In this document: in pieces, positions 1-64,000 of the stretch
Layout of the letters: each line of letters opens with the position of its first letter
How positions within the stretch are numbered: the stretch's first letter is position 1
Assembly (NCBI GenBank): GCA_965232465.1
Contig: OZ246977.1
Location: 66,829-130,828 of the forward strand
Direction: 5' to 3'
Source of the DNA: Alphaproteobacteria bacterium
GTDB taxonomy: Bacteria; Pseudomonadota; Alphaproteobacteria; JAQWUY01
Length of the DNA stretch: 64,000 nucleotides
Made by a program: the position numbers and the translations under genes
Notes under the pieces: generated by a model
Database searches by the model: none
What the model was told of the DNA's origin: nothing
What the model saw: the letters and a program-made list of their open reading frames with translations, nothing else

Positions 1-2793
1 GGGATTTTGTCCCAAATCCCCCCGCATCAATTGTACCACCGATTCAGGAAATGATATTTCCTTGTCCGGGTTTAATACATCTTTGGGTGTTAGGTTTGAA
101 GTCACCATCATAATTGCCATATCACCAACCACTTTTGAAGAGGGGGTTACCTTGACAATGTCGCCAAACATTTTGTTGACTTCTGCGTACATTTCCGCCA
201 CCTGATGCCAGCGGTCATCGCCGATGCCTAAGGCACGGGCTTGGTGTTTTAGGTTGGTGTATTGTCCCCCTGGCATTTCGTGCAGATACACTTCGGACGC
301 ACCGGATGTGTTGTCCGCTTCAAATGCCCCATATAATCGTCGTATCTGTTGCCAATATGCGGATGCTTGACGGGTGGCATCCCAATTTATGTGCGATGCG
401 TATGGCGTACCTTCCAATAATTTTACCATTGACCCTAACGCTGGTTGTGATGTCATACCTGACATGCTGTCTATGGCACAATCCACCACATCGACACCGG
501 ATTCAATGGCCGTATAATAGGTCGCCCCTGCCACCCCACTGGTATCGTGGCAATGTAGGTGTAAGGGCATCGATATTTCGGATTTTAAAGCCCCTATAAG
601 CATGCGAGCTTGGGCGGGTTTTAACACCCCCGCCATATCTTTTATGGCAAGGATATGGGCACCGGTTTTTTCCAAGTCTTTTGCCATGTTGATATAATAA
701 TCCAGATTAAATTTATCACGGGTTTTGTCGAATAAATCGCCCGTATAACAAAGGGTTGCTTCACATACTGTGCCGGTTTTTAATACGGAATCGATGGCGA
801 CTTTCATATTATCGGTCCAGTTCAAGCTGTCAAATACACGGAAAATATCCAATCCATTATCGGCGGTTTTTTCAATAAAGTATTGCACCGCATTATCCGG
901 ATAGTTTTGGTATCCAACCGCATTGCTGGCCCGTAATAACATTTGTAACATTTGGTTAGGCATTTTTTGTCGTAAATGTTGCAGGCGTTCCCAGGGACAT
1001 TCTTTTAAAAACCGCATGGCGGAATCAAAGGTTGCCCCGCCCCAGCATTCGACGGCAAACAAGGTGTTTAACCTGTGGGCATAAAAAGGGGCAATTTTTT
1101 CCAAATCATATGTACGGATCCGTGTTGCCAATAACGATTGATGGGCATCACGCATGGTGGTGTCCATAATCAATGGGGTTTTGGTATTGCTGAGCCACTT
1201 GGCAAATCCTTTGCCCCCTAATTCCAAGAATATATCACGGGTGCCTTTGGGAATGGGGGCAAATTTATCGTGGGGGGGAACAATAGGGGTTTTTAATACA
1301 GTTGCATCCAAAGGGGGACGGTTTTTGACTTCTGGGTTGCCATTTACCAACACTTCGGATAGGAATGTCAATAACCGTGTTGCCGTGTCCCTGCGTTTTG
1401 GAAAATCAAATAATTCGGGGGTTTGGTCAATAAATTTAGTGGTATATTGTCCCGACAAAAATTTCTCATGCTGTAATAATTGTTGCAAAAATGGTAAATT
1501 GGTTGCCACCCCACGGATACGAAATTCCGCCAAAGCACGCTTCATGCGCATAATCGCCTCTTCGGGGGTTGCCCCATATGCGGTAACTTTTACCAACATC
1601 GAATCATAAAATGGGGTAATTTGTGCCCCTGTGTATGCGGTGCCACCATCCAAACGAATTCCAAAACCTGTTGCGGAACGATATGCATTGATTCGCCCAT
1701 AATCGGGAATAAAATTGTTTTCTGGGTTTTCTGTGGTTACCCGTGATTGCAAGGCGTGGCAGTGCATTTTGATATGGTTTTGTTCTGGCACAGGGCATTC
1801 GGCGGTGCCAATTTCCGCCCCACAAGCGATTAAAATTTGCGATTTTACAATGTCGATACCAGTAATAACCTCCGTAACAGTGTGTTCCACTTGTACCCGT
1901 GGGTTGACTTCGATAAAATAAAATTCCTCAGAATCCTTGTCCATTAAAAATTCTACTGTACCTGCATTTTCGTATTTTACCGCCTGTCCCAATGTAATTG
2001 CCGCCATACACACCGCATTACGGGCATCGGTTTTTAGATAAGGGGCGGGTGCCCGTTCCACCACTTTTTGATTACGCCGTTGAATGGAACAATCCCGTTC
2101 AAACAAGTGGACTAAGTTGTTATGTTTATCCCCAATCAGTTGTACTTCCACATGGCGGGCGTTACGGATAAGTTTTTCAAAGTATACTTCCCCATTGCCA
2201 AACGCTTTTTCCGCCTCAGACGATGCGTCCCGTACATGTTGTTCCACCGTACTTTCGGATTCAATGGCACGCATGCCCCGCCCACCCCCACCCCAAGAGG
2301 CCTTTAACATTACTGGGTATCCTATGTCTTTGGCAATTTTTTTGACCGATTTTATGTCTGATATATCCAAAGGTCCAGATGCAGGTACAACGGGCACGCC
2401 CGCTTGCAGGGCAATTTTACGGGCCGATACTTTGTTGCCCAATTGACGCATGGTTTCTGAACGGGGACCGACAAAGATAATATCATTTTCGGCACATAAA
2501 TCGGCAAATACAGGGTTTTCTGATAAAAATCCATATCCGGGGTGGATGGCACCTGCCCCAACTTGTTGGGCAATGCGGATAATATCGTGCATATCAAGGT
2601 ATGCTTCCAACGGCCCTTTGCCTTCGCCCACTAAATATGCTTCATCTGATTTAAACCTGTGTAATGCAAACCGATCTTCTTGGGCGTAAATGGATACAGT
2701 TTTTAATCCCAATTCATTGGCAGCACGGCTGACACGAATGGCAATTTCACCACGATTGGCGACTAAGATTTTATCGATTGGTAAATATTCCAT
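1..2793 (-). CDS. pyc: Pyruvate carboxylase, N-terminal ~930 aa (3' end runs off the window start)
   Basis: Not in the ORF track because it is open to the window edge. Minus-strand translation from ATG 2793..2791 gives [42 protein letters not shown]. It has biotin-carboxylase motifs ([29 protein letters not shown]). Carboxyltransferase motifs follow ([27 protein letters not shown]). Confidence 0.9.
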   Translation of the reverse strand, partial: [931 protein letters not shown]

Positions 2794-3048
2794 ACTATAC
2801 ATAAAAAAATCTCCTATACTTCAAAATAAGTATAACATGCCTGTATTAGAACACATTATATGTTTTTTATATTTAAGGAAGGGGAACATGAATTTTGTAC
2901 CCCCCTAATATGGAAATATAATATAAAAAATTAAAAATTACAATACATTTTTTTCAATAAGTATTATAATACCATATAAAGTATACAAATCCATACCAAC
3001 AAAAGGAAAAGTTCGGAAAATACCAGAAATTGTAAAAAGGGTATTTTG

Positions 3049-3456
3049 CTAAGTCTTTAATATGAGACTTAGGCTATTTATACAGTATCTTAATCCCCCC
3101 AATTCGGCGGGACCATCGTTAAATACATGTCCCAAATGTGCATTACATGCAGTACATTTCACTTCTATTCTTGGACGATGTATTAAGGAGGTATCTGTGT
3201 GTTCGGACACTGTATTATCGGTTACAGGTTTGGCAAATCCGGGCCATCCACAATGGGTGGGGAATTTCATATCACTGCTGAATAAGGGTTCATCACAACA
3301 GGCACAATGGTATATGCCCTTATCATATGTGTTATTATACGCCCCTGTGTAAGGGCGTTCCGTACCATTTAGGCGGGCAATGTTGTATAATTCTGGGGAT
3401 AAAATCTTTTGCCACTCAGCATCAGATTTATGTTTTAATTTTTTTGTATCAGTCAT
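3049..3456 (-). CDS. msrB: Peptide-methionine (R)-S-oxide reductase MsrB
   Basis: 135 aa with the CxxC zinc motif (CACCDEPLF), GWPGF and HLGHVFNDGP...RYCINS, typical of the SelR/MsrB family. Confidence 0.9.
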   Translation of the reverse strand: MTDTKKLKHKSDAEWQKILSPELYNIARLNGTERPYTGAYNNTYDKGIYHCACCDEPLFSSDMKFPTHCGWPGFAKPVTDNTVSEHTDTSLIHRPRIEVKCTACNAHLGHVFNDGPAELGGLRYCINSLSLILKT

Positions 3457-3536
3457 ATGGGGATTTTATATCAAAACAAAAGGAAGGTCAATACAAGATC
3501 TTCCTTTTGCAGAGTGATATTATATAAAGTGTAAAA

Positions 3537-4844
3537 TTATGCTTTATTTTGCCATTCTGGGTACGCCCGTAATCCGGTTTCAGAAATATCCAAGCCTGCC
3601 ACTTCTTCTGCGTCAGATGCACGGATACCGACAATGAGTTTTACGATATACCATCCAATAACAGAGGAAACAACAACAAATACACCCACAATGACGATAC
3701 CTGTTAATTGTGTAAGTAAAGATATACCGCCGAATATACCAACGGCGAATGTACCCCAGATACCTGCACCTAAGTGTACAGGCACTGCCCCAACCACATC
3801 ATCAATTTTAAGGGTTGCTAACAATCCTGTTAACAGGGTTGTAAGTATACCCCCCACGGCACCAATAATAACCGCATCCGTTGGTGAAAATAAATCCGCC
3901 CCCCCGGTCACAGATACCAAACCAGCAAGGGCACTGTTTAACACCAAGGTTACATCAACTGTTTTTGCAGTAAATGTTAAATATAAATATGTTGCAATGA
4001 CACCTGCGGCACCGCCCAGAGTGGTTACAACATATACATGCCCCATGGTGATAATGTTGTCCGCAGAATCAATTACCAATACAGACCCACCATTAAATCC
4101 ATACCACCCCATCCAAAGGATTAAGGTGCCAATTGTTACCATGGGAACATGGGAGGGTACAAAATCCCCAGCGGTTTCCTTGTCAAAACGCCCTTTTCTG
4201 GCACCTAGTAAAATAACGCCCACAAGTGCCGCCCAACCCCCAGTTGAGTGTACAATGGTCGTACCCGCAAAATCATGAAATCCTATGTCTGCCAAGTATC
4301 CACCACCCCAAGTCAATGCCCCAACGATGGGGTAAATTAAACCGGTTAAAATCAAAGTAAACAGCATAAATCCGCTAATACGCACCCGTTCTGCAACAGC
4401 ACCAGAAATAATCGATGCGGTTGCGGCAACGAATGTTAATTGAAAGAAAAAGTCAGTCATTTTGGTTGTACCTGTGTAATCCCCCGCTTGTTCCCCTTTG
4501 TAGCCCACGAAAACATCGGCAAAGTTGCCAATAAATGCCCCCACATCGGAATACATAATCGAATACCCCCATGCGTAATAAATCAATGCAGAAATACTGA
4601 ATACACTGATGTTTTTCAGACAAATAACCGCTGCATTTTTCGATCGGACGGAACCCGCTTCTAACATAGCAAAGCCCGCTTTCATCCAGAATACTAAAAT
4701 CCCAGACATTAACATGGCGAAGCTATTTAAAATGTATCCTGCTTCTGTGCCTTCGATTGTGCCCGCCATTGCAACCGTAGGTGCAGTAAACAGAGCTGTT
4801 ATACCTAATACTTTTTTTAACATAGAAATACTCCTTTTCTTCAT
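3537..4844 (-). CDS. amtB: Ammonium transporter (Amt family)
   Basis: 435 aa polytopic membrane protein with an N-terminal signal (TAPTVAMA). Amt-type motifs are present (FAGTTIVHSTGGWAAL, LILWMGWYGFNGGS, VHLGAGIWG). Confidence 0.9.
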   Translation of the reverse strand: MKKRSISMLKKVLGITALFTAPTVAMAGTIEGTEAGYILNSFAMLMSGILVFWMKAGFAMLEAGSVRSKNAAVICLKNISVFSISALIYYAWGYSIMYSDVGAFIGNFADVFVGYKGEQAGDYTGTTKMTDFFFQLTFVAATASIISGAVAERVRISGFMLFTLILTGLIYPIVGALTWGGGYLADIGFHDFAGTTIVHSTGGWAALVGVILLGARKGRFDKETAGDFVPSHVPMVTIGTLILWMGWYGFNGGSVLVIDSADNIITMGHVYVVTTLGGAAGVIATYLYLTFTAKTVDVTLVLNSALAGLVSVTGGADLFSPTDAVIIGAVGGILTTLLTGLLATLKIDDVVGAVPVHLGAGIWGTFAVGIFGGISLLTQLTGIVIVGVFVVVSSVIGWYIVKLIVGIRASDAEEVAGLDISETGLRAYPEWQNKA

Positions 4845-4952
4845 TTTGTAATACTATATTTTTATATATGCTAAAATATATACAGGAATATATTATGCAA
4901 AATGCGTGCCATAAAATTAAACAGTGTGTTTAGGTATTCATATATGGGATGC

Positions 4953-5834
4953 TTATATTTTAGTTGCAATTTTTGCCCAAAAATTATGCATTATTAATGT
5001 ATTAAGGGCATTTTGTGCAGTTTTTATGCTGTTATATATTCCGAAACAACATGCTCCACTGCCTGAAATATTAACATAATCAGCGTGCGTGTTTTGTATG
5101 ATATGCAGGCATTTTTGTACTTCTGGGTATAAGGATACACAAATTGGCATCAAATCGTTTTGCCCTTGCTGTAAGTATTGTATAAGGGATTTATAATCCA
5201 TATTTTCCGGGGGGGGGTAAGTCGTTGAGAAAGTACCATGTGTGGCAAAATGTTTGTATATATCACCCGTCATGACCTGTGTATGGGGAAAGGCGATGAC
5301 ACCAAAAAATGGGGGTAAGGAAACAGGGGCAAACACATCGCCTATACCCGTTATAAAGCCCTCTTGTTGGCGAACACACATGGGAATGTCGGCCCCCAAG
5401 GATGCCATCTGTACAGCGTCAGGAATATCGATGTTCCAAAAGCTAGATAATGCACGAATCGTACCACCGGCGTTACTAGCCCCCCCTCCAATGCCCCCCC
5501 CCACAGGCAGATTTTTTTCAATATGTACCTGACATCCATATGAAATATCCGGGCGAATCATGTGTATGGCACGGGCAACTAAATTGTCGGTGGTATGGGG
5601 AATATGGGGGGCAAAATCGCCACTGACTGATATAGTAATTGTGCCTTGTGTATTCGGTGTAAGGGTGATTTTATCATAAATATTGACGAACGATACCAGT
5701 GATTCAATAAGGTGATACCCTACAAATGGAGGATGGATTTTTTTCCCTGATATATGTAGGCTCAGATTTAATTTTGCCGGTGTGTATATTTCCAAAGGTG
5801 GGGGCGTAGCAATGGGGGATGTGTATCTGTTCAC
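4953..5834 (-). CDS. ispE: 4-diphosphocytidyl-2-C-methyl-D-erythritol kinase
   Basis: 293 aa with N-terminal AKLNLSLHI and the GHMP-kinase loop PVGGGIGGGASNAGG. Confidence 0.85.
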   Translation of the reverse strand: MNRYTSPIATPPPLEIYTPAKLNLSLHISGKKIHPPFVGYHLIESLVSFVNIYDKITLTPNTQGTITISVSGDFAPHIPHTTDNLVARAIHMIRPDISYGCQVHIEKNLPVGGGIGGGASNAGGTIRALSSFWNIDIPDAVQMASLGADIPMCVRQQEGFITGIGDVFAPVSLPPFFGVIAFPHTQVMTGDIYKHFATHGTFSTTYPPPENMDYKSLIQYLQQGQNDLMPICVSLYPEVQKCLHIIQNTHADYVNISGSGACCFGIYNSIKTAQNALNTLIMHNFWAKIATKI

Positions 5835-5899
5835 AAGATTTTTTAACCATATTTTAATTATAAAATGTTTTTAAGTGATGTATATTATCAATTAAAATG

Positions 5900-5928
5900 T
5901 TGACTTTGTCAAAAATATTTATTATAAA
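5900..5928 (+). promoter_or_regulatory. Sigma-70-like promoter upstream of rpmJ
   Basis: TTGACT (5900-5905), a 17-nt spacer, then TATAAA (5923-5928), about 37 nt upstream of the rpmJ ATG. Confidence 0.45.
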
Positions 5929-5964
5929 GCGTTCAGTATTATTATTTATTTTAAGGAAAAAACA

Positions 5965-6090
5965 ATGAAAGTTGCAAGCTCATTAAAAACATTAAAAAAC
6001 CGTGATAAGGATTGTCAAGTTGTCCGCCGTCGTGGTCGTGTGTATGTTATTAACAAAAAGAACCCCCGGTTTAAGGCAAGACAAGGATAA
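5965..6090 (+). CDS. rpmJ: 50S ribosomal protein L36 (41 aa)
   Basis: Below the ORF-track size cutoff. Hand translation gives [41 protein letters not shown], followed by TAA. Confidence 0.85.
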
Positions 6091-6125
6091 TATTCCCATA
6101 CAAAGTGAATTGTTATACCATATAT

Positions 6126-6155
6126 AAAAAAGCATCCTTATTGGGAGGCTTTTTT
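6126..6155 (+). terminator. Probable intrinsic terminator after rpmJ
   Basis: aaaaaGCATCCttattGGGAGGCtttttt: an imperfect GC stem flanked by an A-run and a T-run. Confidence 0.4.
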
Positions 6156-6178
6156 ATTACATTCGAAGAAAGAAAAGC

Positions 6179-6883
6179 ATGAAAATTTGTATTTTGCATA
6201 TTGGACATATGACCGATGCAGATAACGCCAGAAATCCCCCATCTTATATTCGATTTCAACGGGGTATTGATCCGTTTATTGATGTGGAGTGGATAAAAAT
6301 TGCGGCGTTGGAAGAACCATTGCCTGAAAACCCTTATGATTTTGATGGATATTTGATTACGGGGGGAAATCAGACTGTATACGAAGATCACCCATGGCAA
6401 AACCGTTTAATGGATTTTATTCGTGTACTACACAAAGAAAAGATTCCTTTGGTTGGTGTGTGTTATGGGCATCAGGCGATTGCCCATGCGTTGGGGGGTA
6501 TTGTGGAATTATCGGAAAAAGGATATGGCATCGGTATTAAGGATTGTCAGGTGATTTATAAACCTGATTGGATGCAGCATGCCCCTGAAACAGTAAGCCT
6601 GTATTCCATGCATAAACAACAGGTGAAAAAATTACCTGAGGGGGCAATATCCTTTTTAACCAGTGATTTTTGTAAAGAAGCGGGATTTGTGATTGGTAAT
6701 CATATGTTTGCAATTCAACAGCACCCTGATTTTAATGCGGAGGTCAGTCGGGAGCTGATTGAAAAACGCCATGACCAAATGGTTGGTATAGCCGATAAGG
6801 CTTTAAAATCATTGACCCGTCCCCATCACACAGAATTGTCCTGTCAATGGATAGCCGACTTCTTCGCACAACATAAGCAATAA
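6179..6883 (+). CDS. Class-I glutamine amidotransferase-like protein (GMP-synthase-type GATase domain only)
   Basis: 234 aa with the nucleophile-elbow motif GVCYGHQAIAHALGG and a downstream QQHPDF (His of the triad). Confidence 0.75.
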   Translation: MKICILHIGHMTDADNARNPPSYIRFQRGIDPFIDVEWIKIAALEEPLPENPYDFDGYLITGGNQTVYEDHPWQNRLMDFIRVLHKEKIPLVGVCYGHQAIAHALGGIVELSEKGYGIGIKDCQVIYKPDWMQHAPETVSLYSMHKQQVKKLPEGAISFLTSDFCKEAGFVIGNHMFAIQQHPDFNAEVSRELIEKRHDQMVGIADKALKSLTRPHHTELSCQWIADFFAQHKQ

Positions 6884-6963
6884 TAGTACAAGTTTATAAT
6901 GATGGGCTGTATATTTATATCTTATTGTTTGTCTGTGTACATATGGGATTGATACATATAGTC

Positions 6964-7194
6964 AATCCGGTATAAAATGATTCACCATAATTATACTGCA
7001 CATTTTATTTTGTTGGTTATATGGTGAGTCTAAGGGGCTAACGCCCCTCGTGCGTTTGATGTGGATTTTACCATGCTTTGCATGACAAAATACCACACGC
7101 ACTCACCCCGCTCTGCACCACAATGCCACTGCGTGGCAAGCGGTTGCAACCGCATTTAGTCAATCAAATTAAATTTAATTGACTATACTGGATT
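6964..7194 (+). mobile_element. MITE-like repeat, copy 1 (full length, with terminal inverted repeats)
   Basis: No ORF. The ends are aatccggtata and tatactggatt, an 11-bp TIR with 1 mismatch. The core is near-identical to 14035-14239 and to the reverse complement of 23466-23681. Confidence 0.7.
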
Positions 7195-7288
7195 ATCCGT
7201 CGATTATGCCCGTGCCCATGGGGGCATATGCCACCATGAATACAATCATAAATATGATAATACCATATGCGTATATTTTGTGTATCAT
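7193..7288 (-). CDS. Hypothetical 31-aa hydrophobic peptide
   Basis: Hand translation gives MIHKIYAYGIIIFMIVFMVAYAPMGTGIIDG. An AAGAGGATAAGGA Shine-Dalgarno-like tract lies just upstream. The stop codon lies inside the right TIR of MITE copy 1. There is no homology evidence. Confidence 0.25.
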   Translation of the reverse strand: MIHKIYAYGIIIFMIVFMVAYAPMGTGIIDG

Positions 7289-7523
7289 TATCCTTATCCT
7301 CTTAATTTAAAATATCCCCATAAAAAACAAGTTATAATAAGATATAGCCCATATCATGGGATTAGGTTTTGTATGTCATATGTATACATTGTACATAAAA
7401 TAAAAGTCATGTCAAGAAAAAAACATATAAAAAAAGGTGTACCCAAAAAATACATTATTTTTAGTGTTATTTTATTTTTTATCATAAGTTATATAAAAGG
7501 CAAAAAATCTATGAAAAATATGC

Positions 7524-7552
7524 TTGACTCCTGATATGAAATACACTATAAG
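7524..7552 (+). promoter_or_regulatory. Sigma-70-like promoter upstream of rpsM
   Basis: TTGACT (7524-7529), a 17-nt spacer, then TATAAG (7547-7552). This would give a leader of about 130 nt before the rpsM ATG. Confidence 0.45.
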
Positions 7553-7688
7553 ACTGTACCTGTGTTTTTACATGGGGGGTGGTTATGCGGGGGCATTGCA
7601 ACATGCAGTACAAGAATAGCGTACCCACCTGCGTTGAGATAGGGGATAGGCCCCTGTTTAGCATAAAATTTATAAAGGACATTAATAT

Positions 7689-8057
7689 ATGGCTCGTATA
7701 TCTGGTGTAAATATCCCAACTGACAAACGGGTGGCGGTATCACTAACATACATTTATGGTATCGGTTCGACAGTGGCAAAAGAAATTTGTGCCAAAGCCG
7801 ACATCGGTGAATTAGAACGCATCAAGGATTTATCTGATGAAAAATTAACAAAGATTCGTGAAATTATCGACACAGATTACATGGTCGAAGGGGATTTACG
7901 GCGTAAAGTATCTCTGGATATTAAACGCCTGTTGGATTTGGGTTGTTATCGGGGTTTACGACATCGTAAACGCTTGCCTGTACGGGGACAACGCACCAAA
8001 ACAAACGCCCGTACCCGTAAGGGTAAATCTGTTCCAATTGCTGGTAAAAAGAAATAA
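7689..8057 (+). CDS. rpsM: 30S ribosomal protein S13
   Basis: 122 aa, [26 protein letters not shown]...[24 protein letters not shown]. Confidence 0.97.
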
Positions 8058-8073
8058 GGAAAGGGCGTAAATA

Positions 8074-8460
8074 ATGGCAAGAGCACCTATTCGTAAACGG
8101 CGTGAAAAAAAGAATGTTGTCGCAGGCGTGGCACATATCAATTCCACATTTAATAATACTATGATTACTATTACTGATATAAAGGGCAATGTAATTTCTT
8201 GGTCTTCTGCGGGGATGCAGGGATTTAAAGGATCCAGAAAATCCACACCTTATGCGGCACAAATTGCGGCGGAAGATGCGGGTAAAAAAGCCCAAGAACA
8301 TGGTATCAAAAGTCTTGAAGTCAATGTAAAAGGTCCTGGTTCTGGTCGTGAATCAGCTCTGCGGGCATTACATGCCCTGGGCATTGCAATTACGACAATT
8401 CGTGATGTAACACCTATTCCACACAATGGATGTCGTCCCCGTAAACGCCGTCGTGTATAA
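8074..8460 (+). CDS. rpsK: 30S ribosomal protein S11
   Basis: 128 aa, ...[41 protein letters not shown]...[18 protein letters not shown]. Confidence 0.97.
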
Positions 8461-8595
8461 TTGGGGGGCTTTCCATAAACCCACAAGCATTTGTATTGTT
8501 CGGGTGCCATGGGGTCTTATGTGTGTATAAAGGTATTGTCAACCTATAACATGGGGACGAATGGATGGTTCCCATACAATTCAAGGAGTATATTT

Positions 8596-9636
8596 ATGAC
8601 AGAAAACACTATTCACAAAAACGATCAAAAAAACTGGCGAGAATTGATTAAACCGGACAGTTTGATCATGTCCGCAGGGATTAACCCAAACCGTAATGCA
8701 ACTTTTGTTGCCGAACCCTTGGAACGAGGTTTTGGTTTAACCTTAGGTAACGCCCTTCGTCGGGTGTTGTTGTCGTCCCTACAAGGGGCGGCGGTAAAGG
8801 GCATTCATATTCAAGGGGTATTGCATGAATTTTCCAATATCGCCGGTGTCAAAGAAGATGTAACCGATATTGTTTTGAATGTAAAAGCCTTGGCAATCAG
8901 CATGAAAGACTTGACCGATAAACGCATGTCGTTATCTGCGGTGGGACCATGTGAAGTAACCGCTGATCACATCGAATTACCAGGGGATGTGGAAATTAAG
9001 AATCCTGATTTGGTCATTTGCACCTTGGAAGAGGGGGCAAAAATTAACATCGATTTTATTATTGGTCGTGGTAAAGGATATGTATCGGCGGCAAAAAATC
9101 GCACAGAGGATTCCCCCATCGGCTTTATTCCTGTGGATTCCATATTTTCACCCGTACGGCAGGTATCATACAAAGTGGAAAATACCCGTGTGGGGGAAAA
9201 CACCGATTATGATAAGTTGTCCATGAAGGTCGAAACCAATGGTGTTATTATCCCCGAACGTGCAATTGAATTGGCGGCACGGATTTTACAAGACCAATTG
9301 CAATCCTTTATTAATTTTGAAGATCCTGATGCGTTGATTGAAGAAAAGGGTGTGGAAGAATTACCATTCAGTCCAAGTCTGTTACGCAAAGTCGAAGAAT
9401 TGGAATTATCCGTGCGTTCGGCAAATTGTTTAAAAAATGCCAATATCGGATATATTGGCGAATTGGTAAAAATGACTGAAATGGATTTGTTACGCACGCC
9501 AAATTTTGGACGGAAATCTTTGAATGAGATTAAAGAAGTGTTATCCACAATGGAATTATCACTGGGTATGCAGGTGGATAATTTCCCCCCAGAAAACATC
9601 GAAGAATTGGCAAAACGAGTCGAAGATATTTACTAA
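8596..9636 (+). CDS. rpoA: DNA-directed RNA polymerase subunit alpha
   Basis: The ORF is open from 8491, but AAGGAG at 8583-8588 precedes the ATG at 8596 ([20 protein letters not shown]). The N-terminal domain ([12 protein letters not shown]) and the C-terminal domain ([23 protein letters not shown]) are recognisable. Confidence 0.93.
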
Positions 9637-9692
9637 TATCGTATAAAACCAGAAATCCCCCTAAGCCCTTAAAAAAATAACTATTCAAAAGT

Positions 9693-9732
9693 AAAAGTCC
9701 ATACAGTATTTATACTTATATGGACTTTTTTG
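9693..9732. terminator. Bidirectional intrinsic terminator between convergent rpoA and the formate dehydrogenase gene
   Basis: aaaaGTCCATAcagtatttatactTATGGACtttttt: a perfect stem with an A-run on one side and a T-run on the other. Confidence 0.6.
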
Positions 9733-9763
9733 GTTTTCTGTGTGTCTTAAATTTAATGCCCAC

Positions 9764-10966
9764 TTATGTTGTATATTTTTGGGCTTCGCTGGAACCATCG
9801 GTGGCGTTGCCTTCGCTGTATGAGTGGGCACCTGCACCAGCAAGTTTGCCATTGGTTACGATTTGGTATTCATTTCGCAACGATTTTCCTGCAAAGAAGC
9901 ATTCCAATATTTCACGGGTACCTGCTGCGTAACGGGTTTGTGCCGATAATGTTGACCCTGATGTATGGGGGGTCATGCCGTGGTGGGGCATAGTACGCCA
10001 TATATGGTCATTTGGGGCGGGTTGTGGGAACCATACATCCCCTGCATAGCCACTTAATTGTCCAGATTCTAACGCACGAACAATCGCTTCACGGTCGCAA
10101 ATTTTGCCCCGTGCGGTGTTGATTAAATATGCCCCTTGTTTCATCTTGTCAATCATCGTATCATCAAATAAATGTTCGGTTTCCGGGTGCAAGGGGCAAT
10201 TGATAGTCACCACATCACATAGCCCCACCATAGATTCAACGCAATTATGATAGGTTAAGTTTAATTCTTGTTCAATATCCGCAGGCAAGCGATGGCGGTC
10301 AAAATAATGTAAATGCACATCAAAAGGCTTTAATTTCCGCAATACCGACAGCCCAATACGCCCCGCCGCAACAGTCCCCACATGCATACCTTCTAAATCG
10401 TATGAGCGTTTTACCGCATCGGCAATATTCCACCCCCCTGATTTGGCGATAGCATGTTGTGTGTGGTAATCCCGTACCATAGATAAAATCATCATCACCA
10501 CATGTTCTGACACGGAAATAGAATTACAGAATGTTACTTCCGCCACATCCACATTGTATTCAGCGGCGGCTTCTAAGTTCACATGGTCGGATCCGATACC
10601 GGCGGTAATAGCCAATTTTAAATTTTTGGCTTTTTCAATCAGCGGTCGGGTTAAATAAAACGGCCAAAAGGGTTGTGAAATCACCACATCTGCGTCGACT
10701 ATTTCCCGTGCAGCCACTGAGTTGTCCCCATCTTTATCTGCGGTTACAACCAATTCATGCCCTTGCGATTCCAAGAACTTTCTAAGCCCTAATTCCCCAG
10801 AAACACAACCTAGTAATTCCCCCGGTGTAAAATCAATTGCCTTTGGGGATGGCAATGTTGTACCATCGGGGTATGTACCCAACTTAGGTAAATCTTTCAA
10901 GGCATATCGTGTTGGCATGCCACCGGTGGGATCGTCATAAAGTACACATAATATTTTCATATTCAT
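9764..10966 (-). CDS. fdh: NAD-dependent formate dehydrogenase (D-2-hydroxyacid dehydrogenase superfamily)
   Basis: 400 aa. It is collinear with the Pseudomonas sp. 101-type FDH as I remember it (KILCVLYDDP, DKDG, ISQPFWP.YLT, GTVAAGRIG, GDVWFPQPAP, GAHSYS.GNAT). Confidence 0.9.
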   Translation of the reverse strand: MNMKILCVLYDDPTGGMPTRYALKDLPKLGTYPDGTTLPSPKAIDFTPGELLGCVSGELGLRKFLESQGHELVVTADKDGDNSVAAREIVDADVVISQPFWPFYLTRPLIEKAKNLKLAITAGIGSDHVNLEAAAEYNVDVAEVTFCNSISVSEHVVMMILSMVRDYHTQHAIAKSGGWNIADAVKRSYDLEGMHVGTVAAGRIGLSVLRKLKPFDVHLHYFDRHRLPADIEQELNLTYHNCVESMVGLCDVVTINCPLHPETEHLFDDTMIDKMKQGAYLINTARGKICDREAIVRALESGQLSGYAGDVWFPQPAPNDHIWRTMPHHGMTPHTSGSTLSAQTRYAAGTREILECFFAGKSLRNEYQIVTNGKLAGAGAHSYSEGNATDGSSEAQKYTT

Positions 10967-11155
10967 TCTCCTTATATATTAATATTTCAACTCTACATGT
11001 ACCATTATACAATATTATAATGATGTTAGGGATTTTAATTTTTTTTATGTAATACCTGCTAAAAAGTAATCTTTAAGAGTATGTAACCAATAAAACAGAT
11101 GAATGTTAGGGATTGCCGATAAATTGCCCCTTGCCACACAATTTTGCCCTGTTTA

Positions 11156-12328
11156 TTATAGATTTTCTGATATATGGGCTGTTTTCATCCATGTGATGGT
11201 ATTATCAAAAAAATGTATCCCTTGTTGTATCTGGGATACAGCAATATATTCATCAGGTATGTGCCCCTGTGCCATGTTTCCCACGCCCAATATAATGGTT
11301 GGTATACCATATGCGTGGAATAATCCGCCTTCGGTACCAAAACTTACTTTGGTGGTGGGGGTGTTTGGGTGTGCACACAGTGTATCAGAAATTTGCTTTA
11401 TGGGGGCATTGGTGTCTGTGGATAAGGGGGGATACGCACTTATTACATCCATAGCAATTTGTGTACCATAGGTGTGTTCTAAATCTGTTACATAGTATGT
11501 GATTTTGTCATATAATGCATCGATTTCAGATTGATAACTGCTTCTGATTTCAAATGAAAGTGTTGCTTGGTCTGGTACAATATTTAATGCAGTCCCCCCC
11601 TGTATCATGCCCGTTTGCAAGGTTGCATATGGTGGGATTGACAAAGGGTCTTGGACACCATTTTTGATACAGTCGTGCATAAGATTTTCGATATATGTGA
11701 TAATTCGACTGGCAATATGTATGGCGTTAATACCATCCATACAACATGCGGAATGACAAGATTTTCCCATCACTATAACTTTAACCCCCATTTTTCCTTT
11801 GTGTCCCAATACAGGTTTCATTTCAGTGGGTTCCCCCACAAAACAATAGGCGGGGGCAACGGGTATTAATTTAGGGAATTTTGCAATCATATGCGGGATA
11901 CCTTGACAGCCGATTTCTTCATCGTAAGATAAACATATATACACAGGTGTATGGGTGGCATGGGCGGTTTTTGCCAAAGTATCTGCATGGGTGAGCAACA
12001 AGGCGATATACCCTTTCATATCCGTTGTACCCCGTCCATACCATTTATCGCCCACATCGGTTAATTCGAAGGGGGGATATGACCAATCCTGCCCTTTCAC
12101 TGGTACCACATCCATATGGGCAGAAAACATTATTCCTGATTTTTGGATATTCCCAGCCATCGCCAAAACATTTATTTTATCTTGGCAGGGGTCAGGGATT
12201 GTATGACAGGCAAACCCTGAATCTTGCAATACTCGTACGCAGTATTCGGCAATATCACGATTTGATTTTGCACTGACACTGGCAAAGGATACCAATTGTT
12301 TTAAGTGGGTTTTTACCGTTTGTAACAT
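11156..12328 (-). CDS. M20-family metallopeptidase / deacylase (ArgE/DapE-like)
   Basis: 390 aa with an ArgE-like N-terminus (LKQLVSFASVS), AHMDVVP, WYGRGTTDMKG and LSYDEEIG metal-ligand motifs. Confidence 0.75.
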   Translation of the reverse strand: MLQTVKTHLKQLVSFASVSAKSNRDIAEYCVRVLQDSGFACHTIPDPCQDKINVLAMAGNIQKSGIMFSAHMDVVPVKGQDWSYPPFELTDVGDKWYGRGTTDMKGYIALLLTHADTLAKTAHATHTPVYICLSYDEEIGCQGIPHMIAKFPKLIPVAPAYCFVGEPTEMKPVLGHKGKMGVKVIVMGKSCHSACCMDGINAIHIASRIITYIENLMHDCIKNGVQDPLSIPPYATLQTGMIQGGTALNIVPDQATLSFEIRSSYQSEIDALYDKITYYVTDLEHTYGTQIAMDVISAYPPLSTDTNAPIKQISDTLCAHPNTPTTKVSFGTEGGLFHAYGIPTIILGVGNMAQGHIPDEYIAVSQIQQGIHFFDNTITWMKTAHISENL

Positions 12329-12350
12329 TTTTTAAAGAGTCGATAATCAT

Positions 12351-13814
12351 TTACAAAGCATTTTTTGCTAATACATTATCGGACAACCCAGCTACATTTT
12401 TCACCAAATCCAATGGACCTTCCCAATCAAAGTTTCTGTATACTGCAGCTAAGTGTGCAAAGGGTGGGGATTGGGCAAATAACTGAAATGTTAACCGGTG
12501 TCCCGCATAATCAGAATTTACCATATCCCGGGCAAGGGCAAGCAATTTGCGTCTGTCTTCGGCAACCCAGTTGTCATTTACTGTATAAAACTTATCCAAC
12601 CAAGGTTTTGTTTTTGGGTGTTCAAATGTGGATACATCCGGTGTTACGCATGTTTGTCCCCCACACAATTCACGGGTAATTTGCATCATTTGATATAATT
12701 GTGAACATGCCAGTACACGTCCCGTATACAATAAGCTTTGATTTGGCATTACCAATCCACCAGGGGATTTTTCCGACATTTCTATGGCTGCGATTAAGTG
12801 TGCATACACGCCTTCACGATAACACGCCAGTTTTGCCAGCTTTTCTTGCACCGCCTGTTGGTGTTCCAAACCGGTTTGCTTGGCATTCCACAATGCGGTA
12901 CCAATCATCATATCCGCCAATTTAATATTGCGTTGTACGAATGCAAAAGCGGAATATCTGTGTAAAGTATTACGGATGAACGCAGCGGATTTTGTATCAC
13001 GGTAAAATAATACATTTTCCCAAGGTATCAATACATTGTCAAATACAACCAAGAAGTCCACTTCGTCAAATTTATTAGACAATGGGTAATCACGGGGGTT
13101 TTTGCTACGACCGGCAAAACCTGTTCTTCCCAAGAATGTCAATCCAGAAGAATTTAAATCACAAACAAAACCAACCGCATAATCGGAATAAGCATCATTG
13201 CCCCAGTTAGCGATTGTCGGCTTGGTAAACGCTTCGTCCCCATATGCGGCCGCTGTTTCATATTTTGCCCCCCGTACGATAATACCTGCGTCTGTTTCTT
13301 TGATTGCATGTAATAACATATCAGGGTCTTTATCCTGTGGTGCCAAAGAACGATCGCCTTTTGGATCTGTGTTGGCGGATATATGAAAGGGGTCTTGTTG
13401 GACAATACGATTAATATGATTTTCAATATTTTGTGAAAATTGTGGGTTAATCTCATTCAGGGTTTCTCTGCCATCAAACAATGACCAAATTTCCCCAATA
13501 TTTTCATCACCAACCCGTGTTACAACACCATTTACATCATTCAGCAATGTATCCGTTGCCTTATACTTATCGTGCCAGTCTTGTTTGCTCTTGGGCATTT
13601 TTAAAGCGATGGAAAAGCGTTCCCCATTTTCTGCGTATGACATGATGTCTTTTGTTGCTTGTTCATGTTGCAAATCATACATTCTTGCCTTAATATTGAC
13701 AACAGATTTTGTATGCGGATGCTCCGTAATATCGGTTACTTTTTCCCCATCAATCCAAATATTTCGGTTATTTTGTTTTAAATTGTCTTTGTACTGTTTA
13801 CCTGTTCTGATCAT
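12351..13814 (-). CDS. HpaB-family flavin-dependent monooxygenase, oxygenase component (4-hydroxyphenylacetate 3-monooxygenase-like)
   Basis: The ORF is open to 13895. GGAG sits 8 nt before the ATG at 13814 (MIRTGKQYKDNLKQNNRNIWIDGEKVTDITEHP), a typical HpaB N-terminus. It lies 22 nt upstream of the M20 gene, so the two are probably co-transcribed. Confidence 0.7.
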   Translation of the reverse strand: MIRTGKQYKDNLKQNNRNIWIDGEKVTDITEHPHTKSVVNIKARMYDLQHEQATKDIMSYAENGERFSIALKMPKSKQDWHDKYKATDTLLNDVNGVVTRVGDENIGEIWSLFDGRETLNEINPQFSQNIENHINRIVQQDPFHISANTDPKGDRSLAPQDKDPDMLLHAIKETDAGIIVRGAKYETAAAYGDEAFTKPTIANWGNDAYSDYAVGFVCDLNSSGLTFLGRTGFAGRSKNPRDYPLSNKFDEVDFLVVFDNVLIPWENVLFYRDTKSAAFIRNTLHRYSAFAFVQRNIKLADMMIGTALWNAKQTGLEHQQAVQEKLAKLACYREGVYAHLIAAIEMSEKSPGGLVMPNQSLLYTGRVLACSQLYQMMQITRELCGGQTCVTPDVSTFEHPKTKPWLDKFYTVNDNWVAEDRRKLLALARDMVNSDYAGHRLTFQLFAQSPPFAHLAAVYRNFDWEGPLDLVKNVAGLSDNVLAKNAL

Positions 13815-14034
13815 TTTTTTCTCCATTCTGTTGCGATTGACAATAGTGGCACATGCCCCCATTGCGGTTATAAATTGCTGTTTTAAATCAGCCATTCTTA
13901 TCTTATTTTTTATGATACAAAATTATGTGGGATAAATAAAATAAAAAAATATTAAGCAATTGAAAGACAAAAGAATATTACACCATAATTTTGCGTAAAA
14001 AATATGGGGACATATAGCCCCCACATATATAATC

Positions 14035-14239
14035 AATCCAGTATAAAATGATTCGCTGTAATTATACTGCACATTTTATTTTGTTGGTTATATGGTGAGT
14101 CTAAGGGGCTAACGCCCCAGCTTCTCTGTACCTTCTTGCGTTTGATGTGGATTTACCCATGCTTCGCATGACAAAAACCCACACGCACTCACCCCGCTCT
14201 GCACCACAATGCCACTGCGTGGCAAGCGGTTGCAACCGC
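14035..14239 (+). mobile_element. MITE-like repeat, copy 2 (right arm missing)
   Basis: It starts aatccagtataaaatgattc and ends at the gcggttgcaaccgc palindrome. The core is near-identical to copy 1 plus a ~17-nt insert that it shares with copy 3. Confidence 0.7.
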
Positions 14240-14265
14240 TATAAAACATTATGTTTTTATTCCGT

Positions 14266-15282
14266 TTATTTTAATAAGTCTGTCCATACTTTAGCCACCA
14301 ATTTTTGTGCTGCTGGTGAACATGTTTCTGACATAACCACTTCTACTGTTGGAAATACTTCATAGGCATTTTCCGCAGTGTTATCAAGTTTTGAGGAATC
14401 CAACTTTAACGCAAAGTCATGTGCATAATAATTTGCCCATTCTGTTACATTCGCCCGTTTCGCCATCCAGTTAATGAATGTTTTGGCACCACTTACATTT
14501 TCTGCACCCTTTGGCACCGCCATAGAATCAAGCCACCCCACTAAACCTTCTTTGGGCATAGCATATTGGATATTGCTGCCTCCTTTTCGGGTTCTTAGGC
14601 TTTCCCCATCCCACCACATATGTGCAAGGATTTCACCAGAGCTTAAACGATCACGGATGTTATCATCAGAATAGGATTGTACATGTTTTTTTTGTTCACT
14701 TAGTAACTCATATACTTTTTTCATATCGTCTCTGCTTTCTGTACAATATGGCACACCCAAGTATAACTGTGCTGCGGAAATAACTTCATCAGGGGATGAA
14801 AACATACCAATTTTACCGGACAGTTCGGTGGGTTCAAAGAAATATTTCCAAGAATCAGTTGGTCCCTTGTATAAATCAGCATTCACAGAATACCCAGTGC
14901 TTCCATATGCAAAAGGAATGGAATATTTATTGCCTTTATCCCACCACCGATTTTTAAATTCGTCTTTTACCTGATTGATCGCAGACATCTGGTTCCCATT
15001 GATTTGCACCAACAAGCCTTCATTTATCATGGTTTTCAAGTAATGCTGTGATGGCATGATAATATCATAGTTACTGCCCCCAGCCTTTAATTTTGCCAAC
15101 AATTCATCATTGGATGAATATGCATCAACGGTTACTTTGATGCCGGTTTCTTTGGTAAACCGTTTAAGCATTTCGGCTGGTATGGCTTCCGACCAACTAT
15201 AAATGTTAATGTTTTTTGCAAATGCAACAGATGACATCAAAGAATATAATACTGCTGACATTATGACTATTTTTGTTTTCAT
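14266..15282 (-). CDS. potD: Polyamine (spermidine/putrescine) ABC transporter substrate-binding protein
   Basis: A strong AAGGAG precedes the ATG at 15282, followed by a signal peptide (MKTKIVIMSAVLYSLMSSVAFA). It has a PotD/PotF-like fold signature and is the last gene of a potABCD-ordered operon. Confidence 0.8.
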   Translation of the reverse strand: MKTKIVIMSAVLYSLMSSVAFAKNINIYSWSEAIPAEMLKRFTKETGIKVTVDAYSSNDELLAKLKAGGSNYDIIMPSQHYLKTMINEGLLVQINGNQMSAINQVKDEFKNRWWDKGNKYSIPFAYGSTGYSVNADLYKGPTDSWKYFFEPTELSGKIGMFSSPDEVISAAQLYLGVPYCTESRDDMKKVYELLSEQKKHVQSYSDDNIRDRLSSGEILAHMWWDGESLRTRKGGSNIQYAMPKEGLVGWLDSMAVPKGAENVSGAKTFINWMAKRANVTEWANYYAHDFALKLDSSKLDNTAENAYEVFPTVEVVMSETCSPAAQKLVAKVWTDLLK

Positions 15283-15344
15283 TTTCGTTCTCCTTAAATA
15301 ATATGAATTCAAAATTATTGTGCACGCAATGGGGTCCACTTCTT

Positions 15345-16154
15345 CTACATAGACTTATTTTTCTTATGTACTAAGAATATGGTAGGGGTAACAATCAAAA
15401 TTGATACAGTCATCACAAGTGTTGAAATGGCATTTAATTCTGGTGTTACCCCTATTTTAACCAATGAAAAGATATACACAGGCAGGGTTGTGCCACCCCC
15501 ACCTGATACCATTACAGTGGTTATAAAATCATCAAACGAGATAACAAAACTTAACATCGCACCGGCAAATATACCCGGCATAATAAGGGGCAGGGTAATT
15601 TTTCTGAATGCGGTAAATTTACTGGCATATAAATCTTGGGCCGCTTGTTCCAAGTCCGTATCCATGCCTTGTAGACGGGCCCTTATAGGTAAAAACGCAA
15701 AAGGGATACAAAATGTGGCATGGGCAATAATAAGCTTGGTTAAGGAATGTGTTAACCCAATCTGTGTAAAGACTATTAATGTGGATACCGCCAACACAAT
15801 CTCAGGTAACATAAGGGGTAAATTGATAAGAATGAAAGATGCATTTCTCGCCTTAACATTTTGTCCTCGTACCAGTACTAAGGCACTGACTGTGGCAACA
15901 AAAACTGCAATAATAGTCGCAGCTGTTGCGACTATCAGAGATATTTTTAAAGCATTTACCAATCCGGCATTATTGACAGCAGAAATATACCATTTAAAGG
16001 AAAATCCTGTCCATTGGGATAAAATTTTATTCTCATTAAAGGAAAAAAATACAATGGTTATCACAGGAATATATAAGAACAAGAAAAATGCAACCGTTAT
16101 ATATTTATAACTTTTATAATCTATGATATTGGCTTTTTTAAAGAAGTTTAACAT
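15345..16154 (-). CDS. potC: Polyamine ABC transporter permease
   Basis: 269 aa with 6 predicted TM segments and an EAA-type loop (LEQAAQDLYASKFTAFRKITLPL). Confidence 0.8.
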   Translation of the reverse strand: MLNFFKKANIIDYKSYKYITVAFFLFLYIPVITIVFFSFNENKILSQWTGFSFKWYISAVNNAGLVNALKISLIVATAATIIAVFVATVSALVLVRGQNVKARNASFILINLPLMLPEIVLAVSTLIVFTQIGLTHSLTKLIIAHATFCIPFAFLPIRARLQGMDTDLEQAAQDLYASKFTAFRKITLPLIMPGIFAGAMLSFVISFDDFITTVMVSGGGGTTLPVYIFSLVKIGVTPELNAISTLVMTVSILIVTPTIFLVHKKNKSM

Positions 16155-16157
16155 GTA

Positions 16158-17042
16158 CTACTCCTCCATTGCTTTTTTTCTGGCATTGATTAAAATAACA
16201 ACAACAGTTATTGCCAACAATACAACCGCCAAACTGGCACCAAAAGACCAATTACGGGCAAAGCCAAACTGCATGCGAATTAAATTACCGAGCATTATTT
16301 TTTTGCCCCCACCGAGTAACATGGGTTCTAAAATAGTTCCTAGGCTTGGTACTAATACCAATACAAATCCTGCAAGTATACCCGGTTTTGTAAGGGGTAA
16401 TATGACATACCATAATGTTTTTATTTTGTTGGAATATAAATCATGTGCCGCCTCGATAATACTTTTATCTAATTTCTCGATGCTGGCATAAATAGGTAGT
16501 ATAACAAGGGGAATATACGAATAAATCATGCCTATGCCTGTGGCTATATTGGTATACAAAAATGTGTCTGTGTTTTCGACTAATCTGAAAAATACCAATG
16601 TTTTTTCCAATACGCCATTGTCCTGTAAAATAATAATCCAACCATACACACGAATAACCATAGAAATCCAGAAGGGTAGGGTCACAAAATACAGCATAAT
16701 GATTTTAACCGTTTGTGGTTGTCGTGATATAAAATATGCCACAGGAAATCCCACCAACACAGAAATAGACGCAACCGACACAGCCAATATAATACTGCGG
16801 ATGATTCCAATCAAATACACAGGGTAAAATTCTAAGTTTTCATCCCAATCCTCCCGAAATAATATTTGCTGATAGGATTCCATGGAAAACACATGTTCAA
16901 TTCCTCCGTACGACCCGGAAGTCATAAAAGATGCGTATATCATAATCAATATGGGTAAAACCGCAAACATTGTCATGATAATGTACACAGGTAATAAGCC
17001 CCAAGTATTTAATGATAAAAAGGAAAAGATATTTCTATGCAT
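16158..17042 (-). CDS. potB: Polyamine ABC transporter permease
   Basis: 294 aa with an EAA loop (IIEAAHDLYSNKIKTLWYVILPLTKPG). It overlaps the potA stop. Confidence 0.8.
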   Translation of the reverse strand: MHRNIFSFLSLNTWGLLPVYIIMTMFAVLPILIMIYASFMTSGSYGGIEHVFSMESYQQILFREDWDENLEFYPVYLIGIIRSIILAVSVASISVLVGFPVAYFISRQPQTVKIIMLYFVTLPFWISMVIRVYGWIIILQDNGVLEKTLVFFRLVENTDTFLYTNIATGIGMIYSYIPLVILPIYASIEKLDKSIIEAAHDLYSNKIKTLWYVILPLTKPGILAGFVLVLVPSLGTILEPMLLGGGKKIMLGNLIRMQFGFARNWSFGASLAVVLLAITVVVILINARKKAMEE

Positions 17043-18105
17043 CTTTTAATACCCGTGCGGAATCAACATTAAATCCAATATCTACTTCGGCACCGATGGG
17101 ATAGCTGATATCATTGATATTTTCATTTCGCTTTGAAACATATAATTCTGTACCTTTTGATATTTTGACTTTATAATGTGAATATCCCCCCATGTAATAT
17201 GTATCAATAACAGTGGCTGTAATATGTATATCTTTTTCCTTACTATTAATAGATATTTTTTCTGGTCGCAGTGATACACAAACATTATCATTTTTGCAAA
17301 TATTAGCGGCAGGTGCAGTGAATGTACCAATATCAGTCATTACACTGGCTTGGTTTTCTGTGACGCTTTGTAAAGTAGCATTCAAAAAATTCGTCTCCCC
17401 GATGAAGTCCGCAACAAATTTATTGACAGGGGATTCATAGATTGATTGTGGGGTACCAATTTGTTGTACCTGCTTGTTGGCAAGGATACAAATCCTGTCC
17501 GACATTTCCAACGCTTCCTCTTGGTCGTGCGTGACGAATATAAATGTAATCCCCACTTCTTTTTGAATATTGCGTAATTCCAATCGCATATTTTGGCGTA
17601 ACTTTAAATCAAGAGCCGACAAGGGTTCGTCCAATAATAAAACTTTTGGCTTGGGGCTTAATGCCCGTGCTAAGGCAACCCGTTGTTTTTGTCCACCGGA
17701 TAACTGGGATGGATACCGATTAGCAAAGTCTTGCATATGCACCGCCTGTAACATATCATCGACCCGTTGTTTTATATCTTGTTCATTCCATTTTAACATT
17801 TCCAGTGGAAATGCCACATTTTTACGAATTGTCATATGGGGAAACAACGCATAGTTTTGAAATACAGTATTAATATTGCGTTTGTGAACAGGTGTGTCTT
17901 GGATGTCATTGCCAAATAATTTAATAGACCCCTCAGAAGTATCTTCAAAACCTGCAATCATCCGCAACAATGTTGTCTTGCCACACCCAGAAGGTCCCAA
18001 CAAAGTAAAAAATTCATTGTTTTTTATTTCAAAATTAACATGTTGTAGAACTTTTGTATTTCCAAAAATCTTTGATAAATTAATAATTTCTATGGCGTTT
18101 ACCAC
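17035..18105 (-). CDS. potA: Polyamine ABC transporter ATP-binding protein
   Basis: 356 aa with Walker A GPSGCGKTT, the signature LSGGQKQRVALARAL, Walker B LLLDEPLSALD and a C-terminal TOBE-like domain. Confidence 0.85.
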   Translation of the reverse strand: MVNAIEIINLSKIFGNTKVLQHVNFEIKNNEFFTLLGPSGCGKTTLLRMIAGFEDTSEGSIKLFGNDIQDTPVHKRNINTVFQNYALFPHMTIRKNVAFPLEMLKWNEQDIKQRVDDMLQAVHMQDFANRYPSQLSGGQKQRVALARALSPKPKVLLLDEPLSALDLKLRQNMRLELRNIQKEVGITFIFVTHDQEEALEMSDRICILANKQVQQIGTPQSIYESPVNKFVADFIGETNFLNATLQSVTENQASVMTDIGTFTAPAANICKNDNVCVSLRPEKISINSKEKDIHITATVIDTYYMGGYSHYKVKISKGTELYVSKRNENINDISYPIGAEVDIGFNVDSARVLKDA

Positions 18106-18413
18106 ATGTCTATCCTCTATAAAAAATGCTTAATGAATATGATTTATCATAATAATGCTATACTATTTACAGCAATATAACATAATTTTCAACATAAATA
18201 TATATTTATTTAGTTATGTAATACATAGATTATTTCTTGCTTAATTACCAAATAGTGTAGTCAAGATATATAGTCAATTAAAGGAACATCTGAATAACTG
18301 ATTTATTTTGTTGTTTTTATGTTTATAGTTTTTGGGGTATGTGACCTGCCCCCTATAAATTGGTCCAAAAATAAGTTAGTATTGCTTTATCTAAATTATG
18401 AAAGGATTTTAAG

Positions 18414-18698
18414 ATGTCAAAGAATAGGAAAGCCCGGAGTATAGAACAAATTATCCGTATATTACGGGATGCAGAGATTAAGTTATCATCAGGTATGACA
18501 GTCAGTGTTATGTGCCGTGATTTAGGCATATCAGATGCGACTTATTACAAGTGGCGCAAACAATATGGTGGTATGGATGTTAATCATGCCAAAGATTTAA
18601 AAGCATTATTGGATGAGAATGCCCGTTTAAAGAAGCTTGTTGCTGATTTGAGTTTAGACAATCAAATCTTAAAGGAATTTAACTCGGGAAAGTGGTAG
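18414..18698 (+). CDS. IS3-family transposase OrfA (HTH)
   Basis: 94 aa, ...[56 protein letters not shown], an IS407-group OrfA pattern. Confidence 0.9.
18686..18692 (+). promoter_or_regulatory. Programmed -1 ribosomal frameshift heptamer (G GGA AAG)
   Basis: It fits X XXY YYZ in the OrfA zero frame, 2 codons before the OrfA stop. The -1 frame continues as [10 protein letters not shown] of OrfB. Confidence 0.7.
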
Positions 18699-19567
18699 GT
18701 GCTGGCGGGGTAAAAAGCTTTATTGGCAAAGCCAAGTTTTTTTACAATGTATCAGAACGGCGTTTATGTAGTTTATTCAAGACACATCGCTCTATGGTTC
18801 GTTATGTGAAACGAGATGTTGATGAGGAAAGCCGTTTAATATCAGATATGCACCGTCTAGCACAAAAATACCCTAGATATGGTTATCGGCGGATATGTGC
18901 CTTATTAAAAAATTATGGTTGGTGTGTAAACCATAAACGGATTGAACGGCTTTGGAAGAAGGAGGGACTACAAGTGCCACAGAAAATACCCAAACCCCGT
19001 AGTTCAAATGCTGGTGATGGGAGCTGTATTAAACTTCGTCCTGAGTATCAAAATCATATATGGAGTTATGATTTTGTGCATGACAAACTCAGAAGTGGTA
19101 AAAGCATTAAAATATTAACAGTTATAGATGAGCATAGCCGAGAATGCTTAACCATTGATGTTCGGCATAAACTGAACAGTACGGATGTATTGGATATTAT
19201 GGGCAGGTTGTTTATCACAAAAGGTATGCCTAAGCATATCCGTTCTGACAATGGATCCGAATTTATAGCCCATAGGCTACAAGATTGGTTGAAGCGTATG
19301 CAGGTGGATACAGCATATATTGATAAGGGCAGTCCATGGCAGAATGGTTATAATGAAAGTTTTAATGGTAAACTTCGGGATGAGTGCTTAAACAGGGAGA
19401 TATTTGATACTTTAACTGAGGCACAAGCTGTCATAGAAAACTGGCGGTATGAATACAATCATATCCGTCCGCATAGTGCGTTGGGGTACAATCCACCAGT
19501 GCCAAAAACGCAGCCCATTGTCAATGACATCCGTCATTCCGCTACGCTACATGACAAATATCATTGA
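18692..19567 (+). CDS. IS3-family transposase OrfB (DDE integrase core), expressed as an OrfAB fusion
   Basis: 291 aa with rve-type motifs ([49 protein letters not shown]). Confidence 0.9.
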
Positions 19568-19660
19568 CAATAGAGAAAAAAAGTGCTAACCTAAAAATGG
19601 ACCAAATCAGTGGGGCTAGTCATATGTCAGAAAGTTTGTGTAAGTAGACTTTATTAAACC

Positions 19661-19696
19661 ATGTGTTATATTGGGAATATTCCCAATATAACACAT
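19661..19696. repeat. 36-bp perfect palindrome in the IS256-type leader
   Basis: atgtgttatattgggaatattcccaatataacacat, ending about 10 nt before the transposase AAGGAG. Confidence 0.9.
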
Positions 19697-19718
19697 ACAA
19701 AATTAAGGAGACTTACTT

Positions 19719-20960
19719 ATGACTAAAAGAACCAAGAAATTAAATACTAGACCAGAGATTAACCCTGATTTGATCAAGCAACTATTGCAACAAGCCGAAG
19801 GGCAGGAATTGTTTGGTGCTGATGGCTTTTTTCAATCTTTAAAACAAAGCCTTGCCAACGGTATTCTCGACGGGGAAATGGAACATCACCTTGGCTATCA
19901 AAAGCATGATAAATCCCCCAAAAGTACCACAAATCGCCGTAATGGGCATTATGCGAAAACTGTTATCAGCGATGATGATACTCTAAATTTACGCATACCA
20001 CGGGACAGAGATAACGATTATGAACCCCAGTTTATTCCAAAAAATGCTCGGCGATTTGATGGCTTTGATGATAAAGTTATATCCATGTACGCCCGTGGCA
20101 TGACTATGCGGGAAATACAGCAGTATATTTATGAGATTTATGGAACAGAAGTGTCCCATGAATTGATTTCAACTGTTACGGACAAAGTCATAGACGACAT
20201 TAACGCATGGCAGAACAGACCGCTTAATAGTATTTATCCCATTGTTTATCTGGACTGTATACACATTAAAACCCGTGATACCCATGTTATTATCAACAAG
20301 GCGGTTTACCTAGCTGTGGGCATCAATATGGAAGGCAAAAAAGAAGTACTTGGCATGTGGATTGCCAAAACCGAAGGGGCTAAGTTTTGGTTACAAGTGA
20401 TAACAGAACTTAAAAATCGTGGCGTTACTGATATATTCATAGCCTGTATCGATGGACTAACTGGATTTGAAGACGCCATCTGTTCCGTATTTCCACAAAC
20501 CACCGTGCAGCTGTGTATTGTGCATATGGTACGCAACAGCCTAAAATTCGTCCCTTGGAAAGATAAAAAGCAAGTGGCTGATGATTTAAAAGCCATTTAT
20601 AACGCTTCATCCGAGGACATGGCATTGCAACAGTTAAAGGCATTTCGGCAAAAATGGGACAGTACATATCCAACCATCGCCAGCAGTTGGCAGAAAAAGT
20701 GGGCGAGTATAGCACCGTGTCTAGCCTATCCCGAGCATATTAAAAAGGTCATTTATACCACAAACACCATAGAATCCATCAATCGGCAGATTAGAAAAAT
20801 CATTAAAAACAAAGGGGTATTCCCAAATGATACGGCTGTTAAAAAATCTTTATTTTTAGCCTTGCAAAATGCAGAAAAAAGATGGACAATGCCCATTAGG
20901 AATTGGAAACAAGCTTTAAACCAATTCGCTATTATGTTTGACGATAGAGTTAAACTTTAA
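19719..20960 (+). CDS. IS256-family (Mutator-type) transposase
   Basis: 413 aa with GFFQSLKQ...EMEHHLGY, RDRDNDYEPQ.IPK, YLDCIHIK, ACIDGLTGF, QLCIVHMVRNS and YTTNTIESINRQIRK. Confidence 0.92.
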   Translation: MTKRTKKLNTRPEINPDLIKQLLQQAEGQELFGADGFFQSLKQSLANGILDGEMEHHLGYQKHDKSPKSTTNRRNGHYAKTVISDDDTLNLRIPRDRDNDYEPQFIPKNARRFDGFDDKVISMYARGMTMREIQQYIYEIYGTEVSHELISTVTDKVIDDINAWQNRPLNSIYPIVYLDCIHIKTRDTHVIINKAVYLAVGINMEGKKEVLGMWIAKTEGAKFWLQVITELKNRGVTDIFIACIDGLTGFEDAICSVFPQTTVQLCIVHMVRNSLKFVPWKDKKQVADDLKAIYNASSEDMALQQLKAFRQKWDSTYPTIASSWQKKWASIAPCLAYPEHIKKVIYTTNTIESINRQIRKIIKNKGVFPNDTAVKKSLFLALQNAEKRWTMPIRNWKQALNQFAIMFDDRVKL

Positions 20961-21060
20961 AACACTATTTACACAAACTTTCTGATAGCCTCGATTTTCG
21001 GTTTTTTTATGTGTTTTGTATCAAAATTTGGATTTTGGACGCATGTATCCCCTTGGTTTT

Positions 21061-21130
21061 CTAGGTGAGAAGTATTTTCCTCACCATATAGATATTTGCC
21101 AATGCACAAAGTGTTTTAATTTGATGCGTG
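21061..21130 (-). pseudogene. 3' fragment of the IS5-family transposase gene, separated from its 5' part by the IS3 insertion
   Basis: The minus strand reads HQIKTLCALANIYMVRKILLT then a stop. This is the expected IS5-type C-terminus that follows ...RYRGLDKN in the 5' fragment. Confidence 0.7.
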
Positions 21131-21212
21131 TAGAAGTGGCCCCCAAAAACTGGACAATGATTTAAGTTTCATTTATATTTCATTTATATATAGAAATAAG
21201 GAGATTTATTAA

Positions 21213-21524
21213 ATGAGTAAAATACGGAAGAATTACCCTGCTAAATTCAAAAAAGAGTTTGTTTTGGCAGTATTGCGTGATGACACGCCGATATCGGAAT
21301 TATCGTCTCGTTTTGGAGTGCATGCTACGGTTATTCAAAGGTGGAAGCGAGAGGCTGTTTGCTCTATTGAGGCAGGATTTTCAGGCAAGTTTGACAAACA
21401 AAAGCATGATAGCGAAGCCCATGTTAAAGAGCTTCATGCCAAGATAGGTCAATTGACGATTGAACGGGATTTTTTGTCGGACATTTCGGATCGTTTAGGA
21501 TTACAGGTTAAAAAAAAATGGTAA
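21213..21524 (+). CDS. IS3-family transposase OrfA
   Basis: 103 aa with an HTH (ISELSSRFGVHATVIQRWKRE) followed by a leucine-zipper-like segment. Confidence 0.88.
   Translation: MSKIRKNYPAKFKKEFVLAVLRDDTPISELSSRFGVHATVIQRWKREAVCSIEAGFSGKFDKQKHDSEAHVKELHAKIGQLTIERDFLSDISDRLGLQVKKKW
21510..21518 (+). promoter_or_regulatory. Programmed -1 frameshift site (A-run, A AAA AAA)
   Basis: gtt aaa aaa aaa tgg taa at the end of OrfA. OrfB is open in the -1 frame from here. Confidence 0.65.
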
Positions 21525-22372
21525 ATTCTAATTCCCCCGATTTAAGTATTGTGCGTCAATGCGAGTTGCTTGGAATGAACCGTTCAAGTTATTACTATCA
21601 ATGTAAAGAAGAGAGTGATTTTAATGTGGAGTTGATGGAACAGATAGCCCAGCAACATTTACAAACGCCTTTTTATGGTGCGAGGCAAATGATGCGTCAT
21701 TTAATCCGCCAAGGCTATAAGGTCGGCAGAAAACGCATCCGCAGGCTGATGAAGGTACTGAGGCTAAAAGCAATTTACCAAGAGCCAAAAACATCTACTA
21801 TAAACCCGCAACATAAGGTGTATCCGTATTTGTTGAGAAACTTGGATATTAACCGTCCTAATCAGGTTTGGTGTACAGATATTACTTATATCCCGATCAA
21901 ACGAGGGTTTTTATATTTGGTTGCTGTTATGGATTGGTATAGTAGGAAGGTACTCTCATGGCGTTTATCTAATACGCTGGATAGTAGGTTTTGTGTTGAA
22001 GCGTTAAATGATGCTTTGGCAAAATACCCCACCCCAGAGATATTTAATACAGACCAAGGCAGTCAGTTTACTTCCCTTGATTTTACGGATACCTTAAAAG
22101 ATAATGGTATTCGTATATCTATGGATGGTAAAGGGTGTTGGAAGGATAATGTCATAATTGAAAGATTTTGGAAATCATTGAAGTATGAATGTGTTTATTT
22201 GCAAGCATTTACCAGCGGTGTAATGGCTAAGGAAAGCATAAGAAAATGGCTTAAATTTTACAACCAAGATAGACCCCATTCACATTTCGGTTTGACAACA
22301 CCCGCAGAAACATATACAATGCATTCTCATGCAAAAGAAGTTCCGCCTACGGCTACACTTACTTTTACATGA
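21518..22372 (+). CDS. IS3-family transposase OrfB (DDE integrase core)
   Basis: 284 aa with WCTDITYIP, YLVAVMDWYSRKVLSW, FNTDQGSQFTS, IERFWKSLKYE and YNQDRPHS. Confidence 0.9.
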   Translation: MVNSNSPDLSIVRQCELLGMNRSSYYYQCKEESDFNVELMEQIAQQHLQTPFYGARQMMRHLIRQGYKVGRKRIRRLMKVLRLKAIYQEPKTSTINPQHKVYPYLLRNLDINRPNQVWCTDITYIPIKRGFLYLVAVMDWYSRKVLSWRLSNTLDSRFCVEALNDALAKYPTPEIFNTDQGSQFTSLDFTDTLKDNGIRISMDGKGCWKDNVIIERFWKSLKYECVYLQAFTSGVMAKESIRKWLKFYNQDRPHSHFGLTTPAETYTMHSHAKEVPPTATLTFT

Positions 22373-22446
22373 GAATATACATATTTAACCACATAAGTGA
22401 AGCTTAAAATAGGCTTAGTACTGTCCTAACAAAGGGGACCACCTCT

Positions 22447-23341
22447 TGTTTTTATCTAATCCACGATAACGGACTTTCGTGTACTTCCATTGGCATTTTA
22501 TAATCCTAAATGGGTGTTCCACTTTTGCCCGTATTGACGACAGCCGTTCATTGCGTTTTTGTTGTTTCTGCGATAACTTCCTACTGACACTACCTGCCTT
22601 ACCTCGTTTTGCTTTATCAAGTACAGCACAAAATATGCCCGCTTCACGAAATTGGCTTTTATCCTTATCACTGCTATAGCCTTTATCACCACAGATTATC
22701 TTTTCCTTACCATGTAACAAGCCTTGTTTATACTGTCGGTCATGCTCTTTGGCTGTGCTGGTCTGCACACTGTGAATAATCGGTCTACCCCTTACCTGTG
22801 TACCTATGTGCATCTTCATACCAAAATACCATTTATTACCTTTCTTTGTCGAACTCATATCTGTATCACGCTTTTTTTTTGCGTTCTTCGTCGAGGTCGG
22901 AGCGTGGATTATGCTGGCGTCTACTATCGTCCCTTCTTGTAACAAAAGACCTTTCTCAATAAGCAACTGATTGATACTGTCAAATATCGCTTGTGTCAAA
23001 TCATGCCTTTCAAGTAAATGACGAAAGTTCAAAATCGTCGTTTCATCCGGAACACTATCTGAAATTAAATCTAACTTTAAAAATCTTTGAAACGATATAC
23101 GGTCGTATATCCAATCCTCCGCCTGAGGATCAGATAAATTATACCACTGTTGTAAAAAATATATCCGTAACATCAAACACAAAGGCATCCGACGACGACC
23201 CAGTCTATTATTACTATAATAGGGCTTTATCAATGAACATAATCTATCCCAAGGGATTACACTGTCCATTTCAGATAAAAAAACCTCACTCCGTAACTTT
23301 TTATTCCCAATACCCAACTGGATAAACGATAACTGTGACAT
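22447..23341 (-). pseudogene. 5' part of the IS5-family transposase gene, interrupted by the IS3 element
   Basis: MSQLSFIQLG...LRIYFLQQWYNLSDPQAEDWIYD...TILNFRHLLE...VDASIIHAPTSTKN...KKGNKWYFGMKMHIG...RAKVEHPFRIIKCQWKYTKVRYRGLDKN is collinear with E. coli IS5 transposase as I remember it. The ORF-track tail WSPLLGQY is read from the IS3 inverted repeat. The outer end of the IS5-type element lies near 23445-23465. Confidence 0.8.
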
Positions 23342-23465
23342 AATTAAAAATCCATTTCTATAATAAATTAAAGCAACAAATAATGAATAAATCATAACAG
23401 TATTTTAACATAAAACAATGCATAACAAAACATAATAATTCTTCAGAGATTCCTAAATATAATTT

Positions 23466-23681
23466 GGTTGCAACCGCTTGCCACGCAGTGGTATTGTGGT
23501 GTCCGATCGAGGTGCAAAGTGGGGTGAATAAGTGTGGGTTTTTGTCATGCAAAGCATGGGTAAATCCACATTAAACGCAAGAATGTACAGAGAAGCCGGG
23601 GGCGTTAGCCCCTTAGACTCACGATACAACCAACAAAATAAGATGTGCAGTATAACATGGCGAATCCTTTTATACCGAATT
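23466..23681 (-). mobile_element. MITE-like repeat, copy 3 (inverted, right arm missing)
   Basis: Its reverse complement aligns with copies 1 and 2 from aattcggtataaaaggattc to ggttgcaacc. Its last base overlaps the stop codon of the FAH gene. Confidence 0.7.
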
Positions 23682-24559
23682 TAACCATATCTAACAGAAA
23701 TATCGTCTTGTACCATGTTTGTTAAAACGCCCATTTTTGCTACTTCGACTTCTATTACATCGCCATGTTTCATAAATACAGGGGGGGTACGGGCGTATCC
23801 TACACCTGCGGGGGTACCGGTGATAATGACATCACCGGGGACTAAAGTCATACATTCAGTTAGAATTTCAATCAATTTAGGGACAGGAAATATAAAATCA
23901 TCCGTGTTTGCATCTTGCATGATATGTCCATTTAGGCGGGTTAAAATGTGCAACCCTTTGACCCCATCTGGCAGTTCATCTGCACTGATAAAATCGGGAC
24001 CGAATGGTCCTGTATTATCAAAATTTTTGCCCATTGTCCATTGGGTACTTTTGCGTTGATAATCACGCAAAGTAACATCGTTAAATAGGCTATATCCTGC
24101 AATATATTCCAATGCATTTTCTACTTTTACCTGATAGGCAGTTTTACCAATAATCATGGCTATTTCACATTCAAAATCTAACTTATCCGAAATCTGTGGG
24201 CGGATAATCGCATCCCCATGGGCAATTAAAGACTGAGCGGTACGAACAAACACTTCGGGATATGTTGGCGGTTTTGCCCCCCCCTCAATGGCGTGTGCCA
24301 CATAATTGCGTCCAATACATAATATCTTATCTGGGTTGGGAATTGGCGGTAACAACCTCACATCATCCATATTATATATGGCTGTATCGGGGACATTTTG
24401 CACACAATTAGCAATCTCTGCCATGGAAATTTGGGCGGCTAAAATGCTTTTTAGATCCATAGGTACATGGGGGGCAATTACGCTTAAATCAATAAGGTTA
24501 TCCCCCTGTCGTACGCCCACCTTTGTTGTGCCTGTGTGCTCAAATGTTACCAATCTCAT
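23681..24559 (-). CDS. Fumarylacetoacetate hydrolase (FAH) family protein
   Basis: 292 aa with ILCIGRNY, FECEIAMIIGK, GYSLFNDVTLRD, GKNFDNTGPFGP and GDVIITGTPAGVG. Confidence 0.85.
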   Translation of the reverse strand: MRLVTFEHTGTTKVGVRQGDNLIDLSVIAPHVPMDLKSILAAQISMAEIANCVQNVPDTAIYNMDDVRLLPPIPNPDKILCIGRNYVAHAIEGGAKPPTYPEVFVRTAQSLIAHGDAIIRPQISDKLDFECEIAMIIGKTAYQVKVENALEYIAGYSLFNDVTLRDYQRKSTQWTMGKNFDNTGPFGPDFISADELPDGVKGLHILTRLNGHIMQDANTDDFIFPVPKLIEILTECMTLVPGDVIITGTPAGVGYARTPPVFMKHGDVIEVEVAKMGVLTNMVQDDISVRYG

Positions 24560-24592
24560 AATAATGTATCCTTCTGTTAAATTGTATGTATA

Positions 24593-25288
24593 TTATGTCC
24601 ACCCTGTTACTGTACTTTTGTCGAGTATCTTGTTTAAGAATTTACCTGTGTTTTTATAATGCTGTATCAAAATGTTTGATGCTGTATCTGCATTACCATT
24701 CAGTACAGTCGTTAAAATATCCGTATGTTCCACCAATACATTACGGTCTTTGTAATTAGAAACATTTTTTGCTAAAAAACGATAGCGGATATTTTGATCA
24801 TATAATTTATTACAAAAATTCAATAAAATAGGGCATTCGCTTTGGGCGATAAGTGCCATATGAAAATTTTTGTGATGGTGTTCCCACACATCAATGTCGG
24901 ACACATTCGCCCGACTTAGTCGATGGTGCAGAATAACAAGGTGTTCTTCCCATGCAATATCGCCATTTTTCATACTTTTTCTGAGTGCCATATCTTCTAA
25001 GGAACAACGCAACATAAGGATTTCTTGAAAATTTGCACGACTAATCGGTGCCACACAAAACCCCCGTTGGTCCATACGATTTACTAATCCATCGGAAGTC
25101 AACAAACTTAGAGATTCCCTTATGGGTGTCGTCCCCATGTCTAGCATAACCTTTAAGGATTCAATTTTCAATTTGTCCCCGGGCAACAATTCACAAGTAA
25201 TAATTTTTTCCCGTAATTGATTATACGCCCGATGAATGTTTGTTTTTGCCATCTGTAATGGTATATTTTGCATCTGCATTTGTATCAT
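24593..25288 (-). CDS. GntR-family transcriptional regulator (FCD-type C-terminal domain)
   Basis: 231 aa with a winged HTH (LLPGDKLKIESLKVMLDMGTTPIRESLSLLTSDGLV) and a helical effector domain. It is divergent from the RutE-like/TRAP operon. Confidence 0.8.
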   Translation of the reverse strand: MIQMQMQNIPLQMAKTNIHRAYNQLREKIITCELLPGDKLKIESLKVMLDMGTTPIRESLSLLTSDGLVNRMDQRGFCVAPISRANFQEILMLRCSLEDMALRKSMKNGDIAWEEHLVILHHRLSRANVSDIDVWEHHHKNFHMALIAQSECPILLNFCNKLYDQNIRYRFLAKNVSNYKDRNVLVEHTDILTTVLNGNADTASNILIQHYKNTGKFLNKILDKSTVTGWT

Positions 25289-25563
25289 TATGCTCTTTTT
25301 CTCTTTAATATCGTTACTATTTTAGTATATAATATCGTTTTAATTATTACAAGTCAAAAATATTTTATTATATGCCTCAAATATGTACATTTTAATTTTA
25401 TTTTACCATTTCCCTATATAAAATATATTTTTTAAAAAAATACATATATTTATAGTTATACACCTAATTTTAAAAAAATATCATTATTACTTGACTTTTA
25501 TAAAAATAATCTTTATTATGTAATAAGTCAAGACTGTAAAGTCTTTTTTAAAAAATAAAACAT

Positions 25564-26226
25564 ATGCAAAGAGTAAAAATGATAGAACAATGCCCCAAAC
25601 TATGTGCACAACAAGCTGTACGGCATATGCGAAAATGTCTGTCTAGGCTGAGTGATGATAGTATTGATGTTATCTTACGAAATGCTCGTTCCCATTATGC
25701 GTGGCAAGACCGCCCTGTGCCTGATTTTGTATTGAAAGAATTGTATGACATTGTTGCAAATGGTCCTACTAGTATGAATAGCTGTCCCGCTCGCTTTATT
25801 TTTGTCAAGTCTACGCATGCAAAAGAGAAACTTGTAATTGCCCTCAAAGATAAGAATATTGATAAAATGAAATCCGCACCTGTAACAGCGATTGTGGCAT
25901 ACGACATGGATTTTTGGCAAAAACTGCCGTTTTTATTTCCCCATGAAGACCGTCGTCCTCTGTTTGAAAATAAAACTGCATATATTAAAAGAACCGCTTT
26001 TTTAAATAGCACATTGCAGGGGGCATATTTAATGATTGCCGCCCGTGCATTGGGCTTGGATGTGGGGGCGATGTCTGGCTTTTCTAATGAAATAGTCGAT
26101 GACATTTTTTTTAAAGGTACCGCACTAAAATCAAACTTTTTATGCAACATAGGATATGCGGATGAAACGGCATTATTCGAAAAATTACCCCGTTTTACCT
26201 TTGATGAAGTATGCAAAGTTATTTAA
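25564..26226 (+). CDS. Nitroreductase-family protein, RutE/YdjA-like (putative malonic semialdehyde reductase); start uncertain (25564 or 25627)
   Basis: It is collinear with E. coli RutE as I remember it (ARSH..W...PV.D..L.ELY......GPTS.N..PAR..FV, APVTAIVAYD..F...LP.LFPH, GLD.G.MSGF, LKSNFL.NIGY). Confidence 0.75.
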   Translation: MQRVKMIEQCPKLCAQQAVRHMRKCLSRLSDDSIDVILRNARSHYAWQDRPVPDFVLKELYDIVANGPTSMNSCPARFIFVKSTHAKEKLVIALKDKNIDKMKSAPVTAIVAYDMDFWQKLPFLFPHEDRRPLFENKTAYIKRTAFLNSTLQGAYLMIAARALGLDVGAMSGFSNEIVDDIFFKGTALKSNFLCNIGYADETALFEKLPRFTFDEVCKVI

Positions 26227-26260
26227 TTATTAATATGTAAATATTTTAAGGAGAGAGTAT

Positions 26261-27343
26261 ATGAACTTAACATTCAAAAACACAATATATAAAAGTATCG
26301 GTTTTGCCATAGCAGCTGCATTTGCATCCAGTACATGGGCAACGCAAAAAATTAAAATTGTTGCCATTGATGGATACCCAGCAAAAGCCATGTGGGTACA
26401 ACAATTTTCCAAATTTTTTATTCCAGAGGTTAATAAACGGCTTGCAGAAACAGGTAATTACAAATTAATATGGCAACAATCGTATGGTGGAACGATTGTA
26501 AAACCCAAGGGGGTACTCGAAGGTATCAAATTAGGTTTGGGCGATATTGGTATTGTAACAACTGTATTCCACACTTCGAAACTGCCCAGTCAATCGCTAG
26601 CGGCAACTACACCGATGATTTCTAGTGATGCACGAGTCGTGGCAAAAGCAATCGATGAAATCGCCAAAGAATTTCCGACTATGCAGGCGGAATTTAATAA
26701 ACAAAACCAAATGTATTTAGCAACAGGTGTGGTACTTGACAGCTATCAACTGTTCAGTAAACAAAAAATTACCACTGCAAACGATCTGAGTGGCAAAAAG
26801 GTCGCAGGGGCGGGAACTAATTTGCGGTACCTAGAGGGGATTGACAATGTGGCAGGTGTCCGTGGAGGATTGACCAATTTTTACAATATGCTGAACACTG
26901 GTTTAGTCGATGGGGCGTTGTTGTGGCCAGAAGCGGCACAGAAATTTAAAATTTCCGAAGTGGCACCTTATATGTTAGATGTAAACTTTGGGGCGGTAAA
27001 TACCAAGACCATTACAATCAATAAACAATATTGGAACAAATTACCCGAAGAAGTACAAAAAGTCTTACAAGAAGTAGCTGTGCTGTATCGTGACCATGTG
27101 GCATCAATTGCCATGGACAAAGCTAAAGCCAGTCGTATTGCGTACATTAAAAGTGGAGGGGAAATTGTATCCATCTCTGATGCTAATCGTAAGGCTTGGG
27201 TAAATTCCATGCCAAATATTTCACAGGAATTGGCGGATACTTTGAACAGAGCAGGACAACCGGGAACAAAAATGATAAATACTTATATGAACAAGCTGTT
27301 ACAATCTGGTGCCACGCCTATGCGGGATTGGATGGTGAAATAA
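26261..27343 (+). CDS. TRAP transporter substrate-binding protein (DctP family)
   Basis: 360 aa with a signal peptide (AIAAAFASSTWA). It is followed by DctQ- and DctM-type genes. Confidence 0.8.
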   Translation: MNLTFKNTIYKSIGFAIAAAFASSTWATQKIKIVAIDGYPAKAMWVQQFSKFFIPEVNKRLAETGNYKLIWQQSYGGTIVKPKGVLEGIKLGLGDIGIVTTVFHTSKLPSQSLAATTPMISSDARVVAKAIDEIAKEFPTMQAEFNKQNQMYLATGVVLDSYQLFSKQKITTANDLSGKKVAGAGTNLRYLEGIDNVAGVRGGLTNFYNMLNTGLVDGALLWPEAAQKFKISEVAPYMLDVNFGAVNTKTITINKQYWNKLPEEVQKVLQEVAVLYRDHVASIAMDKAKASRIAYIKSGGEIVSISDANRKAWVNSMPNISQELADTLNRAGQPGTKMINTYMNKLLQSGATPMRDWMVK

Positions 27344-27385
27344 AGCAATAAAATTTCTGTTGCCCTCATAATAAGGAGTATACAC

Positions 27386-27940
27386 ATGCTACACAATGTC
27401 TATAATGCCATAAAGTATTTTTCCTATGCTGTAAGTGTTATAACCATAATTGCCAATATGGTTGGAACTTTAATAGTATTGGCACTGGTATTGGTTGTAG
27501 ATTACGATGTGATTGCCCGTGAGGCATTTAATAAACCTTTTATGGGGGCAGTAGAAGTAGTACAATTTTCCATGGTGTTAATCGTTTTCTTACAATTACC
27601 GGATGTGATACGGGTGAACCGCTTAATGCGCTCCGATGGTTTTTTATTGATACTGCACCACCGCAAGCCTAAATGGGCAATTTTACTACGCAAGTTTATA
27701 AATTTGGTATCCGCAGGGGTGATGATAACAATAGCCATCGCCATATGGCCCGAATTTGTGGAAATGTACATCAGCAAAGATTTCTTTGGTATACCAGGGG
27801 TGTTTACTGCCTTGTATTGGCCCATTAAATTGACAATATTTATTAGTGCAGTTTTATGTAGTATCACATTTTTGCTAAAAACCATATTGAATTATACACA
27901 GTATGATAAATACACCAACTATACAAAAATACAGTATTAA
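27386..27940 (+). CDS. TRAP transporter small permease (DctQ family)
   Basis: 184 aa with 4 TM segments, positioned between the DctP and DctM genes. Confidence 0.75.
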   Translation: MLHNVYNAIKYFSYAVSVITIIANMVGTLIVLALVLVVDYDVIAREAFNKPFMGAVEVVQFSMVLIVFLQLPDVIRVNRLMRSDGFLLILHHRKPKWAILLRKFINLVSAGVMITIAIAIWPEFVEMYISKDFFGIPGVFTALYWPIKLTIFISAVLCSITFLLKTILNYTQYDKYTNYTKIQY

Positions 27941-27958
27941 ACACAAGAGGTATTCCCC

Positions 27959-29269
27959 ATGAGTCCCATTGACATAGGTACACTTTCTGTTATTGCCATT
28001 ATTGTCATGGTATATATGGGATTTTGGATTCCTATCGCCTTGTCGGTGGTGTCATTGGTTGCCATTTGGATGTTACAGGGTAATATTAATGTATCGATTA
28101 ACCTGTTAAAAATAGCCATCAGCGACAGCGTTATGGAATATACTTTTGCCACTATTCCCCTCTTTACCTTTATGGGCTTAATTGTCGCCAAAGCAGGCAT
28201 GGGGACGGACATTTACCAAGTCATGAATGTCATATTCCGCAGTGTTCGGGGCGGTATTGGCATGGCAACCGTGGGGGCAAACGCTGTATTTGCAGCGGTA
28301 ACGGGTTCCTCCATTGCTTCTGCATCTGTATTTACCAAGGTATCTGTGCCACAAATGACACAATACGGATATAACAAACGGTTGGCGGTTGGCATTGTAG
28401 CAGGATCATCTGTATTGGGTATGATTATACCACCATCAGCAATGCTGATTATATATGCGTTTGTCGCCGAACAGTCTGTGGGGGATATGTTCTTAGCTGG
28501 TATTGTTCCCGGAATTTTACTTGCTATAACCTATATTGTAACCATTTGGATTTTAGTACGAATATGGAAAAACAGTATTACCGATGGGGGCAATAAAAAC
28601 ACATATAAGCCGATGTCTTATGGAAATTTGTGTAAAAAAACCTTACCTTTGGTCAGTATAATATGTATCGTTTTAGGGGGTATTTACACAGGGCAGATGA
28701 CCCCCGTAGAAGCCGGGGCAGTTGGGGCAACCATCGGATTGGGTATAGCCATTATAGGTGGCAAAATAACTTTAAAAATATTTTGGGAATCGCTGATTGA
28801 AACGGGGCACATTTCTGCGTCTATTTTGTTTTTAATCACTTCTGCATCCATATACAGTCGTATGCTTGGTATTGCCGGATTACCCAACGAATTGGCAATT
28901 ATATTAGAAAACGCCCAACTGAACTTGACTTTAATATTATTAATATATGTAATTTTAATGTTATTTTTGGGAACCTTGCTGGATACAGCTTCGATTATTT
29001 TAATTGTTGTACCCTTATTTTTACCATTAATAGAACCATTGGGATTAAACCTTGTCTGGTTTGGTATTATCACAGTTATCGGGGCAGAAATAGGCTTATT
29101 AACCCCCCCTCTGGGTATCAGCTGTTTTGTGATTAAATCAACTTTAAACGATGATAGCATTGCCCTCAAAGACATATTCATCGGGGCATTCCCATTTTCT
29201 TTTGCTATGCTATTGGTGTTAATTGTATTGATCAAATATCCTGTGCTAAGTATTGGCATATTACAATAA
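27959..29269 (+). CDS. TRAP transporter large permease (DctM family)
   Basis: 436 aa polytopic protein with DctM-like segments (GGIGMATVGANAVFAAVTGSSIAS, IIPPSAMLIIY, PVEAGAVGA). Confidence 0.85.
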   Translation: MSPIDIGTLSVIAIIVMVYMGFWIPIALSVVSLVAIWMLQGNINVSINLLKIAISDSVMEYTFATIPLFTFMGLIVAKAGMGTDIYQVMNVIFRSVRGGIGMATVGANAVFAAVTGSSIASASVFTKVSVPQMTQYGYNKRLAVGIVAGSSVLGMIIPPSAMLIIYAFVAEQSVGDMFLAGIVPGILLAITYIVTIWILVRIWKNSITDGGNKNTYKPMSYGNLCKKTLPLVSIICIVLGGIYTGQMTPVEAGAVGATIGLGIAIIGGKITLKIFWESLIETGHISASILFLITSASIYSRMLGIAGLPNELAIILENAQLNLTLILLIYVILMLFLGTLLDTASIILIVVPLFLPLIEPLGLNLVWFGIITVIGAEIGLLTPPLGISCFVIKSTLNDDSIALKDIFIGAFPFSFAMLLVLIVLIKYPVLSIGILQ

Positions 29270-29289
29270 AATAAAGAGGAGACCTTATT

Positions 29290-30168
29290 ATGCGTACTGT
29301 TAATTCAAAAAATATTACAGAAACTTTTATCAATTATTTTGGCGATGATACCGACCCCAGAATAAAGCAGCTTATGTCTAGTTTGGCACAGCACTTACAT
29401 CAATTTGTTATCGATACAAAATTAACCCATGACGAATGGCGATATGCCTTAAAATTATTACAATGGGCAGGGGATATAACCGATGAAGAGCGCAACGAAT
29501 TTGTATTGTTTTCCGATGTATTAGGTGTGTCTTCGTTGGTAGATATGATAAATTTTTCACCCAATGCCACCAGTTCTAGTGTTTTGGGCCCCTTTCATGT
29601 ATCCGGTGCCCCGCACCGTCCCTTAGGGGCGGATATGAAACAGCATTTCGAAGGGGAAGTCGTATTGGTCGAAGGGTATATCAAAGACACAGATGGTACC
29701 CCCATCGCTGGTGCACAAATCGATATTTGGCAAACCGCCCCAAATGGTATGTATTCCAGCCAAGATCCTGATCAAGAAATCGAAAGTTTCCATGGCATAT
29801 TCACGACTGATGAAAAGGGTTGGTATGGCTTTACCACTGTCCGCCCTGTGGAATATATGGTGCCAAGCGATGGACCAGTGGGGGTTTTACTGAATGCTAC
29901 AGGACGACATCCATGGCGTCCATCCCACCTGCATTACATCGTATCCGCCCCAGGATATAAAACACTGGTAACCGAAGTATTCCCCGACAACGACCCATAT
30001 TTGGACAATGATACTGTATTTGGCGTACGAGAAGACCTTATAATGACCTACATTTCCAAACCTGCAGCAAGTTTCCCAAAACAAGGATATGAATTGTCAG
30101 GAAAAGTAACAGAATCATATTCACATGTAGAGTTCGATTTGATTATTAGCAAGGTATGTAACCCTTAA
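29290..30168 (+). CDS. Intradiol ring-cleavage dioxygenase (hydroxyquinol/catechol 1,2-dioxygenase family)
   Basis: 292 aa with a helical N-terminal dioxygenase_N-like region. Iron-ligand regions are present (GPFH, IDIWQT.PNGMYS, RHPWRPSHLHY). Confidence 0.85.
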   Translation: MRTVNSKNITETFINYFGDDTDPRIKQLMSSLAQHLHQFVIDTKLTHDEWRYALKLLQWAGDITDEERNEFVLFSDVLGVSSLVDMINFSPNATSSSVLGPFHVSGAPHRPLGADMKQHFEGEVVLVEGYIKDTDGTPIAGAQIDIWQTAPNGMYSSQDPDQEIESFHGIFTTDEKGWYGFTTVRPVEYMVPSDGPVGVLLNATGRHPWRPSHLHYIVSAPGYKTLVTEVFPDNDPYLDNDTVFGVREDLIMTYISKPAASFPKQGYELSGKVTESYSHVEFDLIISKVCNP

Positions 30169-30470
30169 ACATACAATCGCCCAAAAAATAACATGATATG
30201 GAGTCTGCGTGCCAGTTTCATGGCAACATCCTTTAATACTTGATAGATGTCGATAGTATAATATAGTATAACATATTTCTTGCTTCGTGACTACACTATT
30301 TAAGTTAGATAGATAAAATATCATATTACCATAACTTTTTTGTTGTTGATTTTATGGGTTATATACTCTATGATTCATACTCTGTATCAATGTAATCATT
30401 TTAATTTTTTGGATAAATTTAGAAACTAAAAAATTTAATTAAGGAAAAATCTTATTGAGGGGCGAAAACT

Positions 30471-31874
30471 ATGACTATAGCAAACACAAGAAAACAAGAT
30501 ATTTGGCAAAAAGACAAAGATCATTTTATACATCCATGGAGCGAATTTCAATCTTTTAAAAAGGATGGTTCACTGGTTGTGGAGCGGGGCAGTGGGTCGT
30601 TTGTGGAAGATATCGATGGCAATAAATACTTGGATGGTATTGCCGGATTGTGGTGTGTAAACATCGGTTATGGCAGAACTGAACTTGCTGAAGCTGCTAA
30701 AAAGCAGATGGAAAAGTTATGCTATTATTCAATGTTTGGGCATCATACCACCGAACCTAGTGCATTTTTATCGGCAAAATTAGCAGAATTAGCACCAGAT
30801 AACCTGAATCATGTGCATTATTCGCTCAGCGGGTCTGTGTCCAATGACAGTGCCATTCGTATTATACACCATTATTTTCATCGTAAGGGACAACCAGAAA
30901 AAAAACATGTCATTGGGCGGGTGGATGGATATCACGGTTCCACATATTTGGCAATGTCACTCACAGGTATATTAGAAGACCATGACGAATGGACAGTTGA
31001 AGATAAATGGATTCACCATATTTCTAAGCCTTGTATGTACCGCCGTCCAGCGGGAACAGAGAATTTATCAGAAATCGAGTATACCGATTTTCTGGTCAAA
31101 GAATTTGAAAATAAAGTGATGGAAATTGGACCTGATAAAGTTGCCGCATTCATTGCCGAGCCCATTATGGGTGCCGGTGGGGTTATTGTTGCCCCAGAAG
31201 GATACCATAAAAAGATTTGGCAAGTGTGTCAAAAACACGATATTAAATATATTTCCGATGAAATCGTAACAGGTTTTGGACGGTTGGGGCATTTCTTTGC
31301 TACTGAAAAGGTATTTGGCGTAAAACCCGATGTTATCTCTTGTGCTAAGGGTTTAACATCTGGATATATCCCCATGGGGGCGACTTTGGTATCCGATGAA
31401 ATATACGAAGAAATCAGCAAGCCCCGTAATGGCAAAGTGTTTACACATGGCTTTACCTATTCTGGACACCCTGTATGTGCGGCGGTGGCATTAAAAAATA
31501 TTGAAATTATGGAAAATGAAGATATTTGTGGACATGTGCGGGAAGTGGGACCTTATTTAGAACAATCCCTCAAAGGGTTATCCGATCTGCCATTGATTGG
31601 GGATATAAGGGGATCGCACTTTATGGTGTGCTTGGAAAGCGTTGCCAACAAGGAAACGAAACAATTATTTGATGGATCGGTGAATGTGGGCGGTCGTGTG
31701 GCGAAACATGCACAGGAGGCTGGTGTACTTGTCCGTCCATTGGGACACAAAAACATCATATCCCCCCCCCTAGTGTTATCCATGGAAGAAGTCGATATCT
31801 TGGTAAAAACAGTCAGGGAAAGTATTGAAAAAGTACAGGATGACTTGGTCAAAGAAGGCATTTGGAACGGTTAA
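30471..31874 (+). CDS. Class-III (omega) aminotransferase, amine:pyruvate type (SpuC / beta-alanine-pyruvate-like)
   Basis: 467 aa with GLWCVNIGYGR, GSVSNDSAIR, FIAEPIMGAGGVI, ISDEIVTGFGRLG, the PLP-lysine context AKGLTSGY and THGFTYSGHP. Confidence 0.85.
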   Translation: MTIANTRKQDIWQKDKDHFIHPWSEFQSFKKDGSLVVERGSGSFVEDIDGNKYLDGIAGLWCVNIGYGRTELAEAAKKQMEKLCYYSMFGHHTTEPSAFLSAKLAELAPDNLNHVHYSLSGSVSNDSAIRIIHHYFHRKGQPEKKHVIGRVDGYHGSTYLAMSLTGILEDHDEWTVEDKWIHHISKPCMYRRPAGTENLSEIEYTDFLVKEFENKVMEIGPDKVAAFIAEPIMGAGGVIVAPEGYHKKIWQVCQKHDIKYISDEIVTGFGRLGHFFATEKVFGVKPDVISCAKGLTSGYIPMGATLVSDEIYEEISKPRNGKVFTHGFTYSGHPVCAAVALKNIEIMENEDICGHVREVGPYLEQSLKGLSDLPLIGDIRGSHFMVCLESVANKETKQLFDGSVNVGGRVAKHAQEAGVLVRPLGHKNIISPPLVLSMEEVDILVKTVRESIEKVQDDLVKEGIWNG

Positions 31875-31903
31875 TGTTATATATTATTTAAGGAGTTAAA
31901 ATT

Positions 31904-33400
31904 ATGAAAAAAGATAAAAAATATTGGCAAGACTTGGCGGCAGAAACAGCGTTTCCCACAAAAATGTTCATAGATGGGAAATGGCATAAATCCAGTAACA
32001 ATAAAACATTTGATAATAAAAATCCTGCCACAGGTAAAGTTATTGTCAAATTTGCTGATGCTAGCAACGAAGATGTTGACATGGCGGTTGCATCCGCCCG
32101 TAAATCTTTTGAAAGTGGTATATGGGCACATAAAACCCCATCTGAACGGAAGGCAATTATTATTAGGTTGGCGGATTTAATAATGGAAAATATGGATGAA
32201 CTGGCGGTGCTTGAATCTTCTGATATGGGGAAGACTATCAACGATTGCCTAAATATTGATATTCCAGGAACAGTGGCAATTTTAAAATGGAATGCAGAAG
32301 CCATTGACAAAATGTATGACGAAGTTGCCCCCGTTGGTGTCGGACAACAAGCGACAATTCGCCGTACCCCTATTGGTGTAGTGGCATCGGTTATTCCTTG
32401 GAATTTCCCGCTTGATATGGCGATTTGGAAATTGGCACCGGCAATTACCATGGGGAATTCTGTTATCATTAAACCCTCTGAATATTCCCCGTCTACTGCT
32501 TTAAAAATTGCTGAACTTGCTATTGCAGCTGGCGTACCAAAGGGTGTTTTAAATGTGGTGACGGGTAATGGGGCAACCGTTGGTAAGGCACTAGGCTTAC
32601 ATAATGATGTGGATTGTTTGGCATTTACAGGATCCACAGTTGTGGGTAAAAAATATCTTGAATATTCTGGTCAATCGAATATGAAGCCTGTATTTCTTGA
32701 ATGTGGTGGTAAAAGTGCAAATATTATTTTTGCCGATGCGGATTTGGAAACCGCAGCAGCCCAAGCCGCAATGACAATATATTGGAATCAAGGGCATGTG
32801 TGTTCCGCATTTTCTAGGATTTTAGTTGAAAAATCGGCAAAAGATACTTTTATCAAACACTTTGAACAAGCAGCTAAGGCATTTTATCCAAAACACCCCA
32901 TGGACGAAACCGCTGTAATAGGTGCAATTGCAACCGATAATCAATTCGCAAAAATCTGTTCTTATTTGGAAAGTGGTGCTAAGGAAGCAAAACTTGTATT
33001 TGGTGGGGAGTCTATTTCTGTCGACGGTGTACACCAATATGTTGTGCCAACCTTATTTGATTGTTCTGATAATCGCAATGCTAAGGTATTCAATGAAGAA
33101 ATATTTGGTCCTGTGGCGGCACTTGCAACATTTGAAACGGAACAAGAGGCTATGGAACTTGCCAATGACAGTATATATGGTTTAGCGGGGGGAATATGGA
33201 CAAATGACCTGAGTCGTGCCCATCGCTTATCGGAAAAAATGGTTGCTGGTACAGTTGCTGTTAATACAACCGATGTATTTGCATTGTCGCCGATGACACC
33301 GTTTGGTGGATTCAAACAATCTGGTTTTGGAAGGGATTTATCATTGCATGCGTTTGATAAATATTGTCAGTTAAAAACAGTTTGGTTTAAATATAATTAA
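31904..33400 (+). CDS. NAD(P)-dependent aldehyde dehydrogenase (PuuC/aminoaldehyde-DH-like)
   Basis: 498 aa with VIPWNFPL, FTGSTVVGKK, the catalytic LECGGKSANIIF and EEIFGPV. Confidence 0.88.
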   Translation: MKKDKKYWQDLAAETAFPTKMFIDGKWHKSSNNKTFDNKNPATGKVIVKFADASNEDVDMAVASARKSFESGIWAHKTPSERKAIIIRLADLIMENMDELAVLESSDMGKTINDCLNIDIPGTVAILKWNAEAIDKMYDEVAPVGVGQQATIRRTPIGVVASVIPWNFPLDMAIWKLAPAITMGNSVIIKPSEYSPSTALKIAELAIAAGVPKGVLNVVTGNGATVGKALGLHNDVDCLAFTGSTVVGKKYLEYSGQSNMKPVFLECGGKSANIIFADADLETAAAQAAMTIYWNQGHVCSAFSRILVEKSAKDTFIKHFEQAAKAFYPKHPMDETAVIGAIATDNQFAKICSYLESGAKEAKLVFGGESISVDGVHQYVVPTLFDCSDNRNAKVFNEEIFGPVAALATFETEQEAMELANDSIYGLAGGIWTNDLSRAHRLSEKMVAGTVAVNTTDVFALSPMTPFGGFKQSGFGRDLSLHAFDKYCQLKTVWFKYN

Positions 33401-33412
33401 GTAAAGGAAAAA

Positions 33413-33835
33413 ATGATGGTGCACACCAGAATTAGGAAATTTAACACAAAACAAACATATCCTGAGCAAAGTATCGATAATGATTTATGCCAAGCAGTAC
33501 GGGCGGGCAATATGGTATTTTTACGGGGACAAGTGGGACAGGATTTGGAAACACGGGAATGTGTATGTGTGGGTGATGCAGCGGGGCAAACCAAGCGGGC
33601 AATGCAGAATGTAAAAATGCTGTTGGAAGAAGCTGGTAGCAAAATGGAACATATCTGTAAAATAACCATATACATTACCGACCCCAGATACCGTGAAGCA
33701 GTGTACAATGAAATAGGCAAGCACCTCAAAGGTGTATTTCCCGCATCAACAGGCTTGGTCATAGACGCTTTGGCACGGCCCGAATGGGTTATGGAAATTG
33801 ATGTGGTCGCAGTTATCCCAGATGATGAACTGTAA
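33413..33835 (+). CDS. RidA/YjgF/RutC-family protein (reactive imine/enamine deaminase fold)
   Basis: 140 aa, ...GNMVFLRGQVG...QTKRAMQNVKMLLEEAGS...ICKITIYITD...ARPEWVMEIDVVAV. Confidence 0.8.
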   Translation: MMVHTRIRKFNTKQTYPEQSIDNDLCQAVRAGNMVFLRGQVGQDLETRECVCVGDAAGQTKRAMQNVKMLLEEAGSKMEHICKITIYITDPRYREAVYNEIGKHLKGVFPASTGLVIDALARPEWVMEIDVVAVIPDDEL

Positions 33836-33847
33836 TGGAGGTTTTTA

Positions 33848-34522
33848 ATGACTTTTTCGTTGACCGCCTTGGATGAAAAAACAGGGCAGTTGGGTATTAT
33901 TATTACCACATCCAGCATATGCGTTGGGGCAAGATGCCCTTGGGTACGATCGGGTGTAGGGGCGGTTGCCACCCAGAATGTAACATTGCCTTCCATCGGT
34001 AATGATGTTTTGGATAAAATAGAATCAGGTATGGATGCTAAATCTGCCCTAAACAGTGTTATGTCAGGACAACTGGACGCAGAATATCGTCAGGTATGTG
34101 TCATAGATGCCAAGGGGAATACAGCTGTATTTAGCGGTGAAAAAATATTGGGGATTTTTGCAGAATCTGCGGGTAAAAATTGTGTTGCTGGGGGCAATTT
34201 ATTATCTAATGACACCATACCTCAGGTTTTGGTTGACACTTTTCAAAATACAACTGGACATTTGGCAAACAGGTTAATTGAATCCTTGCAATCCGCCATA
34301 GATGCAGGGGGCGAAGTGGGGGATATACATTCTTGTGCATTGTTAATTGCGGATAAACACAAATGGCCACTGGTGGATTTACGGGTTGATTGGTCCGATA
34401 CTTGCCCATTGGCAGAATTGAAAAAACTTTGGGGCGATTATGAACCACAAATGCTTGATTATATAACCCGTGCACTGCACCCGTCAGAAGCCCCCAGTTA
34501 TGGTGTGCCCGGGGATAGGTAA
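33848..34522 (+). CDS. DUF1028-family protein (Ntn-hydrolase-like)
   Basis: 224 aa. The N-terminus MTFSLTALDEKTGQLGIIITTSS places Thr directly after the initiator Met, as in N-terminal-nucleophile hydrolases. The overall pattern matches my recollection of DUF1028. Confidence 0.6.
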   Translation: MTFSLTALDEKTGQLGIIITTSSICVGARCPWVRSGVGAVATQNVTLPSIGNDVLDKIESGMDAKSALNSVMSGQLDAEYRQVCVIDAKGNTAVFSGEKILGIFAESAGKNCVAGGNLLSNDTIPQVLVDTFQNTTGHLANRLIESLQSAIDAGGEVGDIHSCALLIADKHKWPLVDLRVDWSDTCPLAELKKLWGDYEPQMLDYITRALHPSEAPSYGVPGDR

Positions 34523-34538
34523 CATGCCATAAAATGCC

Positions 34539-36119
34539 ATGACGACATATACATATATCATTATTGGGGGGGGATCTTCTGGATGTGTTGTGGCAAATCG
34601 TTTATCTGCTAATCCTACTTATAAGGTTTTGTTATTGGAATCTGGACATAAAGATTCTGATTTTTGGATTCATATTCCCGGATCGTTTTATAAAGTGGTG
34701 GAAAAAGGCAGGGATGTAATAAATTATATTAGTACCCCCAGTGATAAAATCAATGGAAGACAACAGGTTGTTCCCCAAGGAAAAGTACTTGGCGGCGGCA
34801 GTTCAGTTAATTCCATGTGTTATATTCGGGGGAATAAAAACGATTATGATTTATGGGAAAAATTGGGTAACAAGGGGTGGTCGTATGCGGATGTGTTACC
34901 CGTATATAAGGACTTAGAAAACAATCAGCGATTTAGCAACACATATCATGGTACCGAAGGGGAATTGATGGTATCGGACCGCAGGTATACAAATGCCCTT
35001 AGTTCTGCATTTGTCAAGGCGGGACAAGAAGCAGGCATTGCATATAATGATGACTTTAATGGGGCGTGCCAAGACGGTGTAGGATTTTACCAAACCACCA
35101 CTGGTAAAGCCAAACGGTGCAGCTCAGCAACCGCCTTTTTAACACCCATTAAACATCGGAAAAACCTAACCATTCGCACCCAGTTTAAGGTGGCAAAAAT
35201 CAATTTTAATGGTGACAACAAAGCCTGTGGCGTGACCTTGGAAACAGGGGAATTTATCGCCTGTTCAGGGGAAGTGATTGTTTGTGCTGGTGCCATTGAA
35301 AGTCCCCGATTGTTACAATTATCGGGTATTGGTGACAAACACTTACTTGAAGAATACGGTATCGACTGCGTATCTGATTTAAAGGGGGTGGGCGAAAATT
35401 ACCAAGACCATTTGTTGGTAAATGTAACCGCAGAGATTAATAAACCTATTTCCTTTTATGGGGAAAATAAGGGCTTGAAAGCGGTACGAAACATGATACA
35501 ATACATACTGACAAAATCAGGCATTATGACCTCCACAGTATTAGAAACGGGTGGATTTATAAATGTGTCAAATGATCCATTTGGAGCCGATGCCCAATTT
35601 CATATTTTGCCATATTTGTTGGATGGGGTGAATAACAGTCAAAACACCAAAATGCACGGATTATCGGCAACTGTATGTTTTCTGCGACCTAAATCACGGG
35701 GCAGTGTAAAAATCCGATCCGCCGATCCAAAACAGCCTGCCATTTTTGATGCAGGGTCATTAAATGACGATGCGGATATTAAGGTGTTGGTGCAAGGGGT
35801 AAAAAAAGTGTTGGAAATATGTAATGCTCCATCATTGGCAAAACACACAAAACGGATTTTATCCCCCACGCAAATGGACGAAAAGTCGTTATATGATTTT
35901 GTGCGAAACCACGCTGAAACTGTGTATCACCCCGCAGGGACTTGTAAAATGGGAACAGCGGACGACCCGATGGCGGTAGTAGGTAATACTCTGCAAGTGT
36001 ATGGTGTACAAGGAGTGCGGGTGTGTGACACCTCGATTATGCCGACTATTACCAGTGGCAACACCAACGCTCCGGCGATGATGATTGGGGAAAAATGTAC
36101 CAGATTTATTTTAAATTAA
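34539..36119 (+). CDS. GMC-family FAD-dependent oxidoreductase (choline-dehydrogenase-like)
   Basis: 526 aa with YIIIGGGSSGCVVANRLS, GKVLGGGSSVNSMCYIRG and C-terminal HPAGTCKMG...VCDTSIMPTITSGNTNAP. Confidence 0.88.
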   Translation: MTTYTYIIIGGGSSGCVVANRLSANPTYKVLLLESGHKDSDFWIHIPGSFYKVVEKGRDVINYISTPSDKINGRQQVVPQGKVLGGGSSVNSMCYIRGNKNDYDLWEKLGNKGWSYADVLPVYKDLENNQRFSNTYHGTEGELMVSDRRYTNALSSAFVKAGQEAGIAYNDDFNGACQDGVGFYQTTTGKAKRCSSATAFLTPIKHRKNLTIRTQFKVAKINFNGDNKACGVTLETGEFIACSGEVIVCAGAIESPRLLQLSGIGDKHLLEEYGIDCVSDLKGVGENYQDHLLVNVTAEINKPISFYGENKGLKAVRNMIQYILTKSGIMTSTVLETGGFINVSNDPFGADAQFHILPYLLDGVNNSQNTKMHGLSATVCFLRPKSRGSVKIRSADPKQPAIFDAGSLNDDADIKVLVQGVKKVLEICNAPSLAKHTKRILSPTQMDEKSLYDFVRNHAETVYHPAGTCKMGTADDPMAVVGNTLQVYGVQGVRVCDTSIMPTITSGNTNAPAMMIGEKCTRFILN

Positions 36120-36169
36120 AGTATAGCCTAGGTATTTGTTTTTCTTAATACATATTAAAAGGAAATGAA

Positions 36170-37069
36170 GTGTTAAAATATACCCTTAAACAATTATCAT
36201 ATTTTTGCTTGGTGGCAAAGTATGGGTCTTTGGCAAAGGCGGCACGGGAATTAAATATTTCACAGCCATCCATTTCAAAAGCAATTGGGTTACTCGAACA
36301 ACAATTGGAAACACCGTTATTTATCCGCCATCATGCCCAAGGGGTATCACTTACGACATTTGGGCAAAAGTTCTATCAACGGGCAAGTGTCTTATTACAA
36401 CAAGCTAATGAATTTCAAGATTATTTTCAACATCGTGTACATAATATGCCATTACGGGTGGGGTGTTATGCGACCTTTGCCCCGCGCATTATTCCCAAAT
36501 TAGTGGGGGCATATAAACAAAAATATCCAGACAAAAAAATAACGATTGTCGAAGGCGAACAAGAAACCTTAATGACCTATTTATTAAAAGGGGATTTGGA
36601 TATTATTTTCGTATATAATTTTGATTTACCCGATTCTGTATATGCCCGTAAGATTTTGGATTTGCAACCAAAAGCCATCGTTGCCCAAAATCATCCGTTG
36701 GCAAAATATGATTCGGTTTCGCTCCGGGAATTATCTGCATATCCCTTTATTTTATTAAATATGAAGGTGTCAAAAAATTATTTTATCAACTTGTTTACAC
36801 AAAATAATTTGACCTTAGATGTGGCACACAGTGTATCGAGTATCGAAATGGTGCGGGGGTTGGTCGGGCATAATCAAGGTATTTCATTATTGTCAACGGA
36901 TATAGGTAACAATATGAATTATGATGGCAAACAGGTTGTATCCATACCCTTAAAAGAAACTGTGTCCCCATCGTCTATATATATTGTCAACGCTATCGGA
37001 CCATCGATGCATGAATCAGGACGGAATTTCATTGATTTTTGTTGTGCAAACGAAAATTTATTCAAGTAA
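36170..37069 (+). CDS. LysR-family transcriptional regulator (GTG start)
   Basis: 299 aa with an N-terminal HTH (LKQLSYFCLVAKYGSLAKAARELNISQPSISKAIGLLEQQL). Confidence 0.85.
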   Translation: MLKYTLKQLSYFCLVAKYGSLAKAARELNISQPSISKAIGLLEQQLETPLFIRHHAQGVSLTTFGQKFYQRASVLLQQANEFQDYFQHRVHNMPLRVGCYATFAPRIIPKLVGAYKQKYPDKKITIVEGEQETLMTYLLKGDLDIIFVYNFDLPDSVYARKILDLQPKAIVAQNHPLAKYDSVSLRELSAYPFILLNMKVSKNYFINLFTQNNLTLDVAHSVSSIEMVRGLVGHNQGISLLSTDIGNNMNYDGKQVVSIPLKETVSPSSIYIVNAIGPSMHESGRNFIDFCCANENLFK

Positions 37070-37193
37070 AGTAGCATATATAAAAGTTTATTTTTATCAA
37101 GTCTAAATATACTTTTTTTATTATATACTAAATTGTATGTTTATACATCAGACATATAAAAAAAACAGAAATTATAATAAAGGATATAAGAAA

Positions 37194-38465
37194 ATGATTT
37201 TTAATAATATGGAAACAGACACTTTGGTTATTGGGGCAGGTCAAGCAGGTATTGCCACCAGCGAACATTTGACGAAAGCAGGCATTGTCCATATTGTCGT
37301 TGAAAAAGGGCGTATAGCCGAAAAATGGCGTTCCGCCCGTTGGGATTCTTTGGTCGCCAATGGTCCCGCATGGCATGACCGTTTTCCGAACCTAAGATTT
37401 GAAAAATTTGGGGACGATGATTTTGTCCCCAAAGAAGACATTGCCGATTATTTTGTAAAGTACACAGAAAAGTTTGACATGCCCATTTACACGGGTGTTA
37501 CTGTGCAATCGGTACAAAAAAATGCCAGTAGGTCTGGTTTTGTAATTGATACAGATAATGGTGTCATTTTGGCAAATTATGTGGTGGTGGCAACGGGGGC
37601 ATTCCAAAATCCTAATATCCCACCGATTGCCCCACAGGATAACACTATATATCAAATCCATTCCTCAGCTTATCGTAACCCATCCCAATTACCTGAGGGG
37701 AATGTGTTGGTGGTGGGTGCAGGTTCTTCCGGTGTGCAAATTGCCGATGAATTACAGCAATCAGGCAGACAAGTATATTTATCTGTGGGGACACACGATC
37801 GTCCCCCCCGTTCCTATCGTGGGCGGGATTTTGTTTGGTGGTTGGGTGTATTGGGATTGTGGGACTTGGAAGCCACATCGCATATGGAACATGTAACCAT
37901 TGCCGTAACTGGGGCACATGGGGCACATGGTACTGTTGATTTTCGCAAACTTGCCCATAATGGCATGCACTTGGTGGGGGTAACCAAAGCATTCAAAAAT
38001 GGGGTGGTATCTTTTAATAACAACTTGGCGGATAATATTCGACAAGGGGATAAAAACTTGTTTGAATTATTGGATATGGCCGATGCTTATGTTGCCCGTA
38101 ATGGTTTGGATTTACCCGAACAACCGGAACTGCGAAAAGTTTTATCTGACCCAGAGTGTATGACAAACCCGACCTTGGAACTGAATGTACAACAGGCAAA
38201 TGTTACCAGTATTATTTGGGCAACAGGCTTTAAATCCGATTACAGTTGGCTTAAAGTCGATGCGTTTAATGAACAGGGTTATCCCGCCCACCAACGGGGC
38301 GTATCATCCGAACCCGGTGTATATTTTGTCGGTTTGCCATGGCAATCACGACGGGGGTCATCGTTTATTTGGGGCGTGTGGCACGATGCCAAACATATCA
38401 CCGATCATATCACCACCCGACTTACATATATGGCATATCATCACAAGGCTAGCCATAAAGCATAA
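37194..38465 (+). CDS. Class-B flavoprotein monooxygenase / NAD(P)-FAD oxidoreductase (FMO/CzcO-like)
   Basis: Start chosen at MIFNNMETDTLVIGAGQAGIATSEHL. It has two dinucleotide folds (GAGQAG and VVGAGSSGVQIA) and an ATG motif (IWATGF). Confidence 0.7.
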   Translation: MIFNNMETDTLVIGAGQAGIATSEHLTKAGIVHIVVEKGRIAEKWRSARWDSLVANGPAWHDRFPNLRFEKFGDDDFVPKEDIADYFVKYTEKFDMPIYTGVTVQSVQKNASRSGFVIDTDNGVILANYVVVATGAFQNPNIPPIAPQDNTIYQIHSSAYRNPSQLPEGNVLVVGAGSSGVQIADELQQSGRQVYLSVGTHDRPPRSYRGRDFVWWLGVLGLWDLEATSHMEHVTIAVTGAHGAHGTVDFRKLAHNGMHLVGVTKAFKNGVVSFNNNLADNIRQGDKNLFELLDMADAYVARNGLDLPEQPELRKVLSDPECMTNPTLELNVQQANVTSIIWATGFKSDYSWLKVDAFNEQGYPAHQRGVSSEPGVYFVGLPWQSRRGSSFIWGVWHDAKHITDHITTRLTYMAYHHKASHKA

Positions 38466-39580
38466 TGATAACTACACATTTTCTATATGACGAACGCAGT
38501 TTTTGGCACACCACTGGTGATGCGGTATTGTTTGTCCCCCCACAAGGCAATTTACAACCTTTAACAGGTCTGGGGCATGTGGAAAGTGCGGAAAACAAAC
38601 GGCGGTTTTTATCGTTGGTACAGGTATCGGGTTTAATACAACATTTACAAACCGATGATGCCATCCCTGTAACAGACGAACAGGCTCGATTGGTACATAC
38701 GGACACATATATACAAAAATTAAAAACCCTGTCCGAACAGCAAGGCGGTGAAGCCGGTTTCGGTGCCAATTTTGGACATAAAGGGTATGAATATGCCTGC
38801 GTATCAGCGGGCTTGGCTACACAAGGATTGCTAAAGATCTGTGCGAAACACAATCAATATGCATACGCCCTGACCCGTCCCCCCGGACACCATGCAGAGT
38901 CCGACAAAGGTATTGGATTTTGCCTATTAGCAAATATACCTATTGCCATTCGTAATGCCCAGACACTATACCCCGATTTACGAGTGGTAGTACTCGATTG
39001 GGATGTACATCATGGAAATGGCACACAGCAGGCATTTTATGACGATGATTCTGTTTTAACCATATCCCTGCACCAAAATGACTTATTCCCCAGAAATTCG
39101 GGTTATGTAACCGATGTGGGTATAAATAAAGGGTACACATATAATATGAATGTACCCTTACCCGCAGGTACAGGTGATGATGGATATACATACGCCCTTG
39201 AAAAATTATGTGTACCTGCTGTACAAAAATTCAATCCTGATGTAATAGTCGTGGCATCTGGATACGATGCAGGTTGGACGGACCCTCTGGGCCGTATGAG
39301 TGTTACCAGCCAAGGTTTTCAAAAAATGACAGAAATTATAAAATCTGTGGGACACATATGTAACAACAGAATCCTATTTACCCATGAGGGGGGATATTGC
39401 CTAGCCTATACTCCCATATGTGCCTATAAAACCCTTGAAACTTTATCAGGCAAGACCATAAACATACAAGACGATTTTGCCCACGATTACCAAGGTTTAC
39501 CAGATTTACAATTACAACCGCACCAAAAGAAAATCATAGACAGCATATACAATACACACCCTTTTTTTATAACTGAATAA
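38465..39580 (+). CDS. Histone-deacetylase-family amidohydrolase (acetylpolyamine amidohydrolase / AcuC-like)
   Basis: 371 aa with RPPGHHAE, DWDVHHGNGTQ and SGYDA. Its ATG overlaps the upstream stop (TAATG at 38463-38467). Confidence 0.85.
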   Translation: MITTHFLYDERSFWHTTGDAVLFVPPQGNLQPLTGLGHVESAENKRRFLSLVQVSGLIQHLQTDDAIPVTDEQARLVHTDTYIQKLKTLSEQQGGEAGFGANFGHKGYEYACVSAGLATQGLLKICAKHNQYAYALTRPPGHHAESDKGIGFCLLANIPIAIRNAQTLYPDLRVVVLDWDVHHGNGTQQAFYDDDSVLTISLHQNDLFPRNSGYVTDVGINKGYTYNMNVPLPAGTGDDGYTYALEKLCVPAVQKFNPDVIVVASGYDAGWTDPLGRMSVTSQGFQKMTEIIKSVGHICNNRILFTHEGGYCLAYTPICAYKTLETLSGKTINIQDDFAHDYQGLPDLQLQPHQKKIIDSIYNTHPFFITE

Positions 39581-39629
39581 AATAAAGATTGCTTATAAGG
39601 ATAACGGTGGTATTTATAATTATATGTAA

Positions 39630-41039
39630 TTATACTTTCCAATCTGGAACACCATATTTTGACAATATATTTTGTACAGATCGTATCATGGTATTAAGAT
39701 TTTTCTGAGTGTTTGCCTCAAAACGCATGGTGATACAGTTTTGTGTGTTGGAGGCACGGCATAACCACCAGCCGTTTTCTGTGCGGACCCGTACGCCATC
39801 TATGGCACAGTATTCTGTGTCAGTGTCGTGCATGTGTTGTGCCAATTGGGCGATTAAGGGAAATTTTTTGTCTTCGCTTATATCAATGCGAATTTCTGGG
39901 GTATTGACCATTTGTGGTAGGGCGTTTTTGGCAGCGATCACAGATGTACCGCTTTCGTAAATAGCATTGATAAATCGTATGCCCGCATACAATGCATCAT
40001 CATGTCCATAAAAAGTATCCGCAAAGAAAATATGGGCACTCATTTCGCCTGCTAATGGGGATTTTTCTTCGATCATCCGTGATTTTACAATTGAATGTCC
40101 TGTTGCCACCATTACCGGCGTTCCCCCCATGCGTTCAATTTCTTGGAACAACACATCGGATGCTTTGACATCGGATAAAATTTTTGCTTGTGGGTGTTTT
40201 TTTAATACTGGTTTTGCCAATATGCACAGGATTTCATCGCCCCATAATACCCGTCCCATGGCATCGATAATACCGATTCTGTCCCCATCCCCATCAAAGG
40301 CAATCCCCATATCTGCTGTGTGCTGATGCACAGCGGATTTTAATTGGGCAAGGTTGCTTTCCACGGTTGGATCCGGGTGGTGGTTTGGGAAGGTGCCGTC
40401 CACTTCTTCGTTAATGATAATATGCGTACCTGCCATTTTATGGGTGATTTTTCGTAACACCGCCCCCATTGCCCCATTGCCCGTGTCCCATACAATAGTA
40501 TACGCCGCATGCGGATCGTAATCTTGTAAAATACGATCGACATAAAAGGTGGAAAAATCTTGATATTTGCACATAGGGGGCGAGTTGGTTTCGACGATAC
40601 TCCAATCGCCTTTTTGGGCAATGTTGCCCAAGGTTTGAATATCTTTACCAAAAAATGATGCCCCATTTAGCATAATTTTAAATCCATTATAGGCGGGTGG
40701 ATTGTGGCTTCCCGTTATCATTACCGCAATGGGGGTATGTAATTCCTTGCCCGCCATATACAACAATGGGGTCGGGCATAATCCCACATTTATAACCGCA
40801 ACGCCCGCATCTTGAAATCCTTGTATAAGGTGGTCGGCAAATGCGGGTGATGACACCCGCCCATCGTATCCCACCACCGCACATAGGGGTAATCCTTGGG
40901 TATGGGCAATGGTAACAAGTGACCGGGCAATAGCGTACGCATCCGCCATATGCAGGGTATCGCCCACCACTCCACGAATATCATATGTGCGTAATATACT
41001 GGGATGAAAAACATGGGATTGTAGGTGTGTCATGCTCAT
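39630..41039 (-). CDS. Phosphomannomutase/phosphoglucomutase
   Basis: Start chosen at MSMTHL (41039), after the ugd stop. Motifs are FHPSILRTYDIRG, the active-site TGSHNPP, FDGDGDR and GEMSAHIFF. Confidence 0.88.
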   Translation of the reverse strand: MSMTHLQSHVFHPSILRTYDIRGVVGDTLHMADAYAIARSLVTIAHTQGLPLCAVVGYDGRVSSPAFADHLIQGFQDAGVAVINVGLCPTPLLYMAGKELHTPIAVMITGSHNPPAYNGFKIMLNGASFFGKDIQTLGNIAQKGDWSIVETNSPPMCKYQDFSTFYVDRILQDYDPHAAYTIVWDTGNGAMGAVLRKITHKMAGTHIIINEEVDGTFPNHHPDPTVESNLAQLKSAVHQHTADMGIAFDGDGDRIGIIDAMGRVLWGDEILCILAKPVLKKHPQAKILSDVKASDVLFQEIERMGGTPVMVATGHSIVKSRMIEEKSPLAGEMSAHIFFADTFYGHDDALYAGIRFINAIYESGTSVIAAKNALPQMVNTPEIRIDISEDKKFPLIAQLAQHMHDTDTEYCAIDGVRVRTENGWWLCRASNTQNCITMRFEANTQKNLNTMIRSVQNILSKYGVPDWKV

Positions 41040-41064
41040 TTTCTTTTTATGAATATTTTTTGTT

Positions 41065-42396
41065 TTATCCAATGTGGTTGCGTCCGATACTGTGGTATGT
41101 AAAGCCATATGTATCATGGATATGTTGCATACGGTCCAGATCATACAGGTTGCGTAAATCGATAACAGTTTTTGTGTTAACCACCTGTGCCAGTTTGGCA
41201 AAGTCGAGCACAGAAAACGCACTCCATTCGGTTAAAATCACAATTGCATCCGCATTTGTACAGGCGGTTTCAACATTTGGGCAGTACTGTATAGTATTGC
41301 ACAGATGGGATTTGGCATTTGTCATACCTTCTGGGTCGTGGGCGGATATGTGGTATCCCGCCTGTAACAATTTTGGAATAATGGTAAGGGCAGGGGATTC
41401 GCGCATATCATCAGTATTTGATTTAAAAGTCAGCCCCAATATGGCAATCTTTTTTTGTGCTGTTGTGGAATTTTTGCCAACGATATAGGTAATTTTGTCC
41501 GCCATACGGTGTTTACGGTCTTCGTTTACTTGTACCACAGTGCGGATAATATCCATTTTTACCCCATGTATGTTCGAAGTATGTACCAATGCACGGGTGT
41601 CTTTGGGAAAGCAACTGCCCCCATATCCAGGACCGGGATGTAAAAATTTGTGTCCAATGCGCGTATCCATGCCAAACCCTTTGGTTACATCGGTAATGTT
41701 GCTACCGACTTTTTCGCATAAATCGGCAAGGTCATTGGCAAAAGTGATTTTTGTTGCCAAAAATGCGTTGGTTGCATATTTTATCATTTCTGCGGATTTG
41801 GTATCGGTTATCATTAACGGGACATTTTGATTGGCGAGGGGGGCATATATGTCTTGCATAACCCTATTGCCAAGTGTATCATCCGCCCCAATTATAATTC
41901 GATCGGGGTTTAAGAAATCTTCAATGGCAACCCCTTCCCTTAGAAATTCTGGGTTGGAAACGACTGAGAATTTTAAATTGGGATTTTTTTGTTGTATCAA
42001 GGCACGGACTTTATCCGCCGTTCCCACAGGTACAGTTGATTTATCGACAATTACAATGTTGTCGGGGGCGGTGTGGGCGATTTTTTCCGCTACTGCAAAT
42101 ACATGTGATACATCCGCATTGCCATCCGGTTGGGATGGGGTACCAACGCATATAAACAGTGCCGAACACTCTTGTATTCCTTGTTTAAAATTATCTGTAA
42201 AAAACAGCCGGTGTTGTTCCACACATTGTGTTAATAATCGTGCCAAACCACTTTCGTAAATGGGTATCTTCCCTTTTTTAAGATGGGTTATTTTTTGTGT
42301 ATTGGAATCGATACAGGTAACTGTATGCCCCAGATGTGATAAACATACCCCGGTGACCAATCCCACATACCCTGTACCAATCATTGCTATTTTCAT
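41065..42396 (-). CDS. ugd: UDP-glucose 6-dehydrogenase
   Basis: 443 aa with MKIAMIGTGYVGLV, GYGGSCFPKDT and a typical C-terminal UDP-binding domain. Confidence 0.92.
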   Translation of the reverse strand: MKIAMIGTGYVGLVTGVCLSHLGHTVTCIDSNTQKITHLKKGKIPIYESGLARLLTQCVEQHRLFFTDNFKQGIQECSALFICVGTPSQPDGNADVSHVFAVAEKIAHTAPDNIVIVDKSTVPVGTADKVRALIQQKNPNLKFSVVSNPEFLREGVAIEDFLNPDRIIIGADDTLGNRVMQDIYAPLANQNVPLMITDTKSAEMIKYATNAFLATKITFANDLADLCEKVGSNITDVTKGFGMDTRIGHKFLHPGPGYGGSCFPKDTRALVHTSNIHGVKMDIIRTVVQVNEDRKHRMADKITYIVGKNSTTAQKKIAILGLTFKSNTDDMRESPALTIIPKLLQAGYHISAHDPEGMTNAKSHLCNTIQYCPNVETACTNADAIVILTEWSAFSVLDFAKLAQVVNTKTVIDLRNLYDLDRMQHIHDTYGFTYHSIGRNHIG

Positions 42397-42406
42397 ACTG
42401 TTATCC

Positions 42407-43279
42407 TTATTTTTGGTACTTTTTTAATATGTGGGGTAGGGTCTGTTGTAAATCTTTATCTTGTGCCGCCATTGCAATTTGTGCTTCGAGAAAACCGGCT
42501 TTCGATCCGCAATCAAAACGGGTGCCACTGAATTTTACCCCATGGAAGGGTTGCACAGACAAAATATCCGCCATGGCATCGGTAATTTGTATTTCCCCGC
42601 CCACCCCGATTGTGCCTTGTTGTAGGTATGTAAAAATTTCTGGTGTAAATATATACCGTCCAATAATGGACAAGTTACTTGGGGCGTTTTCCCGTGCAGG
42701 CTTTTCCACAAATCCTTTGACTGGGACTGTTGTCATGTTTGTATCTTGACAATCCAGTACACCATATTTGTGGACATTTTCCCACGCCACATGTTCCACC
42801 GCCACCACCCCTGATTGGGTGGTGGCAAACACTTCGGCCAATTGTTTTTGGCAAGGGGTTTTTGATAATACCACATCATCGGGTAACAGCACATGAAACG
42901 GTTTATTACCCACCAAGTCTTTGGCACAATAAATGGCGTGTCCTAATCCCAAGGCTTGGGATTGTACCACTGTGTGTATAGCTCCTGGGATTTTACATTT
43001 TATTTTGTCGATACTGTCATATTTTTGTTTTTCCGCCAACGCATGCACCAAGGTTACATCGTCTTCAAAATGTTTGATAATACTGGATTTTTGGGGGGAT
43101 ATGACAAATATAAAATCCGTTGCCCCCGCACATAAAGCCTCTTCCACCGCATATTCAATAAGCGGTTTATCCAATATGGGAAATAATTCTTTGGGCACAG
43201 CCTTCGATGCGGGTAAAAATCGTGTGCCTAATCCCGCCACAGGAAATACAGCCGTGGTAACCTGAGTATGTGTCGACAT
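42407..43279 (-). CDS. galU: UTP--glucose-1-phosphate uridylyltransferase
   Basis: 290 aa with AVFPVAGLGTRFLPASKAVPKELFPI.DKPLIEY, VEKP and GRYIFTPEIF. Confidence 0.92.
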   Translation of the reverse strand: MSTHTQVTTAVFPVAGLGTRFLPASKAVPKELFPILDKPLIEYAVEEALCAGATDFIFVISPQKSSIIKHFEDDVTLVHALAEKQKYDSIDKIKCKIPGAIHTVVQSQALGLGHAIYCAKDLVGNKPFHVLLPDDVVLSKTPCQKQLAEVFATTQSGVVAVEHVAWENVHKYGVLDCQDTNMTTVPVKGFVEKPARENAPSNLSIIGRYIFTPEIFTYLQQGTIGVGGEIQITDAMADILSVQPFHGVKFSGTRFDCGSKAGFLEAQIAMAAQDKDLQQTLPHILKKYQK

Positions 43280-43419
43280 GTGCCCTCATAATATATGTTA
43301 TAATATCATTACAAAATGTTTATAGCATATTGTCATTGAAACGCCAATAAAATAAGTGTATATTGGGGGATAATTTATTATATGTATATGCCACGGAGTA
43401 TTTAAGAAAGGTACATCCC

Positions 43420-44079
43420 ATGCCAGAAAATATGCCAGAAATTACGGGTAAGGTTATCGATTCTTATTGCCATAATCATACATATTATGAAAATTCATTT
43501 TTGGAAAATGTATTAAAAATTGCACAGGAATTTTCCCCCCAAGCCGGGATGAGTTCAAATCGTTTATCAGGGGGATTGTTACGCACTTTGACGGCGATAA
43601 AGCAGCCCCAGCATATTTTGGAAGTGGGGGTATTTTTTGGATATTCGACCTTGTGTATGGCGGAAGGTGCCCCCCAAGCAAAGATTACTGCGTTGGAATG
43701 GGATGGGCGATATGTGGAATTGGCAAAAGATTCGTTTGATGCCCACCCATGTACGAATACTATCACAGTGGTACAAGGCGATGCATTGGAAACTATCGTA
43801 CAGCAAATGCAACGGCACCAATTTGATTTTATCTTTATCGATGCGGATAAACAATCCTATGTGTTTTATGTGCAACACGCCATAAATCACCTACCATCAG
43901 GGGGGGTGTTGGTCGTTGACAACACCTTATGGGGTGGGCGGGTAACCGATATGAACACCCATGATGATGTACATACCAAGGCGATCGATTCGGCAAATAA
44001 AATGTTACTGGAACACCCAAATATGATAAATACCCTGATTCCCATGCGTGATGGCATACATGTAGCGGTTAAAATATAG
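43420..44079 (+). CDS. Class-I SAM-dependent O-methyltransferase (caffeoyl-CoA OMT-like)
   Basis: The ORF is open from 43363; I prefer the ATG at 43420 (MPENMPEI). Motifs are ILEVGVFFGYSTL, FDFIFIDADK and GGVLVVDNTLWGG. Confidence 0.8.
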   Translation: MPENMPEITGKVIDSYCHNHTYYENSFLENVLKIAQEFSPQAGMSSNRLSGGLLRTLTAIKQPQHILEVGVFFGYSTLCMAEGAPQAKITALEWDGRYVELAKDSFDAHPCTNTITVVQGDALETIVQQMQRHQFDFIFIDADKQSYVFYVQHAINHLPSGGVLVVDNTLWGGRVTDMNTHDDVHTKAIDSANKMLLEHPNMINTLIPMRDGIHVAVKI

Positions 44080-44103
44080 GCATATTTAAAGTATTTTTTA
44101 TAT

Positions 44104-44242
44104 GGGATTTATATACTTGACTCCACAGGATTTGAATTAAGGCTATTTTTTGTTTTTATACATAAATGACATTGCTTTTTGTTGTGAAATCCCACCAAAT
44201 TACATGCAAATATCGATTTATGGAGTCAAGTATATAAATCCC
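44104..44242. repeat. 139-bp element bounded by a perfect 22-bp inverted repeat
   Basis: gggatttatatacttgactcca (44104-44125) pairs with tggagtcaagtatataaatccc (44221-44242). No ORF lies between them. Confidence 0.9.
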
Positions 44243-44302
44243 TAAATTTTTTATTTATACAACCCTTTTTTTAGCAACGGCGGCCGCTTGCGGCCGTCCC
44301 TA

Positions 44303-44374
44303 CGCAATCCGCCGAGAAATCCGAACGCAATCCGAACGCAATCCGCCGAGAAATCCGAACGCAATCCGCCGAAG
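44303..44374. repeat. GC-rich short tandem repeat (cgcaatccg[ccgagaaatccgaa] units)
   Basis: cgcaatccg occurs at 44303, 44326, 44337 and 44360, and the 23-bp unit cgcaatccgccgagaaatccgaa occurs twice. A GC hairpin containing a NotI-like gcggccgc lies at 44279-44298 just upstream. Confidence 0.85.
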
Positions 44375-44456
44375 GTAATATTTTGTTTGCAAATATTAAA
44401 ATGATATGTATAATCATATTGTATTTCGTTTTTTTTAAATGAATATGTTGTTTTTC

Positions 44457-44485
44457 GGGGGGGGTGGTTCCCCCCCTTTTATTTT
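44457..44485 (+). terminator. Strong intrinsic terminator with no annotated gene upstream
   Basis: GGGGGGG-gtggtt-CCCCCCC followed by ttttatttt. It works on the plus strand only. Confidence 0.65.
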
Positions 44486-44486
44486 C

Positions 44487-44531
44487 GACCCCCTGTATGG
44501 TTGACCCGTCCAATTGGATACTCTGATACTA
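44487..44531 (+). repeat. Short copy (R1) of the repeat that flanks the ankyrin gene
   Basis: gaccccctgtatggttgacccgtccaattggatactctgatacta matches the 3' half of R2 and R3. Confidence 0.85.
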
Positions 44532-44534
44532 TTA

Positions 44535-44617
44535 TATTGGATGCACGGCCATAAAGCGGGCTTACAACGGATTGACCCCTGTACGGTTGACCCGTCCAAT
44601 TGGATACTCTGATACTA
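44535..44617 (+). repeat. 83-bp direct repeat R2 (upstream of the ankyrin gene)
   Basis: tattggatgcacggccataaaGcgggcttacaacggattgacccctgtacggttgacccgtccaattggatactctgatacta differs from R3 at one base. It contains two (g)gttgaccc half-repeats and the palindrome tccaattgga. Confidence 0.9.
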
Positions 44618-44630
44618 TTAAGGATTTATA

Positions 44631-44659
44631 TTGACAAAGTGGGTTTGTTTGTGTATATT
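44631..44659 (+). promoter_or_regulatory. Near-consensus sigma-70 promoter of the ankyrin gene
   Basis: TTGACA (44631-44636), a 17-nt spacer, then TATATT (44654-44659). AAGGAAAG lies upstream of the ATG at 44698. Confidence 0.55.
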
Positions 44660-44697
44660 GCCCTGAATAAAGTATCAATAAACATAAGGAAAGTCAT

Positions 44698-45987
44698 ATG
44701 TTTTCAAAAATAATTTTAAGAATATTTATTATATCGTGGGTATGTATCCCCCCCATAGTACAAGCAAGTGATTTTTTGTCAGACTCGTATTGGCAAAATG
44801 TCACAGTAAAAGATGTAAAAAACGCTATTGCCAATGGGGCGGATGTCAATGCACGGACTAAAGATGGGGGGACACCTTTAATGTATGCATCTGAGTTCAA
44901 TCAAAACCCTGAAGTTATTACTACACTGATTAACGCAGGGGCGGATGTCAATGCACGGACTAAAGATGGGGGGACACCTTTAATGTATGCATCTGAGTTC
45001 AATCAAAACCCTGAAGTTATTACTACACTGATTAACGCAGGGGAGGATGTCAATGCACGGGATAAATATGGGTGGACACCTTTAATGTCGGCGGCGTCTC
45101 GGGCCAATCAAAACCCTGAAGTTATTACTACGCTGATTAACGCAGGGGCGGATGTCAATGCACGGTATGAAGATGGGTCAACACCTTTACTGTATGCATC
45201 TGAGGACAATCAAAACCCTGAAGTTATTACTACACTGATTAACGCAGGGGCGGATGTCAATGCACGGACTAAAGATGGGTTGACACCTTTAATGTCGGCG
45301 TCTGGGGGCAATCAAAACCCTGATGTTATTACTACGCTGATTAACGCAGGGGCGGATGTCAATGTACGGACTAAAGAAGATGGGTGGACACCTTTACTGT
45401 ATGCATTTTTTTCCAGTCAAAACCTTGATGTTATTACTACACTGATTAACGCAGGGGCGGATGTCAATGCACGGACTAAAGATGGGTCGACACCTTTAAT
45501 GTATGCATCTAGGTTCAATCAAAACCCTGAATTTATTACTACACTGATTAACGCAGGGGCGGATGTCAATGCACAGGATAAAGATGGTTCGACACCTTTA
45601 ATGTCGGCGTCTTCGGCCAATCAAAACCCTGATGTTATTACTACGCTGATTAACGCAGGGGCGGATGTCAATGCACGGGATGAAGATGGGGGGACACCTT
45701 TAATGTATGCATCTAGGAACAATCAAAACCCTGATGTTATTACTACACTGATTAACGCAGGGGCGGATGTCAATGTACGGAATAAATATGGGTTGACACC
45801 TTTACTGTATGCGTCTAAGAAGTTATTCAATCAAAACCCTGAATTTATTACTACGCTGATTAACGCAGGGGCGGACGCAACAATCAAAGACGATCGGGGT
45901 AAAACTGCCTATGATTATATTTTAAAAAACGACGCTTTAAAAGATTCAAAAGTCCGCTGGAAGTTAAACGACTTGCGGTTTAAATAA
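44698..45987 (+). CDS. Secreted ankyrin-repeat protein (about 11 repeats)
   Basis: 429 aa with an N-terminal Sec-type signal (MFSKIILRIFIISWVCIPPIVQA/SD). About 11 repeats follow with consensus DG.TPLMYAS..NQNPEVITTLINAGADVNAR.K. Confidence 0.9.
   Translation: MFSKIILRIFIISWVCIPPIVQASDFLSDSYWQNVTVKDVKNAIANGADVNARTKDGGTPLMYASEFNQNPEVITTLINAGADVNARTKDGGTPLMYASEFNQNPEVITTLINAGEDVNARDKYGWTPLMSAASRANQNPEVITTLINAGADVNARYEDGSTPLLYASEDNQNPEVITTLINAGADVNARTKDGLTPLMSASGGNQNPDVITTLINAGADVNVRTKEDGWTPLLYAFFSSQNLDVITTLINAGADVNARTKDGSTPLMYASRFNQNPEFITTLINAGADVNAQDKDGSTPLMSASSANQNPDVITTLINAGADVNARDEDGGTPLMYASRNNQNPDVITTLINAGADVNVRNKYGLTPLLYASKKLFNQNPEFITTLINAGADATIKDDRGKTAYDYILKNDALKDSKVRWKLNDLRFK
44839..45878 (+). 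repeat. Tandem array of 102-108-bp DNA units inside the ankyrin gene
   Basis: Unit starts (gcggatgtc) are at 44839, 44941, 45043, 45148, 45250, 45352, 45457, 45559, 45661, 45763 and 45871. Units 1 and 2 are identical over 102 bp. Confidence 0.9.
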
Positions 45988-46070
45988 TATTGGATGCACG
46001 GCCATAAACCGGGCTTACAACGGATTGACCCCTGTACGGTTGACCCGTCCAATTGGATACTCTGATACTA
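45988..46070 (+). repeat. 83-bp direct repeat R3 (immediately after the ankyrin stop codon)
   Basis: It matches R2 at 82 of 83 positions and begins on the base after the TAA at 45985-45987. Confidence 0.9.
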
Positions 46071-46284
46071 ATAATGCAATCGAATCGACTCCGCATATTT
46101 TAATTTTTCAAAAAAATTTGAAAATTTTCAAAAAAAAACGGGGAAAAAATGTAAAAAAGCGGGATTCACTTGACAAAAAAAAATAATATGCTTACCATTT
46201 TAAAGCATTGTTTAATAGAAACGAAACTAACCATTTTAAAGTTAAACGATTAAAAACAACATTACATTTTTAAAGGATAAAAAA

Positions 46285-46518
46285 ATGAAATATATTAATA
46301 TCAAAAGTAACATACTATCTGCCACAGACCTTAACAGCAGCGAAAAGTTGCTGTATGGCTTATTAGTATCTCTTTGTGAAATAAAAGATATAGAAACCTT
46401 TTATATTTACTATATTTTTGTGAAAAATATTATACATTTCAATAAGGATCAGAAAAAACGCATACATAAAGTAATTTTGTATTTTATTTACAGTACTTTT
46501 TTGTTACTGTGTAAATGA
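46285..46518 (+). pseudogene. Possible remnant of a phage/plasmid HTH (replication-organiser-like) gene
   Basis: Only the first ~30 codons (MKYINIKSNILSATDLNSSEKLLYGLLVSL) resemble the N-terminus of such proteins. The rest is low-complexity and runs into pckA. The call is weak. Confidence 0.2.
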
Positions 46519-46556
46519 TTTGCTTTTGGTGTTATTATAATTTGCGGAGAAAATAT

Positions 46557-48095
46557 ATGTTATCTGAAAAAATGGGGACGCATTCAGCGTTTAGCAATCA
46601 AGTATTTATAAATTTGACTGATTCTGAATTGGCACAACATGCACAGGATCAAGATATGGTACATATTTCCAAACATGGTGCGGTTGTTGCCAGCACAGGA
46701 CAATACACAGGAAGGGCTGTCGAAAACCGATTTATCGTCCGCACCCATACAAGTGATGATGTGGATTTTGGTTACAGAAACCTGCCATTTCCACAAGCTG
46801 AATTTGATGCGGTATACAATGCGGTTTATACGCATTTGACAAGTGCTGTCCCAAAAGTATATGTGCAAAACAGCCGGGTTGGGGCGGATATACAGTACAG
46901 CATGAATGTGCAATTTATGTCCGATAGCCCTTGGCACACTTTGTTTACAAAAAATATGTTTATTGATATTTCTGCGGATGATTTGGATATGTTCCGGGCG
47001 GAATTTACCATATGTCATGCCCCATTTTTTAATCCACAGCCCTATGCGGACAGTTTGCCAAATAAAGCCTGTGTGTTACTTAACTTACAACAAAAAATTA
47101 TTGTTATTGCCGGCACCGAATACGCAGGGGAAATTAAAAAATCCATGTTTTCTGTGATGAATTATATGTTGCCAAAATGTGATGTATTACCCATGCACTG
47201 TTCGGCAAATATGGGTAAAGATGGGGATACGGCAATTTTCTTTGGGCTAAGCGGTACGGGTAAAACCACTTTGTCGGCGGATGCGAACCGAATTTTAATT
47301 GGGGATGATGAACACGGTTGGACGAATGATAATACAGTGTTTAACATAGAAGGTGGATGTTATGCTAAGGCTATTGGCATTACCGCCGATAGTGAACCGG
47401 AAATTTTTGCCACCACAGAAATGAAAAATACTGTATTGGAAAATGTTATATTGGACGATAAGGGTGTACCCGATTTCGAAGACACGACATTGACCAAAAA
47501 TACCCGTATTTCGTATCCGATTCATTTTATTCCCAATGCGTCGGAAACAGGTGTGGGGGGGATACCAAAAAATATTATTATGCTGACCTGTGATGCGTTC
47601 GGGGTATTGCCCCCTGTGTCGAGGTTGACGGCGGCACAGGCAAATTACCAATTCTTAAATGGATATACGTCGAAGGTTGCGGGCACAGAAGTCGGTATCG
47701 ATACACCCGAAGCCACATTTTCCACTTGTTTTGGGGCACCCTTTATGCCCCTGCGTCCCTCTGTGTATGGGGATATGTTAGCGGAAAAAATCCGTACCCA
47801 CAATGTGGATTGTTGGTTGGTAAATACCGGTTGGATTGGCGGTGCATATGGTACAGGTAAGCGTATATCGTTAAAATATACAAGGGCGATTGTGGCGGCT
47901 ATTTTAAACGGTACTTTAAAACAGGTTGCCACTGCAACTGATTCTGTGTTTGGGCTTGCCATACCAACCGCATGTGAAAATGTACCTTCCGATGTGTTAA
48001 CCCCCGAAAACCTGTGGACGGATAAAGACGCATACACAGAATCCGCACAACGATTATTACAAATGTTTGAAGAAAATTATAAAAAGTATGTGTAA
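46557..48095 (+). CDS. pckA: Phosphoenolpyruvate carboxykinase (ATP)
   Basis: The ORF is open from 46515; the start is probably MLSEKMG (46557). Motifs are GRAVENRFIV, the kinase-1a GLSGTGKTTLSAD, IGDDEHGW, GGCYAK and NTGWIGG.YG.GKRISLK.TRAIV. Confidence 0.93.
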   Translation: MLSEKMGTHSAFSNQVFINLTDSELAQHAQDQDMVHISKHGAVVASTGQYTGRAVENRFIVRTHTSDDVDFGYRNLPFPQAEFDAVYNAVYTHLTSAVPKVYVQNSRVGADIQYSMNVQFMSDSPWHTLFTKNMFIDISADDLDMFRAEFTICHAPFFNPQPYADSLPNKACVLLNLQQKIIVIAGTEYAGEIKKSMFSVMNYMLPKCDVLPMHCSANMGKDGDTAIFFGLSGTGKTTLSADANRILIGDDEHGWTNDNTVFNIEGGCYAKAIGITADSEPEIFATTEMKNTVLENVILDDKGVPDFEDTTLTKNTRISYPIHFIPNASETGVGGIPKNIIMLTCDAFGVLPPVSRLTAAQANYQFLNGYTSKVAGTEVGIDTPEATFSTCFGAPFMPLRPSVYGDMLAEKIRTHNVDCWLVNTGWIGGAYGTGKRISLKYTRAIVAAILNGTLKQVATATDSVFGLAIPTACENVPSDVLTPENLWTDKDAYTESAQRLLQMFEENYKKYV

Positions 48096-48282
48096 CACAT
48101 CCATTTTTTACTTTACAGGGCTTAGGCTATAATTGTGGAGACCTTAAAAACTAGGTAGCGGGCTCATAAAATTCGCACCATAGTCTGATTGAAGCTATTT
48201 TAATCATAGCCATGTATGCCATTTGTTGCCAGTAAGGTTTTATCAGACAGCATATCCCATAAATGTGTATGTGTTATTATCC

Positions 48283-49557
48283 TTATTTTGAAAGGGTTAC
48301 TAAACAGGTTTCCAAAATATCCAACGCTTCGTCAAACACACTCTGTTCGATGGTTAGGGGGGCAAGGAATCGTATTACATTGCCATAGGTACCACAAGTT
48401 AGCAAAATCAAATTACGGTGCAATGCTTCCATGCGTATACGATTGGCAAAATCTGCATCAGGGACATTGGTGGTAGGGTCGTTAAATTCCACCGCAACCA
48501 TCATGCCCGCACCCCGCACTTCTGCAATGTGAGGTACCCGGGATTGTACACTTTGCAATCTTTGTAGTAGCACATTGCCAAATGTGGTTGCCCGTTCGCA
48601 TAAATTATCGTTCTCGATAATATCTAATACCGCATGAGCAGCGGCGATGCCAAGGGGATTACCCCCGAAAGTACCGCCCAAACCCCCGGTGGAAGGGGCA
48701 TCCATCAATTCCGCCCGCCCTGTGACCGCTGATAATGGAATGCCACCAGACAACCCCTTTGCCATGGTGGTCAAATCTGCCTGTACAGGATACTGTTCCA
48801 TAGCAAACAAAGTACCTGTGCGGGCAAAACCAGTTTGGATTTCGTCAGCTATCATCACAATACCATGTGTGTTACACAGTTTACGAATAGCTCTTACAAA
48901 ATCCGCAGGGGCTTGATAAAAACCCCCTTCCCCTTGTATGGGTTCAAAAAGTATTGCCGCCACTTGGCTGGCACCTATGGTTGTTTTAAATAATTGCTCA
49001 ATGGCATTTATGGAATCTTCGGTGGTTACACCTCTTAGGGCAACAGGATATGGCACATGGTATATGTGGGGCATCATGGCACCAAAATCTTTTTTATATG
49101 GGACCACTTTACCCGTTAAACTCATACCCATAAATGTGCGACCATGGAATCCACCGCTAAACGCAATTACACCATTACGACCAGTGGCACAGCGTGCGAT
49201 TTTAATAGCATTTTCCACCGCCTCTGCCCCGGTGGTAGCAAACATGGTTTTCTTTTCAAAATTCCCTGGTACGGATGCATTCAACCGTTCCGCTAACTGT
49301 ACATAATTTTCATAAGGTACAACTTGGTGGCAGGTGTGGGTAAAGTTGTCTAGTTGCTGTTTTACCGCATCGATCACTTGTGTATTACAGTGTCCCGTAT
49401 TGACCACGGCTATGCCGCCGGCAAAATCGATATAACGGTTACCTTCCACATCCCAAATCTCTGCATTTTTTGCCGATTGCACATACACTTGTGTCATCAT
49501 ACCTACACTAGCGGAAAGTGCTTTGTTTTTGCGTACTGAAATCTCTGTATTTTTCAT
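48283..49557 (-). CDS. gabT: 4-aminobutyrate (GABA) aminotransferase, class III
   Basis: 424 aa with GGIAVVNTGH, ATTGAEAVENAIKIAR, FSGGFHGRT, EPIQGEGGF, IADEIQTGFARTG and TMAKGL.GG.PLS. Confidence 0.85.
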   Translation of the reverse strand: MKNTEISVRKNKALSASVGMMTQVYVQSAKNAEIWDVEGNRYIDFAGGIAVVNTGHCNTQVIDAVKQQLDNFTHTCHQVVPYENYVQLAERLNASVPGNFEKKTMFATTGAEAVENAIKIARCATGRNGVIAFSGGFHGRTFMGMSLTGKVVPYKKDFGAMMPHIYHVPYPVALRGVTTEDSINAIEQLFKTTIGASQVAAILFEPIQGEGGFYQAPADFVRAIRKLCNTHGIVMIADEIQTGFARTGTLFAMEQYPVQADLTTMAKGLSGGIPLSAVTGRAELMDAPSTGGLGGTFGGNPLGIAAAHAVLDIIENDNLCERATTFGNVLLQRLQSVQSRVPHIAEVRGAGMMVAVEFNDPTTNVPDADFANRIRMEALHRNLILLTCGTYGNVIRFLAPLTIEQSVFDEALDILETCLVTLSK

Positions 49558-49650
49558 TTTATATCCCTTTTAATGTTAAACATTCCCACACAGGTCGTGT
49601 CCTCAAAGACACGGCACCTGTTATTATTGAAAAGATTATAGTCGTATTTT

Positions 49651-50631
49651 TTATGTGTTTATAAGCTGTCGTACCTTATTTAGCATGGTTTGTCTGCGCT
49701 GTCGACTTTCCAAGGCTTCATCCATGGTAACGGATATAAACTGTATGGTACGGTTGGGCTGTAATTGTCCAATGTAATCCATATCAGATGATATGACACA
49801 GCCCACTGTGAAAAAGCCCCCACCAGAAACCGCATCACGGTGCAATACAATGGGTGAAGTTCCCCCTGGAATTTGAATCGATCCATATGGATAACAGCTG
49901 TCGACAATATTAGATGGATCTGAACCCGCCCCAAACGGCTGTTCCCGTTCAACAAATTCTATGGGTGTTCCCCCATTAAAGCGGTATCCGATACGGTCAA
50001 CCTCTGAACCAACTGTCCAAATATCCGCAAAAAATTGTTGTTGGGCTTGTTGGGTCAAACGGTGCCAATATAACCCCGATAACACTTGAATTTCCGCATT
50101 ATTACCAACCTGCCGTCTTAGGTTTTCAGGCACTGATGTACCCAATACCACATCCCTTTTAATTTCTGTGCCAATGGGCAATGTATCCCCGTCTTTTAGT
50201 AACCGACCTCGATGACCGCCCAATGCCCCAAGGGCATAAGTGGCACGAGACCCCAAAACAATCGGCACATCAACACCGCCCGATATGGCAAGGTATGCCC
50301 TTGCCCCTGATTTCACAAAATCAAACGACAAGGTGTCCCCTTTTTTGATGGCAAGGGTTGTCCATATGGGGTGTAATTCACCATTAATCTTGGGGGCAAT
50401 ATTTCCCCCCGTTACAGCGATTTTTGCATGGACATTGAAAAGTATTTCTGGACCCATAAAGGTTATTTCCAAACCCGCATGATTATCAGGGTTACCCACC
50501 AACAGGTTGGCAATTAACATGGCATACCTGTCCATAGCACCCGATTGGGGAATGCCCAAGTGGTAATATCCTTCCCGCCCCAAATCCTGTACAGCTGTGG
50601 CGATGCCCGCTTTTATGATATTAATTGACAT
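49651..50631 (-). CDS. pxpC: 5-oxoprolinase subunit C-like / KipA (allophanate hydrolase subunit 2) family
   Basis: 326 aa with AGIATAVQDLGR.GY...G.P.SGAMD and a cyclophilin-like C-terminal region. It overlaps the preceding gene by 11 nt. Confidence 0.8.
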   Translation of the reverse strand: MSINIIKAGIATAVQDLGREGYYHLGIPQSGAMDRYAMLIANLLVGNPDNHAGLEITFMGPEILFNVHAKIAVTGGNIAPKINGELHPIWTTLAIKKGDTLSFDFVKSGARAYLAISGGVDVPIVLGSRATYALGALGGHRGRLLKDGDTLPIGTEIKRDVVLGTSVPENLRRQVGNNAEIQVLSGLYWHRLTQQAQQQFFADIWTVGSEVDRIGYRFNGGTPIEFVEREQPFGAGSDPSNIVDSCYPYGSIQIPGGTSPIVLHRDAVSGGGFFTVGCVISSDMDYIGQLQPNRTIQFISVTMDEALESRQRRQTMLNKVRQLINT

Positions 50632-51499
50632 GAAGAGCCTCCTTTAATTGTGTATTATATGCGTACATATCTTGTTTAAATGTATCCAATGAGAATGACA
50701 CTTGTTTTACATTGGGGGTGTAGGTGCTTGCCTCCACTTGTGCCACAATGTTGTCATATTCCGCACGGTCAATAGGGGTAAATTTGACAATATCCCCCGG
50801 TTTAAAGAAAATCATAAAGTCTCGTAGGTATTTGACTTGTTGACTGGGGTCATAAATGGGCATTGGGGTTACCCCAAACATTTGATACCCACCGGCACCC
50901 CGCACAGAATATACAGCGGTGAAACACCCCCCATATCCAACGGTCAGCTTGGGCGTATCTGTGCGGGGGCTTAAATACTTGGGGACTTCCAACTGTTTTT
51001 CCCGCCCCACCATTTGATACATAAATGGCAACCCCGCAACAAATCCCACCATGGTCACAAACCAAGGATTTTCGTGATGGGCTTTGATAAAGTCTTCGTC
51101 ACTGTCAAAGCCATTGATTTTTGCCGCATAATCCAGATCTGTACCCGTGGGGTCTTGGTGGCGTTCCCGAAAACGCATCAAAGTCTCGTGTGTCCATGGG
51201 TCTTTGTAATACACTGGCATTTCAATAATGCGGGTGTCCAGTTCCGTGCGAATATCCCCCAGAGAATTTTCCACTTCCTTAATAGTGCTTAGCATATCGT
51301 TAGGGGGTATAATATCTGGGTTAAACCGCACTTGAAACGATGCGTTTGCTGCACATATTTCAGTGACTCCATCAATGTTCATGGACTGTAATTTTTTGGT
51401 AATTGACAATCCCTTAAAAAAGGCTTCCAACGACATATCTTCGCCAATTTGCACCAAAATATGTTCGTCACCGCCGTGTGTGTATCGTGTTTTCATCAT
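50621..51499 (-). CDS. pxpB: 5-oxoprolinase subunit B-like / KipI (allophanate hydrolase subunit 1) family
   Basis: 292 aa. The family call rests on a KipI-like pattern and its position before the KipA-type gene. It has a 4-nt ATGA overlap with the biotin carboxylase gene. Confidence 0.7.
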   Translation of the reverse strand: MMKTRYTHGGDEHILVQIGEDMSLEAFFKGLSITKKLQSMNIDGVTEICAANASFQVRFNPDIIPPNDMLSTIKEVENSLGDIRTELDTRIIEMPVYYKDPWTHETLMRFRERHQDPTGTDLDYAAKINGFDSDEDFIKAHHENPWFVTMVGFVAGLPFMYQMVGREKQLEVPKYLSPRTDTPKLTVGYGGCFTAVYSVRGAGGYQMFGVTPMPIYDPSQQVKYLRDFMIFFKPGDIVKFTPIDRAEYDNIVAQVEASTYTPNVKQVSFSLDTFKQDMYAYNTQLKEALHVN

Positions 51500-52881
51500 G
51501 CACCTGCCTGTTTAATTTGTGTTGTTACATCTGCGTTTTGTAACCAGTTTTCTAGCCAACTGGTATCAAACGTCCCTTGTTGTACGGCGGGGCAATCCAC
51601 CAAGACCTTAAATAAGGGTTTTGTATGTATTAGCCCCCCGATTTGTAATTCTTGTAATGCCCGTTTCATACGGATAATTGCCTTGGTACGATCTTCGTCC
51701 CAGACAATCAATTTACCAACCATCGAATCATAAAATGGCGGAACGGTATACCCCGCATATAACGCAGTATCAAACCGTACACCAAAGCCAGCCGGCATTT
51801 GTATGTGTGATACAGTCCCCGGGAATGGCATAAAGTGCATTGCCGCATTTTCGGCATTGATACGCACTTCAATAGCATGGCCTTTGGGCGTAATATCCGC
51901 CTGATTCAGTGATAATGATGTGCCATTGGCAATTTTTATCATTTCCCGAATTAAATCCACCTGTGTTATCATTTCTGTAACAGGGTGTTCCACCTGAATA
52001 CGGGTGTTCATTTCAATGAAATAGAAATTTTGGGTAACATCATCATATAAAAATTCTATGGTACCCGCCCCCTTGTAGTTTACATGTCGGGCTAAGTCCA
52101 CCGCCGACTGTTGGATTTTTTGCCGTACTGCGTCTGGCAGTAGGCTGGCGGGGGCTTCTTCCCACACCTTTTGTCGGGAGCGTTGCAATGAACAATCCCG
52201 CTCATAAAAGTGTAAATACTTTTGTCCATCCCCCAAGATTTGGATTTCAATGTGACGGCATTTTTGGATGTACTTTTCAATATACACCCCCCCATCCCCA
52301 AAGGCAGATAGGGCTTCTGTACTGGAGTGTTGAGCGGATTTTTCAAAATTTTCCACACAATCAACAATACGAATACCCTTGCCCCCGCCACCTGCAACAG
52401 CCTTAATCATCAGCGGATAGCCAACAGTGTCAGCAATTTTTTTCGCTTCATCCAAATCATCAATGCGACCGTCACTGCCGGGAACGGTGGGTACACCTGC
52501 TTGTGTGGCAATAATTCTGGCACTGACCTTGTCACCCATTTGGTTAATAATATCCCCCGATGGACCAATAAATATAAGCCCCGCATCCACGACTGCATCG
52601 GCAAAATCGGCATTTTCCGCCAAAAATCCATACCCAGGGTGAATGGCATCAGCCCCTGTTTGTTTGGCAGCATCAATAATTTTATCCATACGCAAATATG
52701 ATTTTATCGATTGTGGTTCCCCAATATGTATGGTTTCGTCCGCCATTTTAACCGCCAACGATTCCGCATCCGCATCACTGAACACTTGCACAGTTTTTAT
52801 GTTCAGTTCCTGTGCCGCACGGATAATCCGCACCGCAATTTCCCCACGATTGGCAATCAATAATTTTTTAATATTTTCCAT
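51496..52881 (-). CDS. Biotin carboxylase (AccC-like ATP-grasp subunit)
   Basis: 461 aa with LLIANRGEIAVRIIRA, IHPGYGFLAEN, MIKAVAGGGGKGIR, ERDCSLQRSRQKVWEEAP and IEMNTRIQVEHPVTE. Confidence 0.92.
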   Translation of the reverse strand: MENIKKLLIANRGEIAVRIIRAAQELNIKTVQVFSDADAESLAVKMADETIHIGEPQSIKSYLRMDKIIDAAKQTGADAIHPGYGFLAENADFADAVVDAGLIFIGPSGDIINQMGDKVSARIIATQAGVPTVPGSDGRIDDLDEAKKIADTVGYPLMIKAVAGGGGKGIRIVDCVENFEKSAQHSSTEALSAFGDGGVYIEKYIQKCRHIEIQILGDGQKYLHFYERDCSLQRSRQKVWEEAPASLLPDAVRQKIQQSAVDLARHVNYKGAGTIEFLYDDVTQNFYFIEMNTRIQVEHPVTEMITQVDLIREMIKIANGTSLSLNQADITPKGHAIEVRINAENAAMHFMPFPGTVSHIQMPAGFGVRFDTALYAGYTVPPFYDSMVGKLIVWDEDRTKAIIRMKRALQELQIGGLIHTKPLFKVLVDCPAVQQGTFDTSWLENWLQNADVTTQIKQAGA

Positions 52882-52907
52882 ATTATTTCCCCTTCAATGT
52901 GCTGGTA

Positions 52908-53147
52908 TTATTCAAGTTCCAACAACGCATCACCGGGGTTTACAGCAGTGTTATCGTCCACGAGGAATTGTTTAATTATACCCTCTTTGTCCGCCTGGAT
53001 TTCGTGGAAAGATTTCATAATTTCCATAACGCCAATCACATCGCCCTGTTGTACCGTATCCCCGTGGTTTTTATAAGGGTCTGCATCGGGGGAAGGTTTG
53101 CGATAAAATGTACCAGGTAACGGGCTTAGTATGTGTTTTTCACTCAT
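52908..53147 (-). CDS. Biotin carboxyl carrier protein, biotinyl domain only (79 aa)
   Basis: GDVIGVMEIMKSFHEIQADKEGIIKQFLV.DNTAVNPGDALLELE, with the biotinyl-lysine in an E-x-M-K motif. Confidence 0.85.
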   Translation of the reverse strand: MSEKHILSPLPGTFYRKPSPDADPYKNHGDTVQQGDVIGVMEIMKSFHEIQADKEGIIKQFLVDDNTAVNPGDALLELE

Positions 53148-53160
53148 AGTATTTTCTCCT

Positions 53161-53889
53161 TTAATTGTGTAAGTATTGTTTCATGACTTGGTTAATAGAC
53201 ATTAATACATTGGGTGCATTCGGTGTGTCAGAATGCACACAAATAGTTTCCGCTTTTACGGGTACAAAGACATCTGTTATGCTTTTTACCCGCCCCTGTT
53301 CCACCGCCAACAAACATTTTTCTGCCAACAGCATGGGGTCTTCGGTTTTATGGTGACGGCTAATAATGATATTGCTGTTATCATCATAATCTAGGTCGGC
53401 GAAAAATTCCGCCTTAAACGCTATGTTTCGCTGTAAACAGACTTTTTCTATGATTGTGTTACTTAACCCAAACACAGGTACTTGGTACATTTTTGCCACA
53501 TCTGCAATCGCTTCGGCAATATGTTGTTGCTTTGATGCCATACCATACAAAGACCCATGGGCTTTTAGGTGCGACAACGGCATATCATGATGCTTTAAAA
53601 ATCCGCTTAATGCCCCCACTTGGTACAAAATAATATTAAAAATCTCTTCTTTGTTTATTTTCATTTCCCGCCTGCCAAAGCCCATTAAATCGGGTAAGGA
53701 AAAATGTGCCCCAACCCGTACATTATGTTGTTTGGCAAGGGCAACAGTTGTATACATCCAATTCGGATCAGACGCATGAAATCCACAGGCAATATTCGCA
53801 TCAGTTATCAAAGGCATGATTTTTTCGTCATCCCCCAATTGGTATATGCCGAAGCTTTCGCCCATATCGCAATTTATACTTAATGACAT
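53161..53889 (-). CDS. pxpA: LamB/YcsF-family protein (5-oxoprolinase subunit A-like)
   Basis: 242 aa with INCDMGESFG, ANIACGFHASDP, GAHFSLPDLMGFGRR and LKAHGSLY. Confidence 0.88.
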   Translation of the reverse strand: MSLSINCDMGESFGIYQLGDDEKIMPLITDANIACGFHASDPNWMYTTVALAKQHNVRVGAHFSLPDLMGFGRREMKINKEEIFNIILYQVGALSGFLKHHDMPLSHLKAHGSLYGMASKQQHIAEAIADVAKMYQVPVFGLSNTIIEKVCLQRNIAFKAEFFADLDYDDNSNIIISRHHKTEDPMLLAEKCLLAVEQGRVKSITDVFVPVKAETICVHSDTPNAPNVLMSINQVMKQYLHN

Positions 53890-53946
53890 TGTTTTCTCCT
53901 TAATATAGTTTTTTTATGGGTGTCGTTTATACATTATAAAATATGT

Positions 53947-54942
53947 TTAACTTTGAATATCAGCGGCAACCCTTAAACGGATTCTGTCGACTATAACAGC
54001 AAAAATCAAAATAATCCCCAGTACAACAATTTGTAAGTACGACTCGATACGGGCTAAGTTCATGCCATTTTGTACCAAGCCAATAAAGAATGCCCCTAAG
54101 ACAACATTTTCTATACGACCAACGCCGCCCCGCAAACTGACACCCGCAATAACGCAAGCAGCAATGGATTCAAGTGGCATTGATGTCCCGATGTTCGCCT
54201 CGCCTGTGTCCAACCGTGCAGTCAGCAAAATACCAGCAATAGCGGTAATTGATGCCACAATAAAATATGCTAAAAACAAAATTCCTTTGGTGTTAATCCC
54301 CGATAATTCCGCCGCCTTACGATTGCCCCCAACCGCATAAAAATACCGTCCCATCGCCGTATGATTTAACAGTAAATATAAGCCAATTGCCACACATACC
54401 ATCACCACAACAGGGGCAGGGATACCCATAAAATCCCCAAATCCGAATATATCAGCAAATGCCGTTGGCATACCATATACAGGCGATCCCCCTGTAATAT
54501 ATAATGCCAAACCAAAGCCCACGGACGAAATACCTAGTGTCATCATAAATGGGGATACATCAAACAACGATACGCCGATGCCGTTAATTGCCCCGATAAT
54601 CATACCAACACCGATACCTGCCATGACACCTAGTACAATCACCACCCATACAGATTCAGGCATCATGCCATATAAAACCGCCATTACCAATGCACTTATG
54701 ACCGAAGAAAAGGCGACTATGGTTCCCACAGATAAATCAAACCCACCCGTTAACAAGGCAAACATCTGTCCCATGGACACCAAAATTAAAAATGACGATT
54801 GTCGTATTACATTGACAAAGTTTTTTACCGTCAAAAAGTTATCAGATATGGCGGCAAATATAGCAACTGACACTACCAATAATAATGGCAAAACCCCCAT
54901 TTTCACAAAAATAGATTTTGCCATGTACATTATTTTTTTCAT
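53947..54942 (-). CDS. ABC transporter permease (RbsC/CUT2-type)
   Basis: 331 aa with about 9-10 TM segments and the branched-chain/ribose permease pattern (GGFDLSVG, GGNRKAAELSGIN). Confidence 0.85.
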   Translation of the reverse strand: MKKIMYMAKSIFVKMGVLPLLLVVSVAIFAAISDNFLTVKNFVNVIRQSSFLILVSMGQMFALLTGGFDLSVGTIVAFSSVISALVMAVLYGMMPESVWVVIVLGVMAGIGVGMIIGAINGIGVSLFDVSPFMMTLGISSVGFGLALYITGGSPVYGMPTAFADIFGFGDFMGIPAPVVVMVCVAIGLYLLLNHTAMGRYFYAVGGNRKAAELSGINTKGILFLAYFIVASITAIAGILLTARLDTGEANIGTSMPLESIAACVIAGVSLRGGVGRIENVVLGAFFIGLVQNGMNLARIESYLQIVVLGIILIFAVIVDRIRLRVAADIQS

Positions 54943-54960
54943 TTTTTATATTTCCTATTA

Positions 54961-56502
54961 TCAATCAAAGAAGTTAAGTAATACATTTTCTTGTGTAATG
55001 TCTGTGCCTGTAAGTTCTGTTTTTAGTGTTCCCCCTTGCATTACATACAAACGGTGGCTTAAATTAACAACCTCTGGTAAATCAGAGGACACAATGACAA
55101 TGCCCGCCCCTTTTGCACATAAATTGCCAATAAATTTGTAAATTTCCGCCCGGGTTTTTACATCTACGCCAACTGTAGGTTCATCAAATACATATAAATC
55201 GATATCTTGTATTAACGATTTTGCCAGCATTACTTTTTGCTGATTACCCCCGGAAAACGCCTGCACAGTATGCTCTATTTTTAAGGGGAACACATTAAAC
55301 AAAGACGCCAAACGGTGGGCTTCGGTTTTTTCCTTGCCTTTGTCAAGCATTTTCATTTTTTTAAATGTAGGGAGGCGTAATGCGGACATGGTGATATTTT
55401 CCCGACAATTTAAGTGCATCACTAAGCCTTCGGTTTTACGATTTGATGGGGAATAGAAAAATCCCTGTTCGATCATTTTTTTGGAATGGAAATGGGTTAC
55501 TTTTTGCCCTTTAAAAAATATCTCGCCCGATTCGATGTTTTCCAGACCAAAGCAACACCGAAGTAATTTTGACTTACCTGCCCCAACCAATCCCGCCAGT
55601 CCCACAATTTCACCCGCCCTTACGGTAATAGAAGTATTTCGTACCCGATTATCTTTGGTGGTGATGTTATCAATGGATAACAAGGTTTGTCCTGGATTAT
55701 ATGGTATATGCGGATATGTTTTATCCAAATATTCACCCGTCATGAGGGCAACTAAATCTGCCTCCGTCACATCTTGGGCAGTGACTGTGTCGATATACTT
55801 GCCATCCCGTAATACGGTAACTTTATCGGCAATGCGTCTGATTTCCGCCATACGGTGGGTAATATAGACAATACCAATACCTTGTTCCTGTGCGGTTTTT
55901 ATCAATTCGAACAAACGGTCAATTTCCCGCTCAGTCAGGGATGCGGTCGGTTCGTCCAATATTAAGACCGATACATCACTGCTAAATGCCTTGGCAATTT
56001 CAACCATTTGCTGATTTGCCCGTGATAAGTATTTCACCTTAGTTTTTGGATTTAAGGCAAAATCCAATTTCTTTAATACTTTTTTCGATTCATTGTGTAA
56101 TTTTTTTTTGTTTAAAATACCATATTGGGTATGTTCTTGTCCCAAAAATATGTTTTGTTCAACGCTAAGTTCTTCGACCAAAGAAAATTCTTGGAATACG
56201 GCACTAATGCCCAGTTGTTTCGCATGGTGTACGGATGTGAGTTTTATATTTTCACCCTTAAAAAACATATCCCCAGCTGAGGGTTGATATACACCGCATA
56301 TGGTGGAAATCATCGTTGATTTACCCGCACCATTTTCCCCAAATAACACATGTACCTCGCCCGCCCGCAAAATAAACGACACATTGTCAAGGGCTTTGAC
56401 GCCAGGAAAAGTCTTGATAATATTTTTCATTTCCAACAGGGGGGAACCAATTTCTTGGTTCCCACCAGTTGCAGAGGTATGATGTATAGCAGATATATTC
56501 AT
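54961..56502 (-). CDS. ABC transporter ATP-binding protein with duplicated ATPase domains (RbsA/CUT2-type)
   Basis: 513 aa. Walker A is GENGAGKST, with LSRANQQMVEIAKA and LILDEPTASL. The second domain has GLVGAGKS and FSGGNQQKVMLAKSL. Confidence 0.9.
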   Translation of the reverse strand: MNISAIHHTSATGGNQEIGSPLLEMKNIIKTFPGVKALDNVSFILRAGEVHVLFGENGAGKSTMISTICGVYQPSAGDMFFKGENIKLTSVHHAKQLGISAVFQEFSLVEELSVEQNIFLGQEHTQYGILNKKKLHNESKKVLKKLDFALNPKTKVKYLSRANQQMVEIAKAFSSDVSVLILDEPTASLTEREIDRLFELIKTAQEQGIGIVYITHRMAEIRRIADKVTVLRDGKYIDTVTAQDVTEADLVALMTGEYLDKTYPHIPYNPGQTLLSIDNITTKDNRVRNTSITVRAGEIVGLAGLVGAGKSKLLRCCFGLENIESGEIFFKGQKVTHFHSKKMIEQGFFYSPSNRKTEGLVMHLNCRENITMSALRLPTFKKMKMLDKGKEKTEAHRLASLFNVFPLKIEHTVQAFSGGNQQKVMLAKSLIQDIDLYVFDEPTVGVDVKTRAEIYKFIGNLCAKGAGIVIVSSDLPEVVNLSHRLYVMQGGTLKTELTGTDITQENVLLNFFD

Positions 56503-56514
56503 TAATACGAATCT

Positions 56515-57585
56515 TTACTTTACACGGAAAGTAGGTTTAAACCCACCAGCCGCCAACGAAGAATCCCTATCGAATGTGTTGATATTTACTGAATCAATCA
56601 CATATAATTTTGGACCCACATGTTTATCGTATGGTTTGTTTTCCAAGATGCGTACGGCTTGGTCAATGGCAACCCGCCCTTGAATAACTGAGGAATCCGT
56701 CGGTGCCGCCAAGATGTGACCCCGCTTGATACCTTGGTATACACCGGGGGTAAAGTAATAAGACATAATGTTAATGTCATCCAATTGCCCTTTGGAACGT
56801 AGTAAACCAACCGCAGCTTCGGCGGTCACCGCTGTGCCGACCACATAATCCACATGTCCATAGGTTTGCAACACATCTTCCACCAATTTTAATTGGGTTT
56901 CTTTACCCGTGTCACCGTATTTGGTTGCTACAATTTCAATATTACTGCCTTTAATGGCTTTTTGGAAACCAGTGTTACCCGCTTCTACCCAACCTGCACC
57001 AGGGGGTCCAGGGAACCATGCCACTTTCACTTTTTTACCGGCATTTTTGCTTTGCTTTACGATATATTCCCCTGCTTTATATCCCATTTCGCCAAACGAT
57101 ACCAATGATTTTGCCGATAACTTAGGCGAAGACATACCATTCACCACATCGATCACAGGCACGCCCTTAGCACGCACAGATTCAACGGTTTTGTTCAAAC
57201 CATCAAAAGAAATCGCACCAATAATAACCGCATCCGCCCCACTGGCAACACAGTCTTCAATTTGGGAAATTTGTTTATTCAGGTTTGTGTACCCACCCGC
57301 TTCGACCAAGTTCATGGAAATTCCCAAACGATTTGCCTCGTCCACAACGCCATAATTTACCGCCGTCCAATAGGCATCTTTTAGGTGGGGGAAGGATACG
57401 CAAATATCCCATTTTTTTGATACAGATTCCAGTGGCACATAGCTCTTGGTGGTACGGGGGCTGTCCATGTTAAATGCCGGTTCCCATACTTCCACATCAA
57501 ACGGATACCATGTATCCGATGCCTGTGTACCAAGTCCTGTTGCCCAGATAAGACTGATTACAGTTAATTTAATAAAATTTTTCAT
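56515..57585 (-). CDS. Periplasmic binding protein, type-I fold, TorT-like
   Basis: 356 aa with a signal peptide (LIWATGLGTQA). WDICVSFPHLKDAYWTAVNYG...VEAGGY....Q..QIEDC, ...YYFTPGVYQGIKRGHILAAPTDSSVIQGRVAIDQAVRIL and a C-terminal SLAAGGFKP are collinear with E. coli TorT as I remember it. Confidence 0.7.
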   Translation of the reverse strand: MKNFIKLTVISLIWATGLGTQASDTWYPFDVEVWEPAFNMDSPRTTKSYVPLESVSKKWDICVSFPHLKDAYWTAVNYGVVDEANRLGISMNLVEAGGYTNLNKQISQIEDCVASGADAVIIGAISFDGLNKTVESVRAKGVPVIDVVNGMSSPKLSAKSLVSFGEMGYKAGEYIVKQSKNAGKKVKVAWFPGPPGAGWVEAGNTGFQKAIKGSNIEIVATKYGDTGKETQLKLVEDVLQTYGHVDYVVGTAVTAEAAVGLLRSKGQLDDINIMSYYFTPGVYQGIKRGHILAAPTDSSVIQGRVAIDQAVRILENKPYDKHVGPKLYVIDSVNINTFDRDSSLAAGGFKPTFRVK

Positions 57586-57909
57586 ATTACTCTCCTTGTG
57601 GTTTTAAGGTAGCACATTTAATAAAAAGAATTGCCTACCTAGTTAAATTTTGGGACTACTTTACATGTAATCCCCCCGAATCATGATATTGATGCCTTTT
57701 CTTATATTTTATTAATATTTCATTTCCATTTCAGGATATTACAAAAATATAGAGTTGTCTATTTCATTATTTTGTATTTAATATTCGGAAAAACAGAATA
57801 TAATTTTGTTTTATTATTTTTATTATCATGGTACAAGTATATTATATCAAGCAAGTATATATATAGTATTTTTTTATAAACTGGTCCATTTTAAAAGGGG
57901 TAAAAAAAT

Positions 57910-58854
57910 ATGAATACAAGTGACATTAATATTAAGGATTTTCCTTTTACATTAAAGCAAATAAAATACTTTATTGCGGTCGTTGAATATAAAAAAGTAA
58001 CCACCGCCGCCAAGTATATTTTTATTTCCCCATCGGTCATCACCACCGCTATTAAAGACTTAGAATCACACTTGCAGGTAACCTTATTCGAACGCACCAA
58101 GAATGGGTTACAATTGACCCGTGAAGGCGATATTTTTCTGAACCACTGTAATGATATATTGTCGGTGGTATCCTCCACTTATAACGCTGTACAAGGGCTG
58201 TCTATGTACACAAAAAATATGCTAATGGGGACATTAAGAATTGGTTGTACGGAAACCATATCTGGATATTTGTTATTAAAATTGATAACCCCTTTTCAGC
58301 AATATTTCCCTAATATAAACCTGCGTATCAAAGAATATTCCCGTACTGTACTAGAAAAAAATATCCTTAATGGTACCATAGATGTCGCCCTTGCCATAAC
58401 CGATAATTTGGTGCATTTGGACAAATTATATTATGAAATAATCGTACGATCACAACGCAATCTGTGGGTATCAAATACGCACGAATTTTTACAAAGGGAT
58501 ATTGTGGAATTATCAGATGTTGCCAAACAGCCTTTTGTGCAATTAACTTTGGATGAGGCAAAACGCAATAACTTGAAATACTGGAAACGCTTTGGGCTGA
58601 AACCAAATATTGTATATGAATCAAATTCCGTCGAATCCATTCGGGGTATGGTGTCCAATGGACATGGGGTTACTATATTATCAGATATGGTGTACCGCCC
58701 ATGGTCGCTGGATGGAAAACGCATTGAGCGCATAAAACTGATGGCGGAAACCAAAAACATGAATATCGGCTTAGTATGGCTAAAAGACTGTGAAAAAAGC
58801 AAAGAAATGCAGGAATTTATATCATTTTGTACCAAGCAAACCGCTAATATGTGA
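57910..58854 (+). CDS. LysR-family transcriptional regulator, divergent from the nine-gene operon
   Basis: 314 aa with the HTH LKQIKYFIAVVEYKKVTTAAKYIFISPSVITTAIKDLESHL. Confidence 0.85.
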   Translation: MNTSDINIKDFPFTLKQIKYFIAVVEYKKVTTAAKYIFISPSVITTAIKDLESHLQVTLFERTKNGLQLTREGDIFLNHCNDILSVVSSTYNAVQGLSMYTKNMLMGTLRIGCTETISGYLLLKLITPFQQYFPNINLRIKEYSRTVLEKNILNGTIDVALAITDNLVHLDKLYYEIIVRSQRNLWVSNTHEFLQRDIVELSDVAKQPFVQLTLDEAKRNNLKYWKRFGLKPNIVYESNSVESIRGMVSNGHGVTILSDMVYRPWSLDGKRIERIKLMAETKNMNIGLVWLKDCEKSKEMQEFISFCTKQTANM

Positions 58855-58912
58855 TCATTTTACAGTGTGTTAGCCCCATATTTTAAAATGTATAAAAAAG
58901 CCCCATTTTATG

Positions 58913-58978
58913 ATCCAGAATAATATAGTCAAATCAATATAAATGGGTTTGATAAAATGCGGTTACAACCGCTTGCCA
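58913..58978 (-). mobile_element. MITE-like repeat, copy 4 (right-arm fragment, inverted)
   Basis: atccagaataatatagtcaaatcaatataaatgggtttgataaaatgcggttacaaccgcttgcc aligns with the reverse complement of 7131-7194 of copy 1. Confidence 0.55.
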
Positions 58979-59462
58979 TGTGTTACTATGAAATTAGCTA
59001 GCTGGGCGAATTTTTTCATTATTTAAATAATTATGACATTGATACTATCGAGGATTATGTATTTTTTAATTCTTCGGACGAAAATACTTCTTTGCCTCGA
59101 ACAAACATAACAAATAATATACCCATTAGCATAGGTGCTTGTATATCTTGCCAATCGGCATATACAAACATAGATTTTCTAGGGGATTGTGATATAGGTT
59201 ATACTCCTCTTAGGCGGGATACCCGGTGCTTAGGTATGGTTAAGCCCGCATCTTGTAAGCGTCTGCCCAAGGGGTCTTCACTGGCAACAGCAAACAAATC
59301 TTTATCTAATCCCAGACAAAATAATACATTTGCATAGGTATAAAGATTTTCTTTTTCATTTTTTTCAGCCAATCATAATAATGGTTACAAATATATTCAA
59401 AGTTACATAACATTGTATAAAATAATAACCATTATGTCAAGTACAATTTATATTAATACAAA

Positions 59463-59954
59463 TCACTCGAATGCAATTAGAACCTGTAACGCATGGTACA
59501 ATCCATCTTGTGTGGTTTGTGTGCGTACAGATAGGCGGTCGCCCACATAGTTTTTTTTATAAATGTGCGGTTTGCCCCCCTTGGATGCAATGCCAATATA
59601 TACCAACCCCACAGGTTTTTCCGGTGTGCCACCACTTGGACCGGCAATCCCTGTACAGGCGATGGCAATGTCTGCGTTTGCGGTTTTTAATGCCCCTTGT
59701 GCCATTTGTTGGGCGGTTTGTGCGGATACGGCACCATATGTGTTAAGGGTGGTTGGGGATACGCCGATCATATCTTGTTTGGCTTGGTTGCTGTATGTGA
59801 TAAAGGCTTGTTCAAACACAGCACTTGCCCCCGATATACCGGTCAAGGTTGCGGATATAAGACCGCCCGTACACGATTCGGCGGTACAAATGGTTTTTTG
59901 TTGGGCAATAAGTGTATGAATCAGTTTTTCCGCTATGTCCATGTTTGTATCCAT
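59463..59954 (-). CDS. pncC: CinA-family protein (nicotinamide-nucleotide amidohydrolase PncC domain)
   Basis: TAESCTGGLISATLTGISGAS.VF..AFITYSN.AK...IGV, AIACTGIAGP.GG...KPVGLVYIG. The start is uncertain (59954 or 59942) and it overlaps the pgpA 3' end. Confidence 0.85.
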   Translation of the reverse strand: MDTNMDIAEKLIHTLIAQQKTICTAESCTGGLISATLTGISGASAVFEQAFITYSNQAKQDMIGVSPTTLNTYGAVSAQTAQQMAQGALKTANADIAIACTGIAGPSGGTPEKPVGLVYIGIASKGGKPHIYKKNYVGDRLSVRTQTTQDGLYHALQVLIAFE

Positions 59955-60442
59955 TCGATGCCCCCATATTGCCATATGAACCACACGGCAATCATGGCAT
60001 ATATTGCGGCGAATATATCGTCGAGCATAACGCTAAAAGGGGTTTTTTGTTTGTCTATGACATTGGCGGGGAATATTTTTACAATGTCAAAAAAACGAAA
60101 TACAAAAAACGCTATCCCATATAATATGATATCGACCGGTATAATCGCCAAGGTTAAAAATATACCCGCCATTTCGTCGATGACCACTTCGCTGGCATCG
60201 TGTGTGTGTGTGTGTTTTTCGTATATAGTGGTGGCAATCCACCCCACAAAAAACGCCAAAAAAGAGGCACATACCAACCAAATAGGCGATAACACAGTGG
60301 CAATCCCATAAGCAATCGGCATCGTGGCAAGTGTGCCCCAAGTCCCGCTGGCGGGTTTTATAAAACCAATGCCCCCAAGGGATACGATATATTTTGCAAC
60401 AAAGTGTACAACAGAATTTACAATAAGGTGTATATGTATCAT
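59933..60442 (-). CDS. pgpA: Phosphatidylglycerophosphatase A
   Basis: Start chosen at MIHIHLIV (60442), forming an ATGA overlap with the ispF stop. Motifs are GGIGFIKPASGTWGTLA, DASEVVIDEMAG, FRFFDIVK.FP and DDIFAA.YA. Confidence 0.85.
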   Translation of the reverse strand: MIHIHLIVNSVVHFVAKYIVSLGGIGFIKPASGTWGTLATMPIAYGIATVLSPIWLVCASFLAFFVGWIATTIYEKHTHTHDASEVVIDEMAGIFLTLAIIPVDIILYGIAFFVFRFFDIVKIFPANVIDKQKTPFSVMLDDIFAAIYAMIAVWFIWQYGGIEWIQTWT

Positions 60443-60909
60443 GGGTGTATAAAAATGGTGGCAATAGCGTATACGGCAATCCCCTCCGCCCGTCCGACAA
60501 AGCCCATTTGTTCCGAAGTGGTGGCTTTGATGGATATGGCATTTAAGGGGATGTGTAACAGGGTGCTGATATGTTGTCGCATTGCCATACAATGGGGGTT
60601 AATTTGCGGGGATTCGGCAACAATTGTGATATCGATATTGCCAATATATCCGCCCGTGTCGACAATATGGTCACAGGCGTGTTGTAAAAATACGGTGCTA
60701 TTCATATTTTTATATGTGGTATCGGATGGGGGGAAGTGGTGTCCAATATCCCCATTGGCACTTGCCCCATATAACGCATCGGTAATCGCATGCAGGGCAA
60801 CATCCCCATCGGAATGGGCATCAAGTCCCTGTGTGTGTGGAATTTTTATACCACATAGCATAATGTGGTCGCCCTGCGTAAACGCATGCACATCGTACCC
60901 CAATCCCAT
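60439..60909 (-). CDS. ispF: 2-C-methyl-D-erythritol 2,4-cyclodiphosphate synthase (monofunctional)
   Basis: MGLGYDVHAF...GIKIPH..GL.AHSDGDVALHAITDAL.GA...GDIG.HFP..D..YK...S..FL matches the IspF N-terminus. The ORF is open upstream to 61002 but contains no IspD domain. Confidence 0.88.
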   Translation of the reverse strand: MGLGYDVHAFTQGDHIMLCGIKIPHTQGLDAHSDGDVALHAITDALYGASANGDIGHHFPPSDTTYKNMNSTVFLQHACDHIVDTGGYIGNIDITIVAESPQINPHCMAMRQHISTLLHIPLNAISIKATTSEQMGFVGRAEGIAVYAIATIFIHP

Positions 60910-61132
60910 ACGGGGTATAAAACCCATATGTACGGTGCTGATGTGATTATGATATTTTGCTGTCATGGGGCACAGTATACAAAAACAGTATGGCAATTGC
61001 AATTTGTAAATATAGGCATGTCTATATTTGTTTGAGGTGTAAAGAGGTATCGGTTAATGTATATTGCAATGTATTGTGTAAACTTCATTTGGCGTTTGCA
61101 AGTTAAATTTTATATGGTGAAAATTCTGTGTA

Positions 61133-61474
61133 CTATTTCAACAGGCTTGTTATCCTCCTTATAATGTCTTCTATGTAATCGGGGTGTAGGGTGGTTTGTT
61201 TTTTGATGTTTCGTTGTTTCCAATCAAGACTTTTCACTTGATCGCATAAGGCGTGTCCTACGACCTTATCATTGCCCCCATCAATACAAACTTTCCAACC
61301 TTTGGTAGCAGGTAGCCCAACGCCACTTGTAATCGGCACAAACAGAGCCAATCCCATTTGATTGTATTCCCATCTTGACAAAACGATTGCAGGTCTTCGC
61401 CCCCTTTGTTCGTTGCCTGTTTGTGGGTTAAAGTCTAAATAGACAATATCGCCCCTTTGTGGTACATAGTGCAT
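61133..61474 (-). CDS. mazF: Type II toxin, MazF/PemK-family endoribonuclease
   Basis: 113 aa with YVPQRGDIVYLDFNPQTGNEQRGRRPAIVLS, PITSG and ALCDQVKSLDW. Confidence 0.88.
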   Translation of the reverse strand: MHYVPQRGDIVYLDFNPQTGNEQRGRRPAIVLSRWEYNQMGLALFVPITSGVGLPATKGWKVCIDGGNDKVVGHALCDQVKSLDWKQRNIKKQTTLHPDYIEDIIRRITSLLK

Positions 61475-61476
61475 GA

Positions 61477-61725
61477 TTATAATGCTTCTTTACCAGCCGC
61501 ATGGGTATCCCAAGCATAGGGTTCTGGGTCATGTTCTGCTAATAGGTCATAAAAATCATATTCTGCCTTTTTAGGTTTTAATACCCATTCGCCTTGGGCG
61601 TTATTTTCAATTTTTAATACATCGCCCTCTTTGACTTTCATACTTTGTAATAAAGATTTCGGTAATTTAGCCCCAAGGCTATTTTCCTCAAGGCTGTTTC
61701 CCCATTTCTTGATTGTTATTTCCAT
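61477..61725 (-). CDS. mazE: Type II antitoxin, MazE/AbrB(SpoVT)-fold
   Basis: Start chosen at MEITIKKWGNS, because the predicted promoter lies inside the longer ORF. It has the SpoVT/AbrB motif and an acidic C-terminus, and ends 2 nt before mazF. Confidence 0.8.
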   Translation of the reverse strand: MEITIKKWGNSLEENSLGAKLPKSLLQSMKVKEGDVLKIENNAQGEWVLKPKKAEYDFYDLLAEHDPEPYAWDTHAAGKEAL

Positions 61726-61759
61726 AGTTTTGATCCTGTGCAGGTTAAAATATATATGC

Positions 61760-61788
61760 AGTGTATATACACTTTCGAAGTTTGTCAA
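61760..61788 (-). promoter_or_regulatory. mazEF promoter with an overlapping palindromic operator
   Basis: The minus strand reads TTGACA, a 17-nt spacer, then TACACT. The 14-bp perfect palindrome agtgtatatacact (61760-61773) covers the -10 element. Confidence 0.5.
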
Positions 61789-61878
61789 GATGGTATTCTG
61801 ATTGTCTTAGCCATTTGGGTAAAGCGGTGTCTGTTGTGTTGCTGGTTTCTGTATCTGTATTATCAAATATATAAAGAC

Positions 61879-62508
61879 TTAATATCCCGCCTGTAATGTT
61901 TTTATGAAATCGTTTAATCCGCTTTGGCGGATGCGTCTTAGGCGTTCGGATTGTAAGATGGCTTTGGCGTCGGTAATTGCCTGTTGTATATCACGATTGA
62001 CAATGACCCAATCGTATTCGGCAAAGTGCGACATTTCGTCTGCGGCTTTTGCCATACGGTTTTGTACCACCTGAGGCGAATCTTGGGCACGGTTTCGGAG
62101 GCGTTTTTCCAAGTCTCTTGTGCTGGGCGGTAATATGAATACTTTGACCAAGTCCTCCCGCATGTGTTCCGCCAGTTGTTGCCCCCCTTGCCAGTCGATA
62201 TCGAACAAGATGTCTTGTCCCTTGTTTAACGCCTTGATAACCGGTGCTTTGGGCGTACCATAATAATTGCCAAACACTTTGGCATGTTCCAACAATTCCC
62301 CCTTATGGATCATTTTTGTGAATTGGGATTGGCTGACAAAGGTATAATCGACCCCATCTGTTTCCCCCGGGCGGGGCGGGCGGGTGGTGATGGATATGGA
62401 CAGTTTTACATGCGTATCCCCCTGTAACACTCCCTTTGCAATCGATGTTTTCCCCGCCCCACTTGGGCTGGAAAGTACAAATAATAATCCACGGCGTTTT
62501 ATGTGCAT
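61879..62508 (-). CDS. gmk: Guanylate kinase
   Basis: 209 aa with the P-loop LSSPSGAGKTSI, TTRPPRPGE.DG.DY.F and E.A.VFGNYYGT. Confidence 0.93.
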   Translation of the reverse strand: MHIKRRGLLFVLSSPSGAGKTSIAKGVLQGDTHVKLSISITTRPPRPGETDGVDYTFVSQSQFTKMIHKGELLEHAKVFGNYYGTPKAPVIKALNKGQDILFDIDWQGGQQLAEHMREDLVKVFILPPSTRDLEKRLRNRAQDSPQVVQNRMAKAADEMSHFAEYDWVIVNRDIQQAITDAKAILQSERLRRIRQSGLNDFIKTLQAGY

Positions 62509-62527
62509 GTTGGTGTCCTGTATTTTG

Positions 62528-63517
62528 TTATGGCTTTATGTGGTTGCGATATTTGGTGACATTGCGGTTGTGTTCCCTTAAAGTTTTGGAAAAGACATGT
62601 CCCCCTTGTGGTGATGCGACAAAGTAATAATATGTGTGTTTTTCTGGGTGTAACACGGATTGTAGGGCATGTAATCCCACACTGGCAATCGGTGTGGGGG
62701 GTACCCCATAATGGATATAAGTGTTATAGGGGCTGTCATATGTTAAATCTGATTTGCGAATAGGGCGGTTTAACATCCCGTTGCCATTTGTGATTGCATA
62801 TATCACCGTTGGGTCCGATTGCAATCGCATATTTTTGCGCAGCCTGTTTAAAAATACGCCCGCCACAATCGGCTGTTCCGATGCAATGCCCGTTTCCCGT
62901 TCGACTATGGATGCGAGGACCAATGCCTGTGGTAAAGTGTTTAGGGGAATGGTGGGATCCCGATTTTGCCACATCTGTTCCGCTGTTGCCAGATGTAAGT
63001 CTTGCATTTGTATGATTAAATTTTTGGCGGATGTGTCCCGCTCATAAAAATATGTTTCCGCCCATATAACCTTGTTACGGGGTATCATGGTTTTGTGTTG
63101 CACGAATGCCGTATCCTCGATGATTTTGTCCATATGTCCATACCATACCCCATTGGTAATGGTGATTTTGCGTTGTTTGACTTGGTATGTGTCGATGGCA
63201 TTTAAAATATCAATGCTGCGCATGTGCGGATATATCATATATTCCCCTGATTTGATATGCTTGTTCATAATTTTTATGGCACTGTATACAACAACCGTAT
63301 CCGATTGGGCCATTTGGGCAATTTTTTGTGCCACGGACAATATCGATTGCCCCGATGGGATGTATAAAATATCCTTATTATTTTTTGTTGTATCGATTCG
63401 CATATCGATTCGATTATGTATACTTAACCCGACAATAAACAGGGTTGCGATGGCATACACGCCTATTGCCATATACAGTTGTAACAGACTCTTTTGCACA
63501 GTTTGTTTCACAGACAT
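62528..63517 (-). CDS. mltG: Endolytic murein transglycosylase MltG (YceG family)
   Basis: 329 aa with an N-terminal TM anchor, ASIVERET, VFLNRL...M.LQSDPTV.Y and YNTY...G.PP.PI. Confidence 0.88.
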   Translation of the reverse strand: MSVKQTVQKSLLQLYMAIGVYAIATLFIVGLSIHNRIDMRIDTTKNNKDILYIPSGQSILSVAQKIAQMAQSDTVVVYSAIKIMNKHIKSGEYMIYPHMRSIDILNAIDTYQVKQRKITITNGVWYGHMDKIIEDTAFVQHKTMIPRNKVIWAETYFYERDTSAKNLIIQMQDLHLATAEQMWQNRDPTIPLNTLPQALVLASIVERETGIASEQPIVAGVFLNRLRKNMRLQSDPTVIYAITNGNGMLNRPIRKSDLTYDSPYNTYIHYGVPPTPIASVGLHALQSVLHPEKHTYYYFVASPQGGHVFSKTLREHNRNVTKYRNHIKP

Positions 63518-63560
63518 ATTTATAAACTTGGGCGTATTATATCACAAACAAAAAAACTAC

Positions 63561-63589
63561 AAAAAAACTGCAAAAAATATATTTTGCAG
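63561..63589 (-). terminator. Intrinsic terminator after acpP
   Basis: The minus strand reads CTGCAAAAtatattTTTTGCAG followed by ttttttt. Confidence 0.55.
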
Positions 63590-63622
63590 CTTTTATCATA
63601 TCACATACGAATGATGCAATAC

Positions 63623-63856
63623 TTATGCGTTCGCTTCGATATAAGTAACCGCATCTTGTACAGTTGTAATTTTTTCGGCGGCATCATCTGGGATTTCCAA
63701 GTCGAATTCTTCTTCGAAAGCCATTACCAATTCCACAGTATCCAAACTGTCCGCCCCTAGGTCATCAATAAAAGATGCACCGGCAACGACTTTATCTTCA
63801 TCCACACCCAGGTGCTCTACTACGATTTTGCTTACACGTTCTAAAACATCACTCAT
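63623..63856 (-). CDS. acpP: Acyl carrier protein
   Basis: 77 aa with [31 protein letters not shown]. Confidence 0.97.
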
Positions 63857-63948
63857 TTTATTTCCTCTTTTAATACAAAAAAACTGTTATCCTGATGAAT
63901 TTAACAAGGTCCCACATTTTTTTCAAGTAAAAAATACGAAAAAAATGT

Positions 63949-64000
63949 TTATACCATGACCATACCCCCATTAACATGCAAAGTTTGCCCCGTTATGTAC
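63949..64000 (-). CDS. fabG: 3-oxoacyl-ACP reductase FabG, last 16 codons plus stop (5' end beyond the window)
   Basis: The minus strand reads ...GQTLHVNGGMVMV then TAA, the canonical FabG C-terminus, directly upstream of acpP. Confidence 0.7.
   Translation of the reverse strand, partial: YITGQTLHVNGGMVMV

Follow-up and report, generated by a model that had tools for sequence, protein, structure and literature searches.

PxpABC, the 5-oxoprolinase known from E. coli (YbgJKL), B. subtilis and C. glutamicum, couples the opening of a gamma-lactam to ATP and consists of a LamB/YcsF hydrolase (PxpA), a KipI-like subunit (PxpB) and a KipA-like subunit (PxpC), encoded by three genes without a biotin carboxylase (BC) or a BCCP. 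These two components are found, together with a carboxyltransferase (CT) made up of subdomains A-B-C-D, in urea carboxylase/urea amidolyase (K. lactis 3VA7, 5I8I), where ATP-driven N-carboxylation of an amide nitrogen is followed by hydrolysis through an amidase-signature allophanate hydrolase, and whose genomic context consists of urea genes. Caprolactamase (CapAB/OplBA) and other HyuAB-type lactamases also hydrolyze lactams to omega-amino acids in an ATP-dependent manner, with caprolactamase depending on bicarbonate, but they have an unrelated fold (hydantoinase A/B) and do not use biotin. LamB-family genes have further been tied to GABA metabolism in a eukaryote: for the catabolism of lactams, lamA and lamB of Aspergillus nidulans are under common regulation with the genes of the GABA transaminase and permease. 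The LamB partner, LamA, is an oxoprolinase-type protein and not a biotin carboxylase set. In P. putida, one PxpABC paralogue (PP_4575-7) acts on 5-oxoproline, whereas another (PP_2920-2) has been proven by genetics to hydrolyze butyrolactam (bioRxiv 10.1101/2021.12.09.472016). PP_2920-2 is needed for growth on 2-pyrrolidinone, yields GABA and lies next to a specific regulator; it is described as a three-subunit enzyme lacking dedicated biotin components.

Non-catalytic roles have been described for KipI- and KipA-type proteins as well. KipI was originally reported as a kinase inhibitor, and PDB entry 2ZP2 is titled 'Kinase A inhibitor'. The mycobacterial homologues MSMEG_0435-0436 bind and sequester the BCCP of an acyl-CoA carboxylase, for which a regulatory role has been proposed, and the complex shows no urea carboxylase activity.

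Organization and conservation of the operon

The window analyzed here is a 64,000-nucleotide stretch of an alphaproteobacterial contig. Its minus strand carries nine ORFs at 48283-57585 with a divergent LysR gene, at exactly the coordinates given by the sequence-only reading. Listed in the direction of transcription, they encode a TorT-like periplasmic SBP (56515-57585, Peripla_BP_4 domain), a fused double ABC ATPase of the CUT2 type (54961-56502, two ABC_tran domains), a CUT2-type BPD_transp_2 permease (53947-54942, PF02653), a LamB/YcsF (PxpA-like) hydrolase (53161-53889, PF03746 at 274 bits), a minimal BCCP of 79 aa (52908-53147, Biotin_lipoyl domain), an ATP-grasp biotin carboxylase (51496-52881, Biotin_carb_N, CPSase_L_D2 and Biotin_carb_C), a 292-aa KipI-like CT subunit corresponding to CT subdomains C-D (50621-51499, PF02682), a KipA-like CT subunit corresponding to subdomains A-B (49651-50631, PF02626) and GabT, a 4-aminobutyrate--2-oxoglutarate transaminase (48283-49557, Aminotran_3 domain). 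Pfam and NCBIfam searches with each protein agree with all family assignments made earlier from the sequence. The BC and kipI genes overlap by ATGA on the minus strand (51496-51499), and kipI and kipA by exactly 11 nt (50621-50631), both as previously read. The remaining intergenic gaps measure 12, 18, 57, 13, 26 and 93 nt, with Shine-Dalgarno-like motifs upstream of seven of the nine starts, and we infer a single transcript for all nine genes.

Related loci were gathered using two seeds, the KipI-like subunit (61 loci) and the TorT-like SBP (50 loci with enough DNA). The core order lamB-BCCP-BC-kipI-kipA is found in all 61 KipI-seeded loci, which span four classes (Alpha-, Beta- and Gammaproteobacteria and Actinobacteria). 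The sequence-only reading had called for a test of neighborhood conservation, and this identified the TorT-like SBP and ABC genes as a dedicated partner: 45 of the 50 SBP-seeded loci have the core next to these importer genes. Most core-bearing SBP-seeded loci also share the order seen in the window, with lysR divergent from SBP, ATPase, permease and core. Because the arrangement recurs in more than 100 loci of other genomes, it is far beyond chance; the layout is a conserved unit, and the operon is widespread and not peculiar to this window. The closest relative genome, at 84% identity, retains eight of the nine genes intact, with only a pseudogene remnant left of gabT. An additional gene, encoding a GFO/IDH/MocA oxidoreductase, is inserted between the permease gene and lamB in 12-13 loci; it is left unexplained by a plain 2-pyrrolidinone pathway, and the substrate of those lineages may be hydroxylated or modified in some other way.

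Importer and control regions

The SBP scores 410 bits against the TorT model NF008185 (cut-off 200) and 305.4 bits against TIGR02955 (cut-off 310), and matches PDB 4YHS (E = 3e-134) and Vibrio TorT (3O1H, E = 2e-58). Its N-terminus resembles a Sec signal peptide. TorT itself binds TMAO in the periplasm and works with the sensor kinase TorS. The window SBP appears to belong to the same clade, but its gene neighborhood argues against a role as TorS partner: in the window, as in 45 of 50 relatives, the SBP gene is flanked by genes for the ABC ATPase and permease and not for a sensor kinase. Relatives of at least 56% identity are likewise encoded with ABC genes, while two sampled relatives at 51-54% identity adjoin signaling proteins. 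With a fused double ATPase, a BPD_transp_2 permease and a Peripla_BP_4 SBP, the composition of a CUT2-type importer is complete. None of the three components reaches the cut-off of a sugar-specific NCBIfam equivalog: the best NCBIfam matches of the ATPase are xylose, arabinose and ribose ATPases, all under cut-off, and all sugar-permease equivalogs score the permease below theirs.

The divergent LysR-type regulator (57910-58854, plus strand) contains HTH_1 and LysR_substrate domains and reaches the cut-off of no NCBIfam equivalog. In 15 of 61 KipI-seeded loci and 39 of the 44 core-bearing SBP-seeded loci, the cluster has a divergent LysR gene whose product is 34-42% identical to that of the window, and the protein is presumed to be the activator of the operon. 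Several T-N11-A dyads occur in the AT-rich stretch between lysR and the SBP gene (57586-57909, 24% GC, no strand assigned), along with hexamers resembling a promoter on the minus strand (57850-57822), and the stretch probably represents a divergent promoter and operator region.

At the other end of the operon, the kipA-gabT spacer (49558-49650, minus strand) contains the hairpin that the sequence-only reading had flagged as a possible sign of separate gabT transcription. It is indeed present (~49590-49620, -20.1 kcal/mol), but with z = -1.9 its stability is barely above that of shuffled sequences, and no U-run follows the stem on the operon strand. Thus, gabT is likely co-transcribed with the rest of the operon. 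The spacer of a sister genome carries an inverted repeat at this position as well, but its sequence is different. It should be noted that a TATAAT box lies about 80 nt 5' of the gabT start and that the 93-nt gap, with its hairpin and -10-like box, leaves room for separate transcription of gabT.

The biotin-containing core

The biotin carboxylase exceeds the NF009471 cut-off (692 vs 686), matches solved biotin carboxylases with E = 1e-141 and, when aligned to them, contains the motifs MGDK, GGGGKG, RHIE, QRxxQK, TIEF, EMNTRIQVEH and RINAE, by which it is predicted to be catalytically intact. The BCCP scores 116.6 against NF005457 (cut-off 87), and across 101 relatives its E-x-M-K motif (reading EIMKS), which includes the predicted biotinyl-lysine K45, shows a conservation of at least 90%. 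A gene for the biotin transporter BioY directly follows kipA in 12 loci. The sequence-only reading had taken the inserted BC and BCCP genes as a sign of biotin-dependent chemistry distinct from PxpABC, and their place as an integral part of the unit is borne out by the long form of KipI, which is linked to both throughout the 61 KipI-seeded loci. A precedent for contact between such proteins and biotin comes from the mycobacterial KipA/KipI homologues, which dock a BCCP domain with the biotin placed suitably for carboxyl transfer; their BCCP is borrowed from a housekeeping carboxylase, whereas the window encodes a dedicated one.

Two comparisons suggest that the KipI/KipA pair is closer to the carboxyltransferase of urea carboxylase than to PxpBC. 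The KipI-like protein scores higher against urea carboxylase (TIGR02712, 110 bits over residues 5-279) than against PxpB (TIGR00370, 79.8 bits, cut-off 145.55) and aligns over its full length to K. lactis urea carboxylase 3VA7. E. coli PxpB, in contrast, can be aligned to residues 119-242 only (31% identity over half of the protein), PxpB having 218 aa compared with 292 aa. The KipA-like protein passes TIGR00724 (274, cut-off 230), falls far below the PxpC equivalog NF045499 (226, cut-off 500) and is 36% identical to E. coli PxpC, but carries an insertion, PFGAGSDPSNIVD, that is common to urea carboxylase, absent from E. coli PxpC and at least 90% conserved in 109 relatives. Taken as CT_C_D and CT_A_B, the two proteins show full-length homology to the urea carboxylase CT domain, so the carboxyltransferase component is present.

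The window therefore has the same BC, CT and BCCP parts as urea amidolyase, but distributed over four polypeptides. A single BC-CT-BCCP polypeptide at the TIGR02712 threshold was not found: the cut-off is 1304 bits, and the four separate proteins score 520, 250, 110 and 22. The hydrolase is of the LamB type and not an amidase-signature allophanate hydrolase, neither the latter nor a urea context being found in the window or among the recurrent neighbor families scanned, a scan that covered neighbors present in fewer than ~4 loci only in part. Where urea amidolyase lies among urea genes, the core lies among importer and GABA genes.

The LamB protein supplies the component with the LamB/YcsF fold of the PxpA subunit. 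It passes the PxpA 'subfamily' model NF003814 (249, cut-off 226), remains under the cut-off of all four PxpA equivalog models in NCBIfam and is 33% identical to E. coli PxpA. Across 105 relatives, its motifs N-D-GE, GFH-D, GAH, KPHG and C-HSD-P reach at least 90% conservation, and the protein is presumed to carry out the ring-opening step. A plain PxpABC identity was rejected, as the PxpB and PxpC equivalogs are missed and the window, like the related loci, has both BC and BCCP inserted between lamB and kipI. By profile scores and alignments, the core thus differs from characterized urea amidolyase as well as from plain 5-oxoprolinase, the two identities that the sequence-only reading had named as fatal to its proposal.

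Proposed pathway and candidate substrates

The link to GABA suggested by the terminal gene of the operon holds up across genomes. GabT is an equivalog-level match (NF005692, 746.9 vs cut-off 724; TIGR00700, 585 vs 506.65), and 15 other loci have a gabT orthologue of 50-67% identity downstream of kipA in the same orientation. A succinate-semialdehyde dehydrogenase gene (gabD) is found in 12 loci, and the arrangements gabD-gabT, gabT-gabD or gabT alone occur in several lineages; in Ruegeria sp. TM1040, gabD-gabT adjoin the cluster. The majority of core-bearing loci have no gabT nearby. The connection to lactams is similarly backed by gene neighborhoods. CapA and CapB caprolactamase genes, passing the NCBIfam equivalog cut-offs, flank the core in ~10 loci, and in three loci HyuAB takes the place of the core beside the same SBP-ABC subfamily. 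Lactamases of the CapAB/OplBA/HyuAB type are thus frequent neighbors of, or substitutes for, the core.

We hypothesize that the operon is a self-contained pathway by which the cell draws nitrogen and carbon from a small lactam, with 2-pyrrolidinone (gamma-butyrolactam) as the most probable candidate, a reading to which we would give about an even chance. The LysR protein would turn the operon on. The lactam would be caught by the periplasmic SBP and then brought into the cell by the permease and ATPase of the CUT2 type. Using ATP and bicarbonate, the biotin carboxylase would form carboxybiotin on the 79-aa BCCP, from which KipI/KipA, acting as a split urea carboxylase carboxyltransferase domain, would transfer the carboxyl group to the ring nitrogen. 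The poorly reactive lactam would thereby become an activated N-carboxy (imide-like) species, whose ring the LamB/PxpA-type hydrolase would open; the resulting carbamate would lose CO2 to give GABA, which GabT would convert to succinate semialdehyde. In sum, ATP would pay for an unfavorable ring hydrolysis, as it does for urea in urea amidolyase. The scheme of lactam import, ATP/biotin-dependent ring opening and transamination put forward by the sequence-only reading is supported by comparative genomics, while the N-carboxylation, the order of the chemical steps and the substrate, the last judged only from gene neighborhoods, are what we infer. The operon itself is real and widely conserved, and apparently uncharacterized. 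Our literature search found no paper characterizing the biotin-containing LamB-BCCP-BC-KipI-KipA cluster. The earlier statement that no characterized bacterial system of this composition is known needs to be qualified, since biotin-free PP_2920-2, compared here by its published description, was already known for butyrolactam. As P. putida opens butyrolactam with a three-gene Pxp paralogue and no dedicated biotin genes, it is not evident why this reaction should require biotin.

The same machinery and mechanism may instead serve another cyclic amide, such as delta-valerolactam, epsilon-caprolactam, a hydroxylated pyrrolidinone, a cyclic imide or a hydantoin, which we consider possible if rather unlikely. 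GabT and GabD enzymes also take 5-aminovalerate, so that ring size is not fixed by the gabT/gabD context; valerolactam and caprolactam would give 5-aminovalerate and 6-aminohexanoate, both also taken by GabT-type enzymes. The caprolactamase genes directly adjoining the core in ~10 loci and the inserted GFO/IDH/MocA gene fit such a substrate, as do an isochorismatase-family amidase and a glutamine-synthetase-like gene found in Minwuia and Kordiimonadales together with CapAB and the core, and neighbor sets varying by lineage suggest diverged specificity. On the other hand, CapAB, where present, would already cover C5/C6 lactams, we saw no genes for the catabolism of glutarate or adipate, and in the window and 15 other loci gabT/gabD, passing GABA transaminase/SSADH thresholds, are the sole downstream catabolic genes.

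A further alternative, which we find doubtful, is that the core works like a urea amidolyase divided over several proteins, with LamB in the place of allophanate hydrolase, and that the ureido, guanidino or amide group it attacks is acyclic and not part of a ring. Urea, 4-guanidinobutyrate and 4-ureidobutyrate would be candidate substrates; the latter two would yield GABA, and guanidinobutyrate would account for the GABA genes. Guanidine carboxylase provides a precedent for substrate shifts within the urea carboxylase fold, to whose CT domain KipI/KipA are matched in full, including the shared insertion. However, allophanate hydrolase, arginase-family and urea (Urt) transporter genes are not recurrent among the scanned neighbor families, the LamB family has been tied by experiment only to lactam opening, the caprolactamase and HyuAB associations indicate rings, and the homologous mycobacterial complex lacks urea carboxylase activity.

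Biotin-assisted conversion of pyroglutamate to glutamate, with an incidental gabT neighborhood, appears very unlikely, even though 5-oxoproline is ubiquitous, PxpABC is the best-studied relative and the LamB protein carries the NCBI name PxpA by virtue of passing NF003814. The PxpB and PxpC equivalogs are clearly missed, identity of the window proteins to E. coli PxpABC is 31-36%, and the Pxp paralogues of P. putida are substrate-specific. Moreover, glutamate requires neither GabT nor SSADH, yet both recur across lineages and arrangements, which argues for GABA over glutamate as the probable product. Finally, KipI/KipA purely as regulators that sequester BCCP-biotin, in the manner of MSMEG_0435-0436, or inhibit a kinase, the role in which Bacillus KipI first became known, would be implausible for an operon in which an importer, a hydrolase and downstream catabolic genes are combined with BioY and with a BC and BCCP of its own.

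Layout and protein families of the operon

Nine minus-strand open reading frames (48283-57585), in the order SBP-ATPase-permease-lamB-BCCP-BC-kipI-kipA-gabT, and a divergent LysR gene (57910-58854) lie where the sequence-only reading had placed them, and the two overlaps it named, an ATGA at 51496-51499 and 11 nt at 50621-50631, are exact. The other intergenic gaps measure 12-57 nt, with 93 nt between kipA and gabT, and a Shine-Dalgarno-like motif precedes seven of the nine starts. Rfam returned no RNA genes in the window. The family identities proposed for all nine proteins agreed with both Pfam and NCBIfam (scores against cut-offs in brackets): a substrate-binding protein (SBP) of the TorT clade (NF008185, 410 versus 200), a two-domain ABC ATPase, a BPD_transp_2 permease, a LamB/YcsF protein (Pfam/NCBIfam family match), a 79-aa biotin carboxyl carrier protein (BCCP; NF005457, 116.6 versus 87), a biotin carboxylase (BC; NF009471, 692 versus 686), a KipI-like protein (CT_C_D), a KipA-like protein (CT_A_B) and GabT (NF005692, 746.9 bits versus 724). 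No Shine-Dalgarno-like motif precedes the ATG at which the ABC ATPase (54961-56502, minus strand) is annotated to start, and the first ~20 residues of the protein fall outside the family models, whose matches start at residue 19-22; the real start may be an internal Met at residue 25.

A hairpin previously noted in the 93-nt kipA-gabT spacer (49590-49620) is real. Its stability is barely above that of shuffled sequence (z = -1.9) and no U-run follows it on the operon strand, which rules out a strong terminator. A TATAAT box is located immediately upstream of the hairpin. Transcriptional read-through into gabT is likely, and an extra internal promoter ahead of gabT is possible. At the same position in the sister genome (L062:11880-11920; ENA ERZ25067870 contig_1), an inverted repeat CATATACA...TGTATATG of unrelated sequence is found, which suggests that the structure of the spacer rather than its sequence is conserved.

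A conserved core combining PxpABC-like and urea carboxylase-like components

Scanning 185,579 species-representative genomes with KipI returned 61 loci at 52-68% identity, distributed across Alpha-, Beta- and Gammaproteobacteria and Actinobacteria. The order lamB-BCCP-BC-kipI-kipA is kept wherever the DNA is complete, with kipA present in 61, kipI in 60, BC in 58, lamB in 55 and BCCP in 53 of the 61 loci; genes are missing where a contig ends or a MAG is frameshifted. This census is based on a codon-usage-trained gene caller; longest-ORF calling gives antisense ORFs in high-GC genomes. As the core order is constant and the absences are explained by incomplete DNA, the long 290-aa KipI form is an obligatory partner of a BC and a BCCP dedicated to it. 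Regulator genes beside the core are of the LysR type in proteobacteria and of the PucR type in 19 actinobacterial loci. More than 7,800 KipI-like proteins at E < 1e-30 were found among 8,000 candidates examined, mostly under generic names and many from marine Roseobacter-group bacteria, the family ranging over marine Alpha- and Gammaproteobacteria, rhizobia, enterobacteria and actinobacteria. The window operon is one further member of a widespread orphan operon.

The BC aligns with solved biotin carboxylases (E = 1e-141), with canonical ATP-grasp and BC motifs visible, the E-x-M-K lysine of BCCP is at least 90% conserved in 101 homologues, and the LamB motifs are strongly conserved in 105 homologues. 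Residues 3-266 of KipI match the C-D subdomains of K. lactis urea carboxylase, whereas E. coli PxpB is matched at residues 119-242 only. PxpC and urea carboxylase match KipA with equal scores; a conserved insertion, PFGAGxDPSNIxD, is common to KipA and urea carboxylase and missing from PxpC. At the level of sequence, the operon's matches to proteins of solved structure are unambiguous. Identities of E. coli PxpB, PxpC and PxpA to their window counterparts are 31, 36 and 33%, and KipI and KipA miss the PxpB and PxpC equivalog cut-offs. Judged by sequence, the KipI/KipA pair is best described as a split urea-carboxylase-type carboxyltransferase, and the operon appears to be part PxpABC lactamase, part urea amidolyase. 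A P. aeruginosa transcriptome lead was ruled out as an instance of this system; it concerns a plain PxpABC/OpdO cluster.

In 10 of the SBP-seeded and 2 of the KipI-seeded loci, the gene immediately after kipA encodes the biotin transporter BioY; an operon equipped for its own biotin uptake is clearly a user of biotin. KipA is already annotated in genomes as 'biotin-dependent carboxyltransferase family protein', so curators already recognise the biotin link, while the reaction itself is unassigned in annotation. Our literature search found no paper characterising the LamB-BCCP-BC-KipI-KipA cluster; an older remark on BC/BCCP-linked Kip genes may exist. Culturable carriers include Ruegeria sp. 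TM1040, Grimontia (G. hollisae), Enterovibrio (E. norvegicus), Vibrio penaeicida and Rhizobium johnstonii 3841, the first and last being well-studied model strains. Cluster genes on the Ruegeria megaplasmid (L169; TM1040_RS01685-01740) and on R. johnstonii pRL12 (L168) carry the names '5-oxoprolinase subunit PxpA', 'acetyl-CoA carboxylase', 'allophanate hydrolase subunit 1', 'TMAO reductase system periplasmic protein TorT' and 'sugar ABC transporter', which are misleading.

Transport and neighbouring genes as clues to the substrate

An SBP-seeded scan returned 80 loci, 50 of them with enough flanking DNA for a core call, and in 45 of these 50 the TorT-like SBP co-occurs with the core. Most SBP-seeded core loci show the window order, lysR | SBP-ATPase-permease-lamB-BCCP-BC-kipI-kipA; the core is placed first in L117 and L118, and four variant loci (L074, L087, L094, L099) have a 72-aa BCCP located after kipA. 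Carriers include Enterovibrio, Grimontia, Vibrio penaeicida, Parasalinivibrio, Amphritea, Arenicellales, Paracoccaceae, Thalassospiraceae and Sneathiellales, among others. Where enough DNA is available, all SBPs at least 63% identical accompany the core except that of L113. Two SBPs sampled at 51-54% identity have hybrid histidine kinases or PAS/SpoIIE signalling proteins as neighbours, which is how TorT is classically encoded. The window SBP gives E = 3e-134 with PDB 4YHS, a 'CUT2 family' SBP that is uncharacterised and for which no citing literature was found, and E = 2e-58 with Vibrio TorT. Based on the core and ABC linkage of close SBPs, the signalling neighbours of the two sampled SBPs at 51-54% identity and these structure matches, it is read as a TorT relative probably recruited to transport, not as TorT.

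In 15 of the SBP-seeded loci, kipA is followed on its own strand by a gabT gene (50-67% identical), though gabT is absent nearby in the majority of core-bearing loci. Twelve SBP-seeded loci contain a succinate-semialdehyde dehydrogenase (SSADH) gene (TIGR01780, 712 versus 646 in Grimontia; NF008415, 847 versus 828 in Enterovibrio). Both orders of gabT and the SSADH gene occur, in L015 an aldehyde dehydrogenase gene comes after gabT and, on the Ruegeria sp. TM1040 megaplasmid, gabD-gabT-cupin-lysR adjoins the cluster. That gabT/gabD arrangements and lineages vary argues for repeated functional coupling of the core to GABA catabolism.

Caprolactamase subunit genes are the immediate same-strand neighbours in ~10 KipI-seeded loci and exceed NCBIfam equivalog cut-offs (CapA, 1245 versus 1000; CapB, 1085 versus 1000). 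In Xanthobacter and Hansschlegelia (L116:5344-15149, L119, L120), the SBP-ATPase-permease subfamily, at 56-58% identity, has HyuA/HyuB hydantoinase/oxoprolinase-type genes ahead of it and an MFS gene behind it, and these loci lack the LamB/BC/Kip core; this looks like a functional swap of the core for another ATP-dependent cyclic-amide hydrolase. A GFO/IDH/MocA NAD oxidoreductase gene between permease and lamB in 12-13 loci of Arenicellales and Paracoccaceae (for example L072:13679-14686 and L106:13596-14600) suggests a modified substrate there.

In Minwuia and Kordiimonadales (L003:1-7400, L008, L009, L013), a conserved gene set upstream of the core encodes a glutamine-synthetase-like (gamma-glutamylputrescine synthetase-like) protein, an N-formylglutamate-deformylase-like protein, an isochorismatase-family amidase and CapB/CapA, suggesting a larger amide/lactam catabolic island. 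Ten loci encode a multi-pass membrane protein of 430-470 aa beside or within the core (for example L033:11875-13236 and L026:6856-8277) in Kosakonia, Enterobacter, Herbaspirillum, Knoellia, Cryobacterium, Arthrobacter and Specibacter. It has no Pfam or NCBIfam match and may be another kind of lactam transporter, from a family not yet described.

Proposed reaction and genomic setting

The LamB family is linked to gamma-lactams by precedents in P. putida, where butyrolactam needs PP_2920-2 and 5-oxoproline needs PP_4575-7, each with its own regulator (bioRxiv 10.1101/2021.12.09.472016), and in A. nidulans, where GABA genes are co-regulated with lamA and lamB. In cryo-EM of mycobacterial KipA/KipI homologues, BCCP-biotin is docked as for carboxyl transfer, and urea carboxylase activity is absent. 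By analogy with urea amidolyase, a small polar lactam would be taken up via the SBP and ABC transporter, BC would load CO2 onto BCCP-biotin at the expense of ATP, KipI/KipA would move the carboxyl to the lactam nitrogen and LamB would hydrolyse the activated ring. The carbamate would then lose CO2, giving an omega-amino acid to be transaminated by GabT, whose identity is backed by family thresholds, with SSADH supplied from elsewhere in the genome. Gamma-lactam hydrolysis needs an energy input, which this route would provide as ATP-dependent 5-oxoprolinase and caprolactamase do.

We consider it probable that the operon opens an imported cyclic amide in a biotin-dependent manner, and give about even chances to the specific conversion of 2-pyrrolidinone to GABA. 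Both estimates reflect the absence of gabT from the vicinity of the core in most loci, the GFO/IDH/MocA insertion, the gabT remnant of the sister genome and the P. putida butyrolactam system, which, unlike the window operon, works without dedicated biotin genes. More tentatively, and at somewhat less than even chances, the cluster may represent an undescribed biotin-enzyme class, a 'lactam amidolyase', in which carboxybiotin N-carboxylates the lactam and thereby lets a LamB-type hydrolase open the ring. The strongest version of this proposal would extend the mechanism to the three-gene 5-oxoprolinases (PxpABC) and butyrolactamases, with the housekeeping BCCP borrowed as in the mycobacterial homologues.

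To our knowledge, biotin-dependent carboxylases act on few substrate classes, namely acyl-CoAs, pyruvate, 2-oxoglutarate, urea and guanidine. If the proposal is true, lactams would join this short list, and thousands of genes named 'acetyl-CoA carboxylase', 'allophanate hydrolase subunit', 'PxpA' or 'TorT' would gain a function, correcting many annotations. It would also show how bacteria fund thermodynamically unfavourable gamma-lactam hydrolysis, clarify the puzzling mycobacterial KipI/KipA-BCCP interaction and supply components for biosensing and for biotechnology based on lactams (nylon monomers).

The nearest cluster relatives in the genome scans are 68-78% identical and come from marine Alpha- and Gammaproteobacteria, which is compatible with horizontal acquisition of the operon. 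In the 185,579 representative genomes the window's PckA finds nothing closer than 49% identity, the host contig measures 2.63 Mb at ~40% GC, a 429-aa protein (44698-45987, plus strand) consists almost entirely of ankyrin repeats and a Sel1-repeat gene is present in the sister genome. Based on these features the host lineage is poorly sampled and probably host-associated. In the sister genome (84% identity, the figure for KipI; 2.58-Mb contig) the eight upstream operon genes are intact. There, gabT is cut down to a 68-aa remnant with an internal deletion, and behind it lie genes for three further proteins, a 1069-aa SNF2/PLD helicase, a 1181-aa Eco57I/N6-methylase protein and an SMC-like ATPase (whole region, L062:12020-20876); it looks like an inserted defence island destroyed gabT. 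Elsewhere in the window (37137-39580, plus strand), a flavin-dependent monooxygenase gene (Pyr_redox_3/FMO-like) adjoins one for a histone-deacetylase-family protein (acetylpolyamine-amidohydrolase-like), a pair that may be polyamine-related.
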